Below, one piece after another: positions 1-64,000 of a stretch of 64,000 bases of DNA. The DNA is taken from the NCBI GenBank assembly GCA_016199525.1, contig JACQGL010000186.1:6482-70481 (forward strand), given 5' to 3'. Source of the DNA: Armatimonadota bacterium. Its GTDB lineage: Bacteria; Armatimonadota; SYMT01; JACQGL01. A program made the position numbers and the translations under genes. The first letter of the stretch is position 1, and every line of letters begins with the position of its first letter. The notes beneath the pieces are model-generated. The model was not told the origin of the DNA, made no database searches, and worked only from the letters and a program-made list of their open reading frames with translations.

Positions 1-19
1 GCGGAACGAACGTGGCAGA

Positions 20-271
20 CTACCACGGGACGGCGGCGGTGGTGGCAGAGTGGTTAATGGGATAAGCCGCACACACGCGCAGGTTGGCGCGACCCGCACG
101 GGCGGCGGCGACCTCCGCGGCGATGGCCGTCTCATCGTCCCGCACCTGAACCACACGGCGCACGAACACCCCGCGCGCCGTAAGCGCCCGGCACAGCCAG
201 AAGCTATTCACGTCTTGGGTCTGCCCGGACAGGATCTCGTCACCGGCCACGAGGATTTCCGCGACTGGCAT
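20..271 (-). CDS. CinA/MoaB-like molybdopterin-binding (MoCF_biosynth) domain protein; short, possibly truncated
   Basis: N-terminus MPVAEILVAGDEILSGQTQDVNSFWLCRALTARG resembles CinA/MoaB N-termini. AGGAGG lies 6 nt upstream of the ATG at 271. The ORF stops after 83 aa, just before the expected TGGLGPT region, and sits at the window edge. Confidence 0.45.
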   Translation of the reverse strand: MPVAEILVAGDEILSGQTQDVNSFWLCRALTARGVFVRRVVQVRDDETAIAAEVAAARAGRANLRVCAAYPINHSATTAAVPW

Positions 272-290
272 AGCCTACCTCCTGAACATC

Positions 291-322
291 GAAGCCGCCG
301 GCGCCTGCACGCCGGCGGCTTC
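291..322 (-). terminator. Strong GC hairpin downstream of the zinc-ribbon gene (13-bp perfect stem, 6-nt loop)
   Basis: GAAGCCGCCGGCG-cctgca-CGCCGGCGGCTTC read directly. It lies between the stop at 346 and the next minus-strand start at 271. There is no clear U-tract. Confidence 0.4.
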
Positions 323-345
323 TGAGTACCTCGTTCCGAGCCGCG

Positions 346-561
346 TCAAATGTCGTCGGTGAGGTCGCCTACGGTGAGTTCGCCCTGCCGGATGAGCTGT
401 TCGCAGTCGAGGCAGATCTCTGTGTAGCTGGAATAGACGCCCTCCTGGAGGCTGCTTTCCTTAGTCCGGATGGCGCGTCGGAGAAAGACGCGACCGCACC
501 GAGTGCAGGTGGAGTAGTGTTTGCCGCCTTCCGCCTGGAGGCCGGCGATATCTTCTTGCAT
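346..561 (-). CDS. Small zinc-ribbon protein (hypothetical)
   Basis: Internal ATG at 561 gives the 71-aa MQEDIAGLQAEGGKHYSTCTRCGRVF...EICLDCEQLIRQGE with two CxxC pairs. The upstream part of the track ORF is Arg/Pro/Gly-rich and looks like noise. Confidence 0.5.
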   Translation of the reverse strand: MQEDIAGLQAEGGKHYSTCTRCGRVFLRRAIRTKESSLQEGVYSSYTEICLDCEQLIRQGELTVGDLTDDI

Positions 562-773
562 CGTCCCTGCTCCTGTCTCGATTCCGGTACGGGCGAGGCG
601 CCGGTTACTTCTTGGTAAGCGTCGCCCGCCGGCAAGCGCGCCTCCCCATGGAGGCACCGCGGCCGGACCTGGCCTCAGTCTACCTCGCCGGCGGGCCGGC
701 GTGCAACCGCCCGCTACGAGCGAGGTGCGTTTCCTGAAAGCAATACAAGCGCGGAGGGGTGGTTCGCCGCTGC

Positions 774-2108
774 TCAAGCGGCATGACGACGCGCGGCCGA
801 TGGGCTGCCGCCCTCCAGGATCTCCGGCTGGAGGACGATTGTCTGTTCGCGTTGCGGCCCCACGGATACCAAGGCGATGGGCACCCCCGCCAGTTCCGCT
901 ACCCGCTCCAGGTAGTCACGCGCTGCGGCGGGCAGATCCTCCAGCCGGCGGGCGTGGGAGATCAGTTCTTCCCACCCGGGCAGATCTTCGTATACGGCCT
1001 GCACGCGGGCCAGATCCCCGCCGTTCGCGGGCAGATCCGCCGTGCGCTCGCCGTCAATCTCATAGGCGGCGCAAATGCGCAGGCGCGGCAGTCCGGTCAG
1101 CACATCCAGCAGGGTGGCTGCCAGGCAATCCAGCCCGTTGACACGGGCCGCATAGCGCAGGGCAACCGTATCGAGCCAGCCGATCCGCCGTGGACGGCCG
1201 GTGGTCGTGCCGTACTCATGGCCCTGCTCTCGAATGCGGTTGCCCGTCTCGTCCAGGAGTTCGGTCGGAAAGGCACCTTCGCCCACGCGGGTGGTGTACG
1301 ACTTGGTGACGCCGAGGATGGTCTGGAGCGCCTTCGGCCCCACGCCGGTACCCAGGCAGGCGCCGCCCGCCACGGGATGGGAAGAGGTGACGTAGGGATA
1401 GGTGCCGTGGTCCAGGTCCAGCATAGTGCCCTGGGCCCCTTCGAAGACGATCCGCTGCCCGCCGGTACTGGCGGCGTGCAGGAGGGCATCGGTATCCGCC
1501 ACCATGGGGCGGATACGCGCTCCGTAGGCGGTGTATTCCTCCAGAATGGCATCCCGATCCAGCGTGGTGCCGCCGTAGAGCCGCGCGATGAGAAAGTTCT
1601 TATCTGGAAGCACAGCCGTCACACGCGCGCGCAGGCGGTCGGAGTCTACCAGGTCCATCACGCGGATACCGCACCGACGCGCCTTATCCTCGTAGGCGGG
1701 CCCCACGCCCTGCATCGTGGTGCCAATCTTGCCCACGCCCCGACGCAGCTCCTCCAGCCGATCCAGCTCCTTGTGATAGGGAAGCACCACGTGCGCCCGC
1801 TGGCTGATGCGCACGCTGTCTGTGGAGATGCCGTATGAGCGGAGTTCATCCACCTCGCGGAGCAGCACCGCCGGATCGAGGACCACGCCGCCAGAGATCA
1901 CGCACAGCGTGCGAGGATTGAGAATCCCCGAGGGGACGAGGTGCAGCTTCAGCACCAGGTTCCCCACCGTTACCGTATGGCCTGCGTTGCTCCCTCCCCC
2001 GTAGCGCACGACGATATCCGCTCGCTGCGCGAGGAGGTCGACAATCTTGCCCTTCGCCTCGTCGCCCCACTGGGCGCCAACCACCACGATGGCCGCCACG
2101 CTACTCAC
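774..2108 (-). CDS. purA: Adenylosuccinate synthetase
   Basis: VVVGAQWGDEAKGKIVD P-loop signature and GHTV near the N-terminus, with PurA-like sequence along the full length. GTG at 2108 with GAGAAAGG immediately upstream is the preferred start; the track ATG is at 2162. Confidence 0.93.
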   Translation of the reverse strand: MSSVAAIVVVGAQWGDEAKGKIVDLLAQRADIVVRYGGGSNAGHTVTVGNLVLKLHLVPSGILNPRTLCVISGGVVLDPAVLLREVDELRSYGISTDSVRISQRAHVVLPYHKELDRLEELRRGVGKIGTTMQGVGPAYEDKARRCGIRVMDLVDSDRLRARVTAVLPDKNFLIARLYGGTTLDRDAILEEYTAYGARIRPMVADTDALLHAASTGGQRIVFEGAQGTMLDLDHGTYPYVTSSHPVAGGACLGTGVGPKALQTILGVTKSYTTRVGEGAFPTELLDETGNRIREQGHEYGTTTGRPRRIGWLDTVALRYAARVNGLDCLAATLLDVLTGLPRLRICAAYEIDGERTADLPANGGDLARVQAVYEDLPGWEELISHARRLEDLPAAARDYLERVAELAGVPIALVSVGPQREQTIVLQPEILEGGSPSAARRHAA

Positions 2109-2170
2109 CCTTTCTCGGCAGCGCCAAAACCAAAGGATGGATAGCCACCGGGCGCTACCCATCCGGGCGA

Positions 2171-2199
2171 AGTATAACCTAAAGGGTACGGCCTGTCAA
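2171..2199 (-). promoter_or_regulatory. Sigma-70-type promoter TTGACA-17-TATACT upstream of purA
   Basis: On the minus strand, TTGACA is at 2199-2194, the spacer is 17 nt, and TATACT is at 2176-2171. This is about 60 nt upstream of the purA start. Confidence 0.6.
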
Positions 2200-2283
2200 C
2201 GCACCCGCTGCCTCAGCAGTCCCCACTTCAGCCGCGAACCGGCGCCGCCATTTTAGCCTGAAAGTGGGGGCTGCTGCGACCTG

Positions 2284-2301
2284 CCCCGAAAGCGTTCGGG
2301 G
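2284..2301. repeat. Copy 1 of recurrent hairpin CCCCGAAAGCGTTCGGGG (flanked by CCTG...CCTGC)
   Basis: Read directly; 7-bp stem and 4-nt loop. Near-identical copies are at 11351, 49743 and 54139. Confidence 0.7.
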
Positions 2302-2407
2302 CCTGCTACCGCTGGTAACGAATGTGGCCGCCCGCGCAAGTATTAACGCGACCGTGCGGCAATCGGAGCTACCCGAGGATGGTTTCCGCCGGTACGCCGG
2401 GGTTATA

Positions 2408-3406
2408 CTACGCTGGTTCACTGGGAAAGCCGCGGGGGTGCCGCCGCCGCCATTCCCACGCGGACGCGATGATCTGGCGGAGATCCGGAAAGCGGGGGGT
2501 CCATCCCAGCTCCCGCCGTGCCTTTTCGGCGGCAGCCACCAGCCACAGGGGATCTCCGGGGCGCCGCGGGGCCACCTGCGCGGGAACGGGGTGGCCGGTC
2601 ACGGCGCGGGCCGTCTCCACTACCTGGAGCACAGAGAAGCCCTGGCCATTTCCCAGGTTGTAGACCTCGCGCTCGGCGCCGCGCTCCAGCGCCTGCAGGG
2701 CGAGCACGTGCGCGTCGGCCAGGTCGCACACATGGATGTAATCGCGGATGCAGGTCCCGTCCGGGGTAGGGTAATCGTTCCCCAGGATGTCGACGTGGTC
2801 CCGCTGGCCCAGTGCCACCTCCAGGAGGATGGGGATCAGATGCGTCTCGGGGTGATGGTCCTCCCCCAGATCGTCATCCGGCGAGGCGCCCGCGGCGTTG
2901 AAGTAGCGCAGGCTGATGGAGCGCAGTCCGTAGGCCTGGTGGAAATCATCCAGGATCTGCCCCACCATCAGCTTGGTGCGCCCGTAGGGGTTGGTCGGCC
3001 GCGTGGGCGCCGTTTCCGGGATCGGAACCTCTTCCGGATCCCCATAGACGGCGGCGGACGAGGAGAACACGCACTGCCGCACCCCGGCGCGCACCATCGC
3101 CTCCAGGAGGGAGAGCGTCCCGCAGACGTTGTTCCGGTAGTACTTGCCGGGATCCTGGACGGATTCGCCCGCCTCGATGAAGGCGGCGAAGTGGAGGACC
3201 GCCTGGATCGGAAACTCGGCGAACACGCGCTCCAGCCGCTCGCGGTCCGATAGCTCGCCCACCACCACGCGGTAATCGGCCACGGCAGCGGGGTGGCCCT
3301 TGAGGAACGCGTCATAGACCACCGCTTCGTAGCCCGCGCGGGTGAGCGCGCGCAGCGTGTGGCTGCCGATATAGCCGGCGCCGCCGGTGACCAGCACGGT
3401 AGGCAT
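2408..3406 (-). CDS. galE: UDP-glucose 4-epimerase
   Basis: MPTVLVTGGAGYIGSHT Rossmann motif, YGRTK (YxxxK) active site, and GalE-like sequence throughout. ATG at 3406 has AAAGGAG upstream. Confidence 0.9.
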   Translation of the reverse strand: MPTVLVTGGAGYIGSHTLRALTRAGYEAVVYDAFLKGHPAAVADYRVVVGELSDRERLERVFAEFPIQAVLHFAAFIEAGESVQDPGKYYRNNVCGTLSLLEAMVRAGVRQCVFSSSAAVYGDPEEVPIPETAPTRPTNPYGRTKLMVGQILDDFHQAYGLRSISLRYFNAAGASPDDDLGEDHHPETHLIPILLEVALGQRDHVDILGNDYPTPDGTCIRDYIHVCDLADAHVLALQALERGAEREVYNLGNGQGFSVLQVVETARAVTGHPVPAQVAPRRPGDPLWLVAAAEKARRELGWTPRFPDLRQIIASAWEWRRRHPRGFPSEPA

Positions 3407-3642
3407 AAGGGTGCGGGCTCCTTTCAGGGGCATCCAGCCGGGGAGCGGGCCCTGCAGATAGTATGGCCCGCCCGAGGAGAGGGATAAACGTGCCTTGCTT
3501 CTGGCGAAATGAAGCGGCCCTGAAAGCTTTCCTGGTTGCCTGCTTCTTACTCCTACTCAAATGGTTCCTTACCACGGAGATAAGAGCAGGAGTCGGAACG
3601 CGGTAGGCAGGCGGTGGTGCTGCGCCTTCCGTACCGCTTCAG

Positions 3643-4575
3643 TTACAAATGCACCCTCCGCACCCGCACCCGCTCCCGGTGGCCGGGGACGGCGGCCGGG
3701 TCCAGGTCTCCCGTGGCCGGGTGCTCTACTGCCGCCGCAGCGAGGGCGATGGCCTCGCGCAGAATCCTGGCGGGCCGCCAGCCCCGCGCCAGACCCAGGG
3801 CAAGGGCCGCGGCCATCGCGTCTCCGGCGCCCGCGGGGTTGCGCGCCGCCACCGAAAGCGCGGGCGCCCGCCACGCTCCGGCGCGGGTGACGAGCACGGC
3901 CCCACCACGGCCCAGAGAGGCGAGCACCATCCCCGCTCCCTTTTCTACCAGCGCTGCGGCCTCCTGCGCCGCCTCCTGCGCCCTCCGGATCGGTCGCCCA
4001 ACCGCCTGTGCCAGCTCATCGCGGTTCGGCTTAATCGCCTCCGGCCGGACGCACAGCGCCGCGTGCAGTGCGGCGCCCGCCGCGTCCACCACCAGCGGCT
4101 TTCCCGCGCCCCGTGCCGCCCGCACCACCGCCTCGTATTCAGCCAGGGACCACCCTGCGGGTGGGCTGCCAGCCACGACGATGGCTTCCGCCTCTGCCGC
4201 GTGCCCTCGCAGTCGCTCGATCAGCCGCCCCGCGTCCGCGGGGGTCGGCAGCAAGCCTTCAGCACACACCGTCGTGTGGCGACCGTTGTCCTCCAGGAGG
4301 ACCAGGTTAACGCGCGTCTCCCCTGCGGTCCACACGAAGTCAGTATCCGCCCCCGCGGCGCGCAGCAGAGCCTCCATCCGCCGGCCCGCGTCCCCGCCCG
4401 CCAAGCCGGTGGCCAGAGTGGCAGTCCCCAGCCGGGCCAGAACCAGCGAGACACAGCAGCCTTTCCCGCCCATGGCTTCCAGGGAGGCGGTGGCCTGATT
4501 CCGCCCACCTATCCGCAGCCGAGGGAGAAAGAGGACGCGATCCAGGGCGGTATTCGGAGTCACGGTAAGGATCAT
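3643..4575 (-). CDS. PfkB-family sugar kinase (1-phosphofructokinase/tagatose-6-P kinase-like)
   Basis: MILTVTPNTALDR...GGKG N-terminus and C-terminal GAGDA motif are typical of the FruK/LacC branch of the PfkB family. Confidence 0.85.
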   Translation of the reverse strand: MILTVTPNTALDRVLFLPRLRIGGRNQATASLEAMGGKGCCVSLVLARLGTATLATGLAGGDAGRRMEALLRAAGADTDFVWTAGETRVNLVLLEDNGRHTTVCAEGLLPTPADAGRLIERLRGHAAEAEAIVVAGSPPAGWSLAEYEAVVRAARGAGKPLVVDAAGAALHAALCVRPEAIKPNRDELAQAVGRPIRRAQEAAQEAAALVEKGAGMVLASLGRGGAVLVTRAGAWRAPALSVAARNPAGAGDAMAAALALGLARGWRPARILREAIALAAAAVEHPATGDLDPAAVPGHRERVRVRRVHL

Positions 4576-4697
4576 GGTGATCGGCGGGGAGTCTGCGTGT
4601 CTGGGAGTATTGCGGTGTGCGGCGGTGGGACCGGAAGAATAGGCGCGTGAGAGATCGCACCCATTCCTCCGTTCATCTGCTCCCCGGCTATTGTTGC

Positions 4698-5294
4698 CTA
4701 CCCCACTCGCAGGAGGCGTGCCATCAGCGCCATATAAGCGGCGCGGTCGATCCGTTCCAGGCCGTCATAGGCGGCATTCAGATCTTTTCCCACCACGAAG
4801 ATCCCGTGGCGAGGAACCAGAATGGCGATCGCGTGCTGCGGGATCTGGTCCGCCTGGGGACGCAGCCCTTCGACCACGTAGTGAGCCAGCTCGTGCGAGT
4901 GGGCGGGCGCGTGCTGGCAGAACCCGATGGGGCCGAACTTGTCTGTCTGTTCGCTGCTTGGCGGAATCGGCACCCCCGCAGAAACGAACACCATCACGTT
5001 CAGAGGATGGGCGTGGAACACGCAGCCTGCTTCCGGGAAGGCCCGGTAGCAGGCCAGGTGAGCCGCCGTCTCCCGGGAAAGATCACCGTGCCCGCCCAGG
5101 CGGTTCCCTTCCAGGTCGCAAACCAGGAAGTCATCGCCGGTGAGTTCCCACTGCTGGCGGGCGCCTGCGTACCTGCGGCTCAGGTAGACGCAGTCGTCCG
5201 CGCGCACGGAGAGGTTGCCGCCCGCGCTGTCCAGCAGCCGGCGCTCGTAGGCCAGGCGGCAGATGCGGGCCATTTCGGATCGAGGGTCATGCAT
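4698..5294 (-). CDS. Class II aldolase/adducin-family protein
   Basis: SAGGNLSVR and HAHP motifs are typical of fuculose-phosphate-aldolase-like class II aldolases. The start is taken at the internal ATG at 5294 (MHDPRSEMARI...). Confidence 0.8.
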   Translation of the reverse strand: MHDPRSEMARICRLAYERRLLDSAGGNLSVRADDCVYLSRRYAGARQQWELTGDDFLVCDLEGNRLGGHGDLSRETAAHLACYRAFPEAGCVFHAHPLNVMVFVSAGVPIPPSSEQTDKFGPIGFCQHAPAHSHELAHYVVEGLRPQADQIPQHAIAILVPRHGIFVVGKDLNAAYDGLERIDRAAYMALMARLLRVG

Positions 5295-5441
5295 GGTTGT
5301 GTAGGAGATTTCACGGTAAGCGCCAATGGATGGCACGTGGGCGCGTTGACACGTTAGCACGTTGATATGTTGCCACATTGATGGGTTGGAACGTCCTAAC
5401 CTTTCAACGGGCCAACATGCCAATGTGCGCACCGTGCGCGG

Positions 5442-7112
5442 CTACTCCAGCCGCGTGAACCGGTTCGGAATGAGCGAGTCCGGCTGCTGGCCCTGCGTGT
5501 AGCCCAGGTAGCGGATGGCTTCCTCGTGGTGCGGGTCCAGGGCGAGCACCTTGCGGAACTGGAACGCCGCTTCGGGAAAGCGCTGGGCGCGGTAATACTG
5601 AATACCAATCGCTAGACAACGTTCGATCTCCGCGGCGTGCAGGCGAGCTTCGATGTCGGAGTCGGGGCTGATTGCCAGCGCGCGCTGCCAGGTATCGATG
5701 GCGGCGTCCAGCTCGCCCGACTGCCGTAGGGCATCCCCGCGCGCCATCAGCTGCCGCCCCTGGAGGCGTTGTACCGCCGCGAGCTGCTGCCGTGCCTCCT
5801 GGTTAGTGGGCTCCAGGCTCAGGAGCGTGTGCCAGGCGTCCAGGGCGGCCTGGGCGTCCCCGGCGGCAGCACGCTCGCCTGCCGTGCTGCGCCAGTGGGC
5901 CACCGCCTGCGCGTGTACGGCGCGCCGCTGCCGGAACAGCTCCTCATCCAGGGGCGCGGTCTGCTGGGCGTGCGTCAGGCAGGCCAGCGCCTCGGCGTAC
6001 TGGCCTTCACGCGCGTGATCCTCCGCGTGGGTGCGCAGTTCCGCCACACGACGCGCCTCCACCTCGCTCAACTGGCGGCAGGCGTCCAGGTGAGCGGAAT
6101 CGAGCGCCAGCGCGTGCAGCAGATGCTGCCGCGCCGCTTCCAGGTCGCCCGCCGCTACCGCCTCGCGAGCCGCCTCCACGGGGCCCTCGGCAGCGGGGGC
6201 GCCTTGAGCGCTGAAGTCGACGGCGAACGTGAGCAGGTTGCCATCGGCGAGGCTAACCGCGAGGAAGCGCCCGTTCGGGGAGAGGGCCACTCCCGTCGGT
6301 CGCCCTGGCAGGTCGAACTCCCAGACCAGGGTGCCGTCGGCGGAGAAGCAGGCCAGCAGGCCGATCACCTGATCTCCCGCCGCCGCGGCCACCCAGCGCA
6401 CTTGTTCATCCAGGGCCACGCCCAGAACCGGGTAGCCGGGCGCAGCGCGCCAGCGCAGTGCGCCCTCTGCATCGGTCAGGAAGACGCTGCCCCCCTGCGT
6501 GCCCACAGCGCAGACCGGCTCGTCTAGCGCCAGCGCCAGCGCCGTCACAGGCTCCGCCTGAAGGTATTCCCAGATCGGCAGACGGACGCGATCCAGCAGC
6601 AGAATCGTCCCGTCCTCGCGCCCCGCGGCGATTCGCTCCCCGTCCGCGCTGATCGCCGCACGGTTGATCGGCGCGGGCATATCCTTCGTCCAGACCAGTC
6701 GGCCGTTGGGATCGACCAGCGCCAGCGTGTGCGAGGCGAACATCATGTCCGAGAACGCGCAGGCGAAGGCGCCTGAAGGGGACAGGTCCGCATCCGCGTA
6801 GGTGACGCGGCGCTCGGGTGCAAAGCGCGTCTTTCGCCCCTGGCGGAATATGTAAAGATCGTCCTCGGTCAATCCCAGAAGCACGCTGGCGTCCGCGGTC
6901 ACGCAGAAGCGCCGCACGGTTTCCACAGACACGGCGGCCAGTTCCCGTGCCTCCCCGTCGGCGCTGATGGCGAGCACCTGGTAGGTCCGTGCCTCCAGCG
7001 CGTCCGGGCGGACGGCGATGAGCTGGCCCTCGTTCGACAGGCTGCCCGTGGCGAGCGGCAGCACGCCGCGGTAGCGGCGTTGCCAGAGCAGGTTGACCGC
7101 TTGCAGGTTCAT
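5442..7112 (-). CDS. Beta-propeller (PQQ/WD40-like) plus C-terminal TPR-repeat protein
   Basis: The N-terminal 300 aa carry repeated SADG/SPNG...L..DG strand patterns. The C-terminal 230 aa carry TPR-like A..Y/A..A..L periodicity. No enzymatic motif was recognised. Confidence 0.65.
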   Translation of the reverse strand: MNLQAVNLLWQRRYRGVLPLATGSLSNEGQLIAVRPDALEARTYQVLAISADGEARELAAVSVETVRRFCVTADASVLLGLTEDDLYIFRQGRKTRFAPERRVTYADADLSPSGAFACAFSDMMFASHTLALVDPNGRLVWTKDMPAPINRAAISADGERIAAGREDGTILLLDRVRLPIWEYLQAEPVTALALALDEPVCAVGTQGGSVFLTDAEGALRWRAAPGYPVLGVALDEQVRWVAAAAGDQVIGLLACFSADGTLVWEFDLPGRPTGVALSPNGRFLAVSLADGNLLTFAVDFSAQGAPAAEGPVEAAREAVAAGDLEAARQHLLHALALDSAHLDACRQLSEVEARRVAELRTHAEDHAREGQYAEALACLTHAQQTAPLDEELFRQRRAVHAQAVAHWRSTAGERAAAGDAQAALDAWHTLLSLEPTNQEARQQLAAVQRLQGRQLMARGDALRQSGELDAAIDTWQRALAISPDSDIEARLHAAEIERCLAIGIQYYRAQRFPEAAFQFRKVLALDPHHEEAIRYLGYTQGQQPDSLIPNRFTRLE

Positions 7113-7171
7113 CTGGATTAGGTTACCAGGTTGGCCGGCTCATACGTTGGCAGCGTCAATGTTTCGACGTG

Positions 7172-9919
7172 CTAAGGTTTCAACGGTCGCGGCGGCCCCA
7201 CCACTACCAGCGCATAATTCACGGGATCGAGGTGGGCGCGGGCGGCGCGAAGCACCTCCGCGCGCGTTACGGCGCGGACCAGCCTCGGGTAGCGCTGTCG
7301 GTAGTTGATCCCCAGGTTATAGAGGTCCACCCCCAGCAGGTAGCTGGCCAGCTGATCGTTCGTCTGGAACTCGAACACGTAGCTGCTGACCAGGTAGTTC
7401 ACCGCCTCGCGCAGTTCGGTCTCCGATACCAGCTCCTGGCGGATACGACGAATCTCCTTCAACAGCGCCGCGATGGCGCGCTGTTCGTTGCGCGGTGCCG
7501 TGCCCATCATCGCCAGGAACACGCCGGGTTCCAGGCCCGCGCTGGAGGTGATGCTGGCTCCTACCACATAGGCGAGGCCCTGCACATCGCGGATCTGCTG
7601 CGGGATGCGCGCCGTAAATCCGCCCGCCACCCCCTCGCCCAGGATGGTATCCATTACCAGCAACGGGAAGTAATCCGGGTCCTGCCGCCGGATGCCAAGG
7701 TGTCCGAGGGCAATCTGCGTCTGCACGGTCTCCCGTTCGATCCGGCGGGTACGGACTCCCTGCCAGCGCGGGGGAGGCGGCACCGGGGGGCTGCTGGAGG
7801 GCTCCCGGGACTCCCAATCGCCGAACAGAGCGCGCAGCCGCGCGAGCAGCGCCTGGGTCTGGAAGTCCCCCACCGCCACCAGCGTAGTGTGCTGCGGGCG
7901 GAAGTACTCGGTGTGGAAGCGCGCCAGGTCCTCGCGGCGCAGCCCGCGCACCGTCGCCTCGCTCCCCAGAATGGGGCGACCGTTGGGATGCGATCCATAG
8001 ACCAGCGCGAAGAACGCCTGGTGGGCGACGGTGCCCGGGTCCTCATCGGCGGCGCGAATATCGGTGAGGATACGGCCGCGCTCGAGCTCCAGACGATCCT
8101 CTGGAAACGCGGGCCGGCGCAGTAAGTCGGTGTACAGCGGGAGCAGGTCGGGCAGGGCGCTGGTGAGCGTCTTCAGGGTGATGGTGGTGGTGGCGCGACC
8201 GGCGGTGGCGCTGAACTGGGCGCCCGCGAATTCGAGTGCCTCGCTGATCTCCGCCTCCGTCCGCTCGCTCGCCCCCTCTGCCAGCATGCGCGCCACGAAG
8301 TTCGCCAGACCCGCCTGCGCGGCGGGCTCCTCACGACTTCCGACGCGCACCTGCGCCGCGAGCGTGACCGACGGCAGGGCGTGGTTTTCCAGGAGCATGA
8401 GCTTCAGCCCGTTGGGCAGCCGCTCGACCGTCACCGGCAGAGGCGCGAACCGTGGTGCGGGTCCGCCAGCCGGGCGCGGACGGTGCGTGGGGGTGAGTTG
8501 CTCGCGAAGGAGCGGAGCGCCGTCCGCTGCCGAAGCCACCCGGCGCCCGGCTGGGGCAGGCCAGACGGCCTTTTTCCCTCCGAGCGTGGATGCAGTCGGA
8601 TGCACCTGCGGTACCAGCACCCCCACGTTCGCCCCCGTCCGGATCAGGGTGCGTGCCGCGGCGGCTCGGACCTCCTCGGCGGTAACACGCCCTACGGCGG
8701 CGGCGTAGTTCTGCAGCAGGCGGAGGCCCCCTATGGTCGCCGCCTCCCCCACCAGCGTGGCCAGGCCGGACGCAGTTTCTTGCTCCCGTACGAAGTCCGC
8801 CAGCAGCTGGTTCTTGGCGCGCTGCAGCTCGCGGTCGGATACCGGCTCGCGTGTCAGGCGCCCCAGCTCGTCCCACAGCGCTGCCTCTGCTGCGTCGGGG
8901 TCCGCCCCCGCTTTCAGGTTGAAGTCGACCCCGAAGATGCCAGGATCTCGCGCCGCCGGGTAGAACGCGTCCGCGTCCGCGGCCAGGCTCTCGCGCTCCA
9001 CCAGGCGCTGATACAGGCGGGATCGCTTCCCCTCACCCAGCACCGCGGCCAGTACCTCCGCCGCGTAGAACTGCGGGTCGGCCCGCCGTGGCGCGTGGAA
9101 CAGAGCGATCACGCGGGGCACGTTCGCGGGGATCTCCAGCCGCAGTCGCCGCATGGCAGGCTGCCGTGGCTCCACCACCGCCCTCCGCTGCGGCGCCGGC
9201 AGCCGCGGCAGCTTTGCAAACGCCCGGCGTGCCGCCCTGAACGCCTCCGCAGGCTTCACATCGCCCGTGATCACCAGGATGGCGTTGGCGGGGACATAGA
9301 AGCGATCGTAGAACTCTTTCACCTGCTGGATGCGGAGCCGGCGTATATCCTCCATCCACCCGATCACCGGGTTGCGGTAGGGATGGGAGACAAAGGTCAG
9401 GGCGTTGACCTGCTCGTAGAGTCGGCTTTCAGGGTCGTCCTCCTGAAGGCGCCGCTCTTCCATCACCACACGGCGCTCCGCCTCGAATTCCCGCGGATCG
9501 AAGACGGTGTGGCGCATCCGGTCCGCTTCGATCTCCAGAGCCACCTGCCACCGGTCCCGCGGGAAGCTGAACTGGTAGGCGGTATAGTCAGTGTAAGTGA
9601 ACGCGTTGTTGGCGCCGCCATTCTGGTAGGTAATCCGGTCAATGTCGCCCTTCCGGAGCCGACGGGTGCCTTTGAACATCAGGTGCTCCAGGAAGTGAGC
9701 GATGCCAGTGGCCCCAGGGAGTTCGTCCCGCGATCCCACCTTATACCAGAGCATGGTGGTGACCACAGGGGCGGTGTGCCGCTCCTGTACCAGCACCGTC
9801 AGGCCGTTGGGCAGGCAGCAGCGGTGGACGGCGGGCGTCGCAGGCGCCGGCTGCGCCGGTCCCGTGGCGAGCGCGACAAAGGCAAAGAGTAGTAGAGCGA
9901 GCGATGCGCGCCGTAGCAT
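7172..9919 (-). CDS. Secreted M16 (pitrilysin/insulinase) family zinc peptidase, two tandem M16 modules
   Basis: HFLEHLMFKGT inverted zinc motif (HxxEH) in the first module, and a second M16-like half from about residue 480. The start is set at ATG 9919, giving the signal-like MLRRASLALLLFAFVALATGPAQP. Confidence 0.88.
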   Translation of the reverse strand: MLRRASLALLLFAFVALATGPAQPAPATPAVHRCCLPNGLTVLVQERHTAPVVTTMLWYKVGSRDELPGATGIAHFLEHLMFKGTRRLRKGDIDRITYQNGGANNAFTYTDYTAYQFSFPRDRWQVALEIEADRMRHTVFDPREFEAERRVVMEERRLQEDDPESRLYEQVNALTFVSHPYRNPVIGWMEDIRRLRIQQVKEFYDRFYVPANAILVITGDVKPAEAFRAARRAFAKLPRLPAPQRRAVVEPRQPAMRRLRLEIPANVPRVIALFHAPRRADPQFYAAEVLAAVLGEGKRSRLYQRLVERESLAADADAFYPAARDPGIFGVDFNLKAGADPDAAEAALWDELGRLTREPVSDRELQRAKNQLLADFVREQETASGLATLVGEAATIGGLRLLQNYAAAVGRVTAEEVRAAAARTLIRTGANVGVLVPQVHPTASTLGGKKAVWPAPAGRRVASAADGAPLLREQLTPTHRPRPAGGPAPRFAPLPVTVERLPNGLKLMLLENHALPSVTLAAQVRVGSREEPAAQAGLANFVARMLAEGASERTEAEISEALEFAGAQFSATAGRATTTITLKTLTSALPDLLPLYTDLLRRPAFPEDRLELERGRILTDIRAADEDPGTVAHQAFFALVYGSHPNGRPILGSEATVRGLRREDLARFHTEYFRPQHTTLVAVGDFQTQALLARLRALFGDWESREPSSSPPVPPPPRWQGVRTRRIERETVQTQIALGHLGIRRQDPDYFPLLVMDTILGEGVAGGFTARIPQQIRDVQGLAYVVGASITSSAGLEPGVFLAMMGTAPRNEQRAIAALLKEIRRIRQELVSETELREAVNYLVSSYVFEFQTNDQLASYLLGVDLYNLGINYRQRYPRLVRAVTRAEVLRAARAHLDPVNYALVVVGPPRPLKP

Positions 9920-10279
9920 AACGAGGGATCTCCAGCGTAGGACGGAACGAAATCTGCCCTGTAAGTGTATACGCTTCGTCCGCCGCGGCGTGGCGCTCCG
10001 CCTTTCTCGTTCCGCGTTCCATCTCCGTCTGCACCTGCAATTCTGGGGGCAGGCGACGATCGCTGTGTTAAGATTTGCAGGATGGTAAGCGGCGCCATTG
10101 CTCGCCCGGAGAGCGTAAATTCGCGCGACCAGCAATTAGGGAAGGAACTTCTGGCGTCCCTGCTCAAATTGCGGTACGCGCAGTGTAGTTTTTATTCCAA
10201 CCAAACGTCTCTCCAACAAGCAAGAAAGCGCAGGGCCCGGACGCCCACTGCCGACCGGGCTCTGGGTCACGGTAAGCCA

Positions 10280-11158
10280 ATGGAAGAAGCACGTCGCTCC
10301 TCTGTGGCCCTGCCTGAGGCAGAGGCCCCGGAGGCGCCATTCCGCGAGCCATCCCTACCCCCTCCTGCGTCGGCTCGCAGGATGCTCCAGACGCATTCTT
10401 CTGGCAACAGCACCCTCGCTCCCGCTGATGTGCAGGGACTGCTGTGCGAGTACGCACGCAGCCGCGATCCCCGCCTGCGGGAGCGGCTCGTCCACGCCCA
10501 CGAGCGCATGGTCCGCTATCTGGCTGGCCGCTTTGGCCACGCGGCGGGGACGACCAGCGAGGACCTGATCCAGGTGGGCTACATCGGCCTCATCGCCGCC
10601 ATCGATCGTTATGATCCCAGCAAAGGAGTCAGCTTCGTCACCTACGCTGTGCCTACGATTCTGGGGGAGATCAAGCGCTACTTCCGGGACCAGACGTGGG
10701 GATTGAAGGCGCCTCGCCGGCTGCGCGAGCTGGGGCTCGCCCTGCGGCGTATTCGTGAGGAGTTGGAGCAACGTCTGGGTCGACCCCCCACGGTGAGTGA
10801 GATGGCCGCCGCCGCCAAGGTTCCCGAGGAGCGTTTACTCCAGGCAATGGATCTGGATAGGGTCTACCAGCCCGCGTCCCTCGACGCCCAGCTCACGGAT
10901 GAAACTGGTTCCGAGAAGGCCACCGCGTGGGAAGCCATTGGGGATGAAGACCCGCAGATGGCCCGCATCGAGGAACGGGAAGCCCTGCGCCGGGCGGTGG
11001 AGCGGCTGGATAATCGCCAGCGGCAGATCATCTGGCTGCGGTTCTACGAGGAGCTGTCGCAGGCGGAAGTCGCGCGGCGGATGGGAATCTCGCAGATGCA
11101 CGTCTCGCGTCTGGAGCGCCAGGCGCTCACCAAACTGCGGCTCCTGCTCTCCGCCTGA
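10280..11158 (+). CDS. Group 3 sigma-70 family factor (SigB/SigF/SigG-like)
   Basis: DLIQVGYIGLIAAIDRYDP...FVTYAVPTILGEIKRYFRD (region 2), region 3, and ISQMHVSRLERQAL (region 4.2 HTH). The start is uncertain: ATG 10280 or ATG 10382, which gives 258 aa. Confidence 0.85.
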   Translation: MEEARRSSVALPEAEAPEAPFREPSLPPPASARRMLQTHSSGNSTLAPADVQGLLCEYARSRDPRLRERLVHAHERMVRYLAGRFGHAAGTTSEDLIQVGYIGLIAAIDRYDPSKGVSFVTYAVPTILGEIKRYFRDQTWGLKAPRRLRELGLALRRIREELEQRLGRPPTVSEMAAAAKVPEERLLQAMDLDRVYQPASLDAQLTDETGSEKATAWEAIGDEDPQMARIEEREALRRAVERLDNRQRQIIWLRFYEELSQAEVARRMGISQMHVSRLERQALTKLRLLLSA

Positions 11159-11350
11159 CCAGAATCCTGGAATTCGCTGTTCCTTCGAGTCCTGACCCGC
11201 TGCTGGCGCCGAAAGGCGCCGTATGCCTTAAGGTTTTCGGGGCCTCTTATCCGGGCCAGGGCACAAGAACATCGGGGCCGGCGAAGGGTGTGCGTCACGT
11301 GTTTGCGCGTGCCCAGGCTCCGCCTCAAAGGGGCGCCGGAGAGTAGCCTG

Positions 11351-11368
11351 CCCCGAAAGCTTTCGGGG
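11351..11368. repeat. Copy 2 of recurrent hairpin CCCCGAAAGCTTTCGGGG (flanked by CCTG...CCTGC)
   Basis: Read directly; this copy is a perfect palindrome. It shares a 27-nt block with the copy at 2280-2306, differing at one loop base. Confidence 0.7.
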
Positions 11369-11582
11369 CCTGCAGCAAGCGAAGCGCCGCTGCAGGACAA
11401 CGCGTGATCAGGCGGATTCCGCCCTGGAGGGGCGGCGGAAGATCCGTCGGGACCAGCCTTACGCAAAACGCTGACGCGCACCCGCCGGCGAACAGAGGCT
11501 CACGCCCCGGCGGAAAAGTAGTTATAATTGAGAAGCGTGGCTATCTGTTGGTTGTCTCCTGGTCCCGCCGAGACGCAATCCT

Positions 11583-12644
11583 ATGGCCGTGTTTATCCCG
11601 CTGGAAGCGATGGCCCCTGTCCGCCCGGCGCGGGCCACTGTCGAACGAGGGCCGCTCCCTGAGCGGCTGGTAGATGGCTTCGGTCGCGTCCACAATAATC
11701 TCCGCATTTCCATCACCGATCGGTGCAACTTTCGCTGCATCTACTGCATGCCGGAGGAGATGGAGTTCTTCCCGCGCGAGTTCATTCTCACCTATGAGGA
11801 GATCGTCCGGCTGACGCGCATCGCGGCGCGCCTGGGGGTGGACAAGGTGCGGCTGACGGGCGGGGAACCGCTGGTACGGCGCGATCTGCCGATCCTCGTC
11901 CGCAGCCTGGGTGACCTGGGCGTTCTGCGCGACCTGAGCCTCACCACCAACGGCGTGCGTCTGCCGGAAATGGCGCAGGAGCTCTGGGACGCAGGTCTCC
12001 GACGGCTGAACGTGAGCCTGGATACGCTGGATCCGCAGAAGTTTGCTGAGCTGACGCGCCGCAACCTGTTCCACCGGGTGATAGCGGGCCTGGAGGCCGC
12101 CGCGCGAGTGGGCTTCCACCCGATCAAGATCAACGTGGTCGCCATCCGCGGCTATGCGGAAGACGAACTCCTCGACTTCGCGCGCCTGGCCCGCGAGCAG
12201 GCCTACCAGGTGCGGTTCATCGAATTTATGCCCCTGGATGGCGATGGGATGTGGGACCATGCGCGAGTGCTTACCGCGCGTGAGATCCTGGAGACCATCG
12301 GCGCCGTATACCCCTTGGAGCGCGCGCACCCCGGCCCCACGCCAGAACCGGCCACCCTCTACCGGTTCAGGGATGGCCGGGGCGAGATCGGGCTTATCCC
12401 CACGGTGACGGAGCCGTTCTGCACTCGGTGCAACCGCATCCGGATCACCGCGGACGGCAAGCTGCGCTACTGCCTGTTCGCCATCGAAGAGACAGACCTG
12501 AAGACGCCCCTGCGCGCGGGCGCGAGCGACGAAGAGATTGCCTGGCTGATCGTGGATACAGTGCGCGGCAAGTGGGCGGGCCACGCGATCAACCAGGCGG
12601 GGTTCATCAAGCCGCAGCGGAATATGAGCCAGATAGGGGGGTAG
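11583..12644 (+). CDS. moaA: GTP 3',8-cyclase (molybdenum cofactor biosynthesis protein A, radical SAM)
   Basis: CNFRCIYCMP radical-SAM CxxxCxxC motif, C-terminal CxxCNRxR cluster motif (CTRCNRIRITADG), and a terminal GG. Confidence 0.95.
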   Translation: MAVFIPLEAMAPVRPARATVERGPLPERLVDGFGRVHNNLRISITDRCNFRCIYCMPEEMEFFPREFILTYEEIVRLTRIAARLGVDKVRLTGGEPLVRRDLPILVRSLGDLGVLRDLSLTTNGVRLPEMAQELWDAGLRRLNVSLDTLDPQKFAELTRRNLFHRVIAGLEAAARVGFHPIKINVVAIRGYAEDELLDFARLAREQAYQVRFIEFMPLDGDGMWDHARVLTAREILETIGAVYPLERAHPGPTPEPATLYRFRDGRGEIGLIPTVTEPFCTRCNRIRITADGKLRYCLFAIEETDLKTPLRAGASDEEIAWLIVDTVRGKWAGHAINQAGFIKPQRNMSQIGG

Positions 12645-12725
12645 GCTTCTTCGCCACGGAGCCACAGAGGGCGCGGAAAGCACCCGGCCAGTGGGCGGCG
12701 CGTGCGTAGCGGAAAGGGCTGGTCC

Positions 12726-12998
12726 ATGGCGCACCGTTATGTGCTGCGCGACTACCTCGACCAGGCGATGGCTGCGGCGGTCTACGACAAGCTGGAGGAT
12801 AGCTCCTTCAGCGGTCGCATCCCGCCCTGCCCGGGCGTGGTCGCCTTCGGCGCGACCCTGCGCGCGTGCGAGGAGGAGCTGCGCGCGACGCTGGAAGACT
12901 GGATCCTCCTCGGCCTCAAGATGGGCCACTCGCTGCCGGTTCTGGGAAGCATCGATCTGAACGAGGAGCCGACCCGCGAGCCGGTGGAGACCGTGTAA
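12726..12998 (+). CDS. HicB-like antitoxin-fold protein (no HicA partner seen)
   Basis: FSGRIPPCPGVVAFGATLRACEEELRATLEDWI resembles the HicB/UPF0150 pattern (lPG..a.G.T.eea...l.eal). ATG 12726 is preceded by GGAAAGGG. Confidence 0.55.
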   Translation: MAHRYVLRDYLDQAMAAAVYDKLEDSSFSGRIPPCPGVVAFGATLRACEEELRATLEDWILLGLKMGHSLPVLGSIDLNEEPTREPVETV

Positions 12999-13133
12999 GC
13001 GCGCCGAGACCGGCAGCGACGCAGCGAAAGCGTTGCCCACCGCTACCTTCCCTGAACCTCAAGTATCCAAGCGTCTGCGGTCCTGGTCGCAGCAGCGCCT
13101 TTAGCCACGGCCACCCGCACAGAAGCCGCTCTA

Positions 13134-13162
13134 TTGCCATTTGCCGACTGCGCTTGTATAAT
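13134..13162 (+). promoter_or_regulatory. Sigma-70-type promoter TTGCCA-17-TATAAT
   Basis: TTGCCA at 13134-13139, an exact 17-nt spacer, and TATAAT at 13157-13162. This is about 47 nt upstream of the DUF4342 start. Confidence 0.6.
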
Positions 13163-13208
13163 ACCTTCAGCCATTCTACGGAGCCCCCGCGAAAGTGAGG
13201 TCCCAGTA

Positions 13209-13571
13209 GTGTCGGTGGATCTAGCGAAAGTGGATCAGCTCCGCGAGCGGATTCACTGCTCGTATGAGGAAGCCCGCAACGCGCTAGAGGCAACCGGGGG
13301 CGATGTGGTCGCCGCCCTGGCCCGATTGGAACAGTCCCACCCTCGCAGTATCCCTCCAGATACCCTTGCGGTGACCGCCGAGCTGGTAGAAGACGTCATC
13401 CGCCTCCTAGAAGCGGGGCCCATCCGCGGGGTCCGCATCCGGCTGGGTGGTCGCATCCTGAAAGAAATCCCGATCGAGGCAACCGCCGTGGGAGCCATTC
13501 TTATCGGGCTACTTGCCACACTTGCCGCCCGTTTCACCATAGAACTTATCCGTGATAGAAAAGAGGAGTGA
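13209..13571 (+). CDS. DUF4342 protein with N-terminal UBA/EF-Ts-N-like domain
   Basis: DQLRERIHCSYEEARNALEATGGDVVAALARLE (TS-N/UBA-like) followed by VRIRLGGRILKEIPIEATAVGAILIGLLA, typical of DUF4342. GTG 13209 follows GTGAGG. Confidence 0.75.
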   Translation: MSVDLAKVDQLRERIHCSYEEARNALEATGGDVVAALARLEQSHPRSIPPDTLAVTAELVEDVIRLLEAGPIRGVRIRLGGRILKEIPIEATAVGAILIGLLATLAARFTIELIRDRKEE

Positions 13572-13580
13572 GGACAGGGC

Positions 13581-14276
13581 GTGAAACCGCTGCCCGATTT
13601 CGCATTCGACGAACTGCCGACCCCGAACGGTCGAAGCCGGTACTGCAGCTTTGCGGATGCCGACGTGGTCGAGCTGGCTCAGGTGGGCCACCGGGATGCC
13701 GCCGAGCACCTGCTGTACAAGTACCGAAACCTCGTCCGATCGAAGGTGAAGTCCTACTTTCTGGTCGGCGCCGAACGGGAGGATCTGCTTCAGGTTGGGA
13801 TGATCGGCCTCTGGCAGGCAATTGTGGACTACAAGCCCGCCAAGGCCACATCCTTCCCCGCATTCGCCAAGGTCTGTATTCACCGCCATATCATTACCGC
13901 CATCAAGGCGGCCACGCGCCAGAAGCAGCTGCCGTTGAACAATTCCCTCTCCCTGGAGGTCCCCTCTGAAGACGATTCCAGCGACTGGAACATGTCCGAC
14001 GTGCTTCAGACGGATGAGGCGGCGGACCCGGAGGAGGTAGTCCTGCGGCGAGAGGACAGCGCGCAGCTGCGCGAGCTGCTCCAGCGCATGCTCAGCGATT
14101 TCGAGTGGCGGGTGCTGTCCGGATACCAGCTGGGCAAGTCCTACCGAGAAATCGCCGTGGAGCTGCGCTGCAAGACAAAGAGCGTGGATAACGCGCTGGC
14201 GCGCATCAAGCGAAAAGTCTCAACCGTGCCGGTAGAGAAGCTCGGGGAAAGTCTCCACGAAGCGCTGCTGCTGTAG
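13581..14276 (+). CDS. sigH: Sigma-H-like RNA polymerase sigma factor
   Basis: YKYRNLVRSKVKSYFLVGAEREDLLQVGMIGLWQAIVDYKP..TSFPAFAKVCIHRHIITAIKAATRQKQLPLN is near-collinear with my recollection of Bacillus subtilis SigH regions 2-3. GTG start. Confidence 0.85.
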   Translation: MKPLPDFAFDELPTPNGRSRYCSFADADVVELAQVGHRDAAEHLLYKYRNLVRSKVKSYFLVGAEREDLLQVGMIGLWQAIVDYKPAKATSFPAFAKVCIHRHIITAIKAATRQKQLPLNNSLSLEVPSEDDSSDWNMSDVLQTDEAADPEEVVLRREDSAQLRELLQRMLSDFEWRVLSGYQLGKSYREIAVELRCKTKSVDNALARIKRKVSTVPVEKLGESLHEALLL

Positions 14277-14339
14277 CGTGATGGGAGCGGCGCGCGGCTC
14301 TTGAAGGCGGCCGTGAATTGCGGCCGCCCTATCTGTGTC

Positions 14340-15233
14340 ATGACCTTCCAGGAACTCCTTCTGCGACTCGAACGCTTCTGGTCGGACCAGGGCTGCGTCA
14401 TCCTCCAGCCGTGGGACGTGGAGATGGGAGCGGGGACAATGCACCCTGCCACCTTCTTCCGCTGCCTGGGGCCGGAGCTATTCAACGCTGCTTACGTGCA
14501 GCCCAGCCGCCGGCCGGCGGATAGCCGTTATGCGCGCAACCCGATGCGCGTTCAGCACTATTACCAGTATCAGGTGATTATGAAGCCCTCGCCGCCGAAC
14601 ATCCAGGATCTTTACCTGGATAGCCTGAAGGCGCTGGGCATCGATCCCACCGTTCACGACATCAAGTTCACCGAGGATGACTGGGAGTCGCCCACGCTGG
14701 GCGCCGCAGGGGTGGGCTGGCAGGTGGAGCTGGACGGCAACGAGATTACTCAATTTACCTATTTTCAGGTGGCGGGCGGGATGGAGTGCCGGCCGGTGAC
14801 CGTGGAGATCACCTACGGCCCCGAGCGGCTGGCGTGCCTCCTCCAGGGTGTCGCCAGCTTCTGGGAGCTGGAGTGGCAGCACGGGATTACCTACGGCGAG
14901 CTGGATCGCCAGGCGGAGGTGGAGCACAGCATCTACAACCTGGAGCTGGCCGACATCGATCTGCTCTTCCGGCTGTTTGCCAGCAATGAGAGCGAGTGCC
15001 GGCGCATCCTGGAGCGGAGGCTCGTCTATCCCGCTTACGATTACGTGCTGAAGTGCTCGCACACCTTTAACCTGCTGGACGCACGGGGGGCGATTTCGGT
15101 AACCGAGCGGGCAGGATACATCGATCGCGTGCGCGACCTGGCCAAGCAGGTGGCCGCGCTGTACGTGCAGCAGCGTGAAGAGATGGGCTATCCCCTCTTA
15201 CCGCGCGAGGCACCCGCGGCGGCCGCGGACTGA
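14340..15233 (+). CDS. glyQ: Glycine--tRNA ligase alpha subunit
   Basis: [39 protein letters not shown] is the highly conserved GlyQ N-terminus. The start is ATG 14340. Confidence 0.95.
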
Positions 15234-15317
15234 GCGAGGCGGGGGAACGCTCATCTCCCAGTCCCCAGGATCTTCTGATCTCCCGCCCCTTTACCCCGGA
15301 ACGGTAACCTGAGGCAA

Positions 15318-17399
15318 ATGCCGGATCTCGTGCTGGAAATCGGAACGGAGGAGGTGCCCGCCAACGCGGTGGTGCCCGCCCTGGAGCAGCTTCGACAGCT
15401 GATGGAGGAGCTGCTCAGTGTGCAGCGGTTAAGCCACGGCGGCGTGGAAACGCTGGGCACCCCCCGCCGGCTGGTGGCCTGCGCCCGCGACGTGGCCACA
15501 CGCCAGGCGGATGCGGTGGTGGAGATCAAGGGGCCTCCCGCCAGCGTGGCATTCGACGCCGAAGGGAAGCCCACGCGCGCGGCGGATGGATTCGCGCGTC
15601 GGAACCAGGTGGACGTAGGGACACTGGTAATCCGCGATAACTACGTCTACGCCGAGAAGCGCGAGATCGGCGCGCCGGCAGTTTCCGTCCTCGCCCGCGC
15701 GCTGCCCGAACTGTTCCCCGCCCTGAACTTCCCCAAGTTTATGCGCTGGGGGGAGGGGCTGTTCCGTTTTTCGCGACCCATCCGCTGGATCCTGTGCCTC
15801 CTGGGAGAGGAAGTAGTGCCGTTCACCGTGGCGGAGGTGACCTCAGGCAATGTCACCATGGGTCACCGTGTCCTGGGGCCGGGGCCGCATCCCGTCCGCA
15901 CAGCGGCGGACTATTTCCACGTGGTGCGCGACGCGGGTGTGATCCTTTCCGGGCAGGAGCGCCGCGAGCAGATCGTGCAGCAGGGGAATACCCCGTCCGC
16001 GGAGGCGGGCGGGCACGTGATCTGGGACCCCAGCCTGCTGGAAGAAGTTACCTATGTCGTGGAATGGCCCACGGCGTTCCTGGGCCGCTTCTCGGAGGAG
16101 TACCTCTCCCTACCGCGCCCCGTGCTGGTAAGCGTAATGAAGAAGCACCAGCGCTATTTTACCCTGGAGGGGCCGGACGGCCGCCTGCTGCCACGGTTCC
16201 TCGCGGTGCGCAACGGAGGCGACTTCGGGCTAGACCAGGTGCGTGAAGGCAACGAGCGCGTGCTCGCCTTCCGGTTCAACGACGCGGTGTTCTACGACGC
16301 CGAGGACCGGAAGACCACCCTGGCTGAGAAGCGGGAGCGGCTGCGGCGGGTGGTGTTCCTGGAGAATGTGGGCAGCCTCTACGATAAGTCCGTGCGCCTG
16401 GAGCGGCTGCTGGCTACCCTGTGCGAGCGCCTGGGGCGTACGGCGGATATTCCCCTCGCCCGGCGGGCGGCGGCGCTGGCGAAGGCCGATCTGGTGTCCC
16501 AGATGGTGATCGAGCTGCCCGAGCTGCAGGGGATTATGGGCGGCGAGTATGCCCGCGGTGACGGCGAGCCCGCCGAGGTGGCAGAAGCGATCGCGGAGCA
16601 CTACCTGCCGCGTGCCGCGGGCGATCCGCTGCCTGCCAGCTTCCTGGGGCGGCTGCTTTCCCTGGCGGATCGGCTGGATACCCTGGCGGCCACGTTCAGC
16701 CTGGGCCTGATCCCCACGGGGTCGTTCGATCCGTTCGGGTTGCGACGGCACGCGGCGGCGGTGGTGGCCATTCTGGCGGCACTGCCGCCTCTGCGGCAGG
16801 AGGATCTGCTGCGGCTGGCCCGAAGGATGCTGGAGGAGCAGGGGTTTGCCGCCATCGCCGCGCGCCCGGTGGATCAGGTGGTGGCGGAGCTGATGGGACT
16901 GCTGCGTTCGCGCCTGGAGGCAATGCTGGATGAGGAGGGGATTCGCGCGGACGTGAGCGCCGCGGTGCTCGCGGTGGGCTGCAATGTGGTTCCGGAGGTG
17001 CTTCAGCGCGCGCGGTTCCTCCAGCGTCAGGCGGACTCCGCCCCCGAGGTATTCAATCGGGTGGCAACCGTGGCCACCCGAGTACGGAACATCGTCCGCC
17101 CCACGGACGCCAGTCCGCCCGTGGGGGATCTGGAACGGCTGGAACACCCCACCGAGCGGGATCTGGCCGCCGCCGTTCAGGAACGGGAAGAGATCTGGCG
17201 CCAGATGGCCGCCCGTGCGGACTGGGACTGCCTGTGGCGCAGCTGGGATGATCTGCGGCCCCTCATCGACCAGTTCTTTGTGGACGTGTTGGTGATGGCA
17301 GAAGACCCGGCCCTGCGGGCCGCCCGCCTCAGTCTGCTGCGGGCGCTGGACGATTCCTTCCGCTCCCTGGCCGACTTCTCCCGCGTGGTGGTGGCGTAG
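15318..17399 (+). CDS. glyS: Glycine--tRNA ligase beta subunit
   Basis: MPDLVLEIGTEEVPA N-terminus and GlyS-like sequence over 693 aa, immediately downstream of glyQ. Confidence 0.95.
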   Translation: MPDLVLEIGTEEVPANAVVPALEQLRQLMEELLSVQRLSHGGVETLGTPRRLVACARDVATRQADAVVEIKGPPASVAFDAEGKPTRAADGFARRNQVDVGTLVIRDNYVYAEKREIGAPAVSVLARALPELFPALNFPKFMRWGEGLFRFSRPIRWILCLLGEEVVPFTVAEVTSGNVTMGHRVLGPGPHPVRTAADYFHVVRDAGVILSGQERREQIVQQGNTPSAEAGGHVIWDPSLLEEVTYVVEWPTAFLGRFSEEYLSLPRPVLVSVMKKHQRYFTLEGPDGRLLPRFLAVRNGGDFGLDQVREGNERVLAFRFNDAVFYDAEDRKTTLAEKRERLRRVVFLENVGSLYDKSVRLERLLATLCERLGRTADIPLARRAAALAKADLVSQMVIELPELQGIMGGEYARGDGEPAEVAEAIAEHYLPRAAGDPLPASFLGRLLSLADRLDTLAATFSLGLIPTGSFDPFGLRRHAAAVVAILAALPPLRQEDLLRLARRMLEEQGFAAIAARPVDQVVAELMGLLRSRLEAMLDEEGIRADVSAAVLAVGCNVVPEVLQRARFLQRQADSAPEVFNRVATVATRVRNIVRPTDASPPVGDLERLEHPTERDLAAAVQEREEIWRQMAARADWDCLWRSWDDLRPLIDQFFVDVLVMAEDPALRAARLSLLRALDDSFRSLADFSRVVVA

Positions 17400-17497
17400 G
17401 AGGGACGGCGGGACAGTCTGGCATCGCGCCGGTGAGGGTCGGCGGTACAGGGGGCGCCCGATCCGCGCGTACCGGCTGCGACACAGCCTGCGCTTCG

Positions 17498-17526
17498 TTG
17501 TGGACCCCGGCAACATATGCTATAAT
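17498..17526 (+). promoter_or_regulatory. Candidate promoter TTGTGG-17-TATAAT
   Basis: TTGTGG at 17498-17503, a 17-nt spacer, and TATAAT at 17521-17526. This is 70 nt upstream of ATG 17597. Confidence 0.5.
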
Positions 17527-17596
17527 CGTTTTCAGAAGAAGCCGCCCCGATCCGCATTCGTTTCGGCCTCCAGAGGGAGGGGTGAGGGACCTCGGG

Positions 17597-17926
17597 ATGA
17601 AGACGACGACCATCCGGTGCCACTGCGGGCAGCGCATCGTGGCCAAGGACGTGCTGCAGCGCAGCTGGTACGTGCGGGTGTTCGGTCCCAGCTTCATGTA
17701 TCTCAAGTTTCGCTGTTCACGCTGCAAGCGTCTGGGTGAGAAGTTCATCGAGCAGGATAAGTGGGACGATAGCATCCTGCGAGATATTCCTTCCGAGATG
17801 TCCCTTGAGGAAAAGAAGCGGTTCGATCAGATGGGAAAGATCGGTGTCGAGGAGGAGATCGAGTTCCACTTTCAGATGGAGGATGCAGAGGCGCTGAAGG
17901 GGCTGATAAAGGAGTTTGAGCGGTAA
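17597..17926 (+). CDS. Hypothetical zinc-ribbon protein
   Basis: MKTTTIRCHCGQRIV...FRCSRCKRLGEKF has CxC and CxxC pairs, followed by an acidic helical C-terminus. GGGAGGGGTGAGGG lies upstream of ATG 17597. Confidence 0.6.
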   Translation: MKTTTIRCHCGQRIVAKDVLQRSWYVRVFGPSFMYLKFRCSRCKRLGEKFIEQDKWDDSILRDIPSEMSLEEKKRFDQMGKIGVEEEIEFHFQMEDAEALKGLIKEFER

Positions 17927-17952
17927 CGCCGGCGTGATGCCAGCTGTGGTGC

Positions 17953-17981
17953 GGGCCATCCCGAGCGCATTGGGATGGCCC
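17953..17981 (+). terminator. Hairpin GGGCCATCCC-N9-GGGATGGCCC downstream of the 17597 gene
   Basis: 10-bp perfect stem read directly, 27 nt after the stop. No U-tract. Confidence 0.4.
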
Positions 17982-18030
17982 GCCGTGGCTTAGTGAGTGG
18001 CAACTGCGTCACTGTGCCCGGAAACGAATC

Positions 18031-18060
18031 GCCCCCACGGGCCGGAAGCCACGTGGGGGC
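18031..18060 (-). terminator. Hairpin GCCCCCACG-N12-CGTGGGGGC just downstream of tRNA-Gly
   Basis: 9-bp stem read directly. On the minus strand it is followed by GATTCGTTTCC. Confidence 0.4.
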
Positions 18061-18065
18061 GGAAG

Positions 18066-18137
<72 letters not shown>

Positions 18138-18196
18138 GATTGATGGACTGATGAAGGGTGCGGCCAGCCCTGGCGGCGTGCGCCCGCCTCCTTCAA

Positions 18197-18271
18197 TCGG
18201 GGCGGCGAGATTCGAACTCGCGACCTCCTGCTCCCAAAGCAGGCGCGCTAGCCAAGCTGCGCTACGCCCCG
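18197..18271 (-). tRNA. tRNA-Pro (anticodon UGG)
   Basis: The reverse complement CGGGGCGTAGCGCAGCTTGGCTAGCGCGCCTGCTTTGGGAGCAGGAGGTCGCGAGTTCGAATCTCGCCGCCCCGA has anticodon stem CCTGC/GCAGG, loop TTTGGGA and T-loop TTCGAAT. Confidence 0.9.
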
Positions 18272-18322
18272 CGGCGCCTCTTCAGTATAGTCTGGGGCGG
18301 CCGGGGTGTCAAGCGAGCGATA

Positions 18323-19159
18323 TCACGGGAACGCCACCCGCTCCCCGGCGGGACCCACCCAGGTGCGAATACCAGGATACTTCGCGGCCAGGTAATCCGC
18401 GAACTTCTGCGGATCCTCGGAGTTGTACGGAAACATGTCCCAGTGCGCGGGCACGGCCAGTCGCGGCCGCACCTCGCCTGCCAGGTCCACCGCTTCCTGA
18501 AACGTCATGTTGCCGAGGCAGTTGCGGCGGTAGCGAACCGCGTCTCGACCGTTGATGGGCAGGAACGCCACGTCCAGCGACGGCCCGGCCCGCAGCTCGG
18601 CGATGAGCCCTTCCCAGAGGAGCGTGTCTCCCGCGTGGTAGATGGACACTCCCCCCACCTCCACTACGTAGCCGAGGTAGGGAAAGCCGCGCTCCGGATC
18701 CTCATCAAAGAACTCGTGCTTGGCCTTGAGGCCGCGAATACACGTACCGCGCTCGGCCAGACTCTCGCCGTGGGAGAGCAGTCGTAGCCGCTCGGGCGGG
18801 ATGCCGAGATCGCGCATACGCCGCTCATGCGGCCGCGGAGCCACAAACAGAGCCTGCGGTGAGGCGGCAGCGATACCGGGGACGGCGTCAGGGTCAATAT
18901 GGTCGATATGATCGTGCGAGCAGAGCACCCAGTCGGCGTGCGTGATCTGGTCGGGTCGCAGCAGGGGCGGCGTCTGCCGCGCCGGGTGATGGGCCAGGTA
19001 CGGGTCGAAGTAGAGCACGTGGCTCCCGGCCTTCACTATCCAGCTCTGCTGTCCCAGCCACCAGAAGAACGCGCGTCCGGGGGCGGTAGCGGCGGCCTGC
19101 ACATCCGCCACCAGGGCATCTCCGGAACGGGCTACGGCTGCCATATGCCGCTCCTCCAA
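18323..19159 (-). CDS. MBL-fold metallo-hydrolase (UlaG-like)
   Basis: CSHDHIDHID (HxHxDH) motif and later His/Asp ligand positions. Confidence 0.8.
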   Translation of the reverse strand: MEERHMAAVARSGDALVADVQAAATAPGRAFFWWLGQQSWIVKAGSHVLYFDPYLAHHPARQTPPLLRPDQITHADWVLCSHDHIDHIDPDAVPGIAAASPQALFVAPRPHERRMRDLGIPPERLRLLSHGESLAERGTCIRGLKAKHEFFDEDPERGFPYLGYVVEVGGVSIYHAGDTLLWEGLIAELRAGPSLDVAFLPINGRDAVRYRRNCLGNMTFQEAVDLAGEVRPRLAVPAHWDMFPYNSEDPQKFADYLAAKYPGIRTWVGPAGERVAFP

Positions 19160-19241
19160 TAAGCGTTCATCCGCGGATTACCGCGGGACTCGGGATCCGC
19201 TACCGGGATCAGAACGCAGGCGCGTGCCCACGTTTGCCCAT

Positions 19242-20297
19242 TTAAGCCGGTTGCCGGCGGCTGGCGGCGGGGCACACCAGTTCGTCCGCGTAGGCAAACA
19301 GCGCCGGGGTGCCGCCGGTATGGATGAAAACCAGGGTCGCCCCCGGCGGCACGACGCCGCGGCGGACGTGGTCGATCATGCCGGCCATCGCCTTGCCGGT
19401 GTAAACGGGGTCCAGCAGGATACCCTCGGTGCGCGCCGTCAGTTCGATCGCTGCCCGGGCTTCGGGAGTGAGGACGCCGTATGCGGGTCCTACGTACTCC
19501 TCGTGGCAGTGGAGGTCTTCTGGCAGCAAGTCGGCGGCCACCCCCAGTTCCGCTGCCGCCGCGGCGACGGCGCCCGCGATCTGCGCGCGGGCATCGTCGG
19601 GCCAGCGAATAGGCGCGATGGCCACCACGCGGTAAGGGTCCCCCAGGAGACGCGCTCCCAGGGCGAGACCCGCCAGGGTAGGACCGGCAGAGCAGACGTA
19701 AACCGCGTGGGGGGTCAGGCCCTGTTCCGTCATCTGCTCGTGCAGTTCGAGCAGCGCCGCCAGGTAGGCCACCGCACCGAGCATCTTTGCCCCTGGTTCT
19801 CCGATGACGTAGGGGCGTCGGCCTTCGGCTCTCAGCCGTTCACCCACGGCGTGTTTCTCCGCTTCCAGATCCGGTCCCAGGGCCGCCTCGGTCCACACCA
19901 CTCGCGCGCCCAGGATGTGATCGAGCAGCAGGTTGCCCTGGACGGGGCTGGACTTCGCATCGCGGCGAAGAACGAGGATGCATTCCAGGCCTAACCGGGC
20001 GCAGGCGGCGGCAGTCTGGCGGCAGTGGTTACTCTGCGAGGCGGCCCCCTGAATGATGCAATCCGCGCCCCGGGCCAGGGCCTCGCCGAGCGTGAATTCG
20101 AGCTGTCGCGCCTTGTTGCCTCCAAAAGCCAGGCCGGTGGCGTCGTCTCGCTTGATCCAGATCTCCACATCGCCCAGTGCCCGGGAGAGTCGCGGGCAGG
20201 GCTCCAGTGGGGTGGGGAGGTGGGCGAGGCGGACGCGGGGCAGGCGGTCGATGGCCGCCCGGACGGGGGATAGTTCAGCGGGGACGAACGCAGTCAT
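19242..20297 (-). CDS. PLP-dependent ACC deaminase / D-cysteine desulfhydrase family protein
   Basis: FGGNKARQLEF PLP-lysine motif and HTGGT near the C-terminus, typical of this tryptophan-synthase-beta-like family. Confidence 0.85.
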   Translation of the reverse strand: MTAFVPAELSPVRAAIDRLPRVRLAHLPTPLEPCPRLSRALGDVEIWIKRDDATGLAFGGNKARQLEFTLGEALARGADCIIQGAASQSNHCRQTAAACARLGLECILVLRRDAKSSPVQGNLLLDHILGARVVWTEAALGPDLEAEKHAVGERLRAEGRRPYVIGEPGAKMLGAVAYLAALLELHEQMTEQGLTPHAVYVCSAGPTLAGLALGARLLGDPYRVVAIAPIRWPDDARAQIAGAVAAAAAELGVAADLLPEDLHCHEEYVGPAYGVLTPEARAAIELTARTEGILLDPVYTGKAMAGMIDHVRRGVVPPGATLVFIHTGGTPALFAYADELVCPAASRRQPA

Positions 20298-20392
20298 AAA
20301 GAGGGCCCTCCAGGTACCGGACGGGGAACGTTAAGCGCTCACGTGGCCCCGTTCGGCACCAGAGGACCCGGTTCCTGTAGGCTCGGGCCGGG

Positions 20393-20686
20393 TTACCCTT
20401 CACCGACGGCGTGCTTCCCCGCCTCGATGAGTTCGCGAACCTTCTGGCCGCCTTTATGCCCGAGTTCCTCGTAGCCTTCATGGCCGAGCTGTTGCTTCCG
20501 GACTTCGCCACCAACCTCGCCGCCTTTCCTGCCGATCTCTTCGTAGAACTCGCGGCCATATTTGTCGCGCGTGGTCGTGCCGCCCTTGCGGCCCAGTTCC
20601 TCGTAGCCCTGGTGGCCGAGTTCTTGTGCCCGCTTTTCGCCGCCCAGGCGGCCGGCCTCGCGGACCGTCATTTCGCGTTCCGGCAT
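20393..20686 (-). CDS. KGG-repeat general stress protein (GsiB/YciG-like)
   Basis: Repeated GRKGG / GHKGG / GYEELG motifs. ATG 20686 is preceded by AGGAGGGAG. Confidence 0.75.
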
Positions 20687-20810
20687 CGCCACTCCCTCCT
20701 GGTAGTTCCGCAGCCCCGTTGTCAGGGCGCGCGACGTGCCACAGCGCTGCCGCTGTACCCATCCGGGCGGTTCATTCCCGTCCATCCCCGGGCATAAACC
20801 CGCGGGGTCG

Positions 20811-20845
20811 GAGTAGGGAGTGGAGAGTGCGAAGTGAGGAGTGCC
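20811..20845. repeat. Imperfect heptamer tandem repeat (GAGTAGG GAGTGGA GAGTGCG AAGTGAG GAGTGCC)
   Basis: Five consecutive 7-nt units with a conserved GAGTG core, read directly, plus one more GGAGTG at 20853-20858. The repeat lies in a divergent intergenic region. Confidence 0.55.
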
Positions 20846-21044
20846 CGAATGCGGAGTGGGAGGCGTGACGGCACAGGAACGGCAGACGGGGGACCGGAAG
20901 GCGCGTCGGCAGGGGGCACCGCTAGCCCCCGTCCTGGCCTCCGATCCACCGTCCTTCGCCGCCGGGCCGGCCGCCGCGTGAGAAGGCCGCTGCGTAGCAG
21001 AAGATTCCCCGCAACCGAGGGTGACAGCCTGCCTCCTCGGGACG

Positions 21045-21076
21045 TATCTATATCAGGATGTTATGATAGATCTATC
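21045..21076 (+). promoter_or_regulatory. Candidate ArsR-family operator overlapping a -10-like TATGAT
   Basis: ATCTAT (21046-21051)-N14-ATAGAT (21066-21071) inverted repeat, and a perfect 12-bp palindrome GATAGATCTATC (21065-21076). This is 15 nt upstream of the arsR-like start, in the most AT-rich spot of the region. Confidence 0.45.
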
Positions 21077-21090
21077 CTGAGGTGCAGCCG

Positions 21091-21420
21091 ATGAAACCGG
21101 AGGAGAACGGGTTCACGCGAGAGGATCTGAAGGCCAAGCTGTTCCAGGGCTTCGCCGATCCCATCCGCATCGCCATCCTGGAGCTGCTGCGGGAGCGCGA
21201 GATGTGCGTGAGTGAGATGGCCGAGGCGGTGGGGTGCTCCCAGCCACGCATCTCTAACCACCTTGCCTGTCTGCGCTGGTGCCAGTTCGTGCAGACGCGC
21301 AAGGAGGGCAACCAGGTTATCTACTCCCTCCACGACGACCGCATCCGGAAGATCCTGGAACTGGCAGACGACCTGCTCGCCGCCAACGCCGAGCAGGTCT
21401 ATCGCTGCATCCGCATCTAA
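21091..21420 (+). CDS. ArsR/SmtB-family metalloregulatory transcription factor
   Basis: FADPIRIAILELLREREMCVSEMAEAVGCSQPRISNHLACLRWCQFV shows the wHTH (SQPxxSxHL) and candidate sensing Cys residues (CVSE, ACLRWC). Start is ATG 21091 after GAGG, or GTG 21082. Confidence 0.85.
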   Translation: MKPEENGFTREDLKAKLFQGFADPIRIAILELLREREMCVSEMAEAVGCSQPRISNHLACLRWCQFVQTRKEGNQVIYSLHDDRIRKILELADDLLAANAEQVYRCIRI

Positions 21421-21450
21421 CGCCCGCCGCTCTGCATACAGGAGGAATCG

Positions 21451-21987
21451 ATGTCCAGCTGTTGTGCACTACCCGCCCGCAAGGAAACGCAAACCACCCT
21501 GCCCCTCTGTCCCGAGTGCAGACGGAAAGGACGACGGGTAGAGCCGGTCACGTTGAAGGCGCTGCTCCTCCCACCTGCCTTGGCGCGCCTGGAGAATACC
21601 CCTTACCACTTCTGCCCCACGCCCACCTGTCCGGTCGTCTACTTCGCTGTCGAAGCGGAGAGCATTTACCACAAGAAAGACCTGAAGGTCCGCGTCGGTC
21701 TGAAGGAGGTGGACGATCCCATTCCTGTCTGTTACTGCTTCGGGCACACCCGCACCAGCGTATGGGAAGAGATCCGCCGCACCGGCCAATCCACGGCGGT
21801 GCAGTCGATCACGGCCCACGTACAGGCTGGCCGGTGTGCGTGTGAGGTGAACAACCCGAGTGGCGCGTGCTGCCTGGGCGAGGTGAACAAGGCCGTAAAG
21901 GAAGGCATCGCGCGTCTTGGGCTGAAGTCAGGAGCCGCGCCTGTGCCGGAGGCTTTGACGCCCGCCCGATCAGGCGAGCGTGTGTAG
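21451..21987 (+). CDS. CopZ N-terminal-domain-like Cys-rich metal-binding protein (putative Zn/[2Fe-2S])
   Basis: CPECRRKG..V...T, FCPTPTCPVVYF, LKVRVGLKE..DPIPVCYCF and CEVNNPSGACC match my recollection of the Archaeoglobus CopZ N-terminal domain pattern. Confidence 0.6.
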   Translation: MSSCCALPARKETQTTLPLCPECRRKGRRVEPVTLKALLLPPALARLENTPYHFCPTPTCPVVYFAVEAESIYHKKDLKVRVGLKEVDDPIPVCYCFGHTRTSVWEEIRRTGQSTAVQSITAHVQAGRCACEVNNPSGACCLGEVNKAVKEGIARLGLKSGAAPVPEALTPARSGERV

Positions 21988-22045
21988 GCAATCATCCGCC
22001 CGGGGGTACTGGCCCCTAGACTTGCTGATGAGGAGACCCACGACT

Positions 22046-22711
22046 ATGAAGGAGAAGACTATGAAGGAGAAGCTGTCCGCCGCTGGATCGGTAGTGGCGG
22101 CCATCCTGGCATCCGCGTGTTGCATCGGGCCAGTCGTGCTGGCCGCATTGGGCGTTGGCAGTGTGGGCTTCGCTTCGACGCTGGAGCCTTACCGTCCGTA
22201 CTTTGCGGGGGTTACGTTCGTCCTGCTGGGGACCGCCTGGTACTTCGCGCTACGCAGGTCGTCCAATGTTGCCGCCCTATCTGCCGAGGACAGTGGCGCC
22301 GCGCCAAGTGCCTGCAGGGCGCCGGAGGCATGTTGCGCGCCTGCAAATGGGTGGCGACGGAACATCCTCTTGCTGACTGCCGTCACCGCCTTCGCCCTGC
22401 TGATGCTGGCCTTTCCCTGGATCAGTGGTGCGCTGGCTGGTGCGGCTAAGCCAGCTCCCAAGGCGCTCGCATCGGCACACGATACACGTACCGCGACCCT
22501 CCGGATCGAGGGTATGACCTGACCGGTGGGCTGCCCATCGAGGGTAAGAGCGGCCTTGGTCAAGGTCAACGGTTTCAATGAGGTCCGGGTCGAGTTCGCA
22601 AAGAAACAGGCGCTGGTCACCTACGACCCGGACCAGATCGCGCCGGAGAAGCTCGCCGATGCCGTTCGGAAGGGGACCGGGTTCACGGTGACTGTAGGCA
22701 GTGATAAGTAG
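22046..22711 (+). CDS. MerT-like membrane metal transporter fused to an HMA domain, interrupted by in-frame TGA at 22520-22522 (Sec candidate or pseudogene)
   Basis: The N-terminal TM helix has a vicinal Cys pair (ASACCIGPVVLAALG), and there is a second Cys-rich loop (SACRAPEACCAP). The sequence TATLRIEGMT-TGA-PVGCPSRVRAALVKVNGF...TGFTVTV then forms one HMA domain across two same-frame ORFs (21980..22522 and 22526..22711). Confidence 0.55.
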
Positions 22712-23069
22712 AGGCGCTTCGAACTGCGTAGGCTGACCGTGCGCTTCCCGGTGCCCGACGGGTACTAATTCTGGCGGTACCTGCGGCTTGCCGGTCATCC
22801 GCCACGCCGACGTGGCTTCAGCCGATTGCTGCATGCAATTGTGGCCCCGCGCTTCCGTGTCGCTTCGCCTCCGTGCGTCGGGTCTCCCTCTGACGCCCGC
22901 TACGCTTCCCACTGGCGCCGGTTCATCTCCGCCCGGCTCTCCCGCCGCCACACTGGAAGGCACGGGTCGCACAGCCTCCGGTGTGCCGGGGTCGGACCTC
23001 CACACCGCGAGCAAACCCACGTAGGCGCGGGGTCTCTCGCCGATTCGGCCTTGTGGCTGGGCCCAGGGG

Positions 23070-23579
23070 CTACCGCTCCTCGCGCGGGGGCAGCGGCTTC
23101 AGCACGATGGGCGGCTTGCGGCTTTTCTTCTTGGGGGTCGCCGACTTCGCGTGGTCGCGTTCCTTCCGGGCGGTCTTTGCCTGGGGCTGCGCCGTCGGAT
23201 TCTCCGGTACAGTGAACTCGAACATCAATGTCTGCGCCGACCGCCGGATGGTGAGCTTGACCCGGTCGCCGGGCTTCAGCCGACTCATCTCGCGGTGCAG
23301 CTCCCGCAGGCTGCGCACCTCCTGGTCCTGGAAGCGCAGGATCTCGTCCCCGCGGCGCACGCCTGCCCGTCGCGCCGCGCCCTGGGGATCCACCTCCAGG
23401 ACGAATGGGAAGGGGGCCCCCTGGTTCTCACCCAGATACATTCCGTAGAACCAGCCGGTGACCTCGGCGTGGACGCCCTTCTCCTCCGCGCGCGCTTCGC
23501 TCTCCTGCTGGGCCACGGCAGGCGCCGCCAGCAACGCCGATGCAAGCAGAGCGAGACCGAACTTCTGCCAGAATCTCAT
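23070..23579 (-). CDS. Secreted PDZ-domain protein
   Basis: Signal-like MRFWQKFGLALLASALLAAPAVAQQ. The PDZ core is GAARRAGVRRGDEILRFQDQEVRSLRELHREMSRLKPGDRVKLTIRR, followed by a Lys/Pro-rich tail. Confidence 0.75.
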   Translation of the reverse strand: MRFWQKFGLALLASALLAAPAVAQQESEARAEEKGVHAEVTGWFYGMYLGENQGAPFPFVLEVDPQGAARRAGVRRGDEILRFQDQEVRSLRELHREMSRLKPGDRVKLTIRRSAQTLMFEFTVPENPTAQPQAKTARKERDHAKSATPKKKSRKPPIVLKPLPPREER

Positions 23580-23716
23580 CGTCTACCTCTCCTGGCGAGC
23601 GCCCGCGCAGCGACTCGCCTCCCGCTTGAGTATACCATTTCCCACGCCGGATGAGGATATCCGCTGGCGCCCAGGGAGATAACGGGGCCTCTGTCAGCCA
23701 ACCTTCCCGGCCGCCA

Positions 23717-23725
23717 TGCTATAAT
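23717..23725 (+). promoter_or_regulatory. Extended -10 element TGcTATAAT upstream of xerC
   Basis: TG at 23717-23718 and TATAAT at 23720-23725. AGGGAGG and GTG 23748 follow. No good -35 was seen. Confidence 0.4.
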
Positions 23726-23747
23726 GGGGTCGCGAAGGGAGGCGCGC

Positions 23748-24701
23748 GTGCGCGAGCAGATTGAAAGCTTTCGACGGCACCTGGAGGTCATCCGTCGGCT
23801 ATCCACGCACACGGTGAGGGGATATGTGGCGGACGTCGTGCAGTTCGCCGCGTTCCTGGAGGCGCTGCCGGACGGCCCGCGCAACTGGGACCAGGCATCC
23901 CACCGCGAGGTGCGGCGCTTTCTGGCGGGGTTGCAGGCCACGCGCTACGCGCGACGTTCGGCGGCGCGGAAGCTGGCGGCACTGCGATCGTTCTACCGCT
24001 ACCTCGTGGGGCAGGGATGGGCCACCGCCAACCCCGCGGTGGGGGTCCATTCGCCCCGCCTGGAGCGCCGCCTGCCGGGGGTGCTGCGTGGCGATGAAGT
24101 GGAGCATCTGCTGCTCACACCCGATTGCGCCACACCGCTCGGCGCGCGGGACGCCGCGCTCCTGGAAACGCTCTACTCCACAGGGATGCGCGCCGGCGAA
24201 CTCGTGTCGCTGCGGGTGGCGGACGTGGTGGACGGCGCGGACACCCTGCGCGTGCTGGGAAAGGGGAGCAAGGAGCGGCTGGTATTCCTGGGCCGTGCCG
24301 CGCGGGAGGCGATCGCGGACTACCTGGCGTTCGCTCGGCCACGGCTCCTCGCCGCGAATCGCCGCGCGCGGGAAGCTCCCGACGCGCTGTTTCTCAACAA
24401 GAATGGCACCCCGCTCTCGGATCGTGCCGTGCGCCTGGTGGTGCAGCGCACGGTGAGGCAGGCCTGCCTGACGAACCAGATCAGCCCGCACGGACTGCGG
24501 CACTCTTTCGCTACGCACCTGTTGGCGAATGGGGCGGATCTGCGGGCGGTGCAGGAGCTCCTGGGCCACGCCAGTCTTTCCACCACCCAGATCTACACTC
24601 ACCTGTCGCGGGAACAGATTCAACGGGTATACGAAGCAGCGCACCCCGGTGCGCGCCGGGGTGGAGGGGCCGCACCAGACACGACGCGCGGGCGCGGTTA
24701 A
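23748..24701 (+). CDS. xerC: Tyrosine recombinase XerC/CodV-type
   Basis: HGLRHSFATHLL...GADLRAVQELLGHASLSTTQIYTH C-terminal catalytic signature (R..HxxR..Y), in conserved synteny with hslV-hslU. GTG 23748 follows AGGGAGG. Confidence 0.9.
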   Translation: MREQIESFRRHLEVIRRLSTHTVRGYVADVVQFAAFLEALPDGPRNWDQASHREVRRFLAGLQATRYARRSAARKLAALRSFYRYLVGQGWATANPAVGVHSPRLERRLPGVLRGDEVEHLLLTPDCATPLGARDAALLETLYSTGMRAGELVSLRVADVVDGADTLRVLGKGSKERLVFLGRAAREAIADYLAFARPRLLAANRRAREAPDALFLNKNGTPLSDRAVRLVVQRTVRQACLTNQISPHGLRHSFATHLLANGADLRAVQELLGHASLSTTQIYTHLSREQIQRVYEAAHPGARRGGGAAPDTTRGRG

Positions 24702-24751
24702 GCTTCATCCAGGAAACTAAGATCGTTATGGGTATGTGCGAGTCAGACAGA

Positions 24752-25294
24752 ATGGGGGCGCCCGCGTTCCGCGGCACCACGGTAATCGCCGTCCGGCGGG
24801 GCGGCCGCGTGGCGGTCGGCTCTGATGGGCAGATCACCTTCGGCGAGCATGCTATCAAGCATACCAGCCGCAAAGTGCTGCGCATCCACGAGGGCCGCGT
24901 GCTGGCCGGGTTTGCGGGCGGCGCCGCTGATGCGCTGGCGCTGCTGGATAAGGTGGAGAACCACGTTCGCGAAGCGCGCGGCGATCTGGAACGCGCCGCT
25001 ATGGGATTCGCCCGCGAGTGGCGCACGGACCGCGTGCTGCGCCAGCTCCAGGCGATGATCCTGGTGGCGGACGCCCAGCAGACGTTTGTGTTTGGCGGGA
25101 CGGGCGAGGTGCTGCGGCCAGACGAGGACGTGGTAGCGATTGGCTCGGGCGGTCCGGTGGCGCACGCCGCCGGCCTTGCCCTGCTGCGCCATACCGACTT
25201 GGGCGCCGAAGAAATCGTCCGCGAAGCGCTGGAGATCGCCGGGCGCCTGTGCATCTACACCAACAACCACATCACCGTGGAGACGCTAGAGTGA
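24752..25294 (+). CDS. hslV: ATP-dependent protease subunit HslV (CodW-like short propeptide)
   Basis: [11 protein letters not shown]...GDGQITFG...GFAGGAADA...GSGG motifs. The start is ambiguous among in-frame ATGs 24728, 24734 and 24752. The long upstream part of track ORF 24125..25294 overlaps xerC and is rejected. Confidence 0.88.
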
Positions 25295-25334
25295 AGCGGG
25301 CGGCGTGCCCGCCGGGCGTCTCCGGAAGGACAGC

Positions 25335-26774
25335 ATGGACCTTGCCGAACTGACGCCCCGCCAGATCGTGGCGGAGCTGGACAAGTACATCGTGGGCCAG
25401 GCGGCGGCGAAGCGCGCCGTGGCCGTGGCGCTGCGCAACCGCCACCGCCGCCGGCAGCTGCCCGACGACCTGCGCGAGGAAGTCATTCCCAAGAACATCC
25501 TCATGATCGGCCCGACCGGTGTGGGAAAGACGGAGATCGCCCGCCGGCTGGCCCGCCTCGCCAACGCCCCCTTCGTCAAGGTGGAAGCTACCAAGTTCAC
25601 CGAAGTGGGTTACGTGGGTCGGGATGTGGACAGCATCATCCGCGATCTGGTGCAGAGGGCCTACCAGATGGTGGAAGAGGAGCACACCGCGCGCGTGCGC
25701 GACCGTGCGGAGGAGAACGCCATCGACCGGATCGTCGAGGCGCTCCAGCCAGGCTCGCACCAGGCCGAGACGCGCGACTACGCAGGCGTGCCGGGCCCGT
25801 TCGGCTTCCTCTTCCCGCGCCCGGGGAGCTCCCCACCTCCGCCCCTTACCGCCGAAGAGGAGGAGCGGCAGCGCCGCCGCGAGCAGCAGCGTGCGCGGGT
25901 GACGGCGGATCTGCGCGCGCAGATCGCCTCCGGAGCGCTCGACGATCAGATGGTGGAAGTGGAGGTGGAGGAGAGCCCGGGCATCTCGTTCCTGCCCGCG
26001 TTCTCCCAGTCGGGGATGGAAGAAATCGGCGTCAACCTGGCGGATATGTTCGGTAACGTGATGCCGAAGCGGCGTTCCCGGCGACGCATGACGATACGCG
26101 AGGCCCGGGAGGTGCTTACCCAGGAGGAGGCGCGGCAGCTCATCGACCTGGACGCCGTGAAACGTGAGGCGCTGGAGCGGGCGCAGCAGTCCGGTATCGT
26201 GTTCGTGGACGAGCTGGACAAGATTGCCGGCCGGGACGGGGGCGTGGGGCCTGATGTGTCACGTGGAGGCGTGCAGCGCGATCTGCTGCCGATTATCGAG
26301 GGAACGACGGTGCAGACAAAGTTCGGCCCCACGCGCACGGACCACATCCTGTTCATCGCTGCGGGCGCCTTCCACGTGAGCAAGCCCTCCGATCTGATGC
26401 CGGAACTCCAGGGTCGCCTGCCGATCCGCGTGGAGCTGGAAAGCCTCACCGAGGCGGACTTCCGTCGCATCCTTACCGAGCCGCAGAACGCCCTCACGCG
26501 GCAATATGCGGCGCTGCTGGCGGCGGACGGTGTTGCCCTGCGGTTTACCGAGGACGGGATCGCCACGCTGGCGAGCGTGGCTGCAGAGGTGAACGCGAAG
26601 ACAGAGAACATCGGCGCCCGCCGCCTGTACACGGTGATGGAGAAGGTGCTGGAAGACGTTTCCTTCGCTGCTCCGGACGAGGTGACGGGCGAAGTGGTCG
26701 TGGACGCCGCCTACGTGCGCGTGCGTCTGGAGAAGATTGCCGCAGATCAGGACCTGGCGCGGTATGTGCTGTAG
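25335..26774 (+). CDS. hslU: ATP-dependent protease ATPase subunit HslU
   Basis: [29 protein letters not shown], Walker [16 protein letters not shown], Walker [11 protein letters not shown], and C-terminal DLARYVL. Confidence 0.95.
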
Positions 26775-26783
26775 GGAGAAGAG

Positions 26784-27371
26784 ATGTCCCGCACCGCCAC
26801 CATCGCTCGCAAGACCAAGGAAACCGACGTCTGCCTCGAGTTGAACCTCGACGGCGCCGGCCGTGCCGATGTCCACACCGGCGTCGGCTTCTTCGATCAT
26901 ATGCTGGACCTGTTCGCGCGCCACGGCCTCTTCGATCTGGAGGTGGAGGCGAAGGGAGACCTGCACGTGGACCAGCACCACACTGTGGAGGACGTAGGCA
27001 TCTGCCTGGGCCTGGCCCTGCGCGAAGCGCTGGGGGACCGGGCGGGGATCGTCCGCTACGGCCATGCCGGTGTGCCGATGGACGAGGCGCTGGTGCTGGC
27101 GGCAGTGGATGTGAGCGGCCGGCCGTTCTTCGTCGGCGACCTCCAGGTTCAGGGCCGCACGATCGGGGCGTTTGATGCGGAGCTGGCCCCCGAGTTCTTC
27201 CGCGCCGTCGCCATGAACGGCCTCCTCACCCTGCACCTGCGCCAGCTGGCGGGGGAGAATGCGCACCACGTGGTGGAAGGGGCGTTCAAGGCGTTCGCGC
27301 GGGCGCTGGACGCCGCCACCCGCCACGATGAGCGTGTGCAGGGGGTGCCGTCTACCAAGGGGGTGTTGTAA
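26784..27371 (+). CDS. hisB: Imidazoleglycerol-phosphate dehydratase
   Basis: RKTKETDV...GVGFFDHML...[15 protein letters not shown]...[15 protein letters not shown] conserved HisB motifs. Confidence 0.95.
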
Positions 27372-27626
27372 GCGGCACTGTGCAGCCGTATCCGCGCCGC
27401 GCGCACACCGTCGCGCTAACCGCACTGTCCCCGTGATGCATACGGCAGTCACCCCCCGCAGGCCCGGCATCATGCTAGGGCCCGCGTGTGGGATCAGGGC
27501 GCGCCAGAGTCCTCGGCCTGCGGACTCAAGGAACGACCACCGCTCGCCCTGCTGTGCCTTCGGCAGTGCCAGTGCCGCTTGTCTCTGACCAGTAATGCCC
27601 CTTCGGCGCGGTCCAACACCCGCGGA

Positions 27627-27788
27627 TCAGTCGTCAGCACAGCTCCTCGTCGGCCGGATGGCCGCCGCCTGGCGCGCTAGATCCTCCGGCGGGTGCGCGG
27701 CGTGCATTGTTGCCTGCGCGCGCAGGATCGATTGCGTCCCGACCAGGAGCAGGATGGCTGCCGTAGAGAGAGTGCGCCGCGCCTTCAT
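27627..27788 (-). CDS. Candidate small secreted peptide (53 aa), not in ORF track
   Basis: Hand translation gives MKARRTLSTAAILLLVGTQSILRAQATMHAAHPPEDLARQAAAIRPTRSCADD. It is signal-peptide-like, has AGAGAGG 5 nt upstream of the ATG, and lies 46 nt downstream of the iron-permease gene on the same strand. Confidence 0.3.
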   Translation of the reverse strand: MKARRTLSTAAILLLVGTQSILRAQATMHAAHPPEDLARQAAAIRPTRSCADD

Positions 27789-27833
27789 TGCGCCTCTCTT
27801 CTGAAGATGGATGGGGTCGAAACTGCCGTCCGT

Positions 27834-28298
27834 TCATCTGGGAACGCCGCCGTCACCGCCGGGCAACGCACGCTCTTGCCCCGCCTGCTCGGGCTCTTCT
27901 GGCCCCGACTCGATCCCCTCCGGCAGGGAACGACCCTCTGCCACGTAGCGCTGGCGCAGTCGCTGGAACTGTCGGCGGAGCCGCTCCAGCTCCTCGTCCG
28001 AAAGCGCCTCCAGGTCCACCAGGGCGGTGCGCGCTCCCTGAATAGCGCGCATCAGTTCGTCCAGCTTCAGGTGGATCGCCTTCGTATCACGGTTCTGGGT
28101 GTGCTGGATCAGGAATACCATCAGAAAGGTGATAATCGTGGTCCCCGTGTTGATCCAGAGCTGCCAGCTATCGGAGAAGCGGTACGCGGACCCCAGGAGG
28201 GCCCACACTGCCACCGTCAGCGTGGCAGTGATGAACGCCCAGGGGGCGCCGACCAGATCCGAAGCCCAATGGGCGAACCGGTGAAAGAGGTCGTTCAT
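27834..28298 (-). CDS. Low-affinity iron permease family membrane protein
   Basis: FAHWASDLVGAPWAF...WQLWINTGTTIITFLMVFLIQHTQNRDTKAIHLKLDEL matches my recollection of the Iron_permease (Fet4-related) family. The start is ATG 28298. Confidence 0.75.
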   Translation of the reverse strand: MNDLFHRFAHWASDLVGAPWAFITATLTVAVWALLGSAYRFSDSWQLWINTGTTIITFLMVFLIQHTQNRDTKAIHLKLDELMRAIQGARTALVDLEALSDEELERLRRQFQRLRQRYVAEGRSLPEGIESGPEEPEQAGQERALPGGDGGVPR

Positions 28299-28424
28299 AG
28301 TAGGCAGCTCCTGGCAACCGTCCATCCCGATCGATGGTGGGCACGCGCATAGTTATTACCCTGCGTGGTGCCTGCTGCCGCCCGATTCGTCCGGCTCCCA
28401 ATCCCCGCTCTGCACTCCCCGAGT

Positions 28425-29774
28425 TTACGGCTCCCTCCGTCCGTTCGCCGCGGGAGCAAGCTGCAGCGGCCCGCGGATCGGCTCTCCGGGAGGTACCGGG
28501 TAAACGCGGTCCACCTCGCTGATTCCCTCGTCCGCGTCGCGGGCAGCGCGCTGCTGGGACCAGAACCCCAGCTCCCACATCCGGCGGGCGTTCTCGATGC
28601 GCCGCTGCCGCGCCTGCTCCCGCCAGGCGTCCGCTCGCGCCTGCTCGGTCATGTCTTGCAGGTTTACCGGCGTCCAGGCCACGCGGATGCGCCCCGCACG
28701 TCCGCGCAGGCGCTGCCGCAGATCGATCAGGTAATCGATCTGCGGCTGGACGGCACGGCGCAGGGCCTCAATGTTTGAGATGAGCAGATCTGCCTGCTGC
28801 GCGGACAGCCGCTCCGTGGAGGACCAGTGCAGGCCGAGCAGCCAGGGCGGTAGGCCAGTAACGGCGACCATCTGCTCCAGGAAGGCGCGGAGCGGCTCCT
28901 GAACCGCCAGGATTTGCCCCTCGCTGCCAATAATGCCGATTCGTACCTGGCCGCTGGTGAACAGGTCCCGCACTTCGCCCACGCGCCGGCTTGCCATCAC
29001 CTCGGTGAACTGCTGCTGAAGATTGTTAACAACCGCTTCGGTAAGCGTGCCCTGTGGGTCGGTGAAGCCCTCGTCCGGCACCCAGTTGACGTGGAAGCTC
29101 GGCGCACCCATACGCTGCCATACCTGCGCCGTGGCGTTCTCGATAATGCTGCACGCCTCTGCGACGAACGGCAGCGAGCGGAGCAGCGACGTCCCGTGTG
29201 GATTGTCCCCCTGCGGGTTGTGGAGGGAAAGCAGCACCCGCGCGGAGTCCAGCACTACCGGCTCCCATTGCCCCGCCGCCTGCTGAATCACTTCCAGGGA
29301 CAGCGGGTCCCGGCCCGCGCGGAAGCGAATTGTCCGCGCGTCCAGGTTCATCAGCGCGTAGACATCGGTGCGGCTCCGGTTCAGGACGATCTCGCCGATT
29401 CCCTTACCGTAGAGGATCATCTGGTCCAGATGCGCTTCCAGCCACCCGTGGAACCCGCGCTGCAACTGGTTTACTTGCACACCCTGGAGGAACGCCTCCA
29501 GCTCCTCGCGCAGCTCGGCGGGTCCTTCCACCCGGATTCGCCCGCACAGCCGTACCAGCGTGGTAATTGCCACGTCCAGGATTGGGAAGCTGCGGCGCAT
29601 TTCGTCGTAAAGGCGCAGCTCCGCTTCGGGTGGCACCCACGAGTGCAGGGCGCGGAGAGCGTTCGAGGCCAGCCACAGGGGGCGGCCGCGTGGGGGGCTC
29701 GGCTCCGTTGACCGGTCGGGACCCGGCCGGCGCAGCGCTTTCCGCACGATCTCTGTCCACGGCTTGAGCAGCAT
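28425..29774 (-). CDS. Phage portal-like protein (Mu gp29/DUF935-like pattern), orphan
   Basis: The stretch LYDEMRRSFPILDVAITTLVRLCG...WLEAHLDQMILYGKGIGEIVLNR....YALMNLDARTIRF resembles the conserved N-terminal half of portal proteins. This is motif recall only. ATG 29774 is preceded by GGAGGGAG. Confidence 0.45.
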   Translation of the reverse strand: MLLKPWTEIVRKALRRPGPDRSTEPSPPRGRPLWLASNALRALHSWVPPEAELRLYDEMRRSFPILDVAITTLVRLCGRIRVEGPAELREELEAFLQGVQVNQLQRGFHGWLEAHLDQMILYGKGIGEIVLNRSRTDVYALMNLDARTIRFRAGRDPLSLEVIQQAAGQWEPVVLDSARVLLSLHNPQGDNPHGTSLLRSLPFVAEACSIIENATAQVWQRMGAPSFHVNWVPDEGFTDPQGTLTEAVVNNLQQQFTEVMASRRVGEVRDLFTSGQVRIGIIGSEGQILAVQEPLRAFLEQMVAVTGLPPWLLGLHWSSTERLSAQQADLLISNIEALRRAVQPQIDYLIDLRQRLRGRAGRIRVAWTPVNLQDMTEQARADAWREQARQRRIENARRMWELGFWSQQRAARDADEGISEVDRVYPVPPGEPIRGPLQLAPAANGRREP

Positions 29775-30106
29775 GGCAGTTCTCCCTCCGGCGGCGTGCA
29801 GCAATTCCCACCGCCGCAAGCCTAGCGCCTCAGTCCGTCCCTGTGTGCGAAGGCCGGGTAGATCGCCGCGGGCAGAATGCAAGCCACATCGACACGGATG
29901 GCCGTAGGGGTACATCATGGGGCCTCGAGGGGGCCCTCCGCGGTTGCCAGCCAGTAAGGAGTAGCAACGCGTAGGTTACCCATCGCTCCTGGTTCGACGG
30001 CCCTCGTGGAGGCGGTTCTCCTGCGTACTGGCAAGCGGCAGGGGCTCGTAGAGGTTATTGGATTGCCGGAGCTGATAGGGGAGGAGCCTCCGCCCTGAAA
30101 CGGAGT

Positions 30107-30140
30107 GCGGCCCGTCCTCCGGTACCGGAGGACGGGCCGC
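30107..30140 (-). terminator. 16-bp perfect inverted repeat downstream of the VIT-vWA gene
   Basis: GCGGCCCGTCCTCCGG-TA-CCGGAGGACGGGCCGC read directly, 56 nt after the stop at 30196. On the minus strand it is followed by GCACTCCGTTTCAGG. Confidence 0.5.
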
Positions 30141-30195
30141 TACGGTGGACGGGCCCAGGGCGACCCTGGATCTCTGGCCGCGCGTGCGCCCGCGG

Positions 30196-32478
30196 TTACC
30201 GGGTCAGCGCCTTCATCTCCGCGGGCATCAACTGTTCCTTGCCCGTTTCCCCGATCTGCGCTACGGTGTTCCGACCGGTCCGCAGGACAAGGCTACGTCC
30301 CTGCGCGAGGAAGCGTGTCCACTCCGGGTGCGCCTTCAGCAGCGCAAAGTAGGCCTCCGAACCGTACTTGATCTGCACGACGCGCATTCTGGCGTTGGCG
30401 CTCTGATCCTGCCAGGCCCCTTGCTGCCAGCGGAAGGTGCGGCTGTCAATCTCGCGGACGAGCTCCAGGTCTGTCTCCGCCACCTGCTGCTCCCGGAGCT
30501 GCTGGATTGCCTTGCTGGCCTGCACGGCGCGCCCACCCACCTGCTGCCGAAAGGCCTCTCCGTCGGCCCGGTCCCGCTGCAGCATGTACCGCCTGAGCTC
30601 CTCCCCGCTGGGAGGAGGCGGAGCTTCTGCCGGTCCCTGGGCCGCACCTCCCAGGCCGCCCATCTTGCCGGGCGCGCCCTCCAGCCCGTGGCGCAGGGGT
30701 ACGGGGCCCGGCGGCGGAGGCACGAGTCCCGGCTCCTCTACCAGATACGCCGTGTAGGGGGTGATAATGCCGAACTCCAGGCTTAGCTTGACCACCTGGT
30801 CTTTCAGCTCCGCGCTTTCCCCGTGCAGCCGGATCTCCTCCAGCAGGTAGCTGATCTTGCGGTTAGCCCACAGCTTGGGGATAAACGCGTACTCGCGCTC
30901 CTGGGCGGGTAGGGCCACCTGGAAGGGAAAGGTCTGCGGCTTGCCCTGCATCTCTCCTGTCAGCGTCAGGGACTGTGTGCCGGCCCCCTTGAAACGTCCC
31001 GTCACCAGCAGCTGCGTGCCCGCGAACAGGTCTGGCAGCCGTGTGGGGTACACGTCCGCAAACTGCGCGCCCGGCGCCTCCAGCTTCAGATTGGCGAGCA
31101 CGGGCCGGGCGATCTTTTCGTAGAACGAGCCGATCTTCGCCTCCAGATCCTCATCCGGAGCCACATAGTCCGCCGCCCCGCCGTTGTCCCGGGCCAGGCG
31201 GTCCAGCAACAGCGTGTTGACGTCATTCCCTACCCCGAATGAGAACACGCGTGCTCTCCCGGCGTTCTTTGGCGCCACACTACCGAGGATCTTCTCTACG
31301 TTCTGCTCGCCAATGGTGGGCAAACCATCCGTCATGAAGAGGATGAACGTGGGCCGCCGCTCATTATTCGGCGGTAGAGATTCCAGCGCCGCGGTGAGGG
31401 CGTCATAGATCGCCGTGCCACCCACGGCGCGGAACTGCGCCACGAACTCCTGCGCCGCGCGCCGGTTCTCGGGCGTGGCGGCCTGCAAGCCCGGCTGGAA
31501 AGAGGTCACGTCGCTGCTGAACCGAAAGATGTTGAACCGGTCGCTCGGATTCAGGGAGTCCAGCACTGTGGTCAGCGCCCGGCGCGCCTGTTCGATCTTC
31601 GCCCCCTGCATGCTCCCCGAGGTATCGAAGACAAACACCACGTCCTTGGCCACGATCTGCGAGGCGTCGATCTCCCGCCGTGGGGCAAGCATGAGCAGGA
31701 AATAGCCATCCTCCCCGGACTTGCGGGTAGCGAGCATGCTCGCGCCGAACTCCCGATCGGAGATCGAGTAATAGAGCTGGAAATCCCGATCCGCGCGGAT
31801 ATCTTTCGCCTCAAACGTGACCACCGCGTGGTGATCATCGGTCCGCTTCACTTGCACTTCGTGCGTGGGGCTGTAAATCGCTTTGATGGGCGCCTGCGAG
31901 CGGATCGTCACCTGGACTGCCAGTTCACCCAGCGGTTCCGCAGCCACGCGGTCTGTCTTCATCGGAAAGTGGACCCGATAGACGCCGTTCTGGAACTCGG
32001 CGGGATGGGAATACGCAATCTGGACCAGCTTGTCCGAGCTGGGCGGGATGGGGAAGATACGCGCCTGGAACGTGTTGCGACCCACGTACTCCAGAATCCC
32101 CGGATCGATCACCCGACGCACATAGGACTCATAGATGCGCCGCGCCTCTTCGACGGAAAGCATCTTGCCATCCACCGGCTCGTTCCCTACCTGCATTCGG
32201 AACTGGGAGACCGCCGCCCCCTCCGGCAGCACGAACAGGTAAGTGCCTTCCAACTGGGCGCTGGTGGGGTTGTGGAATACCTGCTGCGTTTCCGCGTGCA
32301 CTACCCCGCTTTCCACGCGCAGGTTGATCCGCTGCGATTTTATGGACAGCGCCGGGGGGATGGGGACCGGATGCGGCCTGGGAATCGATCGTTGCACCAG
32401 CAGCATCCCCTGCGCGCTCGCCGGCGACCCGGATAGGACCAGCACGCCCAGGAATAGAGCCAGCCACCCTTGTTTCAT
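30196..32478 (-). CDS. Secreted VIT-domain plus von Willebrand factor A (vWA) domain protein
   Basis: Signal-like MKQGWLALFLGVLVLSGSPASAQG, and VIT-like N-terminus (V.HAETQQVFHNP....LEGTYLFVLPEGAAVSQF). The vWA MIDAS motif is VVFVFDTSGSM, with later MTDG. Confidence 0.85.
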   Translation of the reverse strand: MKQGWLALFLGVLVLSGSPASAQGMLLVQRSIPRPHPVPIPPALSIKSQRINLRVESGVVHAETQQVFHNPTSAQLEGTYLFVLPEGAAVSQFRMQVGNEPVDGKMLSVEEARRIYESYVRRVIDPGILEYVGRNTFQARIFPIPPSSDKLVQIAYSHPAEFQNGVYRVHFPMKTDRVAAEPLGELAVQVTIRSQAPIKAIYSPTHEVQVKRTDDHHAVVTFEAKDIRADRDFQLYYSISDREFGASMLATRKSGEDGYFLLMLAPRREIDASQIVAKDVVFVFDTSGSMQGAKIEQARRALTTVLDSLNPSDRFNIFRFSSDVTSFQPGLQAATPENRRAAQEFVAQFRAVGGTAIYDALTAALESLPPNNERRPTFILFMTDGLPTIGEQNVEKILGSVAPKNAGRARVFSFGVGNDVNTLLLDRLARDNGGAADYVAPDEDLEAKIGSFYEKIARPVLANLKLEAPGAQFADVYPTRLPDLFAGTQLLVTGRFKGAGTQSLTLTGEMQGKPQTFPFQVALPAQEREYAFIPKLWANRKISYLLEEIRLHGESAELKDQVVKLSLEFGIITPYTAYLVEEPGLVPPPPGPVPLRHGLEGAPGKMGGLGGAAQGPAEAPPPPSGEELRRYMLQRDRADGEAFRQQVGGRAVQASKAIQQLREQQVAETDLELVREIDSRTFRWQQGAWQDQSANARMRVVQIKYGSEAYFALLKAHPEWTRFLAQGRSLVLRTGRNTVAQIGETGKEQLMPAEMKALTR

Positions 32479-32645
32479 CGTTATTGCCTCCCAACCACGG
32501 CTATGGTAGATTACCTGGAGAAGCGGCCGAACGCCGGCACGAGCAGACGCTGAAGCGATGCAACGAGGGAAGGAGAAACGACGAGACCAGGAAGCACCTC
32601 GCCGATGTTCCCTTTGGCTCCCCGCCCACCTACGCCACCCTCTTC

Positions 32646-32693
32646 TCGTCCCATCGCTTTCTCGTCCCTTCGTTTCATCGTCCCATCATCGCT
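32646..32693. repeat. Three direct 16-nt repeats with core TCGTCCCWTC
   Basis: TCGTCCCATCGCTTTC / TCGTCCCTTCGTTTCA / TCGTCCCATCATCGCT at 32646, 32662 and 32678, read directly. They lie 170-215 nt upstream of the vWA gene start. Confidence 0.55.
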
Positions 32694-32899
32694 TCCAGGC
32701 ATTGGACGCGACGTTCGGCCTGCGGGTTACTCCCCGGATCTTTGGGCGATGATTCTACATTGCGTGGAGAAGCGGCGCTTCGTCGGGGTGGGATTCAAGT
32801 TCAAGGCGGTTGTGCCAGACGGCAGCAGACGTTCACTGCTGCCCTAATCCCCGGCTCCTTCCCGGCGAGAGAAGGAGGACAGATCGGGCGCCCAACTTG

Positions 32900-33289
32900 T
32901 TACCGTGAGCCGGAGGCTCCCCTCCCGTTGGGGGAGGGGTGATGACACGACCCTCGCCTGCTGGCCCTGGTCAAGAACCGCTCCCCGTACGGGCCGTCCC
33001 GAAGGAGGTCCTCCAGCGCCGCGAGGATCTGGAAGGGGGTACATCCGCCCGCGCCGGGCGCGCGGGTGTTGTAGTCCAGGCACACCACCGCCGCTGTTTC
33101 CGCCCTCCATCCCACCAGGCAGCCGCCGTAGCCAGCCGCCCCGTTATGGGAAGGCTTCGCCACTGCGTCTGCAAACGCCGCCGCCATGATGGCGTCGAAG
33201 GCGTTGCCCCCGCGCGCAGCATCGCCAGGCCCGCGTCCACGCCCGCGGGGTGCGGACCGACCACCCCCAGGGAGCAGGGCGCTTCGCAC
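32900..33289 (-). pseudogene. Gamma-glutamyltransferase N-terminal remnant
   Basis: GGNAFDAIMAAAFADAVAKPSHNGAAGYGGCLVGW....VVCLDYNTRAPGAG matches the conserved GGNAvDAAvA...P..sGiGGGgF......iD.RE.AP region of GGT. Only about 100 of the roughly 550 expected residues are present. Confidence 0.55.
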
Positions 33290-33309
33290 CAGGTTCCCCG
33301 CACATCTCT

Positions 33310-33999
33310 CTACTCTTGCAGCCGCCCCAGCAGGCGAAGTACCAGGTCCGGCCGGTTGCTGCCGATGCCATCCACGCCCAGATCGATCATCGCCTGAATT
33401 TCAGGCTCGGTGTCGGGGTTCCAGGCGCGAATAAGGAGAGCCTCGTGGTGGGCGGCGGCGATGACCTCGGGGCGCTGGTGGCGATAGTTCACGCCGCACC
33501 CCTCGGCGCCCGCCGCCTTCGCCTGCTGCGCGAAGTCCGGCGGCGGCGCTCCGAAGATCGCGCCGGTGCGCAGCCGCGGGTCGATCTCCTTCACGCGGCG
33601 GATGCGGGGCAGGTGAAAGCAGGTGAACACCACGTCCCGCTCCATACCCGCCTCGCGCACGATGCGCACTGCCTCATCGGCGGTGCGTTCACCTTTCAGC
33701 TCGCACAGGAGCTGCGCCCGGCCGCGGATGACCTCCAGCAACTCGGCGAGCGTAGGGATGCGCTCGCCTTGGCCCGCGTCCAGGGCGCGGATTTCAGCGA
33801 ACGAGAGATCAGCCATGCGACCGCTGCCGTTCGTGGTGCGGTCTACCATCTCATCGTGCATCAGGATCAGGTGACCATCGCGGGTGAGGCGAACATCCGT
33901 CTCCACGTAGTCGCAGCCCAGGGCGAGGGCGCGCCGAAACCCCCGCAGGGTGTTCTCCGGCTCCAGCAGCGCGCAGCCGCGGTGTCCGACGACGATCAT
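33310..33999 (-). CDS. Glycerophosphodiester phosphodiesterase
   Basis: MIVVGHRGCALLEPENTLRGFRRALALGCDYVETDVRLTRDGHLILMHD carries the GDPD signature (HRG, ENT, E.D). ATG 33999 is preceded by GGAGGGAAA. Confidence 0.85.
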   Translation of the reverse strand: MIVVGHRGCALLEPENTLRGFRRALALGCDYVETDVRLTRDGHLILMHDEMVDRTTNGSGRMADLSFAEIRALDAGQGERIPTLAELLEVIRGRAQLLCELKGERTADEAVRIVREAGMERDVVFTCFHLPRIRRVKEIDPRLRTGAIFGAPPPDFAQQAKAAGAEGCGVNYRHQRPEVIAAAHHEALLIRAWNPDTEPEIQAMIDLGVDGIGSNRPDLVLRLLGRLQE

Positions 34000-34283
34000 G
34001 CGTTTCCCTCCAGGTGCACCGACCGCCCGATGCGGATCGATTCGATCGCCGCCGGCCCCACGCGCGTGGCCAGTGCGCCATCCTCCGCCCGGCAGGCCTG
34101 CGGCGGCTGCGGCCCTCCAGCCACCCACTCCACCATCGCGCGCACCCGCTGGGTGTAGCCGTGGGCGACAGATCCCAGGAAACAGGCGACTGACCCGCGA
34201 ACGAGGCACGGGGTCCCGAGCAGATCAGGCCTGCCATCCGGTTCATTTCCCCTGTTCGATACCCCTTCCCAAGAAGGCGACTG

Positions 34284-34436
34284 GCTGACTCCCAGGCGCT
34301 CTATCGGGCCCTGGGCACGAAGGACAAAACCCTCCGCCTCTACGAGGGCATGCTGCACGAGCCTCTGCGGGAGGTGGGGAGGCGTAAGGTGTGGGCCGAG
34401 ATCGTGGGATGGATGCGGGCGCGACTGCCGCGTTGA
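34284..34436 (+). pseudogene. C-terminal remnant of an alpha/beta hydrolase (lysophospholipase/monoacylglycerol-lipase-like)
   Basis: Hand translation gives ADSQALYRALGTKDKTLRLYEGMLHEPLREVGRRKVWAEIVGWMRARLPR*. This matches the typical C-terminus (K.l..YeG..HE...E......v...i..Wl) including the catalytic His. No upstream body of the gene is present. Confidence 0.45.
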
Positions 34437-34505
34437 CTTCGCTTCCACGCGCCGGTTATACTTCCGAAGTACCCGTGCGCCTGATACATCCGCGGTTCTC
34501 CGACG

Positions 34506-35786
34506 ATGCTTGACCTTCGCCTGATCCGATCCCGACCCGAAGAGGTGCGCGCCGCGCTGGCGCGGCGCGGTGGGGTGCCTGCCGCGCTGGACGAGCTGCT
34601 GGCCGTGGACGAACAGCGCCGCCGCCTCCTGGTAGAGGTGGAAAGGCTGCGCCAGCAGCGGAATCAGGCTTCGCAAGAGGTGAGCCGCCTGAAGCGGCAG
34701 GGACAGGATGCCAGCGCGCAGATCGTCGCCGCCCGCGAACTGGGGGATCGCATTGCGGCGCTGGAGGAGAGCCTGCGGGACATGGACGTCCGCATCGAGG
34801 CTCTGCTGCTCACCCTCCCGAACCTGCCCCATTCTTCTGTGCCAGACGGCCGCGACGAAACAGAGAATGCGGAGGTGGCACGGTGGGGCGAGCCTCGCCA
34901 GTTCGATTTTGAACCGCGGCCCCACTGGGAGGTGGGCGAGCGGTTGGGGATCCTGGATCTGGAGCGCGCGGTGAAGATCTCCGGCGCGCGCTTCTACGTG
35001 CTGAAGGGGGCCGGCGCCGCGCTGGAGCGGGCGCTTATCAATTGGATGATTGACCTCCACCGGAGCGAGCACGGCTACATCGAGGTATGGCCGCCTGTGT
35101 TGATCAACGAGGCGAGCATGACCGGCACCGGCCAGCTGCCCAAGTTCGCCTTCGATATGTACAAGATCGAAGAGGAGGCGATGTACCTGGCTCCGACGGC
35201 GGAGGTGCCAGTTACCAACCTCCATCGCGATGAGATTCTGGAAGCAGAGCAGATGCCGGTGCGCTACGTCGCCTACACGCCGTGCTTCCGCAAGGAGGCG
35301 GGAGCGGCGGGGCGCGAGACGCGAGGGATGATCCGCGTGCACCAGTTTGATAAGGTGGAACTGGTGCTGTTCGTGCGGCCAGAGGAGTCCTACGCGGCAC
35401 TGGAGCAGCTGCGGCGCCAGGCGGAGACGGTGATCGAGCGGCTGGGAATGCCGTACCGGACGCTGGAGATGTGCACGGGCGATCTGGGCGATAAGAGCAC
35501 TAAACAGTACGACCCCGAAGTCTGGATGCCCGGGCAGGGGCGCTACGTGGAGATCTCCTCGTGCAGCAACTTTGAGGCTTACCAGGCGCGGCGGGCGAAC
35601 ATCCGCTTCCGCCCCGAGCGGGGCGCGCGACCCGAGTGCGTGCATACCCTGAACGGGAGCGGGCTGGCGGTGGGGCGCACGTTCGCGGCCATCCTGGAGA
35701 ACTACCAGCAGGCGGATGGGAGCGTACTGATCCCCGAGGTCCTGCGGCCCTACATAGGCGGACGGGAGCAGATCGCGCCGCAGTAG
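34506..35786 (+). CDS. serS: Serine--tRNA ligase
   Basis: [19 protein letters not shown]-terminus, a coiled-coil arm, and class II motifs ([21 protein letters not shown]; GSGLAVGRT). Confidence 0.95.
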
Positions 35787-35938
35787 GGACTTCGTTTAGC
35801 ACCACGGAGATACGGAATCACGGAGCGTAAGGGTGCGTGCGCAGGTATGGGAGGCTCTGCTTTCGACGTTCCACTCTCCCGCCCCTTCTCTGTGTCTCCG
35901 CATCCTCGTGGTGAATTTACGGCATGCCGGGGGTAGAG

Positions 35939-36184
35939 ATGCGGGTGCGGGTCGAGCTATTCGGGCGGGCAGCGGAACAAGCGGGGGTGCGCACGGTGGA
36001 GCTGGACCTGCCCGCGAACGCCACGTCCGCCACCGCCGCAGAGGCCCTGGCAGAGCGCTACCCGCGGCTGGAGTGGCTGCGCCGAGGCTCCCGTCCGGCG
36101 CGCAACCAGGAGTACGCCCGCTGGGAAGATCCTCTGGCAGAAGGGGACGAAGTCAGTTTCATCCCTCCGGTAAGCGGGGGATAG
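35939..36184 (+). CDS. moaD: Molybdopterin synthase sulfur-carrier subunit
   Basis: MRVRVELFG...PLAEGDEVSFIPPVSGG* has the ThiS/MoaD fold pattern and a C-terminal GG. The alternative start is ATG 35924. Confidence 0.85.
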   Translation: MRVRVELFGRAAEQAGVRTVELDLPANATSATAAEALAERYPRLEWLRRGSRPARNQEYARWEDPLAEGDEVSFIPPVSGG

Positions 36185-36466
36185 CGGCACAGAAGGGCTT
36201 TACCACCATCTGCTTGCTTTTCCGCTCTGTATCTGCCAACCTTATAGCGTGGTTGGTGTGCGCGCACGGCGAGCCATCGCAGCGATCGCCGGCGGCTGCT
36301 ACCGCGTTACTGTCCGCGGATGGTCGCCGGCGCGCCGCGTCCTGGTCCCTCAGCCGTTCCCTATACAGACGGCAAGCAGGGCGGGGATGAGCGTCTCATC
36401 CATCCACGGGGATCGGCATCCGCGGCAATTGCGAGATGCCTCATCTCGTATACCGGACACCCAGAG

Positions 36467-37873
36467 ATGCAGTGTTTAAGTCGTCGCCACCTGCACAACT
36501 GGCTTTGGATCCTGCTCCTGCTTCTGCTAATGGCCATCAGTGCTCATCCTCGCCACTTCTTTCGCGCTCAGGTAGCCGAAGATGGGGTGGATATCGGGGG
36601 AATGCTGCTGATCATGGCGGGGGCGGGAATCCGCATTTGCGCCCGGGGCTGGAAGTACGAGGTGAGTAACCACGGCCTGGTGACCGATGGTCTCTACGGC
36701 TATGTGCGCCACCCGCTCTACCTGGGGAGCTTCACCATCGGCCTGGGTCTGTGCGTTATCATTGGCGTTCCCTGGTTTCTACTGGCCTATACCGTGTGCT
36801 TCTGGGCAGGCCACGTTCCGGTTATTCTGAAAGAGGAATCCCACCTGGCGCGGCGCTGGCCGGATGCCTACGCCGCCTACCGCCGGCAGGTGCGTGCGTT
36901 TCTCCCGGGTCTGCGGCCGCTGAAGGAACGCCGCCCGGTTCGCCCGCGGCGTCTTTGGGCGGCGGTTTGCCGAGAAGCGGACGCCGTGTGTATCTGGCCT
37001 CTGGTAGGCATCATCCTGAGAAGCTGGGCGGACGTGCCTACGACGGCGGCGGCGCTCCGGCATCGCGCGGTAGAAATGAGTTTACTTGCCACGCTGGCAC
37101 TGTTCCTTTTCACGACCTGGCTCTTGATGAAGTATCGCTGGGCGCGGAGGGAGGGAGATGATGGACCTAAGTGGCGGTTGGGAGACCGGAAGATGAGCGA
37201 TCAGCCATCCACTTCGTCCGCACACCAGGCGCCGGCCGAACGGAGCGTACGGCCGGCCGGCACTGTGGTATCGGGTGCGGGGCTGCTAAGCCGCATGGGC
37301 TGCTGGTTATTCGTGCGGCGGGGGTGGTTGCCGTGGCTGGTGATGCCGGTGCTGTTCTCCCGGCGGTATGAATCGGACCTGGGCTGGCGGGGGCTGGCGG
37401 TTGCCTGCCTTTTCCTGATGCTTGGCGAATCGATACGCCTGTGGGCGGTAGGCCACGCGGGCGCGCGCACCCGCACCCGCGCGTGTTCCGGTCGATTGAA
37501 GAATCTGGTCACGTCCGGCCCCTATGCGTATGTGCGGAACCCGATTTACCTGGGCAATTGCCTGGTGGGAACTGGCCTCGTGCTGCTATTTGACCAGTGG
37601 GTCTTGGTGCTGCCACTCGTTTTGGCTGCCTTCCTGTGTTATCAACCGATTGTAGCGTGGGAGGAACACCTGCTCGCCAGTACGTTTGGAGAGGAGTACG
37701 ATGAGTACCGGCGAGCGGTACCACGGTGGGTCCCCCGTGCGGGACGGCGCAAGGCATCTTCGCGGCACCGGTTTTCGTGGCAGAAGGCGTTGTTCAGTGA
37801 ACGGGGGACGCTGGCGATGCTGGCACTGATGTTCCTCGTTCACGGGTTGGAGGAGTGGATCGAGAGGATGTAG
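36467..37873 (+). CDS. Membrane protein with two tandem ICMT/PEMT-like methyltransferase modules
   Basis: Two copies of the family signature: LVTDGLYGYVRHPLYLGSFTIGLG and LVTSGPYAYVRNPIYLGNCLVGTG...EE..L...FGEEYDEYRR. There are multiple hydrophobic helices. One uninterrupted ORF; the start is uncertain. Confidence 0.7.
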   Translation: MQCLSRRHLHNWLWILLLLLLMAISAHPRHFFRAQVAEDGVDIGGMLLIMAGAGIRICARGWKYEVSNHGLVTDGLYGYVRHPLYLGSFTIGLGLCVIIGVPWFLLAYTVCFWAGHVPVILKEESHLARRWPDAYAAYRRQVRAFLPGLRPLKERRPVRPRRLWAAVCREADAVCIWPLVGIILRSWADVPTTAAALRHRAVEMSLLATLALFLFTTWLLMKYRWARREGDDGPKWRLGDRKMSDQPSTSSAHQAPAERSVRPAGTVVSGAGLLSRMGCWLFVRRGWLPWLVMPVLFSRRYESDLGWRGLAVACLFLMLGESIRLWAVGHAGARTRTRACSGRLKNLVTSGPYAYVRNPIYLGNCLVGTGLVLLFDQWVLVLPLVLAAFLCYQPIVAWEEHLLASTFGEEYDEYRRAVPRWVPRAGRRKASSRHRFSWQKALFSERGTLAMLALMFLVHGLEEWIERM

Positions 37874-37959
37874 CGTGGATGGCGGGACGGCCCACGGGCT
37901 GCCGCGCGGTTTCAGTTCGCTCGCACCTTTGGCTGCGTCGCTGTGTGAAGAAAACCGGG

Positions 37960-38388
37960 GTGGAGAACGCCGTTCAGATTGAGATCACGCCCTCGCCACT
38001 CTCCCTGGAGCCCCTGCTCGCTTTTGTGCAGCGGCGGGGCTATGGCGGCGTGGTCACGTTCACCGGTAACGTGCGCGACTACAACCACGGCCGCCGCGTG
38101 CTCTACCTGGAGTACGACGCCTACCGCCCGATGGCGGAGCGAGAGATGCGCGCCATCGCCGAGGAAGCAGTGCGCCGGTGGGACTGCTGTATCGCGATGG
38201 CGCACCGGATCGGCCGCCTGGAGGTGGGGGAGGCGAGCGTGATGATCGCTGTTGCCTGCGCGCACCGGGCGCCTGCCTTCGAAGCCTGTCGCTACGCCAT
38301 TGATACCCTCAAGGAAGCGGTCCCCATCTGGAAGAAGGAGGCCTGGGAGGGGGGCGAAGTGTGGATCGAGGGCGGGCAGGACGCATGA
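37960..38388 (+). CDS. moaE: Molybdopterin synthase catalytic subunit
   Basis: GGVVTFTGNVRD...LEYDAYRPMAE...IGRLEVGEASVMIAVACAHRAPAFEACRYAIDTLKEAVPIWKKE. GTG 37960 gives 142 aa, aligning with E. coli MoaE length. Other in-frame starts are 37855 and 37879. Confidence 0.85.
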   Translation: MENAVQIEITPSPLSLEPLLAFVQRRGYGGVVTFTGNVRDYNHGRRVLYLEYDAYRPMAEREMRAIAEEAVRRWDCCIAMAHRIGRLEVGEASVMIAVACAHRAPAFEACRYAIDTLKEAVPIWKKEAWEGGEVWIEGGQDA

Positions 38389-38509
38389 CGGATGACGATT
38401 GATGATCGACGATTGAGCGATGACAACTGACGAATGACGCATGCCGACCGTTTGCCTCCCGGCCCGGCGCTCCGCTTTCTGCATTGCGCATTCCGCGCTC
38501 GACAGGCCC

Positions 38510-39745
38510 ATGTCTACCACTAGCACTCCTCCCGAAACGCGCCGCCCGTCCGTCCTAAGGCTGCCCGCGACCGTCGTCCGGCTGGGCGTCGTGAGCCTGA
38601 TGAACGACGCCAGCTCGGAGATGATCTTCCCGCTCCTCCCCGTGTTCCTGCGCAGCACGCTGGGGCTCAGCGAGTCCGCCGCCGCGCTCGCCCTGGGGTG
38701 GATGGAGGGCCTGGCGGAGAGCGCCAACAGCCTGTTGCGCCTGGCGGCGGGCTGGCTGGGAGACCGCCTGCCGCGGCGCAAGCCGCTGGTGCTGGGCGGC
38801 TACGCGCTGGCCTCGGCCACACGGCCGCTCATCGCCCTGGTGACCGCCCCCTGGCAGCTGGTGGTCCTGCGCTTCGTGGACCGGGTGGGGAAGGGGGTGC
38901 GCGGCGCCCCCCGCGACGCGCTGATCGCCGACTCCGTGGACCCGGCGCGGCGCGGCTTGGCTTTCGGTTTCCACCGCAGCATGGATCACCTGGGGGCCAT
39001 CGTGGGGCCGGGGCTGGCCTGGCTGCTGCTCCTGCTGGCGCCCGGGCGCTACCGCCTGGTGTTCGCGCTGGCGGCGGTCCCTGCCATCGGGTCGCTGTTC
39101 GTGCTGGCAGGCGTGCGGGAGCGCGAGCGCCCCCGGCCGTCGCCGCCGGAAGAGGAAGGGATGGCGCAGACGAAGCGGCCATCCGCGCCGCTGCCGCGCT
39201 CCCTGTGGCTGCTCCTGGGCATCCTGTTCCTGTTCACGCTGGGTAACGCCAGCGACGCGTTCCTGCTCCTGCGCGCCCGCGAGCTGGGCGTGCCCGCCGC
39301 GGCGTTGCCGCTCATCTGGATGGTGCTCCATATCGTCAAGTCCGCCGGTTCCACGCCCGCGGGCTGGCTCTCGGACCGCATTCCCCGCCGGCGGCTGATC
39401 GCCGCGGGGTGGGGCGTCTACGCGGTGACCTACGCGGGCTTCGCGTGGGCCGGGGCGGCGTGGCACGCCTGGGCCCTCTTCGCCCTCTACGGGGTATACT
39501 TCGGGCTGGTGGAGGGCACCGAGAAGGCGATGGTTGCCGACCTGGCGCCCGCGGCGGCGCGCAGCACCGCCTTCGGCGCCTACAACTTCGCCGTCGGCCT
39601 GGGCGCGCTGCCCGCCAGCCTGGTCAGCGGCTACCTGTGGAAATGGTTCGGCGCGCCCATCGCCCTCGGTTTTGGGGCGGGCGTGGCGCTGCTGGCCGCC
39701 GTGCTGCTGCTTGTGGCGCCCCTCCGCACCCCGGCGAGGCCCTGA
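38510..39745 (+). CDS. MFS transporter
   Basis: About 12 predicted hydrophobic segments, and GWLGDRLPRRKP (the MFS loop 2-3 motif G..sDR.GRR). The start is ATG 38510. Confidence 0.8.
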   Translation: MSTTSTPPETRRPSVLRLPATVVRLGVVSLMNDASSEMIFPLLPVFLRSTLGLSESAAALALGWMEGLAESANSLLRLAAGWLGDRLPRRKPLVLGGYALASATRPLIALVTAPWQLVVLRFVDRVGKGVRGAPRDALIADSVDPARRGLAFGFHRSMDHLGAIVGPGLAWLLLLLAPGRYRLVFALAAVPAIGSLFVLAGVRERERPRPSPPEEEGMAQTKRPSAPLPRSLWLLLGILFLFTLGNASDAFLLLRARELGVPAAALPLIWMVLHIVKSAGSTPAGWLSDRIPRRRLIAAGWGVYAVTYAGFAWAGAAWHAWALFALYGVYFGLVEGTEKAMVADLAPAAARSTAFGAYNFAVGLGALPASLVSGYLWKWFGAPIALGFGAGVALLAAVLLLVAPLRTPARP

Positions 39746-39888
39746 CGATGCCCATGCTTGCCACGGAGGCGCGGAGACACGGAGGGGAAAGGGAGAGTGG
39801 GTGAGGGGGCGATCCGACGGTTGCCCGCTGCAATTCCCCTGCCTTGCTCAATGCTTCAGCGTCTCCGTGGTGCCCAAACTCTTTCGAG

Positions 39889-40548
39889 ATGTCTACCAAT
39901 CCGCTGGTCGAGTTACGCGCGGTGCTGTTCGATGTGGACGGCACCCTGATCGATACTGCCGACCTGGTGGCGGACTCCCTGGCCTACGCCAGCCGCCAGC
40001 ACCTGGGTCGCACGCTGCCGCGCGAGGAGTATCTGCGCCTGGTAGGGCGGCCGCTGGCCGTGCAGGCGCGCTTCCTGGCCCCAGGCCATGAGCGCCAGTT
40101 TGTCGCCGACGCTATGCGCTACTACGAGGAGCATGCGGACCGGGAGAAGCCGTTCCCTGGGGTCCTGGAAGCACTGCGCGCCGTGCGCGCTGCAGGCCTG
40201 AAGACGGCACTGGTGACCTCCAAGGTGCGGGAGGAGCTGGAGAAGGTCCTGCGGCGGATACCACTGGACCGCTACGTCGATGCAATCGTTACCGCAGACA
40301 TAACCGCCCGCCCCAAGCCCGCGCCGGACCCGGTGCTGAAGGCGGTGGAGCTGCTCGGCGTCCGGCCGGAGGAAACGTTGTTTATCGGGGACAGCCCGTA
40401 CGACATGGCCTCCGGTTGGGAGGCGGGCGCGCGCACGGCCGCCGCTCTGTGGGGCCCCCATCCGCGGGAGACGCTGGCGAAAGAAAAGCCGACCTACTGG
40501 CTGGAGAAGCCGGAGGATATCGTGCGGGCGGTGGGGGAGCTGGCTTGA
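39889..40548 (+). CDS. HAD-superfamily hydrolase (phosphoglycolate phosphatase/PpaX-like)
   Basis: VLFDVDGTLIDT (DxDxT), VTSK, and GDSPYDMASG motifs. Confidence 0.85.
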   Translation: MSTNPLVELRAVLFDVDGTLIDTADLVADSLAYASRQHLGRTLPREEYLRLVGRPLAVQARFLAPGHERQFVADAMRYYEEHADREKPFPGVLEALRAVRAAGLKTALVTSKVREELEKVLRRIPLDRYVDAIVTADITARPKPAPDPVLKAVELLGVRPEETLFIGDSPYDMASGWEAGARTAAALWGPHPRETLAKEKPTYWLEKPEDIVRAVGELA

Positions 40549-40567
40549 TGGCCAGGTGGCAGGCCGC

Positions 40568-42631
40568 TCAACGGCTGATCCCCACGGTTAACTTGCCCGC
40601 TCCCTGCCTCCTGACTACGGCCACGGGCAGGAGGAAGCTAAACCGCTCCGTGGTGCCGTCCGCGAAGCGGTAGGTGAACTCCGCCTGGTGCGCCGCGCCA
40701 TCCGATGGCGGCACGGCACCGGGGGCGAGTGGCACCACCTCCGTGCGGCTCGGGAACTGTATCTGTATCGCCAACGACTCCTCGACCTCGTCCAGCCCCA
40801 CCACCCTGGGGTCCTGGTAGTCGATGTGGTAGCCGTCCGGCGCCCGCCGGACAGTGCGGACGCCGCTATGGAAGGTGAGGGTAAGCGCCCCCTGGAAGGG
40901 ATCCTCCCACCCCGGCGCATAGGGTCGCGCCCACGGCCTGCTCGCGAAAGCCGTCTGCGCCTGGCGACGGGCGGCCAGCGGCATCGCCGCGTAGGGCACA
41001 GCTCCGCCCGCCAGGAGCACCTGCCGCTGCCTGGGCGTGAGGCTGCCGTAGACCCGCAGGATGCTTCTGTTGTGTTCGCTCTCGAACCCGCTGCCGGCCA
41101 CCTCCTCCATGAACACCTCGCCCAGGTAGACGCCCCGTTCGCGGAGCGCCAGCGCGAAGTGTGGAAACTGGGCATCCGATAGGCCCAGGGCGAGGTCAGC
41201 AAGCTGCGGGAGGGAAAGTGCCGGCCAGTCGTGCAAGCAGGCGGCCCACCCGTCCGCTACGCGCCGCGGGATCTCCGCCACACGCTCGGCGAACCACCTG
41301 CGACTGCGGATGCGGAACCACACGCCCTCTCTGGTCCATTCCGAAGACGGGAGGACGTATTGGTTGAGCACACGGTAGAGCGGCGGCTCCCCAGGCGATT
41401 CGGGCGGGCACATCCACCCGCACCACAGATAGGCATCAGCCACCAGGTTGATACGGTGGGCCTGGGCCACGTAGGCCAGGAAGTCCCACATGGACACACT
41501 CGGAACACCATCCCCATCCTGCTTCGCCCACGGATCGGCAGATGGAGTTACGTCCAGGCGACGTCGGGAGCCGATGACAGGATCCTCCTTCCAGACCTGG
41601 GGCACAGCATCGGGATCCTGCGCTTGGATGGGCCACGAATCGGGCCCGATATTCTCTCCGTACTCCCTAACTTCGTACCGGTTGTCTATCTCAACCGCGG
41701 TTTCCGGGCTTCCGCGCGGAACGGCGATGGGCTGGACCTGTAGACAGGCCCGTGGATGGTCGGGATAGAGCGTTTCGGAGAACCGCACTCTCACGCGGAT
41801 GCTGCCTGCGCGCTGCCAGGCGTCCTCCATCTGTTTCACATGTCCGGCGATCAACAGCTCGCCACCCCAGCAGCCACCGATGCTGAGCTGGTGCCGGAAA
41901 TCGGGCTGGGCGGCGCGTAGCTCGCTTGCCAGCGCTGCGGGGAGCGTTGCCGCGCCGGGCTCCGGCGCGGTGCTGAACCAGAGCACCTCCCCCTGCCTGA
42001 GCCGCTGCCATTGTTCGGGCCGGAGCAGACCCACCACGCGGATGAGGGCGCGCACGAGGGGCAGCTTCGTCCCCGCCGCCTCGTCCCGCGGCTGCGGAAT
42101 CCTGGCGTCCGAACCGGATGTTTGGCTTGGGGAACCGGAGCCGCCTGCCTCGGGAGCCGGATTCTGCGCTCGGGCCACGTCGCGACGGACGCGAGCCAGG
42201 AGGCGCTCGAAGGCCAGCCGGCGGCCCTGGCAGCGCAGATCCTCTTCTCGCTGTCTAGACTCCGGATCCTGGTAAAGCCGGTACGCGTACTGCCCGGGTT
42301 TGCCCGAGCGCCCCCAGCGGTAGTCGAACAGGACGGCCAAGTGGTGCATCACCTCCTTAGCCGGCCGGTCCCAGGCGCAAACGACGGTGGGCTCGTCTGC
42401 CACGTCCGCGGAGCTGGAGAGCTCCACCCTCGTCTGCCGCGCCAGCTCCGCCAGCACCCGGGCGAGCGGGCTCCTCCTCATCCGGAGGGCGACCTTCTTT
42501 TCCAGGCGCGGGTCCTCTGCGAAGAGGGGCGAGAGCGGCGCCGCGCCCCGCATCGCAGGACCAGGCCACCGCCCGGCGACTGTGGGCGCGGTCAGGAGAA
42601 CGGCCAGGAGAGCGGCAATCAGCTCGGGCAT
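40568..42631 (-). CDS. Large secreted hypothetical protein (687 aa)
   Basis: Signal-like MPELIAALLAVLLTAPTVAG. No family motif was recognised. The ORF is long and non-repetitive with gene-like composition. Confidence 0.65.
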   Translation of the reverse strand: MPELIAALLAVLLTAPTVAGRWPGPAMRGAAPLSPLFAEDPRLEKKVALRMRRSPLARVLAELARQTRVELSSSADVADEPTVVCAWDRPAKEVMHHLAVLFDYRWGRSGKPGQYAYRLYQDPESRQREEDLRCQGRRLAFERLLARVRRDVARAQNPAPEAGGSGSPSQTSGSDARIPQPRDEAAGTKLPLVRALIRVVGLLRPEQWQRLRQGEVLWFSTAPEPGAATLPAALASELRAAQPDFRHQLSIGGCWGGELLIAGHVKQMEDAWQRAGSIRVRVRFSETLYPDHPRACLQVQPIAVPRGSPETAVEIDNRYEVREYGENIGPDSWPIQAQDPDAVPQVWKEDPVIGSRRRLDVTPSADPWAKQDGDGVPSVSMWDFLAYVAQAHRINLVADAYLWCGWMCPPESPGEPPLYRVLNQYVLPSSEWTREGVWFRIRSRRWFAERVAEIPRRVADGWAACLHDWPALSLPQLADLALGLSDAQFPHFALALRERGVYLGEVFMEEVAGSGFESEHNRSILRVYGSLTPRQRQVLLAGGAVPYAAMPLAARRQAQTAFASRPWARPYAPGWEDPFQGALTLTFHSGVRTVRRAPDGYHIDYQDPRVVGLDEVEESLAIQIQFPSRTEVVPLAPGAVPPSDGAAHQAEFTYRFADGTTERFSFLLPVAVVRRQGAGKLTVGISR

Positions 42632-42758
42632 GGCACCTCCGGCGTGGTGCGATCAGGGGAACGGTCGAGGGGATGCAGTGCATAGCAACCTGCCTGATGT
42701 CCGCATACCGTTCATTCTTTCGACTCGGGCCGGCGCCGGTTTGTTGCTCGGGTTTGGA

Positions 42759-42787
42759 TTGCCGCCCTCTCTCGTGCGTGTTATAAT
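42759..42787 (+). promoter_or_regulatory. Promoter TTGCCG-17-(TGt)TATAAT upstream of mfd
   Basis: TTGCCG at 42759-42764, a 17-nt spacer ending in TG-N, and TATAAT at 42782-42787. This is 85 nt upstream of ATG 42872. Confidence 0.6.
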
Positions 42788-42871
42788 GCGCTGCCGCCGC
42801 CCTCGGCGGCCAACAACAGAGACTTGCACAGGGCCCCCGCCGGCGCGGGAGCCCTTTCTGGCCGTACGTTG

Positions 42872-45800
42872 ATGCCTCTCGCCTGGTTACTGGATCAGCT
42901 GCTCGAGTCGCCCGAGTTCTCGCGCGCGGCGCAGGCGCTGCGGCACGCCAGCCAGCCGGTGTGGATTGAGGGGCTGGCAGGCAGCGCCAAGACGTGCGTG
43001 CTCGCGGGACTGGCTCGCTATAGCGGCAGGGCCGCCCTGGTGATCACTGCTTCTGAAGAGGCGGCGGAGCGACTGGCCGAGGACCTGCCTGCCTTCGGTT
43101 TCCGCCCCGAGGAGATTGGCCTCTACCCGGCCTCCGAGCCGGAGCTGGAGGACCTGCTGGCGGAAAAGAAGATGATCGCCTCGTCCGAGGCGCCGGAACA
43201 GCGCGCTCTGGCGCGCACGCGGCTGGCGGTGCTGGAGGGGCTGGCGGAGGGTCGGCTCTCCCTTGTGGTGGCCCCCGTGCACGCCGCCCTGCGCGCCACC
43301 CTGGGGCCGCTCTGCCAGCATCGCCTGACACTGCAGCGGGGGCAGACGGCGGATCTGCACCGCCTGGCGCGCCAGCTGGTGGAGTTTGGCTACCAAAGGG
43401 CGGCACTGGTGGAAGTGGCGGGGCAGTTCGCGCTGCGGGGTGGCATCCTGGATGTGTTCCCCTCCACACGCGCGCAGCCGGTGCGCATCGAGTGGTTTGG
43501 TGATGAGATCGAGGGCCTGCGCGAATTCGATGTGGAGAGCCAGCGGTCCCTGCAGGAGATGGACGCGCTCACCCTCTTACCCGCCCGTGAGCTGCTGGAG
43601 GCCCCTGCCTCCGAGCGCGGCACGTTCACCCTCCTCGAACACATGCCGCCGGGCTGCCTGGTAGTGCTGGACGAGCCGGGCCACGCCCGTATCCGCTGGC
43701 AGGAGTACCGCGAGCAGGTGAACCGGCGCGAAGCGTTGCTGCAGGAATCCGACCGCGTCCTGCCAGAGCACGTGGCTCCCTCGCGGGCGCGGGCGGAACA
43801 CGTGGACTTGGAACGCTGGCTGGAGCGGCTGGCGCCCTACCGGCGGCTGGTGTTCACCCTGCTGGGCCACTCCCTGCCCTGGCTGCGCCAGGAGCTGGCC
43901 GGAGCGGTGCACGCCGGGATGAACTCCGGCAGCATCGATTCTGCCCAAGGGGATCTGCCCGAACTCGCCACGCGCCTGCGCAGTTGGATCGGAGCCGGCA
44001 ATCGGGTGGTGGTCATCAGCGACCGCCCGGGCCGCGTGACGGAGCTGCTGGTGGAGCAGGGGATTCCCGCCCGGGACGCCTCTCGCCGCGAACCCTCTCC
44101 CGAAGCGGGGGAGGGAGCACCGCGGCGTGACAGTCTCCCCTCCCCCAACGCGGAGGAGGGGCCGGGGGTGGCGGTTCACCAGGGCCGCCTGTCCGCCGGT
44201 TTCCGGCTGCCCGGCCTGAAGCGCATCGTCCTCACCGACGCAGAGATCTTTGGCGGTGGGCCGGAACACCGCCCGCGCCCCCAGCGGGTGGCCCAGAAGT
44301 TCAAAGAATCACGGCCGATCATGTCCCTCCTCGAACTGAAGGAGGGAGACCTGGTGGTCCACGTCGTGCACGGTATCGGTCGCTACCGGGGCCTGGAGCG
44401 GCGCAGCGTCAACGGCGTGCAGCGGGAGTTCCTGCGCATCGACTACCAGGAGCCGGACCGGCTGTTCGTGCCCAGCGATCAACTGGATCGCGTCCAGAAG
44501 TACATCGGGTCAGATGACCAGCCGCCCACCATCCACCGCCTGGGTGGCGGAGACTGGTTTCGCACCAAGAGCCGCGTCCGGGCCCGAGTAAAGGAGATGG
44601 CGAAACAGCTGGTGGCGCTCTATGCGGCACGGCAGGCGCGCCCCGGCTACGCTTTCGATGAGGATACCGTCTGGCAGGAAGAGCTGGAAGCGGCCTTCCC
44701 CTACCAGGAAACGAAAGACCAGCTGCAGGCGATCTGGGATACGAAGCGCGATATGCACGCGCCGCGGCCGATGGATCGCCTCGTCTGCGGAGACGTGGGC
44801 TACGGCAAGACGGAAGTGGCCATCCGCGCGGCGTTCAAAGCAGTGGTGGATGGCAAGCAGGCCGCCGTGCTCGTGCCCACCACCGTCCTCGCCCAACAGC
44901 ACTACGTGACCTTTACCGAGCGGCTGGCGGCTTTCCCGGTCAATGTAGAGGTGCTCTCCCGCTTCCGAACGCGCGCGGAGCAGAAGGAGATCGTCCGGCG
45001 GCTGGCAGAGGGCGACCTGGACATCGTCATCGGCACACACCGTCTGCTCTCGAAGGACGTGCAGTTATCCGACCTGGGGCTGCTGGTGGTGGATGAGGAG
45101 CACCGCTTCGGCGTGAGCCATAAAGAGCGGATCAAGCAGCTCAAGCAGTCGGTGGACGTGCTCACGCTCACGGCGACCCCGATTCCCCGCACGCTGCACA
45201 TGTCGCTGGCAGGCATCCGCGACATGAGCGTGATCGAGGATCCGCCGGAAGGGCGGCTGGCGGTGCGCACCTACTGCCTGGAGTGGGATCCAACCATCAT
45301 CCGCGAGGCGATTCTGCGCGAGCTGGACCGCGGCGGGCAGGTTTATTACGTCCATAACCGGATCGAAACGATCTTCCGCGAGGCGGAGAAGCTGCGCCGG
45401 CTGGTGCCCCAGGCCCGTATCAGGGCCGGCCACGGCCAGATGTCCGCCGATGAACTCGAGGAGGTGATGCTCGACTTCTATGAGCACCAGTATGACATCC
45501 TGGTGTGCACCACGATTATCGAAAGCGGCCTGGATATTCCGAATGTGAATACCATCGTCATCACCGAGGCGGATCGGCTCGGGCTGGCGCAGCTGCACCA
45601 GCTCCGCGGCCGCGTGGGCCGTTCATCCCGACAGGCGTACTGCTACCTTACCTACCAGCCGTTCAAGGTACTCACGGAAACGGCGGAGAAGCGCCTGGAG
45701 GCAATCCGCGACTTCACCGACCTGGGCGCGGGATTCCGCATCGCCATGCGGGACCTGGAGATTCGCGGGGCGGGCAACCTGCTGGGCCCAGAGCAGCACG

Positions 45801-46378
45801 GGTTCATGGTTGCCGTCGGTTTTGAACTCTACTGCCAGATGATCGAGGAGGCGGTAAAAGAAATTCAGGGAAAATCGGTGGAGGAGGTGCTGCTGCCAGG
45901 GGTGAATCTCCCCATCAATGCCTTTTTACCACCCGAGTATGTGCCCACGGACGGCCTGCGTCTGGCGTTCTACCGCAAGATCGCCGCTTGCCGGGAACCC
46001 GCCCACGTAGACGCAGTCCAGGCGGAGATGGAGGACCGCTTTGGCGATCCGCCCACGCCGGTGTGGCACCTGCTGGCGCTGATGCGGCTGCGAATGGCCT
46101 GCCTGGAGGCCGGGGTGGGGCGCATCGAGACCGATAAGCAGGGCATCGTCCTGTGGATGGCTCGCCGGGTGCCGCTGGAGGATGCCAAGGCGATTCAGCG
46201 AAAGTTCCGCCGGACCTCCTTCCTCCCGGACCGGATCGTGCTGCACTACGAGGGGGACAACCCCCTGCGGGCCGTGGAGAACCTGGTGGCGGCGCTCAAG
46301 GAACGCGCGGGAAAGAGCGCCTCGGACGCCGTTCGGCGGCAGCTGGCGGCAGAGCAAGCGCTCTCAGCGAGGGGATAG
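42872..46378 (+). CDS. mfd: Transcription-repair coupling factor
   Basis: UvrB-homology N-terminus, the CarD-like GDLVVHVVHGIGRY, SF2 helicase motifs (GDVGYGKTEVA, DEEHRFGV, TATPIPRT, QLHQLRGRVGRS), and a TRG region. Confidence 0.95.
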   Translation: MPLAWLLDQLLESPEFSRAAQALRHASQPVWIEGLAGSAKTCVLAGLARYSGRAALVITASEEAAERLAEDLPAFGFRPEEIGLYPASEPELEDLLAEKKMIASSEAPEQRALARTRLAVLEGLAEGRLSLVVAPVHAALRATLGPLCQHRLTLQRGQTADLHRLARQLVEFGYQRAALVEVAGQFALRGGILDVFPSTRAQPVRIEWFGDEIEGLREFDVESQRSLQEMDALTLLPARELLEAPASERGTFTLLEHMPPGCLVVLDEPGHARIRWQEYREQVNRREALLQESDRVLPEHVAPSRARAEHVDLERWLERLAPYRRLVFTLLGHSLPWLRQELAGAVHAGMNSGSIDSAQGDLPELATRLRSWIGAGNRVVVISDRPGRVTELLVEQGIPARDASRREPSPEAGEGAPRRDSLPSPNAEEGPGVAVHQGRLSAGFRLPGLKRIVLTDAEIFGGGPEHRPRPQRVAQKFKESRPIMSLLELKEGDLVVHVVHGIGRYRGLERRSVNGVQREFLRIDYQEPDRLFVPSDQLDRVQKYIGSDDQPPTIHRLGGGDWFRTKSRVRARVKEMAKQLVALYAARQARPGYAFDEDTVWQEELEAAFPYQETKDQLQAIWDTKRDMHAPRPMDRLVCGDVGYGKTEVAIRAAFKAVVDGKQAAVLVPTTVLAQQHYVTFTERLAAFPVNVEVLSRFRTRAEQKEIVRRLAEGDLDIVIGTHRLLSKDVQLSDLGLLVVDEEHRFGVSHKERIKQLKQSVDVLTLTATPIPRTLHMSLAGIRDMSVIEDPPEGRLAVRTYCLEWDPTIIREAILRELDRGGQVYYVHNRIETIFREAEKLRRLVPQARIRAGHGQMSADELEEVMLDFYEHQYDILVCTTIIESGLDIPNVNTIVITEADRLGLAQLHQLRGRVGRSSRQAYCYLTYQPFKVLTETAEKRLEAIRDFTDLGAGFRIAMRDLEIRGAGNLLGPEQHGFMVAVGFELYCQMIEEAVKEIQGKSVEEVLLPGVNLPINAFLPPEYVPTDGLRLAFYRKIAACREPAHVDAVQAEMEDRFGDPPTPVWHLLALMRLRMACLEAGVGRIETDKQGIVLWMARRVPLEDAKAIQRKFRRTSFLPDRIVLHYEGDNPLRAVENLVAALKERAGKSASDAVRRQLAAEQALSARG

Positions 46379-46793
46379 TTCGACAACTAAATTGGCGCAA
46401 CGCCGTTCCAGGGCGCAGGTTTTCTTTGTTTACCGGCCGGGGCCTCCCGCTCCCGACGCCGTTGGGAAAATCGCCCCTGGCCTATCTGGTGCTGCCTCGG
46501 GGCAGCACACGCGGCTATGTGGCGTGGCAGCGATCCAGCGATCGTCGCTCTGCCGGATGGGTATCGGTCGGTCCATTTCCGGCTCGGGGAGCGAACCGTC
46601 CGATTTTTCTCCGCCTATGGGTTTCCCCCGGCGAGGATTCGGCCCGCCAGAGGATGAACTCTGTGGCGGCTCGATTCTCTCGTGATCGATTGACCAGCGG
46701 GCGATTACCCGTTCGTCCGCAAGTCTAACTCTGCTTGTCGTCCCCGATGTCCGCCCTCTCCGCCGGGGGTCGCGACTGCAAGCAAGGTGTGGA

Positions 46794-47573
46794 ATGCTTC
46801 TCGATGTCCTACCGACCTCCGCTGAGGACTACTTCCTGCCGATAACCGTAACCCTCCGCGGCCCCCTCGATACGGGAACGATCCCCCAGGCGCAGGATGC
46901 TCTGCGTGCTGCCAGGGGGCCGCAGGCCCGCCCGGAACTGGTGGTCGACGTCGCCGCAGTGACCGAGGTGGACAGCGCCGGACTCGCCGTTCTGGCGGGA
47001 GAAGCGTGGCATGCCCAGAGGGAAGGCGGTACGGTGCGGCTGCGCCACGCATCGCCAGCGCTGGTCCGGCGTCTGGAACTGGCCGGCTGGCTCAACCTGT
47101 TCGTTCTCGACGGGCTCCAGACGCCGGGGCCCCTTTATCTGGTTCCCCAGCCACGCAGGCGGACCTGGCGGGAAGAGACGTTCGTAGTCCCCGCCCGCCT
47201 GGATCTGATCCCGGAACTCCGCAACCGCGTGGTTTACTTCGCTGCCGCGCTGGGGCTTGCCAACGAGGAACTGGACGACGTCCGCCTCGCCGCGGGAGAA
47301 GCGATCACCAACGCCTACCGACACGGCTGCCAGGGCAATGCCAATCGGCACATCGGCGTCCGGTGCACCGCCGACCCGGAACGGCTGTGCATTGAAGTGC
47401 GCGACCCCGGATCCGGATTCGATCCCTGGTCGCTCTCCCTGCCGGACCCAATGCACCTCGAACCGGGCGGCCTGGGTATCCACTTTATGCGGATGACAAT
47501 GGATCGGGTGGAGTTCGAGTTTCGACCGGGGACCACCATCGTGCGGCTGGAGAAGCGATTGCGCCATTCCTGA
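46794..47573 (+). CDS. Fusion of a STAS (anti-sigma antagonist) domain and an RsbW/SpoIIAB-like anti-sigma Ser kinase (HATPase_c)
   Basis: The N-terminal half has VDVAAVTEVDSAGLAVL (STAS with the DSxG phospho-site context). The C-terminal half has EAITNAYRHG (N-box), VRDPGSGFD (G1) and GGLGIHFM (G2). Confidence 0.8.
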   Translation: MLLDVLPTSAEDYFLPITVTLRGPLDTGTIPQAQDALRAARGPQARPELVVDVAAVTEVDSAGLAVLAGEAWHAQREGGTVRLRHASPALVRRLELAGWLNLFVLDGLQTPGPLYLVPQPRRRTWREETFVVPARLDLIPELRNRVVYFAAALGLANEELDDVRLAAGEAITNAYRHGCQGNANRHIGVRCTADPERLCIEVRDPGSGFDPWSLSLPDPMHLEPGGLGIHFMRMTMDRVEFEFRPGTTIVRLEKRLRHS

Positions 47574-47604
47574 CCCGCCGGGGGATCGACCGCCGGAGCG
47601 GATC

Positions 47605-48399
47605 GTGCCGCTGATTGGGGAGACAGCGCCATCAGCACTCCCGAGCCCTGACCCATTGACCGACCCAGCGCGTGAACACCGACAGGAGCGGCGAGAAGCG
47701 CTCGTGCGGCGACCGTCACTCTATCCTCTGATCACTCTCCTCGGACGGCCGCTCCTGCGCCTGATCTTCGCACTGCTGGGCGGCTTCGCCGTGGAAGGCC
47801 GCGCACACATCCCGCGCACGGGCGGTGTGCTGATCGTGGTCAATCATATCAGCTACGCAGATCCGCCTGCCCTGGGCCTCGCGTGCCCGAGACCGCTCTG
47901 GTTCATGGCGAACCAGAACCTGTTCGAGATACCTATTCTTGGCTGGGTTCTTTCGCAGGCGCTTGCCTTTCCGGTAGCCAAGGACGTCATCGTGGAGCGC
48001 GCCGCGCTGCGGCGTGCGGAGGCCATCCTGCGTTCGGGAGACGCGCTCGGCATCTTCCCGGAGGGCGGCACTACGCCCGACGCTCGGCTTACCACCTTCT
48101 ACTCGGGAGCGAGCCTGGTGGCGCTGCGGACCGGGGTGCCCATCATCCCCGCCGGGATCAGCGGCACCCAGCGGGTGATGCCGAACCTGTCCTGGGTGCC
48201 CCGTTACGGCAGGGGCGGAGTGCGCGTGCGCTTCGGGCCGCCGTTGCCGACCGCGGATATGCCCGCATCGCTGAGCAGACGGGAGCAGGCCGACTGGCTG
48301 GCGGCGCGGATGTGGGAGGGGATTGCCGCCCTGCTGCCGCCAGAGCACCTGCCACCCAGGCCGTTGATGAACACGAAGGGTTTTGCCGCCGGGGAGTGA
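47605..48399 (+). CDS. plsC: 1-acyl-sn-glycerol-3-phosphate acyltransferase
   Basis: VVNHISYADP (HxxxxD), FPEGGTT and IPAGISGT blocks. The start is uncertain: GTG 47605 or GTG 47704. Confidence 0.8.
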   Translation: MPLIGETAPSALPSPDPLTDPAREHRQERREALVRRPSLYPLITLLGRPLLRLIFALLGGFAVEGRAHIPRTGGVLIVVNHISYADPPALGLACPRPLWFMANQNLFEIPILGWVLSQALAFPVAKDVIVERAALRRAEAILRSGDALGIFPEGGTTPDARLTTFYSGASLVALRTGVPIIPAGISGTQRVMPNLSWVPRYGRGGVRVRFGPPLPTADMPASLSRREQADWLAARMWEGIAALLPPEHLPPRPLMNTKGFAAGE

Positions 48400-48474
48400 T
48401 CGCTCGGGAGCGCGGGGAGTGTCGTCGGGGCGTTGCCGCCGCACGGGCGCTTATCCACCCTCTGGAGGGAGTGC

Positions 48475-49731
48475 TTAGCGGATGGTATAGGCGGCCAGCG
48501 CGATGCCCAGCGCCAGCAGGCTGGAGATCGCCAGCGTGGCCCAGGGCGGTACCGGCAGGAGCGTGCGCCGGGAGAGGATGGCATCCCACTGCCGCTGAAA
48601 CCGGGTACACCAGCGCTCTTCCTCCGCTTCCTGCCAGGCACGCAGGTTCTCCGCCAGCTCGGCCAGGGCGCTCTTCCCCGCGGCCACTGCGGCTTCCAGC
48701 TGCCCATAACGCTCGGACAGGTGGCCAAACTCCGCCCGCCAGGCTTCGTCCCGCTCCCCAGCACGGCGGGAGAGGGCGCCCAGCTCCTCACGGCAGAGAT
48801 CGAGGTCCTCCTCCAGACCGTGCAGCCGTGCCGCAATCGCCCCCGCCGCCATTTCCCACCGGGGGCCGGCCCCCTCAGACGCCAGCAGGTTCTGCTGCAT
48901 GACCACCTTCGCCGCCAGCACCTGCTCCATCGCCGCCACGAAGTGCCGCTGGTAGAGGCGCTTGTCACCGTCCGGCCCATCTTCGGCGGCGGCCAGCTGG
49001 GCAGCCTTCAGCACGGCGTTCTTGATGTCCCCGCCGGGGACCGCGAATTGCCGCGCCAGCGCCTTGAAATCCACATCTGGCCCCAGGGGCGTCTTCTCCG
49101 GGTGCAGCTGGACCTTCCAGATGCGCTCTCGCTCGGCCTCACCGGGGAGATCGAACAGGATGTGGGTGCGGATACGGCGCTCGAAGGCGGGGTCGAAGTT
49201 GCAGGCCATATTGGTGGCGAAGATCACCACACCATCATAGTTCTCCAGCTCTGCAAGGAGGATATTGACCGCCTGGTTGGCCTCTCGTTCGTAGCCGTAA
49301 CTGAGGCTGGCGAACCGCCGCGCGGCGATGGAGTCCGCTTCGTCGAAGAACAGCACTGCGTCATTTGCCCGCGCCTCACGGAACACGGCGCGGATATTCT
49401 TGCCCGTTTCCCCCGCCCAGCAGCTCTCCACCTCGCTGTAGGCCACGCGGCACAGCTTCTTCCCCAGGGCACGAGCCACCGCCTCTGCGCAGATCGTCTT
49501 GCCGGTGCCCGGCGGCCCCGCGAAGTTGAACGCCAGCCCCGTGCCCTGCGGGTGGCGCTCTCCCAGGCCCCACTGGTGGAAGATCAGGCGGTGCTTGTCG
49601 ATCTGCATCAACGCCGCGTACAGCTGGTCCCGTGTAGATTGGGGGAGGACGACGTCGGCGAAGCTCCGCTTCGGCATGATCAGTTCAACCAGATCGGTGC
49701 GCGCGCTGCGGACGAAGAGGTCTCTCAGCAT
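48475..49731 (-). CDS. AAA+ ATPase with C-terminal coiled coil and C-terminal transmembrane anchor
   Basis: Walker A GPPGTGKT, Walker B VLFFDEAD, sensor ATN, and an FERR arginine finger region. The last 120 aa are heptad-like (LEEDLDLCREELGAL...LAELAENLRAWQEAEEE) and end in the hydrophobic WATLAISSLLALGIALAAYTIR. Confidence 0.85.
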   Translation of the reverse strand: MLRDLFVRSARTDLVELIMPKRSFADVVLPQSTRDQLYAALMQIDKHRLIFHQWGLGERHPQGTGLAFNFAGPPGTGKTICAEAVARALGKKLCRVAYSEVESCWAGETGKNIRAVFREARANDAVLFFDEADSIAARRFASLSYGYEREANQAVNILLAELENYDGVVIFATNMACNFDPAFERRIRTHILFDLPGEAERERIWKVQLHPEKTPLGPDVDFKALARQFAVPGGDIKNAVLKAAQLAAAEDGPDGDKRLYQRHFVAAMEQVLAAKVVMQQNLLASEGAGPRWEMAAGAIAARLHGLEEDLDLCREELGALSRRAGERDEAWRAEFGHLSERYGQLEAAVAAGKSALAELAENLRAWQEAEEERWCTRFQRQWDAILSRRTLLPVPPWATLAISSLLALGIALAAYTIR

Positions 49732-49742
49732 AGAAGGCTCCG

Positions 49743-49760
49743 CCCCGAAAGCCTTCGGGG
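49743..49760. repeat. Copy 3 of recurrent hairpin CCCCGAAAGCCTTCGGGG, in the predicted 5' UTR of the AAA+ gene
   Basis: Read directly. It lies between the predicted -10 (49769-49774) and ATG 49731. Confidence 0.7.
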
Positions 49761-49768
49761 TCCAGACC

Positions 49769-49797
49769 ATTATAGTCTGGGCCTCAGGCGCAGGCAA
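49769..49797 (-). promoter_or_regulatory. Promoter TTGCCT-17-TATAAT for the AAA+ gene
   Basis: On the minus strand, TTGCCT is at 49797-49792, the spacer is 17 nt, and TATAAT is at 49774-49769. Confidence 0.6.
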
Positions 49798-49850
49798 GGA
49801 TGCTGCCGGGCGCTCAGGTCCGCCCACCCACGGCGAACGGCCAGCGCCCC

Positions 49851-50582
49851 TTAGCTAAGCGCTCCCTCGCCCGGCGCGGCGAGCCAGGGGCGCCAGTCCA
49901 GAAGCGCCGCCCGGCACAGCTCCCCGCCCGGCAGCATGGCGCGCGCCCGCTCCTCGAGGATGGCCCGGAACGGTGCGGGGATGAAACTGTGCTCCGCAGG
50001 GCAGAGCCAGTCATACACCTGGATGAGTGCCCGCAGCAGCGGCCAGTGTGGCCCCACGTTAGCCAGAAGCAACTGCCAGTCCAGGCGGCCGTGCGTGCCG
50101 CGGATGATGTTCAGCAGGTCCGGCCAGTCGCAGCGCCCTCGCTGCAACACCATCAGCTTCATCCAGATCAGGTCCTCCGGGGCGGCGAAGCGCGCCGCTT
50201 CGCCCGCCAGCCACCCGGGGCGCGCGCGGCGGAACCAGTCGGCGCTTACCCGCGCTACCTTATTGGCAAACATCCAGATGAGATCCACAATCACGGATCC
50301 GGCATGCGCTCGGAAGATCCACTCCTGATCGTACGCTTCTACCACGAAGTAATCGTTCAGCCCCAGGTCGCGGAGCGTTTCCACGGCTGCCTTGCGATCG
50401 CCGGGGACGATTGCCAGATCCAGGTCCTTCGTATTGCGCCAGACACCGGTGTACTGGTAGACGGCGTGCGCGCCGACGACGAGGAATGGGATACCCCGAT
50501 CACGCAGTGCCGCGATCGCGCACCCGAAGAGGGCGACCTCCGACTCATCTAGAAGCGACGCTGCCACAGCGCTGGCCATCAT
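49851..50582 (-). CDS. Pol-beta-superfamily nucleotidyltransferase family protein
   Basis: FLVVGAHAVYQYTGVWRNTKDLDLAI shows the hG[GS]-x9-13-DxD minimal NTase pattern, with a later VIVDLIW. The start is at MMASAV (50582), preceded by GGAGAAG. Confidence 0.6.
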   Translation of the reverse strand: MMASAVAASLLDESEVALFGCAIAALRDRGIPFLVVGAHAVYQYTGVWRNTKDLDLAIVPGDRKAAVETLRDLGLNDYFVVEAYDQEWIFRAHAGSVIVDLIWMFANKVARVSADWFRRARPGWLAGEAARFAAPEDLIWMKLMVLQRGRCDWPDLLNIIRGTHGRLDWQLLLANVGPHWPLLRALIQVYDWLCPAEHSFIPAPFRAILEERARAMLPGGELCRAALLDWRPWLAAPGEGALS

Positions 50583-50815
50583 CCACACTTCTCCACCGGT
50601 TACGTACGCGGCGCAGCCGCGAGCGAATCCCCTTCTCACGATCAGTTAGACCACTTATACCCATCACAGCCGATCTATGGCGCTCGATGTGTATGAGAAG
50701 CGAGACCGGAGCGCTTCGGCCCCGAAGGGGCAACAGAGATTAGCCGGTGGCAAACGCCGTGCCGCCACCGGAAGCCAGACCGCCCCACCCTGCGCCCTGG
50801 AGGGGCACAGGCATA

Positions 50816-52339
50816 CTAAGGGGGTAGGAGCGTGGTGAGGCCGAGCAGGATCAGCCCGTTGTTCAGCGCGTGGAAGACGATGCCTGGCACGAGTGAGCGC
50901 CGCCACTCGTATAGAAACGTCAGCGCCAGACCCAGGGCGAAAATGGGGATGAAGCCCAGTGGTAGCTGGGGGTGCAAGCCGGCAAAGAACGCCGCGCTGA
51001 GCACGGCGGCGGTAGGCGCGTTCAGGCGCCGCCGCATCGCCCCGTACAGCGCGCCGCGGAAGAAGATCTCTTCCAGCACCGGCGCCCCCACCCCGGCGAT
51101 GAGGAACAGCCCCAGCCGCAGCCAGGGATCGCCCGCGCCCACGACGAGCGACTCCACAGGGTGGTACGGCTGTGGAAACTGCGGAAACCAGCGTTCTCCC
51201 ACCCACCGGGTCAGCTGTGACACCCAGATCAGGTTTACCCACACGATCGGCAGCGCCGCCAGACCCCACGCCAGGTTTACGCCCAGCGGCCGCGCCCGCA
51301 GGCCCACTTCGTCCAGGCCGAGGCCCCGGCGACGCAGCCGCCACCAGAGATAGCCCACCGCTAGCAGGGCAATCAGATCCGACGCCGCGTTCACGCCGAT
51401 GATGATCGCCGGGGTGCGTTCCGCCAGTAGCCGGGCTAGCGGGTCCCACCACTGCAGCCAGGCAGGCGCCGTCCAGAGGAACGCGTAGAGCAGGAACCCC
51501 TCCCACAGGATGGGCGCCGCATCCTGCCAGGGCCGCTCTTCCCGTGGCAGAAGCCGGTGGCGAGCCAGAACCAGCGCCACTACGGTGAATACGGCGCCCA
51601 GGCCCACGATGAGGAGTAGAAAGAGCAACGCCAGCACCGCCCGCCCCATGTAGCGGCTCGCCCGGCGGGTGAGTTCCGTCCGCAGGTCTTCCGCTTCGGC
51701 GGCCCGGCCCGCGCGTCGATAGCTCTCGGCGACCAGCAGGTCACCAAACAAGCCCCAGTCCAGTTCGCGCACCCGCCGTTCAACCTCGCCCGTATGAGCC
51801 GGGGTGGGCGGTGTTTCGTCCAGGGCCAGCGACCAGAGCTGCGCCGCCTGCTCTGCCCGGGGAGACTGCCGCTGGCGCAGCAGAGACGTGGCCTCTGCGG
51901 CCACGCGCCGTGCCGCAGGAAGGTCGTGCCTGGCCAGGTAAAGGACGGCCAGCTCGCGGCGAAACACCTCCGAGGTGGGGGCTTCTTGAACCGCCCGTTC
52001 ATAGTGCCGGATGGCTGCCTGAAGCATCTCATCCGCGGGCATCCCCCCTCGCACCAGACGAATCGCCAGCGCCTGCCGGGCCGCAATCGTTCCCTGAATG
52101 TAATGCTCGAACGCGCGCCCTGGATCGCCAGGGACGGCGTCGCCCGGGCTGCGCAGCGTGAAGGCGACGAGCGCCAGAATTCCCAGAGTGGCGAACAAGG
52201 AGCGGCGGGGCCATTCCCCCCGCCATCCCTGCCCGGGCCAGCCCAGCAGGCCGTAAAGCACGACGAATGTCGCCAGGTAGATCAGGAAGTGGTATGGACT
52301 GAGGGCCGCAGCAAGCACGGCAGGCGCTCCCCGGTACAC
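50816..52339 (-). CDS. CPBP-family intramembrane glutamic endopeptidase (CAAX/Abi) with N-terminal TPR-like extension
   Basis: The C-terminal motifs are APVLEEIFFRG (EExxxR), FFAGLH (FxxxH) and FHALNNG (HxxxN). There are multiple TM helices. GTG start. Confidence 0.85.
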   Translation of the reverse strand: MYRGAPAVLAAALSPYHFLIYLATFVVLYGLLGWPGQGWRGEWPRRSLFATLGILALVAFTLRSPGDAVPGDPGRAFEHYIQGTIAARQALAIRLVRGGMPADEMLQAAIRHYERAVQEAPTSEVFRRELAVLYLARHDLPAARRVAAEATSLLRQRQSPRAEQAAQLWSLALDETPPTPAHTGEVERRVRELDWGLFGDLLVAESYRRAGRAAEAEDLRTELTRRASRYMGRAVLALLFLLLIVGLGAVFTVVALVLARHRLLPREERPWQDAAPILWEGFLLYAFLWTAPAWLQWWDPLARLLAERTPAIIIGVNAASDLIALLAVGYLWWRLRRRGLGLDEVGLRARPLGVNLAWGLAALPIVWVNLIWVSQLTRWVGERWFPQFPQPYHPVESLVVGAGDPWLRLGLFLIAGVGAPVLEEIFFRGALYGAMRRRLNAPTAAVLSAAFFAGLHPQLPLGFIPIFALGLALTFLYEWRRSLVPGIVFHALNNGLILLGLTTLLPP

Positions 52340-52393
52340 GGCGGCAGAATGGGCCCGCTCACCGGCCGCGAGGCCCCGAACACTGTGTTCGCG

Positions 52394-53041
52394 TCACGAA
52401 CCCGCCGCGCGCTGTGGCTCGTTGCGTTGCCGCTCGAACTCACGCCGGCGGAGGACCATGTCGATCATCAGAGGGCGGATACGATCACCTTCCCTGCGGA
52501 ACAGGGAGCGAATGGCAGCGTAGCGCGGGTCCTGAAACACGCCGGCGCTGTCGGGCTGCGCCTCGCCCCACCGGTGACCGATCACCTGGAAGCCGCACTT
52601 CTCGTACACGCGTCGGGCACGCGTGTTGAACGCGGCGACATCCAGGAATAACGCCTCCATCCCCAGCACCTCGAAATAATAGCGCAGGAATGCCTGGAGA
52701 GCGTCCGTACCGTACCCCCGGTCCAGGCGGGCAGGGCTGAAGGAGATCCCCAGCACGGCGGTGCGTGCGCGTTCGTCAATGCCGCGCAGTGAGAGGCGGC
52801 CAATCAGCTCCCCGCGTTCATCCTCCACGGTGAACATCCGCCGGTCGGGGGCGTCGCGGCGGGAGCGGAAGTACAGATCCCGCTGCCGAGGCGTCATCTG
52901 CGGCGGGTTGTAATCCCCGAACAAGGGATTCGTGTGCCGGGGCCACTCAAGCCACCGGTCCACATCCTCCCGCTCGAACGGCCGGAGGGTCGTTTTCTGG
53001 CCGCGAATCAGCGGCGGCGCGGCGCGGCGCGTAAACAGCAT
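52394..53041 (-). CDS. GNAT-family N-acetyltransferase (RimJ/RimL-like)
   Basis: LRPFEREDVDRWLEW..., RGYGTDALQAFLRYYF (Q/RxxGxG/A-like) and NTRARRVYEKCGFQ motifs. Confidence 0.85.
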   Translation of the reverse strand: MLFTRRAAPPLIRGQKTTLRPFEREDVDRWLEWPRHTNPLFGDYNPPQMTPRQRDLYFRSRRDAPDRRMFTVEDERGELIGRLSLRGIDERARTAVLGISFSPARLDRGYGTDALQAFLRYYFEVLGMEALFLDVAAFNTRARRVYEKCGFQVIGHRWGEAQPDSAGVFQDPRYAAIRSLFRREGDRIRPLMIDMVLRRREFERQRNEPQRAAGS

Positions 53042-53084
53042 CTACGATCACCGGTCCCATCCTAACCCGAGATCGCCGTGCCAG

Positions 53085-53984
53085 CTACACGGCTTCCAGG
53101 ACCGCGCCCTGCTCATCGACCTCCAGGGCCATCCAGCGACAACGCAGCCCCGCAGCGTGCAGAGCGTCGCACATCGCCGCCCCCACCTCGGCGACTTGCC
53201 CTCGCGTGAGCGCGAGCAGGCTGGAACCGGAGCCGCTGAGGCAGGCGCCGCAGGCGCCCGCAGCACGCGCTGCCGCCAGGGCTGCCTCAAATCCGGGCAG
53301 GAGTCGCGCACGGTACGGCTGGTGCAGGCGATCCGCCATTCCGGCGCCCAGCAGATCGGGCCGCCCCTGGGTGAGCGCAGCGACCAGAAGGGCCGCGCGG
53401 CCGACGTTGAACACTGCATCCTCGCGCGCCACGCACGCCGGCAGCACCGCACGGGCATCCGCAGTGGCGATCTCCAGATCGGGAACCGCCACCACCGCGT
53501 GCAGTCCTGCGGGGGTAGGCAGCCGCAGATGGATCACCTCCCCTGCCGCGCGGGTTACCACCTGAAGACCGCCCATCAGCGCGGGCGTGACGTTGTCGGG
53601 ATGTCCTTCGAGCTGTACCGCGCGCCGGAGGAGTTCCTCGCGGGAGAACGGCTCGCCCAGCAGGGCGTTGGCTGCCAGCAGCCCTCCCACGATGGCGGTG
53701 GCGCTGCTTCCCAGCCCCCGGCCAACCGGGACCTCGTTGCGGAGCCGAATGCGCAGGGCTGGTTGGGGGCGCCCCGCTTCTGCCAGCAGATCTGCCGCCG
53801 TCCGGTAGACCAGGTTGCTGGGGTCCGCGGGCAAGCGGTCGGCACCCTCTCCCTCGATCTCCACCGCCGGTCGTGCCGCAGCCTCCACCTCTAGCCGATT
53901 GTGGAGCCGCAACGCCATGCCCAGGGCGTCAAACCCAGGGCCAAGGTTAGTGGTGCTGGCCGGAACGCGGATACGAACGATCAT
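53085..53984 (-). CDS. thrB: Homoserine kinase
   Basis: VPASTTNLGPGFDALG N-terminus and the GHMP motif VPVGRGLGSSAT. Confidence 0.9.
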   Translation of the reverse strand: MIVRIRVPASTTNLGPGFDALGMALRLHNRLEVEAAARPAVEIEGEGADRLPADPSNLVYRTAADLLAEAGRPQPALRIRLRNEVPVGRGLGSSATAIVGGLLAANALLGEPFSREELLRRAVQLEGHPDNVTPALMGGLQVVTRAAGEVIHLRLPTPAGLHAVVAVPDLEIATADARAVLPACVAREDAVFNVGRAALLVAALTQGRPDLLGAGMADRLHQPYRARLLPGFEAALAAARAAGACGACLSGSGSSLLALTRGQVAEVGAAMCDALHAAGLRCRWMALEVDEQGAVLEAV

Positions 53985-54138
53985 GGCAACGCTGATCTTC
54001 GGACGCGGGACGCAATCCACGGCGCCCGCGGAGTTCTTTCGCTGTCCGAGAGCCCACGCCCTGCTGCCGGATGGGAGCCTGCCGGCAGTTCCGTGCCTGC
54101 CCAGTTTGCCAGGCGGCGATACCGGCTAACTACTCCGG

Positions 54139-54156
54139 CCCGGAAAGCGTTCGGGG
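54139..54156. repeat. Copy 4 (degenerate) of recurrent hairpin CCCGGAAAGCGTTCGGGG
   Basis: Read directly, with one stem mismatch relative to the other copies. It is intergenic, upstream of thrB. Confidence 0.6.
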
Positions 54157-54372
54157 CTGCCCGGCTACTTACTCACACTCGCGCTCCTACTCGGGCGGCG
54201 GGGGCCTGGATGCCTGGCTGCAGGAGTAAGAACACGATTCGCAAGGCGGCGGTAGCGCGTTCGTTGTGCTGCTTCGTTCCGCCTGCCCGCGAGGGACGGG
54301 GCATGCTCCGCCCGCTTCAGGGGCGCTTCCTTCGGGTGGCAGAGAAGGACGAGGCCACTTCCCCAGTTTCGT

Positions 54373-54591
54373 TCAGTCCTGGCTGGCAGCCCGCTCCCAG
54401 GCTTGCTCCAGATGGTGGGCGGCCGCCTTGAGCAGGTCCAGCACCTCATCTGTGCGGCGGTGGTCATCTCGCTGCAGCGCCCGGCGGGCGGATCGCAGGC
54501 AGCTCATGGCCTGCCGCAATTCATCCTGTGACGAGCCGGGGTGACGTTCCGCTTCTCGGGGCGTGCGGCTCGGGTGAGTAGCTTCCGCCAT
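54373..54591 (-). CDS. Hypothetical small helical protein (72 aa)
   Basis: ATG 54591 is preceded by GGGGAGAAG. The product is MAEATHPSRTPREAE...LLKAAAHHLEQAWERAASQD. No family was recognised. Confidence 0.4.
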   Translation of the reverse strand: MAEATHPSRTPREAERHPGSSQDELRQAMSCLRSARRALQRDDHRRTDEVLDLLKAAAHHLEQAWERAASQD

Positions 54592-54921
54592 CGTCGCTTC
54601 TCCCCGCAGGATCTGGGGATGGCTGCGGCGTAGGGAGGGCCGGCTCCCGCAAGACCCCGCATGGGACATTCGCACGTAGGCTGGGTCTGATCCGACGCGT
54701 GGTTGAACCGCGGGAGGGACGGCGGTTTATTCTCCCTATTTTATCATCACCCGCAATGTTTGCGCCTGCTTCCTCACTTAGTGAAGAGACGTCGCCCTAC
54801 CCCACGAGCGACCGCATATTGAAGGGAGCAGGAGAGGGGAGCGCGGCGACCCAAACTGTTCCGTAGCATCTTTCAGCACATCGGGCGCGGCGGATCGGCC
54901 GCTCGCGCCCCGGAGTACGTT

Positions 54922-55689
54922 ATGCCCACTCTATCTCCATTCTGTCTGGATGGCAAAATCGTCATTGTCACCGGCGCCGGCCGGGGCATCGGTAGGAGCA
55001 TCGCCGGGCACGCCGCCGCTGCCGGCGCCGACCTGGTTCTCGGTAGCCGGACCGTTCCCGAGCTGGAGGCTTTGGCACAGGAGCTGAAGCCGCTGGATCG
55101 GAGGATCGCCTGCCTGCCATTGGACGTCACTTCTCTGGCCTCCATCCGCGCGTTCACGCAGGCGGCCCTGGACCATTTCGGCCAGATCGACGTTTTGGTG
55201 AACAACGCGGGCACGAACCGGATCAAGCCCGCGCTGGAAATCACTGAGGAGGACTGGGACCTGATCTGCGACACCAATCTCAAGGGCTGCTTCTTTATGA
55301 GCCAGGAAGTGGGTCGCCATATGGTGGAGCGGCGGAGCGGCGCGATCGTCAACATTAGCAGCCAGGCGGGGCTGGTGGGCGGGCCGCAGCGCGTTCCCTA
55401 TTCCGGCGCCAAGGGAGGGGTGGTAAACATGACCCGCGCCCTGGCGGTCGAGTGGGCTTCCTACGGCGTCAGGGTGAACGGGATCGCTCCCACGGTGACG
55501 CGGACGCCGCTGGCGGAGCAGGCGATGCAGAACCCGCAGTTTCGAGAGATGGTGCTGCGCAGCATCCCGCTGGGGCGGCTGGCGGAGCCGGACGAGATCG
55601 CCTTGGCCGTGGTGTTTCTCGCCTCCGACGCCGCGCGGATGATTACGGGGCAGACCCTGGCCGTGGACGGGGGGTGGACGGCGGTATGA
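54922..55689 (+). CDS. SDR-family oxidoreductase
   Basis: VTGAGRGIGRSIA (TGxxxGxG), NNAG and YSGAKGG (YxxxK). Confidence 0.9.
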   Translation: MPTLSPFCLDGKIVIVTGAGRGIGRSIAGHAAAAGADLVLGSRTVPELEALAQELKPLDRRIACLPLDVTSLASIRAFTQAALDHFGQIDVLVNNAGTNRIKPALEITEEDWDLICDTNLKGCFFMSQEVGRHMVERRSGAIVNISSQAGLVGGPQRVPYSGAKGGVVNMTRALAVEWASYGVRVNGIAPTVTRTPLAEQAMQNPQFREMVLRSIPLGRLAEPDEIALAVVFLASDAARMITGQTLAVDGGWTAV

Positions 55690-55899
55690 GGCTTCTCGGG
55701 CGGCGGAAGTCCCCGCTACACCACGGAGAGCCTGCCTTCGCCGACTCTACGCCCGGTATCTTTGCGCGCCGCTGGCTGGCAGCCTACCTTACCGGGCAGT
55801 CGCTCCTATGGGTAATGCGGATGCCGGAGGAATGCAATACTGCCAGCCTGTATGCTTCCCACGCGCGCCGCCGCGCCCCCAAACGCCGAATGCCCGTGC

Positions 55900-56670
55900 C
55901 TACCGGTAGGCCTCCCAGAGCATCTTCAGGTTGTAGCCGTGCTTCCAGTCCACGAATCGCCACCAGTCGCGCATATCTTCGGGAGGTGGCAGGGCGGCCG
56001 CCACTTCCGCCAGCGATTTTCGGGCGCGCGCCATGGCGGGCACTTGCGCCAGGAGTTCCTCAAAGTACTGGAGCCAGCGGCGGATGTGGTTCCTGGTGAG
56101 CACGGGGCCGTGGCCGGGGATGAGCACGTCCGCATCGTAAGCGAGGACGCGGCCGAGCACTTCTCGCAGGCGAGGCACCTTCTGCTCGTCCCAGCGCGCC
56201 AGCGGGATCATCCCCCATCCGAACAAGTCCGCGACGTGCAGCACCTTCGCCCAGGTGAAGTAGACCACCGAATCCCAGGGGGTGTGCGTGCCGCCCAGGT
56301 ACTCCACTTCGACCGCGCGCTCGCCCGGCCTCAGGGTATAGCGGTCGTGAAACGTGATATCTGGCCGGCCGTCGCCGGGTAGGGTAGGGGGGCCCACCGA
56401 TTCGTGGGTGATGACCGTGACGCCCTGCCGGGCCCAGATCGGGTTGCAGGCGGTGTGGTCAGCGTGCCAGTGGGTGTTGATCAGCCACTTCATCGGCTTG
56501 CCGACCGCGGCACGAATGCAGTTCTGGATGACGGGAGCCAGGTTCGGATCTTCGAGGGCGTCCACCACGACGACGCCCTCGCCCAGGTCGGCCCAGGTGG
56601 CGTTGTCCACCGCATTACGGATGAAGACGCCGGGGCCCAGCTCAAGGATCCGGTTCTCAACAAATTCCAT
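55900..56670 (-). CDS. MBL-fold metallo-hydrolase
   Basis: INTHWHADHTACN (HxHxDH). The start is at MEFVENRILEL (ATG 56670). Confidence 0.8.
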   Translation of the reverse strand: MEFVENRILELGPGVFIRNAVDNATWADLGEGVVVVDALEDPNLAPVIQNCIRAAVGKPMKWLINTHWHADHTACNPIWARQGVTVITHESVGPPTLPGDGRPDITFHDRYTLRPGERAVEVEYLGGTHTPWDSVVYFTWAKVLHVADLFGWGMIPLARWDEQKVPRLREVLGRVLAYDADVLIPGHGPVLTRNHIRRWLQYFEELLAQVPAMARARKSLAEVAAALPPPEDMRDWWRFVDWKHGYNLKMLWEAYR

Positions 56671-56886
56671 GCCGTTGCCTCGTGGAAACGTTAGCACGCT
56701 GGAGCCTGCCAACGTTTGATTCTGCGCGTGAGCGGCCCCCGCGAAGCGCGGGGGCGCCCTTCCCGTTAGGCCGCGCCGGGAAGTTTTCCTTCCGCCCTGC
56801 GTTCCACCCCGAATGAGCGCTGCTTCCGCCGCGGGCGACCGGGTTCGGTCGCTCACGAGCCGCAGCTGCACGGCGCGGATCATGCC

Positions 56887-57483
56887 TCAGCGACGACGCG
56901 CCTTGCGCGCCAGGTCCGCTTCAATATGGTCGAGGCGTGCCATCCGACGGTGGTATTCGCGAATGGAGAGCGACGTCTCGCGCCGGGTGGACGCCAGGAT
57001 CTCCTCTACGCGAGCAAGCAGCTGCCGCCCGGCGTCTCGGCGGATCAGACGGCGGTGCCGCGCCCCCTCGATCCGGTGGCGCAGGGCGCGAGCGCGGGCG
57101 AGCACCTGCTCTCGACGTGCTTTGCCTGCCCTGAGGCGCGAGGCGGACGGCGCCGGCCGGGGTGGGCGGTTTGCTACCGCTGCAGGTCGCGGGCGCTTGT
57201 GTCCGAGGGCGCGGCCGTGGGGCGGGGGCCCGTGCTTCTCATGTCCGAGGGCGCGGCCGTGGGGTGGGGTGCTGTTCCCTTCGTGGCCCGCAGCTCGTCC
57301 GGGCGGGGCCGGGTTCTCCCGTCGCTCCTGACGATCCCGCTCCGCCCGTGTATCGCGTCGGCGCTCTACTCTGGAGGAACGCGCCTCCGTATGGCGCTTC
57401 TCCTTCTCCTTTGCGTTCGCCGGAACGCAGGCCACCAGGATAGCCGCCATCAGACCCAGGCGTAGCCAGCGCTGATTCATCAT
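56887..57483 (-). CDS. Basic Arg-rich lipoprotein-like hypothetical with an internal 14-aa duplication
   Basis: MMNQRWLRLGLMAAILVAC is signal plus lipobox-like (LVAC). PPHGRALGHEKHGP/PPHGRALGHKRPRP is encoded by a 42-nt direct repeat (57201-57222 and 57243-57264 are identical over 22 nt). Confidence 0.6.
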   Translation of the reverse strand: MMNQRWLRLGLMAAILVACVPANAKEKEKRHTEARSSRVERRRDTRAERDRQERRENPAPPGRAAGHEGNSTPPHGRALGHEKHGPPPHGRALGHKRPRPAAVANRPPRPAPSASRLRAGKARREQVLARARALRHRIEGARHRRLIRRDAGRQLLARVEEILASTRRETSLSIREYHRRMARLDHIEADLARKARRR

Positions 57484-57817
57484 TCCCTCCTATCGGCAAC
57501 CTTCGCCGCCGGTCTCCTACCGGGCGGTATCACCGGAAGGATGGGAGGCTGTTGCCTCCTCCCTCATGCCAATAGTGGCGACTTGTGAACCGTCCTCAAG
57601 CCCAGGCAGGGCCGCGCCACCTTCCTTTCGCCGCCCGTACGGAAAGAGACCCTGCGCGCCAGCGCAGGGTCCCAGATGTGCGGGGTGGACATAGGGGCCA
57701 GTTACGAGGTCCATCCGCGAGGGCAAACCCCTCCTCAATGGAGGGCGGTGGGGCGCTCGTTACCGGGGTCCTATTGCCTCCCTCCGGCGTACACCGGGGG
57801 AGTCGAGAGCCAGAAGA

Positions 57818-57961
57818 TCAGCTGCCTTTACCGATCTTGAAGATCTTCGTGCCGCAGGTGGGGCAAACACCCTCTGTTGCCGGGCGGCCATTCTTCATTG
57901 TGATCGACTTGGCGTTCTTGATCTCCTTTTTAGTACGACACTTCACGCAGTAGCCGTCCAA
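57818..57961 (-). CDS. DUF5679-like small zinc-ribbon protein (47 aa)
   Basis: YCVKCRTKKEIKNAKSITMKNGRPATEGVCPTCGTKIFKIGK matches my recollection of DUF5679. A TTG start at 57961 is proposed, 4 nt after GGGAGGAGGGAG. The longer track ORF upstream looks like noise. Confidence 0.7.
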   Translation of the reverse strand: MDGYCVKCRTKKEIKNAKSITMKNGRPATEGVCPTCGTKIFKIGKGS

Positions 57962-58167
57962 TCCACTCCCTCCTCCCTGGCAGCGGCGTTCGCTTCCAGA
58001 ATTCGCAGGCTGAAGCGAAATTCCTTCTGCCTGCGCCCACTGTGCAAAATTTTCGTAAAGTTCTCCCCCCTGGGGGATGGGTTGCGGTGGTTTCACGGGG
58101 CGACAACTCGTGCTCTGCGCCGCGGGTGGAGATAGCCATCTTCCCGCGCCATCTCTCCCGCCGCGCG

Positions 58168-58932
58168 CTAGCGCGCCGTCCACCCGCCGTCCACGGTAAG
58201 CACCGCGCCCGTGGTGAAGCTGGCTGCCTCCGAGGCCAGATAGAGCACCGCGCCCACCAGCTCCCGGGGATCGCCCCAGCGCCCGAGAGGGATCTGCTGC
58301 GTGAAGTCCTCCCGCGCGGCGCCAGTGATCAGACGGCGGGTAAGCGGGGTATCGAACGGCCCGGGACAGATCGCATTCACGGTGATGTTATGCGGGGCCA
58401 GCTCCACCGCCCAGCAGCGTGTCAGGTTGATCAGTCCCCCCTTGCTGGCGCAGTAGGCGCTCCGCTTTGGGTAGCCCACCAGTCCGAAGGTCGAGGCGAT
58501 GTTGATGATCCGGCCGGAGCGCCGCGGGATCATGTGCTGCGTCACCGCCCGCGCGCACAGCACGGGACCGGTCAGGTTGATGCGGAGCACCTCGGACCAG
58601 TCCTCCTCGGACAACTGGTGGACAAGGCCGTGCCGGTTGACGCCCGCGTTGTTGACCAGGATATCGATCTGCCCGAAGGCGTCCAGGCCGGTGGCTACCG
58701 TGCGCTCCACGTCTTCGGCGCGACCGACATCCGCCTCGACGGCGAGCGTGCGCTGACCGGTATCGCGCTGAATCGCCGCGGCGACCGCTTCCACCTGTTC
58801 GCCGTGGCGGCTGGTAAGGATTACCGATGCGCCCGCCTCCGCCAGCGCCCGAGCGCCGGCCTCTCCCAGCCCCTTGCTGCCGCCGGTGACGAGCGCGACC
58901 TTGCCTTCCAAGGAGAAGATTTCGATGCCCAC
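58168..58932 (-). CDS. SDR-family oxidoreductase
   Basis: VTGGSKGLGEAGA, NNAG and YCASKGG motifs. GTG 58932 lies 6 nt after GGAGG. The upstream part of the track ORF overlaps the esterase gene end and is rejected. Confidence 0.85.
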   Translation of the reverse strand: MGIEIFSLEGKVALVTGGSKGLGEAGARALAEAGASVILTSRHGEQVEAVAAAIQRDTGQRTLAVEADVGRAEDVERTVATGLDAFGQIDILVNNAGVNRHGLVHQLSEEDWSEVLRINLTGPVLCARAVTQHMIPRRSGRIINIASTFGLVGYPKRSAYCASKGGLINLTRCWAVELAPHNITVNAICPGPFDTPLTRRLITGAAREDFTQQIPLGRWGDPRELVGAVLYLASEAASFTTGAVLTVDGGWTAR

Positions 58933-59050
58933 GCTATGCCTCCGTCTGGTTTCTGGTTGGTCGCGGTCAGGAATTAGGACTGGCCGGGGTGCGGATGCAC
59001 GCGGAGTGCCTGATGCTCCTTCCCGGCCTGACGGAGCGCCCGTGTGCCGG

Positions 59051-60004
59051 TCACCGGGCGGCAAAACAGCGGAGGAAGAACGCCACCATCTCGTGGTGTA
59101 CCGCGTCCATACCTTCACCCTTCGCCGCGTAGTCGTCCCGGTGGCGCAGCACGCATTCGATCTTCAATGGATCAAGTTTCTCTTTCAGCGCTTCCCCGAA
59201 TCTGGGATGGTGGATGCCCTGTCCCGGCGGGGCATCGGGTGGCAACGACCCTTTCGGCTCGGAGTAGAACAGGAACACGGGCGGGTCCCCGGCCGAGACA
59301 TAGTTGATCGGTGAGGCCTCCTCGTAGAGCTTATGGGCTTGCGGGGTATCCAGCTCGTCCGGCTTCAGGCCGTAGAACAGGGGCAACGCGGGGTGCTGGT
59401 AGGCACGTCCGCCAATCAAGTTCTTGATGAATCGCGGGTCATAGGAAGTCTGCGCGCCGATAACAGCCATGCACGACAGTCGCGTAGACTGCCGTGCGGC
59501 CGGGTCCTCGCTCCTGGGATCGGCCAGGTCATCGTGGAAGCCCAGCCAGAGAGAAATCCCCGCGCCTGCGGAGCCGCCGGTGGCTGCCACTCGCCGGGGG
59601 TCGAGATGCCACTCTTCGGCGTGGAGCCGGAGGAACTGGATGGCCCGCGCGCTGTCCAGCATTGGCGCCGGGAACGGCGCGTCCTGCGACAGGCGATAGT
59701 TGATGGCAGCTACCGAGATCCCCGCGGCCAGGCAGCGTCTCAGTAGAGACGGTGCGAGGTCGGACTTGTCGCCGCTGCGGAAGCCGCCGCCGTGGATGAA
59801 TACCACCAGCGGCGTTGGCTGGTCCGATTTCGCCTTCCACAGGTCGAGGAGGTTGCGTTCGTGGGGGCCATACTGGACGTTCTGCAGATCCGGCTGCGGC
59901 AGTGCCTGTCCCTGGGCCCGCACAGGAGCCAGGATGAGCAAGAGCACGCCCGGCGCGGCAAGCGCAGTAATGAGAACTGCCTTGAGATATCCTATTCGTT
60001 GCAT
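59051..60004 (-). CDS. Secreted alpha/beta-hydrolase (esterase/lipase, HGGG type)
   Basis: A signal-like N-terminus, VVFIHGGGF (oxyanion HGGG) and TGGSAGAG (GxSxG). Confidence 0.8.
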
Positions 60005-60125
60005 TCCACACGCCTATGGCATATACAGGTAGAGAACGCTGGCCGGAGCGTTCACAGGCGCGGCGCGGAGGACGCGAGTCGATTCCCCGGCGTGGCGTAC
60101 GTTCCCTACCAGAGCGGCGCCATAG

Positions 60126-61412
60126 TTACTCCAACCGGACTTCGATCGCGCGGGCGTGTGCTTCCAGCCCCTCCGCGCGGGCAAGGGTCTGCGCGTGGGA
60201 GGCATCCCTCCGGAAGGCGGATTCTCCGTATTCGATCACCGATATCCGCTTCAGGAAGCTGCTCACGTGCAGCGGGGAGGAGAAGCGGGCAGTGCCGCCC
60301 GTGGGCAGGATGTGGCTCGGCCCCGCCACGTAATCGCCCATCGGCTCGGAGGAGTAGCCGCCCAGGAAGACCGCACCGGCGTTCCGGATACGCGGCAGCC
60401 AGGCGCGGGGATCGGCCACCAGCAGCTCCACGTGTTCCGGGGCGCACCGGTTCGCCAGGGCGCAGGCTTCGTCCAGGTCTCGGGTGACAATGGCCCAGCC
60501 GCGCTTCTCCAGACAGGCACGCGCCACTTCCGCGCGCGGCAGGCCCGACAGCTGCCGCGCTACCTCGTCCATCACCGCGCGGGCCAGCGGCAGCGACGGC
60601 GTGAGGAGGATCGCCAGCGAGTCCTGCCCGTGCTCCGCCTGCGAGATCAAGTCGGCGGCAACCCACCGTGCGGTGGCACTCTGGTCCGCAATCACCACGA
60701 TCTCCGACGGCCCCGGCAGGCTATGGATATCCACGTGGCCGAACACCAGCCGCTTGGCCATCACCACGTACGGGTTGCCCGCGCCGAAGATCTTGTCGAC
60801 ACGAGGAATCGATTCCGTGCCAAACGCCAGGGCGGCCACCGCCTGCGCCCCCCCAACGCGGAAATAGCGGTCCACCCCTGCCACGCGGGCGGCGGCCAGC
60901 AGGTGAGGATCCACAGAGCCATCGCGCCGTGGGGCGGAGCAAACGATCACCTCTGGCACGCCCGCGGCGCGAGCGGGGACGGCGGCCATCAACAGCGTGG
61001 ACGGGAGGGGCGCCTTGCCCGCGGGGACGTGGATGCCGACGCGATCCAGCGGGCGCTCGATGTAGCCGAAGCGCGCGTCATCCCGCTCGCTGAACCAGTC
61101 CCCGCGCGGCTGGGCGCCATAGAAGGCGGCAATGTGCGCCGCCGCCGCTTCTATGGCCGCCAGTGCTGTCGGAGCGATCCGCGCGCGGGCGGCGTTCACC
61201 TCTGCGGGGGACACTGCGAGCACGTCCAGCTCCACGCCGTCGAACTCGCGCACGAATTCGCGGATCGCCGCATCGCCCCGCGTGCGCACGCTCTCCACAA
61301 TGGCGCGTGTGGCCACGGCCAGTTCGGCGGGGGGCACGGGAGAGATCGGGGCGAGGGCGCCTTCGATCGCCTCCGGCGGATCTACCAGGGTGCTCAACAG
61401 CCGCAGCGCCAT
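60126..61412 (-). CDS. hisD: Histidinol dehydrogenase
   Basis: HisD-like sequence throughout (SQAEHG, GDY..GP.H.LPT). ATG 61412 gives 428 aa, a typical length. The track ORF extends a further 130 codons upstream (see findings). Confidence 0.9.
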   Translation of the reverse strand: MALRLLSTLVDPPEAIEGALAPISPVPPAELAVATRAIVESVRTRGDAAIREFVREFDGVELDVLAVSPAEVNAARARIAPTALAAIEAAAAHIAAFYGAQPRGDWFSERDDARFGYIERPLDRVGIHVPAGKAPLPSTLLMAAVPARAAGVPEVIVCSAPRRDGSVDPHLLAAARVAGVDRYFRVGGAQAVAALAFGTESIPRVDKIFGAGNPYVVMAKRLVFGHVDIHSLPGPSEIVVIADQSATARWVAADLISQAEHGQDSLAILLTPSLPLARAVMDEVARQLSGLPRAEVARACLEKRGWAIVTRDLDEACALANRCAPEHVELLVADPRAWLPRIRNAGAVFLGGYSSEPMGDYVAGPSHILPTGGTARFSSPLHVSSFLKRISVIEYGESAFRRDASHAQTLARAEGLEAHARAIEVRLE

Positions 61413-61874
61413 TTCGTGTGCATCCCACAGGATCCGGCAGCCATCAGTGGCAGGTCCGCACGTTCCCACTTGCCAACCCTCTGCGGCGGGAACGCTTCCA
61501 CCGCCCCGTCTCCGAGCCGATGGCTCCAGCTCCCGGACCGAGTGCTCCGTTTCCCGCTGGTTGGGGAGGGCGGCAGGCAGCCAGCCATCGCCATGAAGCA
61601 TATCAGCGTGGGGGAGCAAATGCCGAAAGTACGTCTTCCCAACCACCCCCTCCGGCCCCGTTGCTCCCACGCGGCGCACGTCCGCTATGCTGCCGTGCAG
61701 GTAGCGACCCTCGGTGTGGGAGATGAGAATGTCGCCACAGTTGAGGAACGAGTCACCGCGGCCGCAGTCCCGACGCAGTCGCGATCCGTGCCGAGGCAGC
61801 ACCTCGATCCGGTGGCGGTTGCCACCGAACCTGATCCCCGCTGCCTTCTCTCCGCGGATAGGGGGAGGGTTCTA

Positions 61875-63044
61875 TCAGTGGCGCTGGTAGAAGCCATCGT
61901 CGATGACGGGGGTGTATGCGCCCGCCTCATCCCGCTTTAGCTTGCCGAACTGCGGGATTTTCAACCGCTCGCCGTCCCGGAGGCAGGACTGGTGCGCGAC
62001 GATACCCGGGGCGCAGAACGCCACGGCCTCGTACACGTTGACTTCCGGTATGCGCTGATCGAGGATAGCGCGCACCCAGTCCTCCACGACATAGGGGTGC
62101 GAGCCGTCGTGCCCGCCATAGGTGTACTTGACCAGCGGATCGGGCAGCGGCGCGTAGAGGGAGCGACGATACCAGGGGGTCGGCGGCTCGAGCCCGCCGT
62201 CGGTGGTGCGCTGGTGGATCTGATAGCTGCTCTCCCAGCCGCCCTGGTGCGGAGAAACGAAGGTCAGGTTCTGGCCATAGATGGAGAACTTCTCCACCCC
62301 ACCGAACGCCAGGCGTCGCATCTCCATAATGCGCACTGGCACGCCGTCGTGCGTCTTGAACAGTCCCACTGCGTTCCCGAACTGGCACTGCCAGTAGGTG
62401 TCCGCGCGGTAAACCGCATCGTCGGGCACGGGCGAGGGGTAGGCAGTGACCTCAACCAGCCGGCCACCGGTTACCCCCAGGGTGTGCCCCGTGGAGTGAG
62501 TGATGTAGAGGAAGGGCGGGAAGCCGGCGGCGCGCCAGTCCTTGCCGCCGTACTCCGTGGGGCTGTGGGTGGGGGCATTGTGCACGTCGTCGTGCAGATA
62601 CTCCGCCTCCATATACACGATGCGCCCGAAGCGGCCTTCCCGGCACCACTGCCGGCACTGCGCCGTGGGCGGGCGCCAGTAGCTGGTCTCCGCGTTGGCG
62701 TAGGTCAGGCCCGTCTCCTGGACGGTAGCGACCAGCGCCTCGCACTCCGCCAGCGTGATGGCTGCGGGCACGGCGCACAGGACGTGCTTGCCCGCCCGTA
62801 GCGCGGCGATGGCGTGCTCCGCATGGCGCGGCGCGTGTGTGAACACCGCCACTGCGTCCACGTCCCGCATCGCCAGCACCTCGTCCAGCGTGCGCACGGC
62901 CCGGGGAACGCGCAGCTCCCGCGCCGTGTCCGCGACCATCTTCTCGTTCAGGTCGGCCACGCAGAGGAGTATAACATCAGGGTGATCGTTCAGGATGCGC
63001 GCGAACGAGCGCCCGAAACCCAGACCCACAACGGCAGCGCGCAT
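61875..63044 (-). CDS. Gfo/Idh/MocA-family oxidoreductase
   Basis: MRAAVVGLGFGRSF Rossmann N-terminus and EHAIAALRAGKHVLCAVP (the EKP-like motif region). Confidence 0.85.
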   Translation of the reverse strand: MRAAVVGLGFGRSFARILNDHPDVILLCVADLNEKMVADTARELRVPRAVRTLDEVLAMRDVDAVAVFTHAPRHAEHAIAALRAGKHVLCAVPAAITLAECEALVATVQETGLTYANAETSYWRPPTAQCRQWCREGRFGRIVYMEAEYLHDDVHNAPTHSPTEYGGKDWRAAGFPPFLYITHSTGHTLGVTGGRLVEVTAYPSPVPDDAVYRADTYWQCQFGNAVGLFKTHDGVPVRIMEMRRLAFGGVEKFSIYGQNLTFVSPHQGGWESSYQIHQRTTDGGLEPPTPWYRRSLYAPLPDPLVKYTYGGHDGSHPYVVEDWVRAILDQRIPEVNVYEAVAFCAPGIVAHQSCLRDGERLKIPQFGKLKRDEAGAYTPVIDDGFYQRH

Positions 63045-63194
63045 AGTCTCGTCTCCTTGCTCGGATTGATCGCAAAGGCCGCAGACAGATTGGCTTCCCT
63101 CCGGTCATAAACCTTCTGCACGGCCAGGCCTGGCGGCTCGGTGAGAATGCAGTTATCCGCCGATCAGCCTTAGCGTGCACGGTGAGCCGTCCTC

Positions 63195-64000
63195 TCAGGC
63201 GCAATCGACGGTCCGTGTTTCTATTCTGGCTCCCATCCTGGCCAGATCCTCGATCAACCGCCCGGGATCTACCACGTGGCCCATCATCCACAGCCCGGGT
63301 TTGGCGAGAGTGCCGTCCAGGTACTGAAGTACGCATGCCACCGCGCATACGGCGGTAAACTCGTAAGCATCACTGTGCTGAATCGCCATTCGCAGAGAGT
63401 GGGGCTGGTCGTCTTTCTCGCCCGAGGCAGCCAGCGTGACGACTACGCCAAACGGCGGCCTGGAGAAGGTGTTGATTCCCCACACCATCAGCCTGGCCAA
63501 AGGGCCGGCGGCAAATCCTTCGCGAATCTTTGCCAGAACGATGGCCAACGGGAACACCAGATAATCGACAAACCAGTTGAATCCCGCCACGTAGATTCCC
63601 GTTCGCTCCAGGGCGTACTGCTCTGGCAGAGCGCGCATCTCCTCCAGCTGAATGGGATAGCAGAGGCGAGTGCCGAAATTCGGGCCGAAATCGATCTTGC
63701 GCGTATCTTGATAGGTGGCTTTGCGCCAGCGTCCTTCCGTGAACAATCGGCTCTCGGAACTGCCGAGATCCTTGATCAATTCCTGGACCGAGTCCGTCAT
63801 TTGCAGACGACCGCTCATCACCATATCGACGTCCGCCTGGCGCAGGTGAGTGAAGTGGGATGCGGCGTGGCGGACGAGGGCAGAGGGAAGACCGGGATGG
63901 AAGCCGGCCTCAGTGATGAAGCAGCGCCCTGCCTCCCGAATGGCGGGCGCCAGCGACTGGAGCACGGGCACCTTCTTCTGCGCGTAGTGAATGTCCAGGT
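63195..64000 (-). CDS. Saccharopine-dehydrogenase-like protein, C-terminal part (5' end beyond window)
   Basis: The reading frame stays open to the window edge (..LDIHYAQKKVPVLQSL..). ITEAGFHPGLPSAL resembles the Sacchrp_dh catalytic-domain junction. The family call is tentative. Confidence 0.5.
   Translation of the reverse strand, partial: LDIHYAQKKVPVLQSLAPAIREAGRCFITEAGFHPGLPSALVRHAASHFTHLRQADVDMVMSGRLQMTDSVQELIKDLGSSESRLFTEGRWRKATYQDTRKIDFGPNFGTRLCYPIQLEEMRALPEQYALERTGIYVAGFNWFVDYLVFPLAIVLAKIREGFAAGPLARLMVWGINTFSRPPFGVVVTLAASGEKDDQPHSLRMAIQHSDAYEFTAVCAVACVLQYLDGTLAKPGLWMMGHVVDPGRLIEDLARMGARIETRTVDCA

What the first reader, a model, noticed from the sequence alone, without database searches (positions are those of the whole stretch)
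22487..22570. In-frame UGA inside the metal-binding loop of an HMA domain: selenocysteine candidate or fresh nonsense mutation
ORFs 21980..22522 and 22526..22711 share a frame and are separated only by TGA (22520-22522). Read through, the sequence is ...TRTATLRIEGMT-[TGA]-PVGCPSRVRAALVKVNGFNEVRVEFAKKQALVTYDPDQIAPEKLADAVRKGTGFTVTV.
- This is one complete heavy-metal-associated (HMA) ferredoxin-like domain. Strand 1 and GMT lie before the stop; the second Cys, helix 1 (CPSRVRAAL, compare MerP CPITVKKAL) and the remaining strands lie after it. Neither ORF alone encodes a foldable domain.
- The stop falls next to where the first Cys of GMTCxxC is expected. The spacing would be U-x-x-x-C, one residue longer than canonical.
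- UGA at a metal or redox Cys position is the classic Sec/Cys signature.
- Two hairpins follow the UGA. One is at 22523-22543, about 8 bp with a bulge. The other is GGCCUU-GGUC-AAGGUC at 22552-22567, whose GU-containing apical loop starts about 35 nt after the UGA. That is near the far end of the range I recall for bacterial SECIS elements.
- TGA is an ordinary stop elsewhere in the window (for example the sigma gene at 11156-11158), so this is not a reassigned code.
- The alternative is a single-base TGC/TGT to TGA mutation or a sequencing error that pseudogenises the fusion.
Basis: partly seen in the sequence, partly recalled or inferred. Interest (0 to 1): 0.78.

Follow-up and report, generated by a model that had tools for sequence, protein, structure and literature searches.

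The report
Selenocysteine codon in MerT-HMA metal transporter
The in-frame TGA is almost certainly a genuine selenocysteine codon at a metal-binding position of a membrane metal-transport protein, and it belongs to a widespread, apparently uncatalogued family of selenium-containing metal-binding domains with an unusually spaced binding loop.

Summary
TGA 22520-22522 sits in frame between a MerT transporter and the rest of one HMA metal-binding domain, on the column of the first ligand Cys. It is not a fresh mutation. Relatives found by protein homology, only 44-49% identical, stop at the same place, and their DNA reads GMT-TGA-PVG-TGA-P. The second TGA falls where the window has TGC. A motif scan found 47 unique sequences (Planctomycetota, Armatimonadaceae and others), all with a complete in-frame HMA domain. 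The second ligand is TGA in 36 and TGC in 11. TGA is also the ordinary terminator of 19 of these genes. It pairs in 100% of cells across relatives, with compensatory changes. Sec in HMA domains (UxxU, UxxC) and in MerT (CU in TM1) is already known. The U-x3-U/C spacing and this family match no curated model above its cutoff. Main gap: the source genome's Sec machinery could not be examined. Verdict: real selenoprotein gene, a new variant of a known kind.

The parts
22046..22711 (+). Full read-through coding sequence of the MerT-HMA selenoprotein: 221 codons including Sec, terminator TAG 22709-22711. The likely start is ATG 22046, with GAGGAG at 22030-22035.
   Evidence: The public annotation splits it into P0001 (158 aa, hypothetical protein) and P0032 (51 aa, HMA domain-containing protein).
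22076..22288 (+). MerT transporter domain (residues 11-81). The TM1 Cys-Cys pair is at 22118-22123, both TGT/TGC, so there is no Sec here.
   Evidence: Pfam PF02411, 53.2 bits against a cutoff of 32.9; sequence read.
22496..22684 (+). HMA (heavy-metal-associated) domain, residues 151-213, spanning the TGA.
   Evidence: Pfam PF00403, 46.2 bits against a cutoff of 24.8. It aligns to solved ATP7B, CopA and MerP domains.
22520..22522 (+). UGA read as selenocysteine: the first metal ligand (inferred).
   Evidence: It aligns with the invariant Cys1 of GMTCxxC. Two homolog lineages found by protein homology to the upstream part also have TGA here. The 47 motif-scan sequences have it by design of the pattern, and all carry an intact in-frame HMA domain behind it.
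22532..22534 (+). TGC (Cys): the second metal ligand. The same codon is TGA in 36 of 47 unique relatives.
22552..22567 (+). Candidate SECIS hairpin: 6-bp stem GGCCUU/AAGGUC with apical loop GGUC at 22558-22561. The loop starts 35 nt after the UGA and 23 nt after the second ligand codon.
   Evidence: 100% of 60 cells pair in 10 relatives, with compensatory changes at 2 pairs, 0 of 500 shuffles reaching the observed values, and slid controls at or below 67%. The tetraloop is the same as in the E. coli fdhF SECIS. Four of the five bSECIS criteria in PMC13188914 are met; the free-energy criterion is inconclusive.
22523..22543 (+). It is not part of the element.
   Evidence: 64% of cells pair, no covariation, and the slid -3 register pairs better.
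21451..21987 (+). Upstream partner gene: a CopZ N-terminal-type zinc-finger / 2Fe-2S-like metallochaperone in its Cys-Cys form.
   Evidence: Pfam zf_CopZ 69.6 bits. NCBIfam NF047645, 136 bits against a cutoff of 100. It is fused to MerT-HMA-HMA(Sec) in a single chain in L035, and the synteny is the same in L001.
21082..21420 (+). ArsR/SmtB-family metalloregulator at the head of the putative operon.
   Evidence: Pfam HTH_5 56.2 bits. NCBIfam NF033788, 94.9 bits against a cutoff of 55. It sits in the same position in L001 and L004.

Best explanation
Bases 22046-22711 encode one 221-residue membrane protein: a three-helix MerT-type thiophilic-metal transporter fused to a MerP-like HMA domain. The first ligand of that domain's metal-binding loop is selenocysteine, encoded by UGA 22520-22522. 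The loop reads GMT-U-P-V-G-C-P, one residue longer than the canonical CxxC.

Inferred mechanism of decoding: during translation, SelB carrying Sec-tRNA(Sec) binds the mRNA hairpin at 22552-22567 (GGUC loop) and delivers Sec to the UGA 35 nt upstream, in competition with RF2 termination.

Inferred function: by the positive-inside rule and MerT topology, the HMA domain lies outside the cytoplasmic membrane. There it would capture a soft metal ion (Hg(II), Cu(I) or similar) between Se and S. The ion would then pass to the Cys-Cys pair in TM1, next to the cytoplasmic Cys cluster, and finally to the CopZ-N-terminal-type metallochaperone encoded just upstream, all under an ArsR-type sensor.

What is shown: domain content, the position of the UGA on the ligand column, conservation of the UGA and of the downstream frame, Sec/Cys alternation at the second ligand, the conserved hairpin with covariation, and gene fusion of the partner genes in a relative.

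What is inferred: actual Sec insertion, SelB binding, membrane topology, metal identity and direction of transfer.
For: - Domains and alignment. MerT and a complete HMA domain appear only when the stop is read through. The TGA lies on the invariant Cys1 column and the TGC on the Cys2 column, in 11 homologs and in solved MerP/ATP7B/CopA domains.
- Homologs found independently of the stop. P0004 (44% identical) and P0003 (49%) end at ...IEGMT. Their DNA reads TGA-CCG-GTC-GGY-TGA, followed by an intact HMA frame.
- Motif scan. There are 47 unique sequences; all but 5 chance hits carry a full in-frame HMA domain. The second ligand codon is TGA in 36 and TGC in 11. The genes' own terminators are TAG 21, TGA 19 and TAA 3.
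- Selection. dN/dS downstream of the TGA is 0.09-0.83, mostly about 0.3-0.45.
- Hairpin 22552-22567. It pairs in 100% of cells, shows 2 compensatory pairs, and 0 of 500 shuffles reached the observed values. The rival long-range fold shows no covariation beyond shuffling. The loop GGUC equals the E. coli fdhF SECIS loop.
- Published bSECIS model (PMC13188914). The criteria for loop length, stem length, a G in the first two loop positions and 16-37 nt spacing are met.
- Planctomycete-type relatives. They carry two other covarying hairpins: 91% of cells pair, 17 cells show compensatory changes, and 0 of 500 shuffles matched.
- Cys forms. No all-Cys CPVGC form was found in two searches of 5.8 billion proteins.
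- Partner genes. L035 fuses zf_CopZ, MerT, HMA(Cys) and HMA(Sec) in one chain. The ArsR-CopZ-MerT-HMA synteny is conserved.
- Sec trait in relatives. Planctomycetes including Gemmata have complete Sec gene sets (PMC4807772).
Against: - The Sec machinery (selA, selB, selC, selD) of the source Armatimonadetes MAG could not be examined. None lies in the window or in about 345 kb of related loci, and I found no literature on the Sec trait in Armatimonadetes.
- In this sequence alone the structure is unremarkable: z = 0.04. The hairpin alone is -6.5 kcal/mol, weaker than the -7.5 cutoff of the model, and 12% of synonymous recodings fold at least as well.
- The 35-nt spacing is near the upper limit of the model and about twice that of E. 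coli fdhF (18 nt).
- The covariation rests on about four independent lineages for the window-type hairpin.
- No Rfam family matches.
- The motif scan required TGA at the first position, so the invariance of that position among the scan hits is partly by design.
- There is no experimental evidence of any kind.
Confidence: 0.85

Rival explanations
1. Relic selenoprotein gene. The gene descends from a real selenoprotein family, but this organism has lost Sec decoding. Translation would then stop at 22522 to give a MerT-only protein, or the UGA would be read at low level by near-cognate tRNAs.
For: The Sec machinery is untested for this genome. The second ligand has already changed from Sec to Cys here (TGC), which could be a step towards losing Sec. 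MerT-only homologs without HMA exist and are presumably functional (P0011, P0013, P0018-P0022).
Against: The downstream 63 codons are intact and are more conserved than the rest of the protein: 63% identity to L008 against 49% for the whole protein. The hairpin is retained base for base. The same U...C state occurs in 11 unique sequences from several lineages, so it is a stable state and not a decay intermediate.
Confidence: 0.08
2. Fresh nonsense mutation, or a sequencing or assembly error, converting TGC/TGT to TGA and pseudogenising a MerT-HMA fusion.
For: A single base change would be enough. The source is a metagenome-assembled genome.
Against: The identical TGA at the identical column occurs in independent assemblies from different samples and phyla, and it is accompanied by a second TGA four codons later in most of them. 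The loop spacing (x3) differs from canonical CxxC homologs, so this is not a simple point mutant of a CxxC gene. No all-Cys CPVGC form was found.
Confidence: 0.03
3. Two separate polypeptides, or a reassigned genetic code: either MerT ends at GMT and a separate HMA fragment starts at GTG 22526, or TGA codes for Trp or Gly in this lineage.
For: Public annotation calls two genes (P0001, P0032). One JGI gene call translates the homologous TGAs as Trp (P0033, GMTWPNGWP).
Against: The split would cut the domain between strand 1 and the metal loop, leaving neither part foldable. Relatives with a second TGA have no usable start between the two stops. TGA is the true terminator of 19 of 43 complete family genes, and of many ORFs in the window. 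Trp or Gly at both metal-ligand positions would abolish metal binding.
Confidence: 0.02

Closest known systems
NCBIfam NF041115 'UxxU_metal_bind' metal-binding (seleno)protein. Also the HMA-bearing selenoproteins listed in reviews: cation-transporting ATPase (UxxC) and putative mercuric reductase (UxxU), in PMC9312934.
   Same: Sec replaces the ligand Cys residues in the metal-binding loop of an HMA-type fold. Sec/Cys alternation is seen.
   Different: Those have the canonical two-residue spacing. Here the loop is U-P-V-G-U/C, with three residues between the ligands. Family members score 39-69 bits against a cutoff of 95. The domain here is fused to MerT or carries a lipoprotein signal.
NCBIfam NF045683 'MerT/CopZ fusion-like heavy metal transport selenoprotein', and the 'putative mercuric transport protein' selenoprotein of GOS and Carboxydothermus (PMC2398784, PMC9312934; Haft preprint 10.1101/2022.07.06.499078).
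   Same: A MerT-type transporter that is a selenoprotein. NF045683 has the same MerT plus HMA/CopZ-like architecture.
   Different: In the GOS sequences the Sec is in the TM1 'CU' motif (...RPCUTLPL...), and Haft describes a CU motif for MerT selenoproteins. Here TM1 is Cys-Cys and the Sec is in the HMA loop. The score is 79.5 bits against a cutoff of 375.
MerTP fusion (NCBIfam NF033556), and MerT plus periplasmic MerP of mer operons (solved MerP structure 1afi).
   Same: A three-helix MerT with a CC pair in TM1 and a C-terminal MerP-like HMA domain. The presumed relay runs from an external binding domain to the membrane Cys pairs.
   Different: The score is 121 bits against a cutoff of 180. 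It has Sec and a longer loop in place of GMTCxxC. There is no merA nearby, and the regulator is ArsR-type, not MerR. The partner is a CopZ-N-terminal-type chaperone.
E. coli fdhF SECIS
   Same: A coding-region hairpin 3' of the UGA with the identical apical tetraloop GGUC.
   Different: The spacing is 35 nt against 18 nt. There is no bulged U in the 6-bp stem. In relatives the same hairpin lies downstream of two UGA codons 12 nt apart.

Membership tests
Bacterial selenoprotein gene (Sec-UGA plus bSECIS) | In-frame UGA aligned with Cys in homologs | tested here: met
   The TGA column is the invariant Cys1 in 11 MerT-HMA homologs and in solved HMA domains.
Bacterial selenoprotein gene (Sec-UGA plus bSECIS) | Protein-level conservation on both sides of the UGA, and the UGA itself conserved in orthologs | tested here: met
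   (47 unique sequences). dN/dS is below 1 downstream of the UGA.
Bacterial selenoprotein gene (Sec-UGA plus bSECIS) | bSECIS geometry: 3-9 nt loop, 4-16 bp stem, G in the first two loop positions, 16-37 nt from the UGA (PMC13188914) | tested here: met
   4-nt loop GGUC, 6-bp stem, 35 nt spacing. Conserved, with compensatory changes.
Bacterial selenoprotein gene (Sec-UGA plus bSECIS) | bSECIS free energy of -7.5 kcal/mol or lower | tested here: inconclusive
   The hairpin alone is -6.5 kcal/mol. The region nt 4-60, which includes it, is -16.6. Relatives range from -6.4 to -10.8.
Bacterial selenoprotein gene (Sec-UGA plus bSECIS) | selA, selB, selD and tRNA-Sec present in the same genome | not testable with these tools
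   None is in the window or the fetched loci.
Bacterial selenoprotein gene (Sec-UGA plus bSECIS) | Selenium demonstrated in the protein | not testable with these tools
   Requires 75Se labelling or mass spectrometry.
HMA domain (Pfam PF00403) | Profile score above the gathering cutoff | tested here: met
   46.2 bits against 24.8.
HMA domain (Pfam PF00403) | Canonical GMTCxxC metal loop | tested here: not met
   The loop is GMT-U-PVG-C, one residue longer and with Sec at the first ligand.
MerT (Pfam PF02411) | Profile score above the cutoff, and a Cys-Cys pair in TM1 | tested here: met
   53.2 bits against 32.9. CC at residues 25-26.
NCBIfam NF033556 MerTP fusion | Score of 180 bits or more | tested here: not met
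   121.1 bits.
NCBIfam NF045683 MerT/CopZ fusion-like selenoprotein | Score of 375 bits or more | tested here: not met
   79.5 bits.
NCBIfam NF041115 UxxU metal-binding (seleno)protein | Score of 95 bits or more, and U-x-x-U spacing | tested here: not met
   56.7 bits for the window protein and 39-69 bits for six relatives. The spacing is x3.
MerT selenoprotein of GOS / Carboxydothermus type | Sec in the TM1 'CU' motif | tested here: not met
   The GOS sequences read ...RPCUTLPL.... The window has ...SACCIGP..., encoded by TGT TGC.

The most novel reading that the evidence does not exclude
This gene represents an undescribed selenoprotein domain family: an HMA/MerP-like fold with an expanded U-x3-U/C metal loop.
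- The first ligand appears to be obligately Sec, since no all-Cys form was found.
- The family is widespread in Planctomycetota and Armatimonadota.
- It occurs as MerT fusions, as exported lipoproteins and as multi-domain chains carrying up to four Sec residues.
- Its two UGA codons, 12 nt apart, are served either by one GGUC hairpin (the window type) or by two successive hairpins (the Planctomycete type).
- The extra loop residue may be an adaptation to the larger selenium atoms in a two-coordinate metal site.
Probability: 0.5. Interest if true: 0.65.

Novelty: new variant of a known kind. Interest (0 to 1): 0.55.

Why it matters
- Annotation. The public record splits this gene into a "hypothetical protein" and a 51-residue "HMA domain-containing protein". 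Dozens of relatives are truncated in the same way, or mistranslated with Trp. A family model would repair the annotation across Planctomycetota, Armatimonadota and metagenomes.
- Metal chemistry. Selenolate ligands bind soft metals such as Hg and Cu more tightly than thiolates. An extracytoplasmic Sec-containing capture domain wired to a MerT channel and a cytoplasmic chaperone would be a high-affinity uptake or detoxification relay. It could be relevant to mercury and copper cycling in groundwater and hot-spring communities.
- Decoding mechanism. Tandem UGA codons 12 nt apart, with one or two SECIS hairpins, offer a natural test of how strictly bacterial SelB measures the UGA-to-SECIS distance.

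Tried and rejected
- Rfam at gathering and at permissive thresholds found no SECIS or other relevant family.
- ARAGORN found no tRNA-Sec in the window.
- tblastn of E. coli SelA, SelB and SelD against the window and all fetched loci gave no hit.
- The look-up of encoding contigs for the window's own ORF found it not on record, so the remainder of the source contig and MAG could not be reached.
- A GC3-based scan of the window for other in-frame TGA genes was not discriminating in this 67% GC sequence and gave no credible second candidate.
- Single-sequence folding statistics were not significant for the window.
- The MFE long-range fold pairing UGACC (nt 1-5) with GGUCA (nt 39-43) was rejected: its outer pairs are invariant and so uninformative, its inner pairs break, and its covariation does not exceed shuffles.
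Ligand positions were anchored by sequence alignment to solved HMA structures instead.
- The GOS 'MerP' selenoprotein was considered as a possible prior description. Its sequence (...GTUCQSG...) is unrelated to this motif.
- A mercury-resistance operon reading was considered. There is no merA next to the gene in the window. Among 114 flanking ORFs of relatives, no family typical of MerA appears in the 25 most frequent families listed.

Full report
**Observation.** The window sequence reads ...GAG GGT ATG ACC TGA CCG GTG GGC TGC CCA... with TGA at 22520-22522, in frame. The frame continues to TAG at 22709-22711. With Cys substituted for the stop, Pfam finds MerT (residues 11-81, 53.2 bits) and a single complete HMA domain (residues 151-213, 46.2 bits) that straddles the stop. 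The 61-residue downstream ORF alone matches only HMA profile positions 11-61. The likely start is ATG 22046, preceded by GAGGAG, and it matches the public 158-residue annotation. It is not the GTG at 21980 that the mechanical ORF list gives. The neighbours upstream are an ArsR-family regulator (21082-21420) and a CopZ-N-terminal-type zinc-finger / 2Fe-2S-like protein (21451-21987). The source is annotated publicly as an Armatimonadetes MAG. There the gene is split into a hypothetical protein (P0001) and an "HMA domain-containing protein" of 51 residues (P0032).

**Is it a mutation?** No. A protein search with the read-through product returned homologs that were not selected for the stop. P0004 (44% identical) ends ...TLRIEGMT. 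P0003 (49% identical) has a normal first HMA domain (GMTCEAC) and a second one ending ...LGIEGMT. Their DNA reads TGA CCG GTC GGY TGA CCN, that is GMT-U-PVG-U-P, followed by an intact HMA frame. The second TGA lies exactly where the window has TGC. The L001 lineage has the same gene order: ArsR, CopZ-type, MerT, HMA.

I then scanned the metagenome and genome collections for GGNATGWSNTGACCNRTNGGNTGMCC, which gave 33 and 21 loci. Five are chance matches in non-coding-like contexts, about the number expected for a pattern of this information content. All the others show a complete in-frame HMA domain after the stop or stops. Collapsing duplicates leaves 47 unique sequences. The second ligand codon is TGA in 36 and TGC in 11. 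The genes' own terminators are TAG 21, TGA 19 and TAA 3, and four run off the fetched DNA. TGA is therefore both an ordinary terminator and an internal sense codon within the same genes, which rules out a reassigned code. The named genomes are mostly Planctomycetota (including Gemmataceae), plus Armatimonadaceae and a Polyangiaceae MAG.

**Position in the fold.** An alignment with 11 MerT-HMA homologs places the TGA on the invariant first Cys and the TGC on the invariant second Cys. The window has a one-residue insertion between them. HMMER alignments to solved ATP7B, CopA and MerP domains show the same thing (MerP 1afi, E = 1.4e-10). dN/dS for the 52 codons after the motif is below 1 in all ten pairs tested, mostly about 0.3-0.45. 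The downstream part is more conserved than the protein as a whole.

Two searches of 5.8 billion proteins, using Cys-substituted domains of the window type and the Planctomycete type, found no all-Cys CPVGC form. The hits were only fragments downstream of the motif, plus one JGI call that translates both TGAs as Trp (GMTWPNGWP). The first ligand thus looks obligately Sec in this subfamily. One caveat applies: the DNA scan required TGA at that position.

**RNA.** Taken alone, the window sequence does not fold better than shuffles (z = 0.04). The 22552-22567 hairpin is only -6.5 kcal/mol, and 12% of synonymous recodings fold at least as well. The comparative data give the real support.

In ten window-type sequences (alignment A1, nt 1 = U of the first UGA), the stem 33-38/43-48 pairs in 100% of 60 cells. 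Compensatory changes occur at two pairs (G-C to C-G, and U-A to C-G). The second of these couples a Lys-to-Arg change to a synonymous Leu change. No shuffle out of 500 reached the observed pairing or covariation score, and slid registers pair at 67% or less. The loop GGUC is invariant. It is the same tetraloop as in the E. coli fdhF SECIS, which I read from the E. coli genome (nt 22-25).

Against the published bSECIS model (PMC13188914, Fig. 2 legend), loop length, stem length, G in the first two loop positions and spacing (35 nt; 23 nt from the second ligand codon) are all met. The free-energy criterion is borderline. The MFE alternative that pairs the UGA itself with GGUCA is not supported by covariation.

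Planctomycete-type members use a different design, with two hairpins at nt 22-40 and 44-60. Both are supported: 91% of cells pair, 17 cells carry compensatory changes, and 0 of 500 shuffles matched. Their loops lie 25 nt from the first UGA and 35 nt from the second. Rfam has no matching family.

**Mechanism and function.** The best reading is SelB/SECIS-dependent insertion of Sec at residue 159. This gives a 221-residue MerT-HMA protein whose external HMA domain binds a soft metal between Se and S. Positive residues at the N-terminus and in the TM2-TM3 loop predict a C-terminus outside the membrane, as for MerP. Most relatives carry lipoprotein-type signal peptides.

The link to the upstream CopZ-type gene is supported by conserved synteny. 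It is also supported by L035, where zf_CopZ, MerT, HMA(CxxC) and HMA(UPVGU) form one chain. A census of 114 flanking ORFs shows MerR-family regulators (4), DUF3179 (5; itself listed as a selenoprotein family in PMC9312934), AhpC/redoxins and RND efflux components. No family typical of MerA appears among the 25 most frequent families listed. The metal and the direction of transport remain inferred.

**Comparison with what is known.** Sec in metal-handling proteins is established:
- cation ATPase (UxxC), putative mercuric reductase (UxxU) and a putative mercuric transport protein (PMC9312934, PMC13188914);
- NCBIfam models for UxxU metal-binding selenoproteins (NF041115) and MerT/CopZ fusion-like selenoproteins (NF045683).

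The window protein and six relatives fall below every one of these cutoffs. The previously described MerT selenoproteins carry Sec in the TM1 CU motif (GOS sequences; Haft preprint), whereas TM1 here is Cys-Cys. The GOS "MerP" reads are unrelated to this motif. What is new is therefore the U-x3-U/C loop and the family that carries it, not the principle.

**Limits.** I could not examine the Sec machinery of the source genome. Nothing is in the window or the fetched loci, the MAG's other contigs were unreachable, and the literature held here says nothing about Armatimonadetes. It does report complete Sec gene sets in several Planctomycetes, including Gemmata (PMC4807772). There are no experimental data.

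**Verdict.** This is a real selenoprotein gene with a supported SECIS candidate (confidence about 0.85). It is a new variant of a known kind, of moderate interest.

Noticed in passing
L001:444-1106 (TGA at 609-611 and 618-620): A second candidate selenoprotein in the same operon of the hot-spring-type relative. It has a signal peptide, then ...ITQAG-TGA-AG-TGA-GGVAKT... (U-x-x-U), then about 160 more in-frame residues. Gene callers split it into 55-aa and 159-aa ORFs. A hairpin GGCGGU-GUGGCGAAA-ACCGCC follows the stops. There was no NCBIfam hit. The window has no equivalent gene.
   Followed up: partly
L036 (minus strand) and L044 (minus strand), about 270 nt downstream of the UPVGU motif: The same ORF continues through two more in-frame TGAs...FHVTGMKKTKSGAT-TGA-VG-TGA-PNKVTEAL... 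This is a second HMA-like module with a U-x-x-U loop, so one polypeptide would carry four Sec residues. Database fragments P0047-P0049 end at the same ...SGAT, and P0038/P0039 end at ...SVQGLT.
   Followed up: partly
L035 (minus strand), whole ORF of about 507 codons: A single-chain fusion of zf_CopZ, MerT, HMA(GMTCEGC) and HMA(GMT-U-PVG-U). It links the window's two adjacent genes functionally.
   Followed up: yes
Protein P0033 (JGI metagenome gene call): The homologous loop is translated GMTWPNGWPP. The gene caller evidently read both TGAs as Trp. This is a second way, besides truncation, in which this family is mis-annotated. It also shows a PNG variant of the PVG spacer.
   Followed up: partly
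L042:584-700 (Planctomycetia MAG NC_groundwater_66): This U...C copy has an in-frame TAG inside the HMA domain (...YVTVQ*DKWNEKALL...), while a paralog in the same MAG (L058) is intact at that position. It is probably a pseudogenised copy or an assembly error.
   Followed up: no
Flanks of L0xx loci (114 ORFs, alignment A4): DUF3179 proteins flank the Sec-HMA gene at 5 loci. DUF3179 is itself listed as a selenoprotein family (UxxC/T) in PMC9312934. I did not check whether these copies carry in-frame TGA.
   Followed up: no
L019, L050, L056, L031, L043 (downstream of the HMA module): The Sec-HMA module is fused to varied C-terminal extensions. L019 has a PDZ/DegP-like region. L050 has a weak, below-cutoff DsbD_N match. 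The L043 extension is unidentified.
   Followed up: partly
L046 and L060 (Armatimonadaceae MAG YX3bin16, two contigs): There are two near-identical copies of the same Sec-HMA gene in one MAG. The upstream reading frame differs in L060, which suggests a duplicated or mis-assembled region.
   Followed up: no
window:18065-18271 (minus strand): tRNA-Gly(TCC) and tRNA-Pro(TGG) lie adjacent. They are the only RNA genes detected in the window, and there is no tRNA-Sec.
   Followed up: yes
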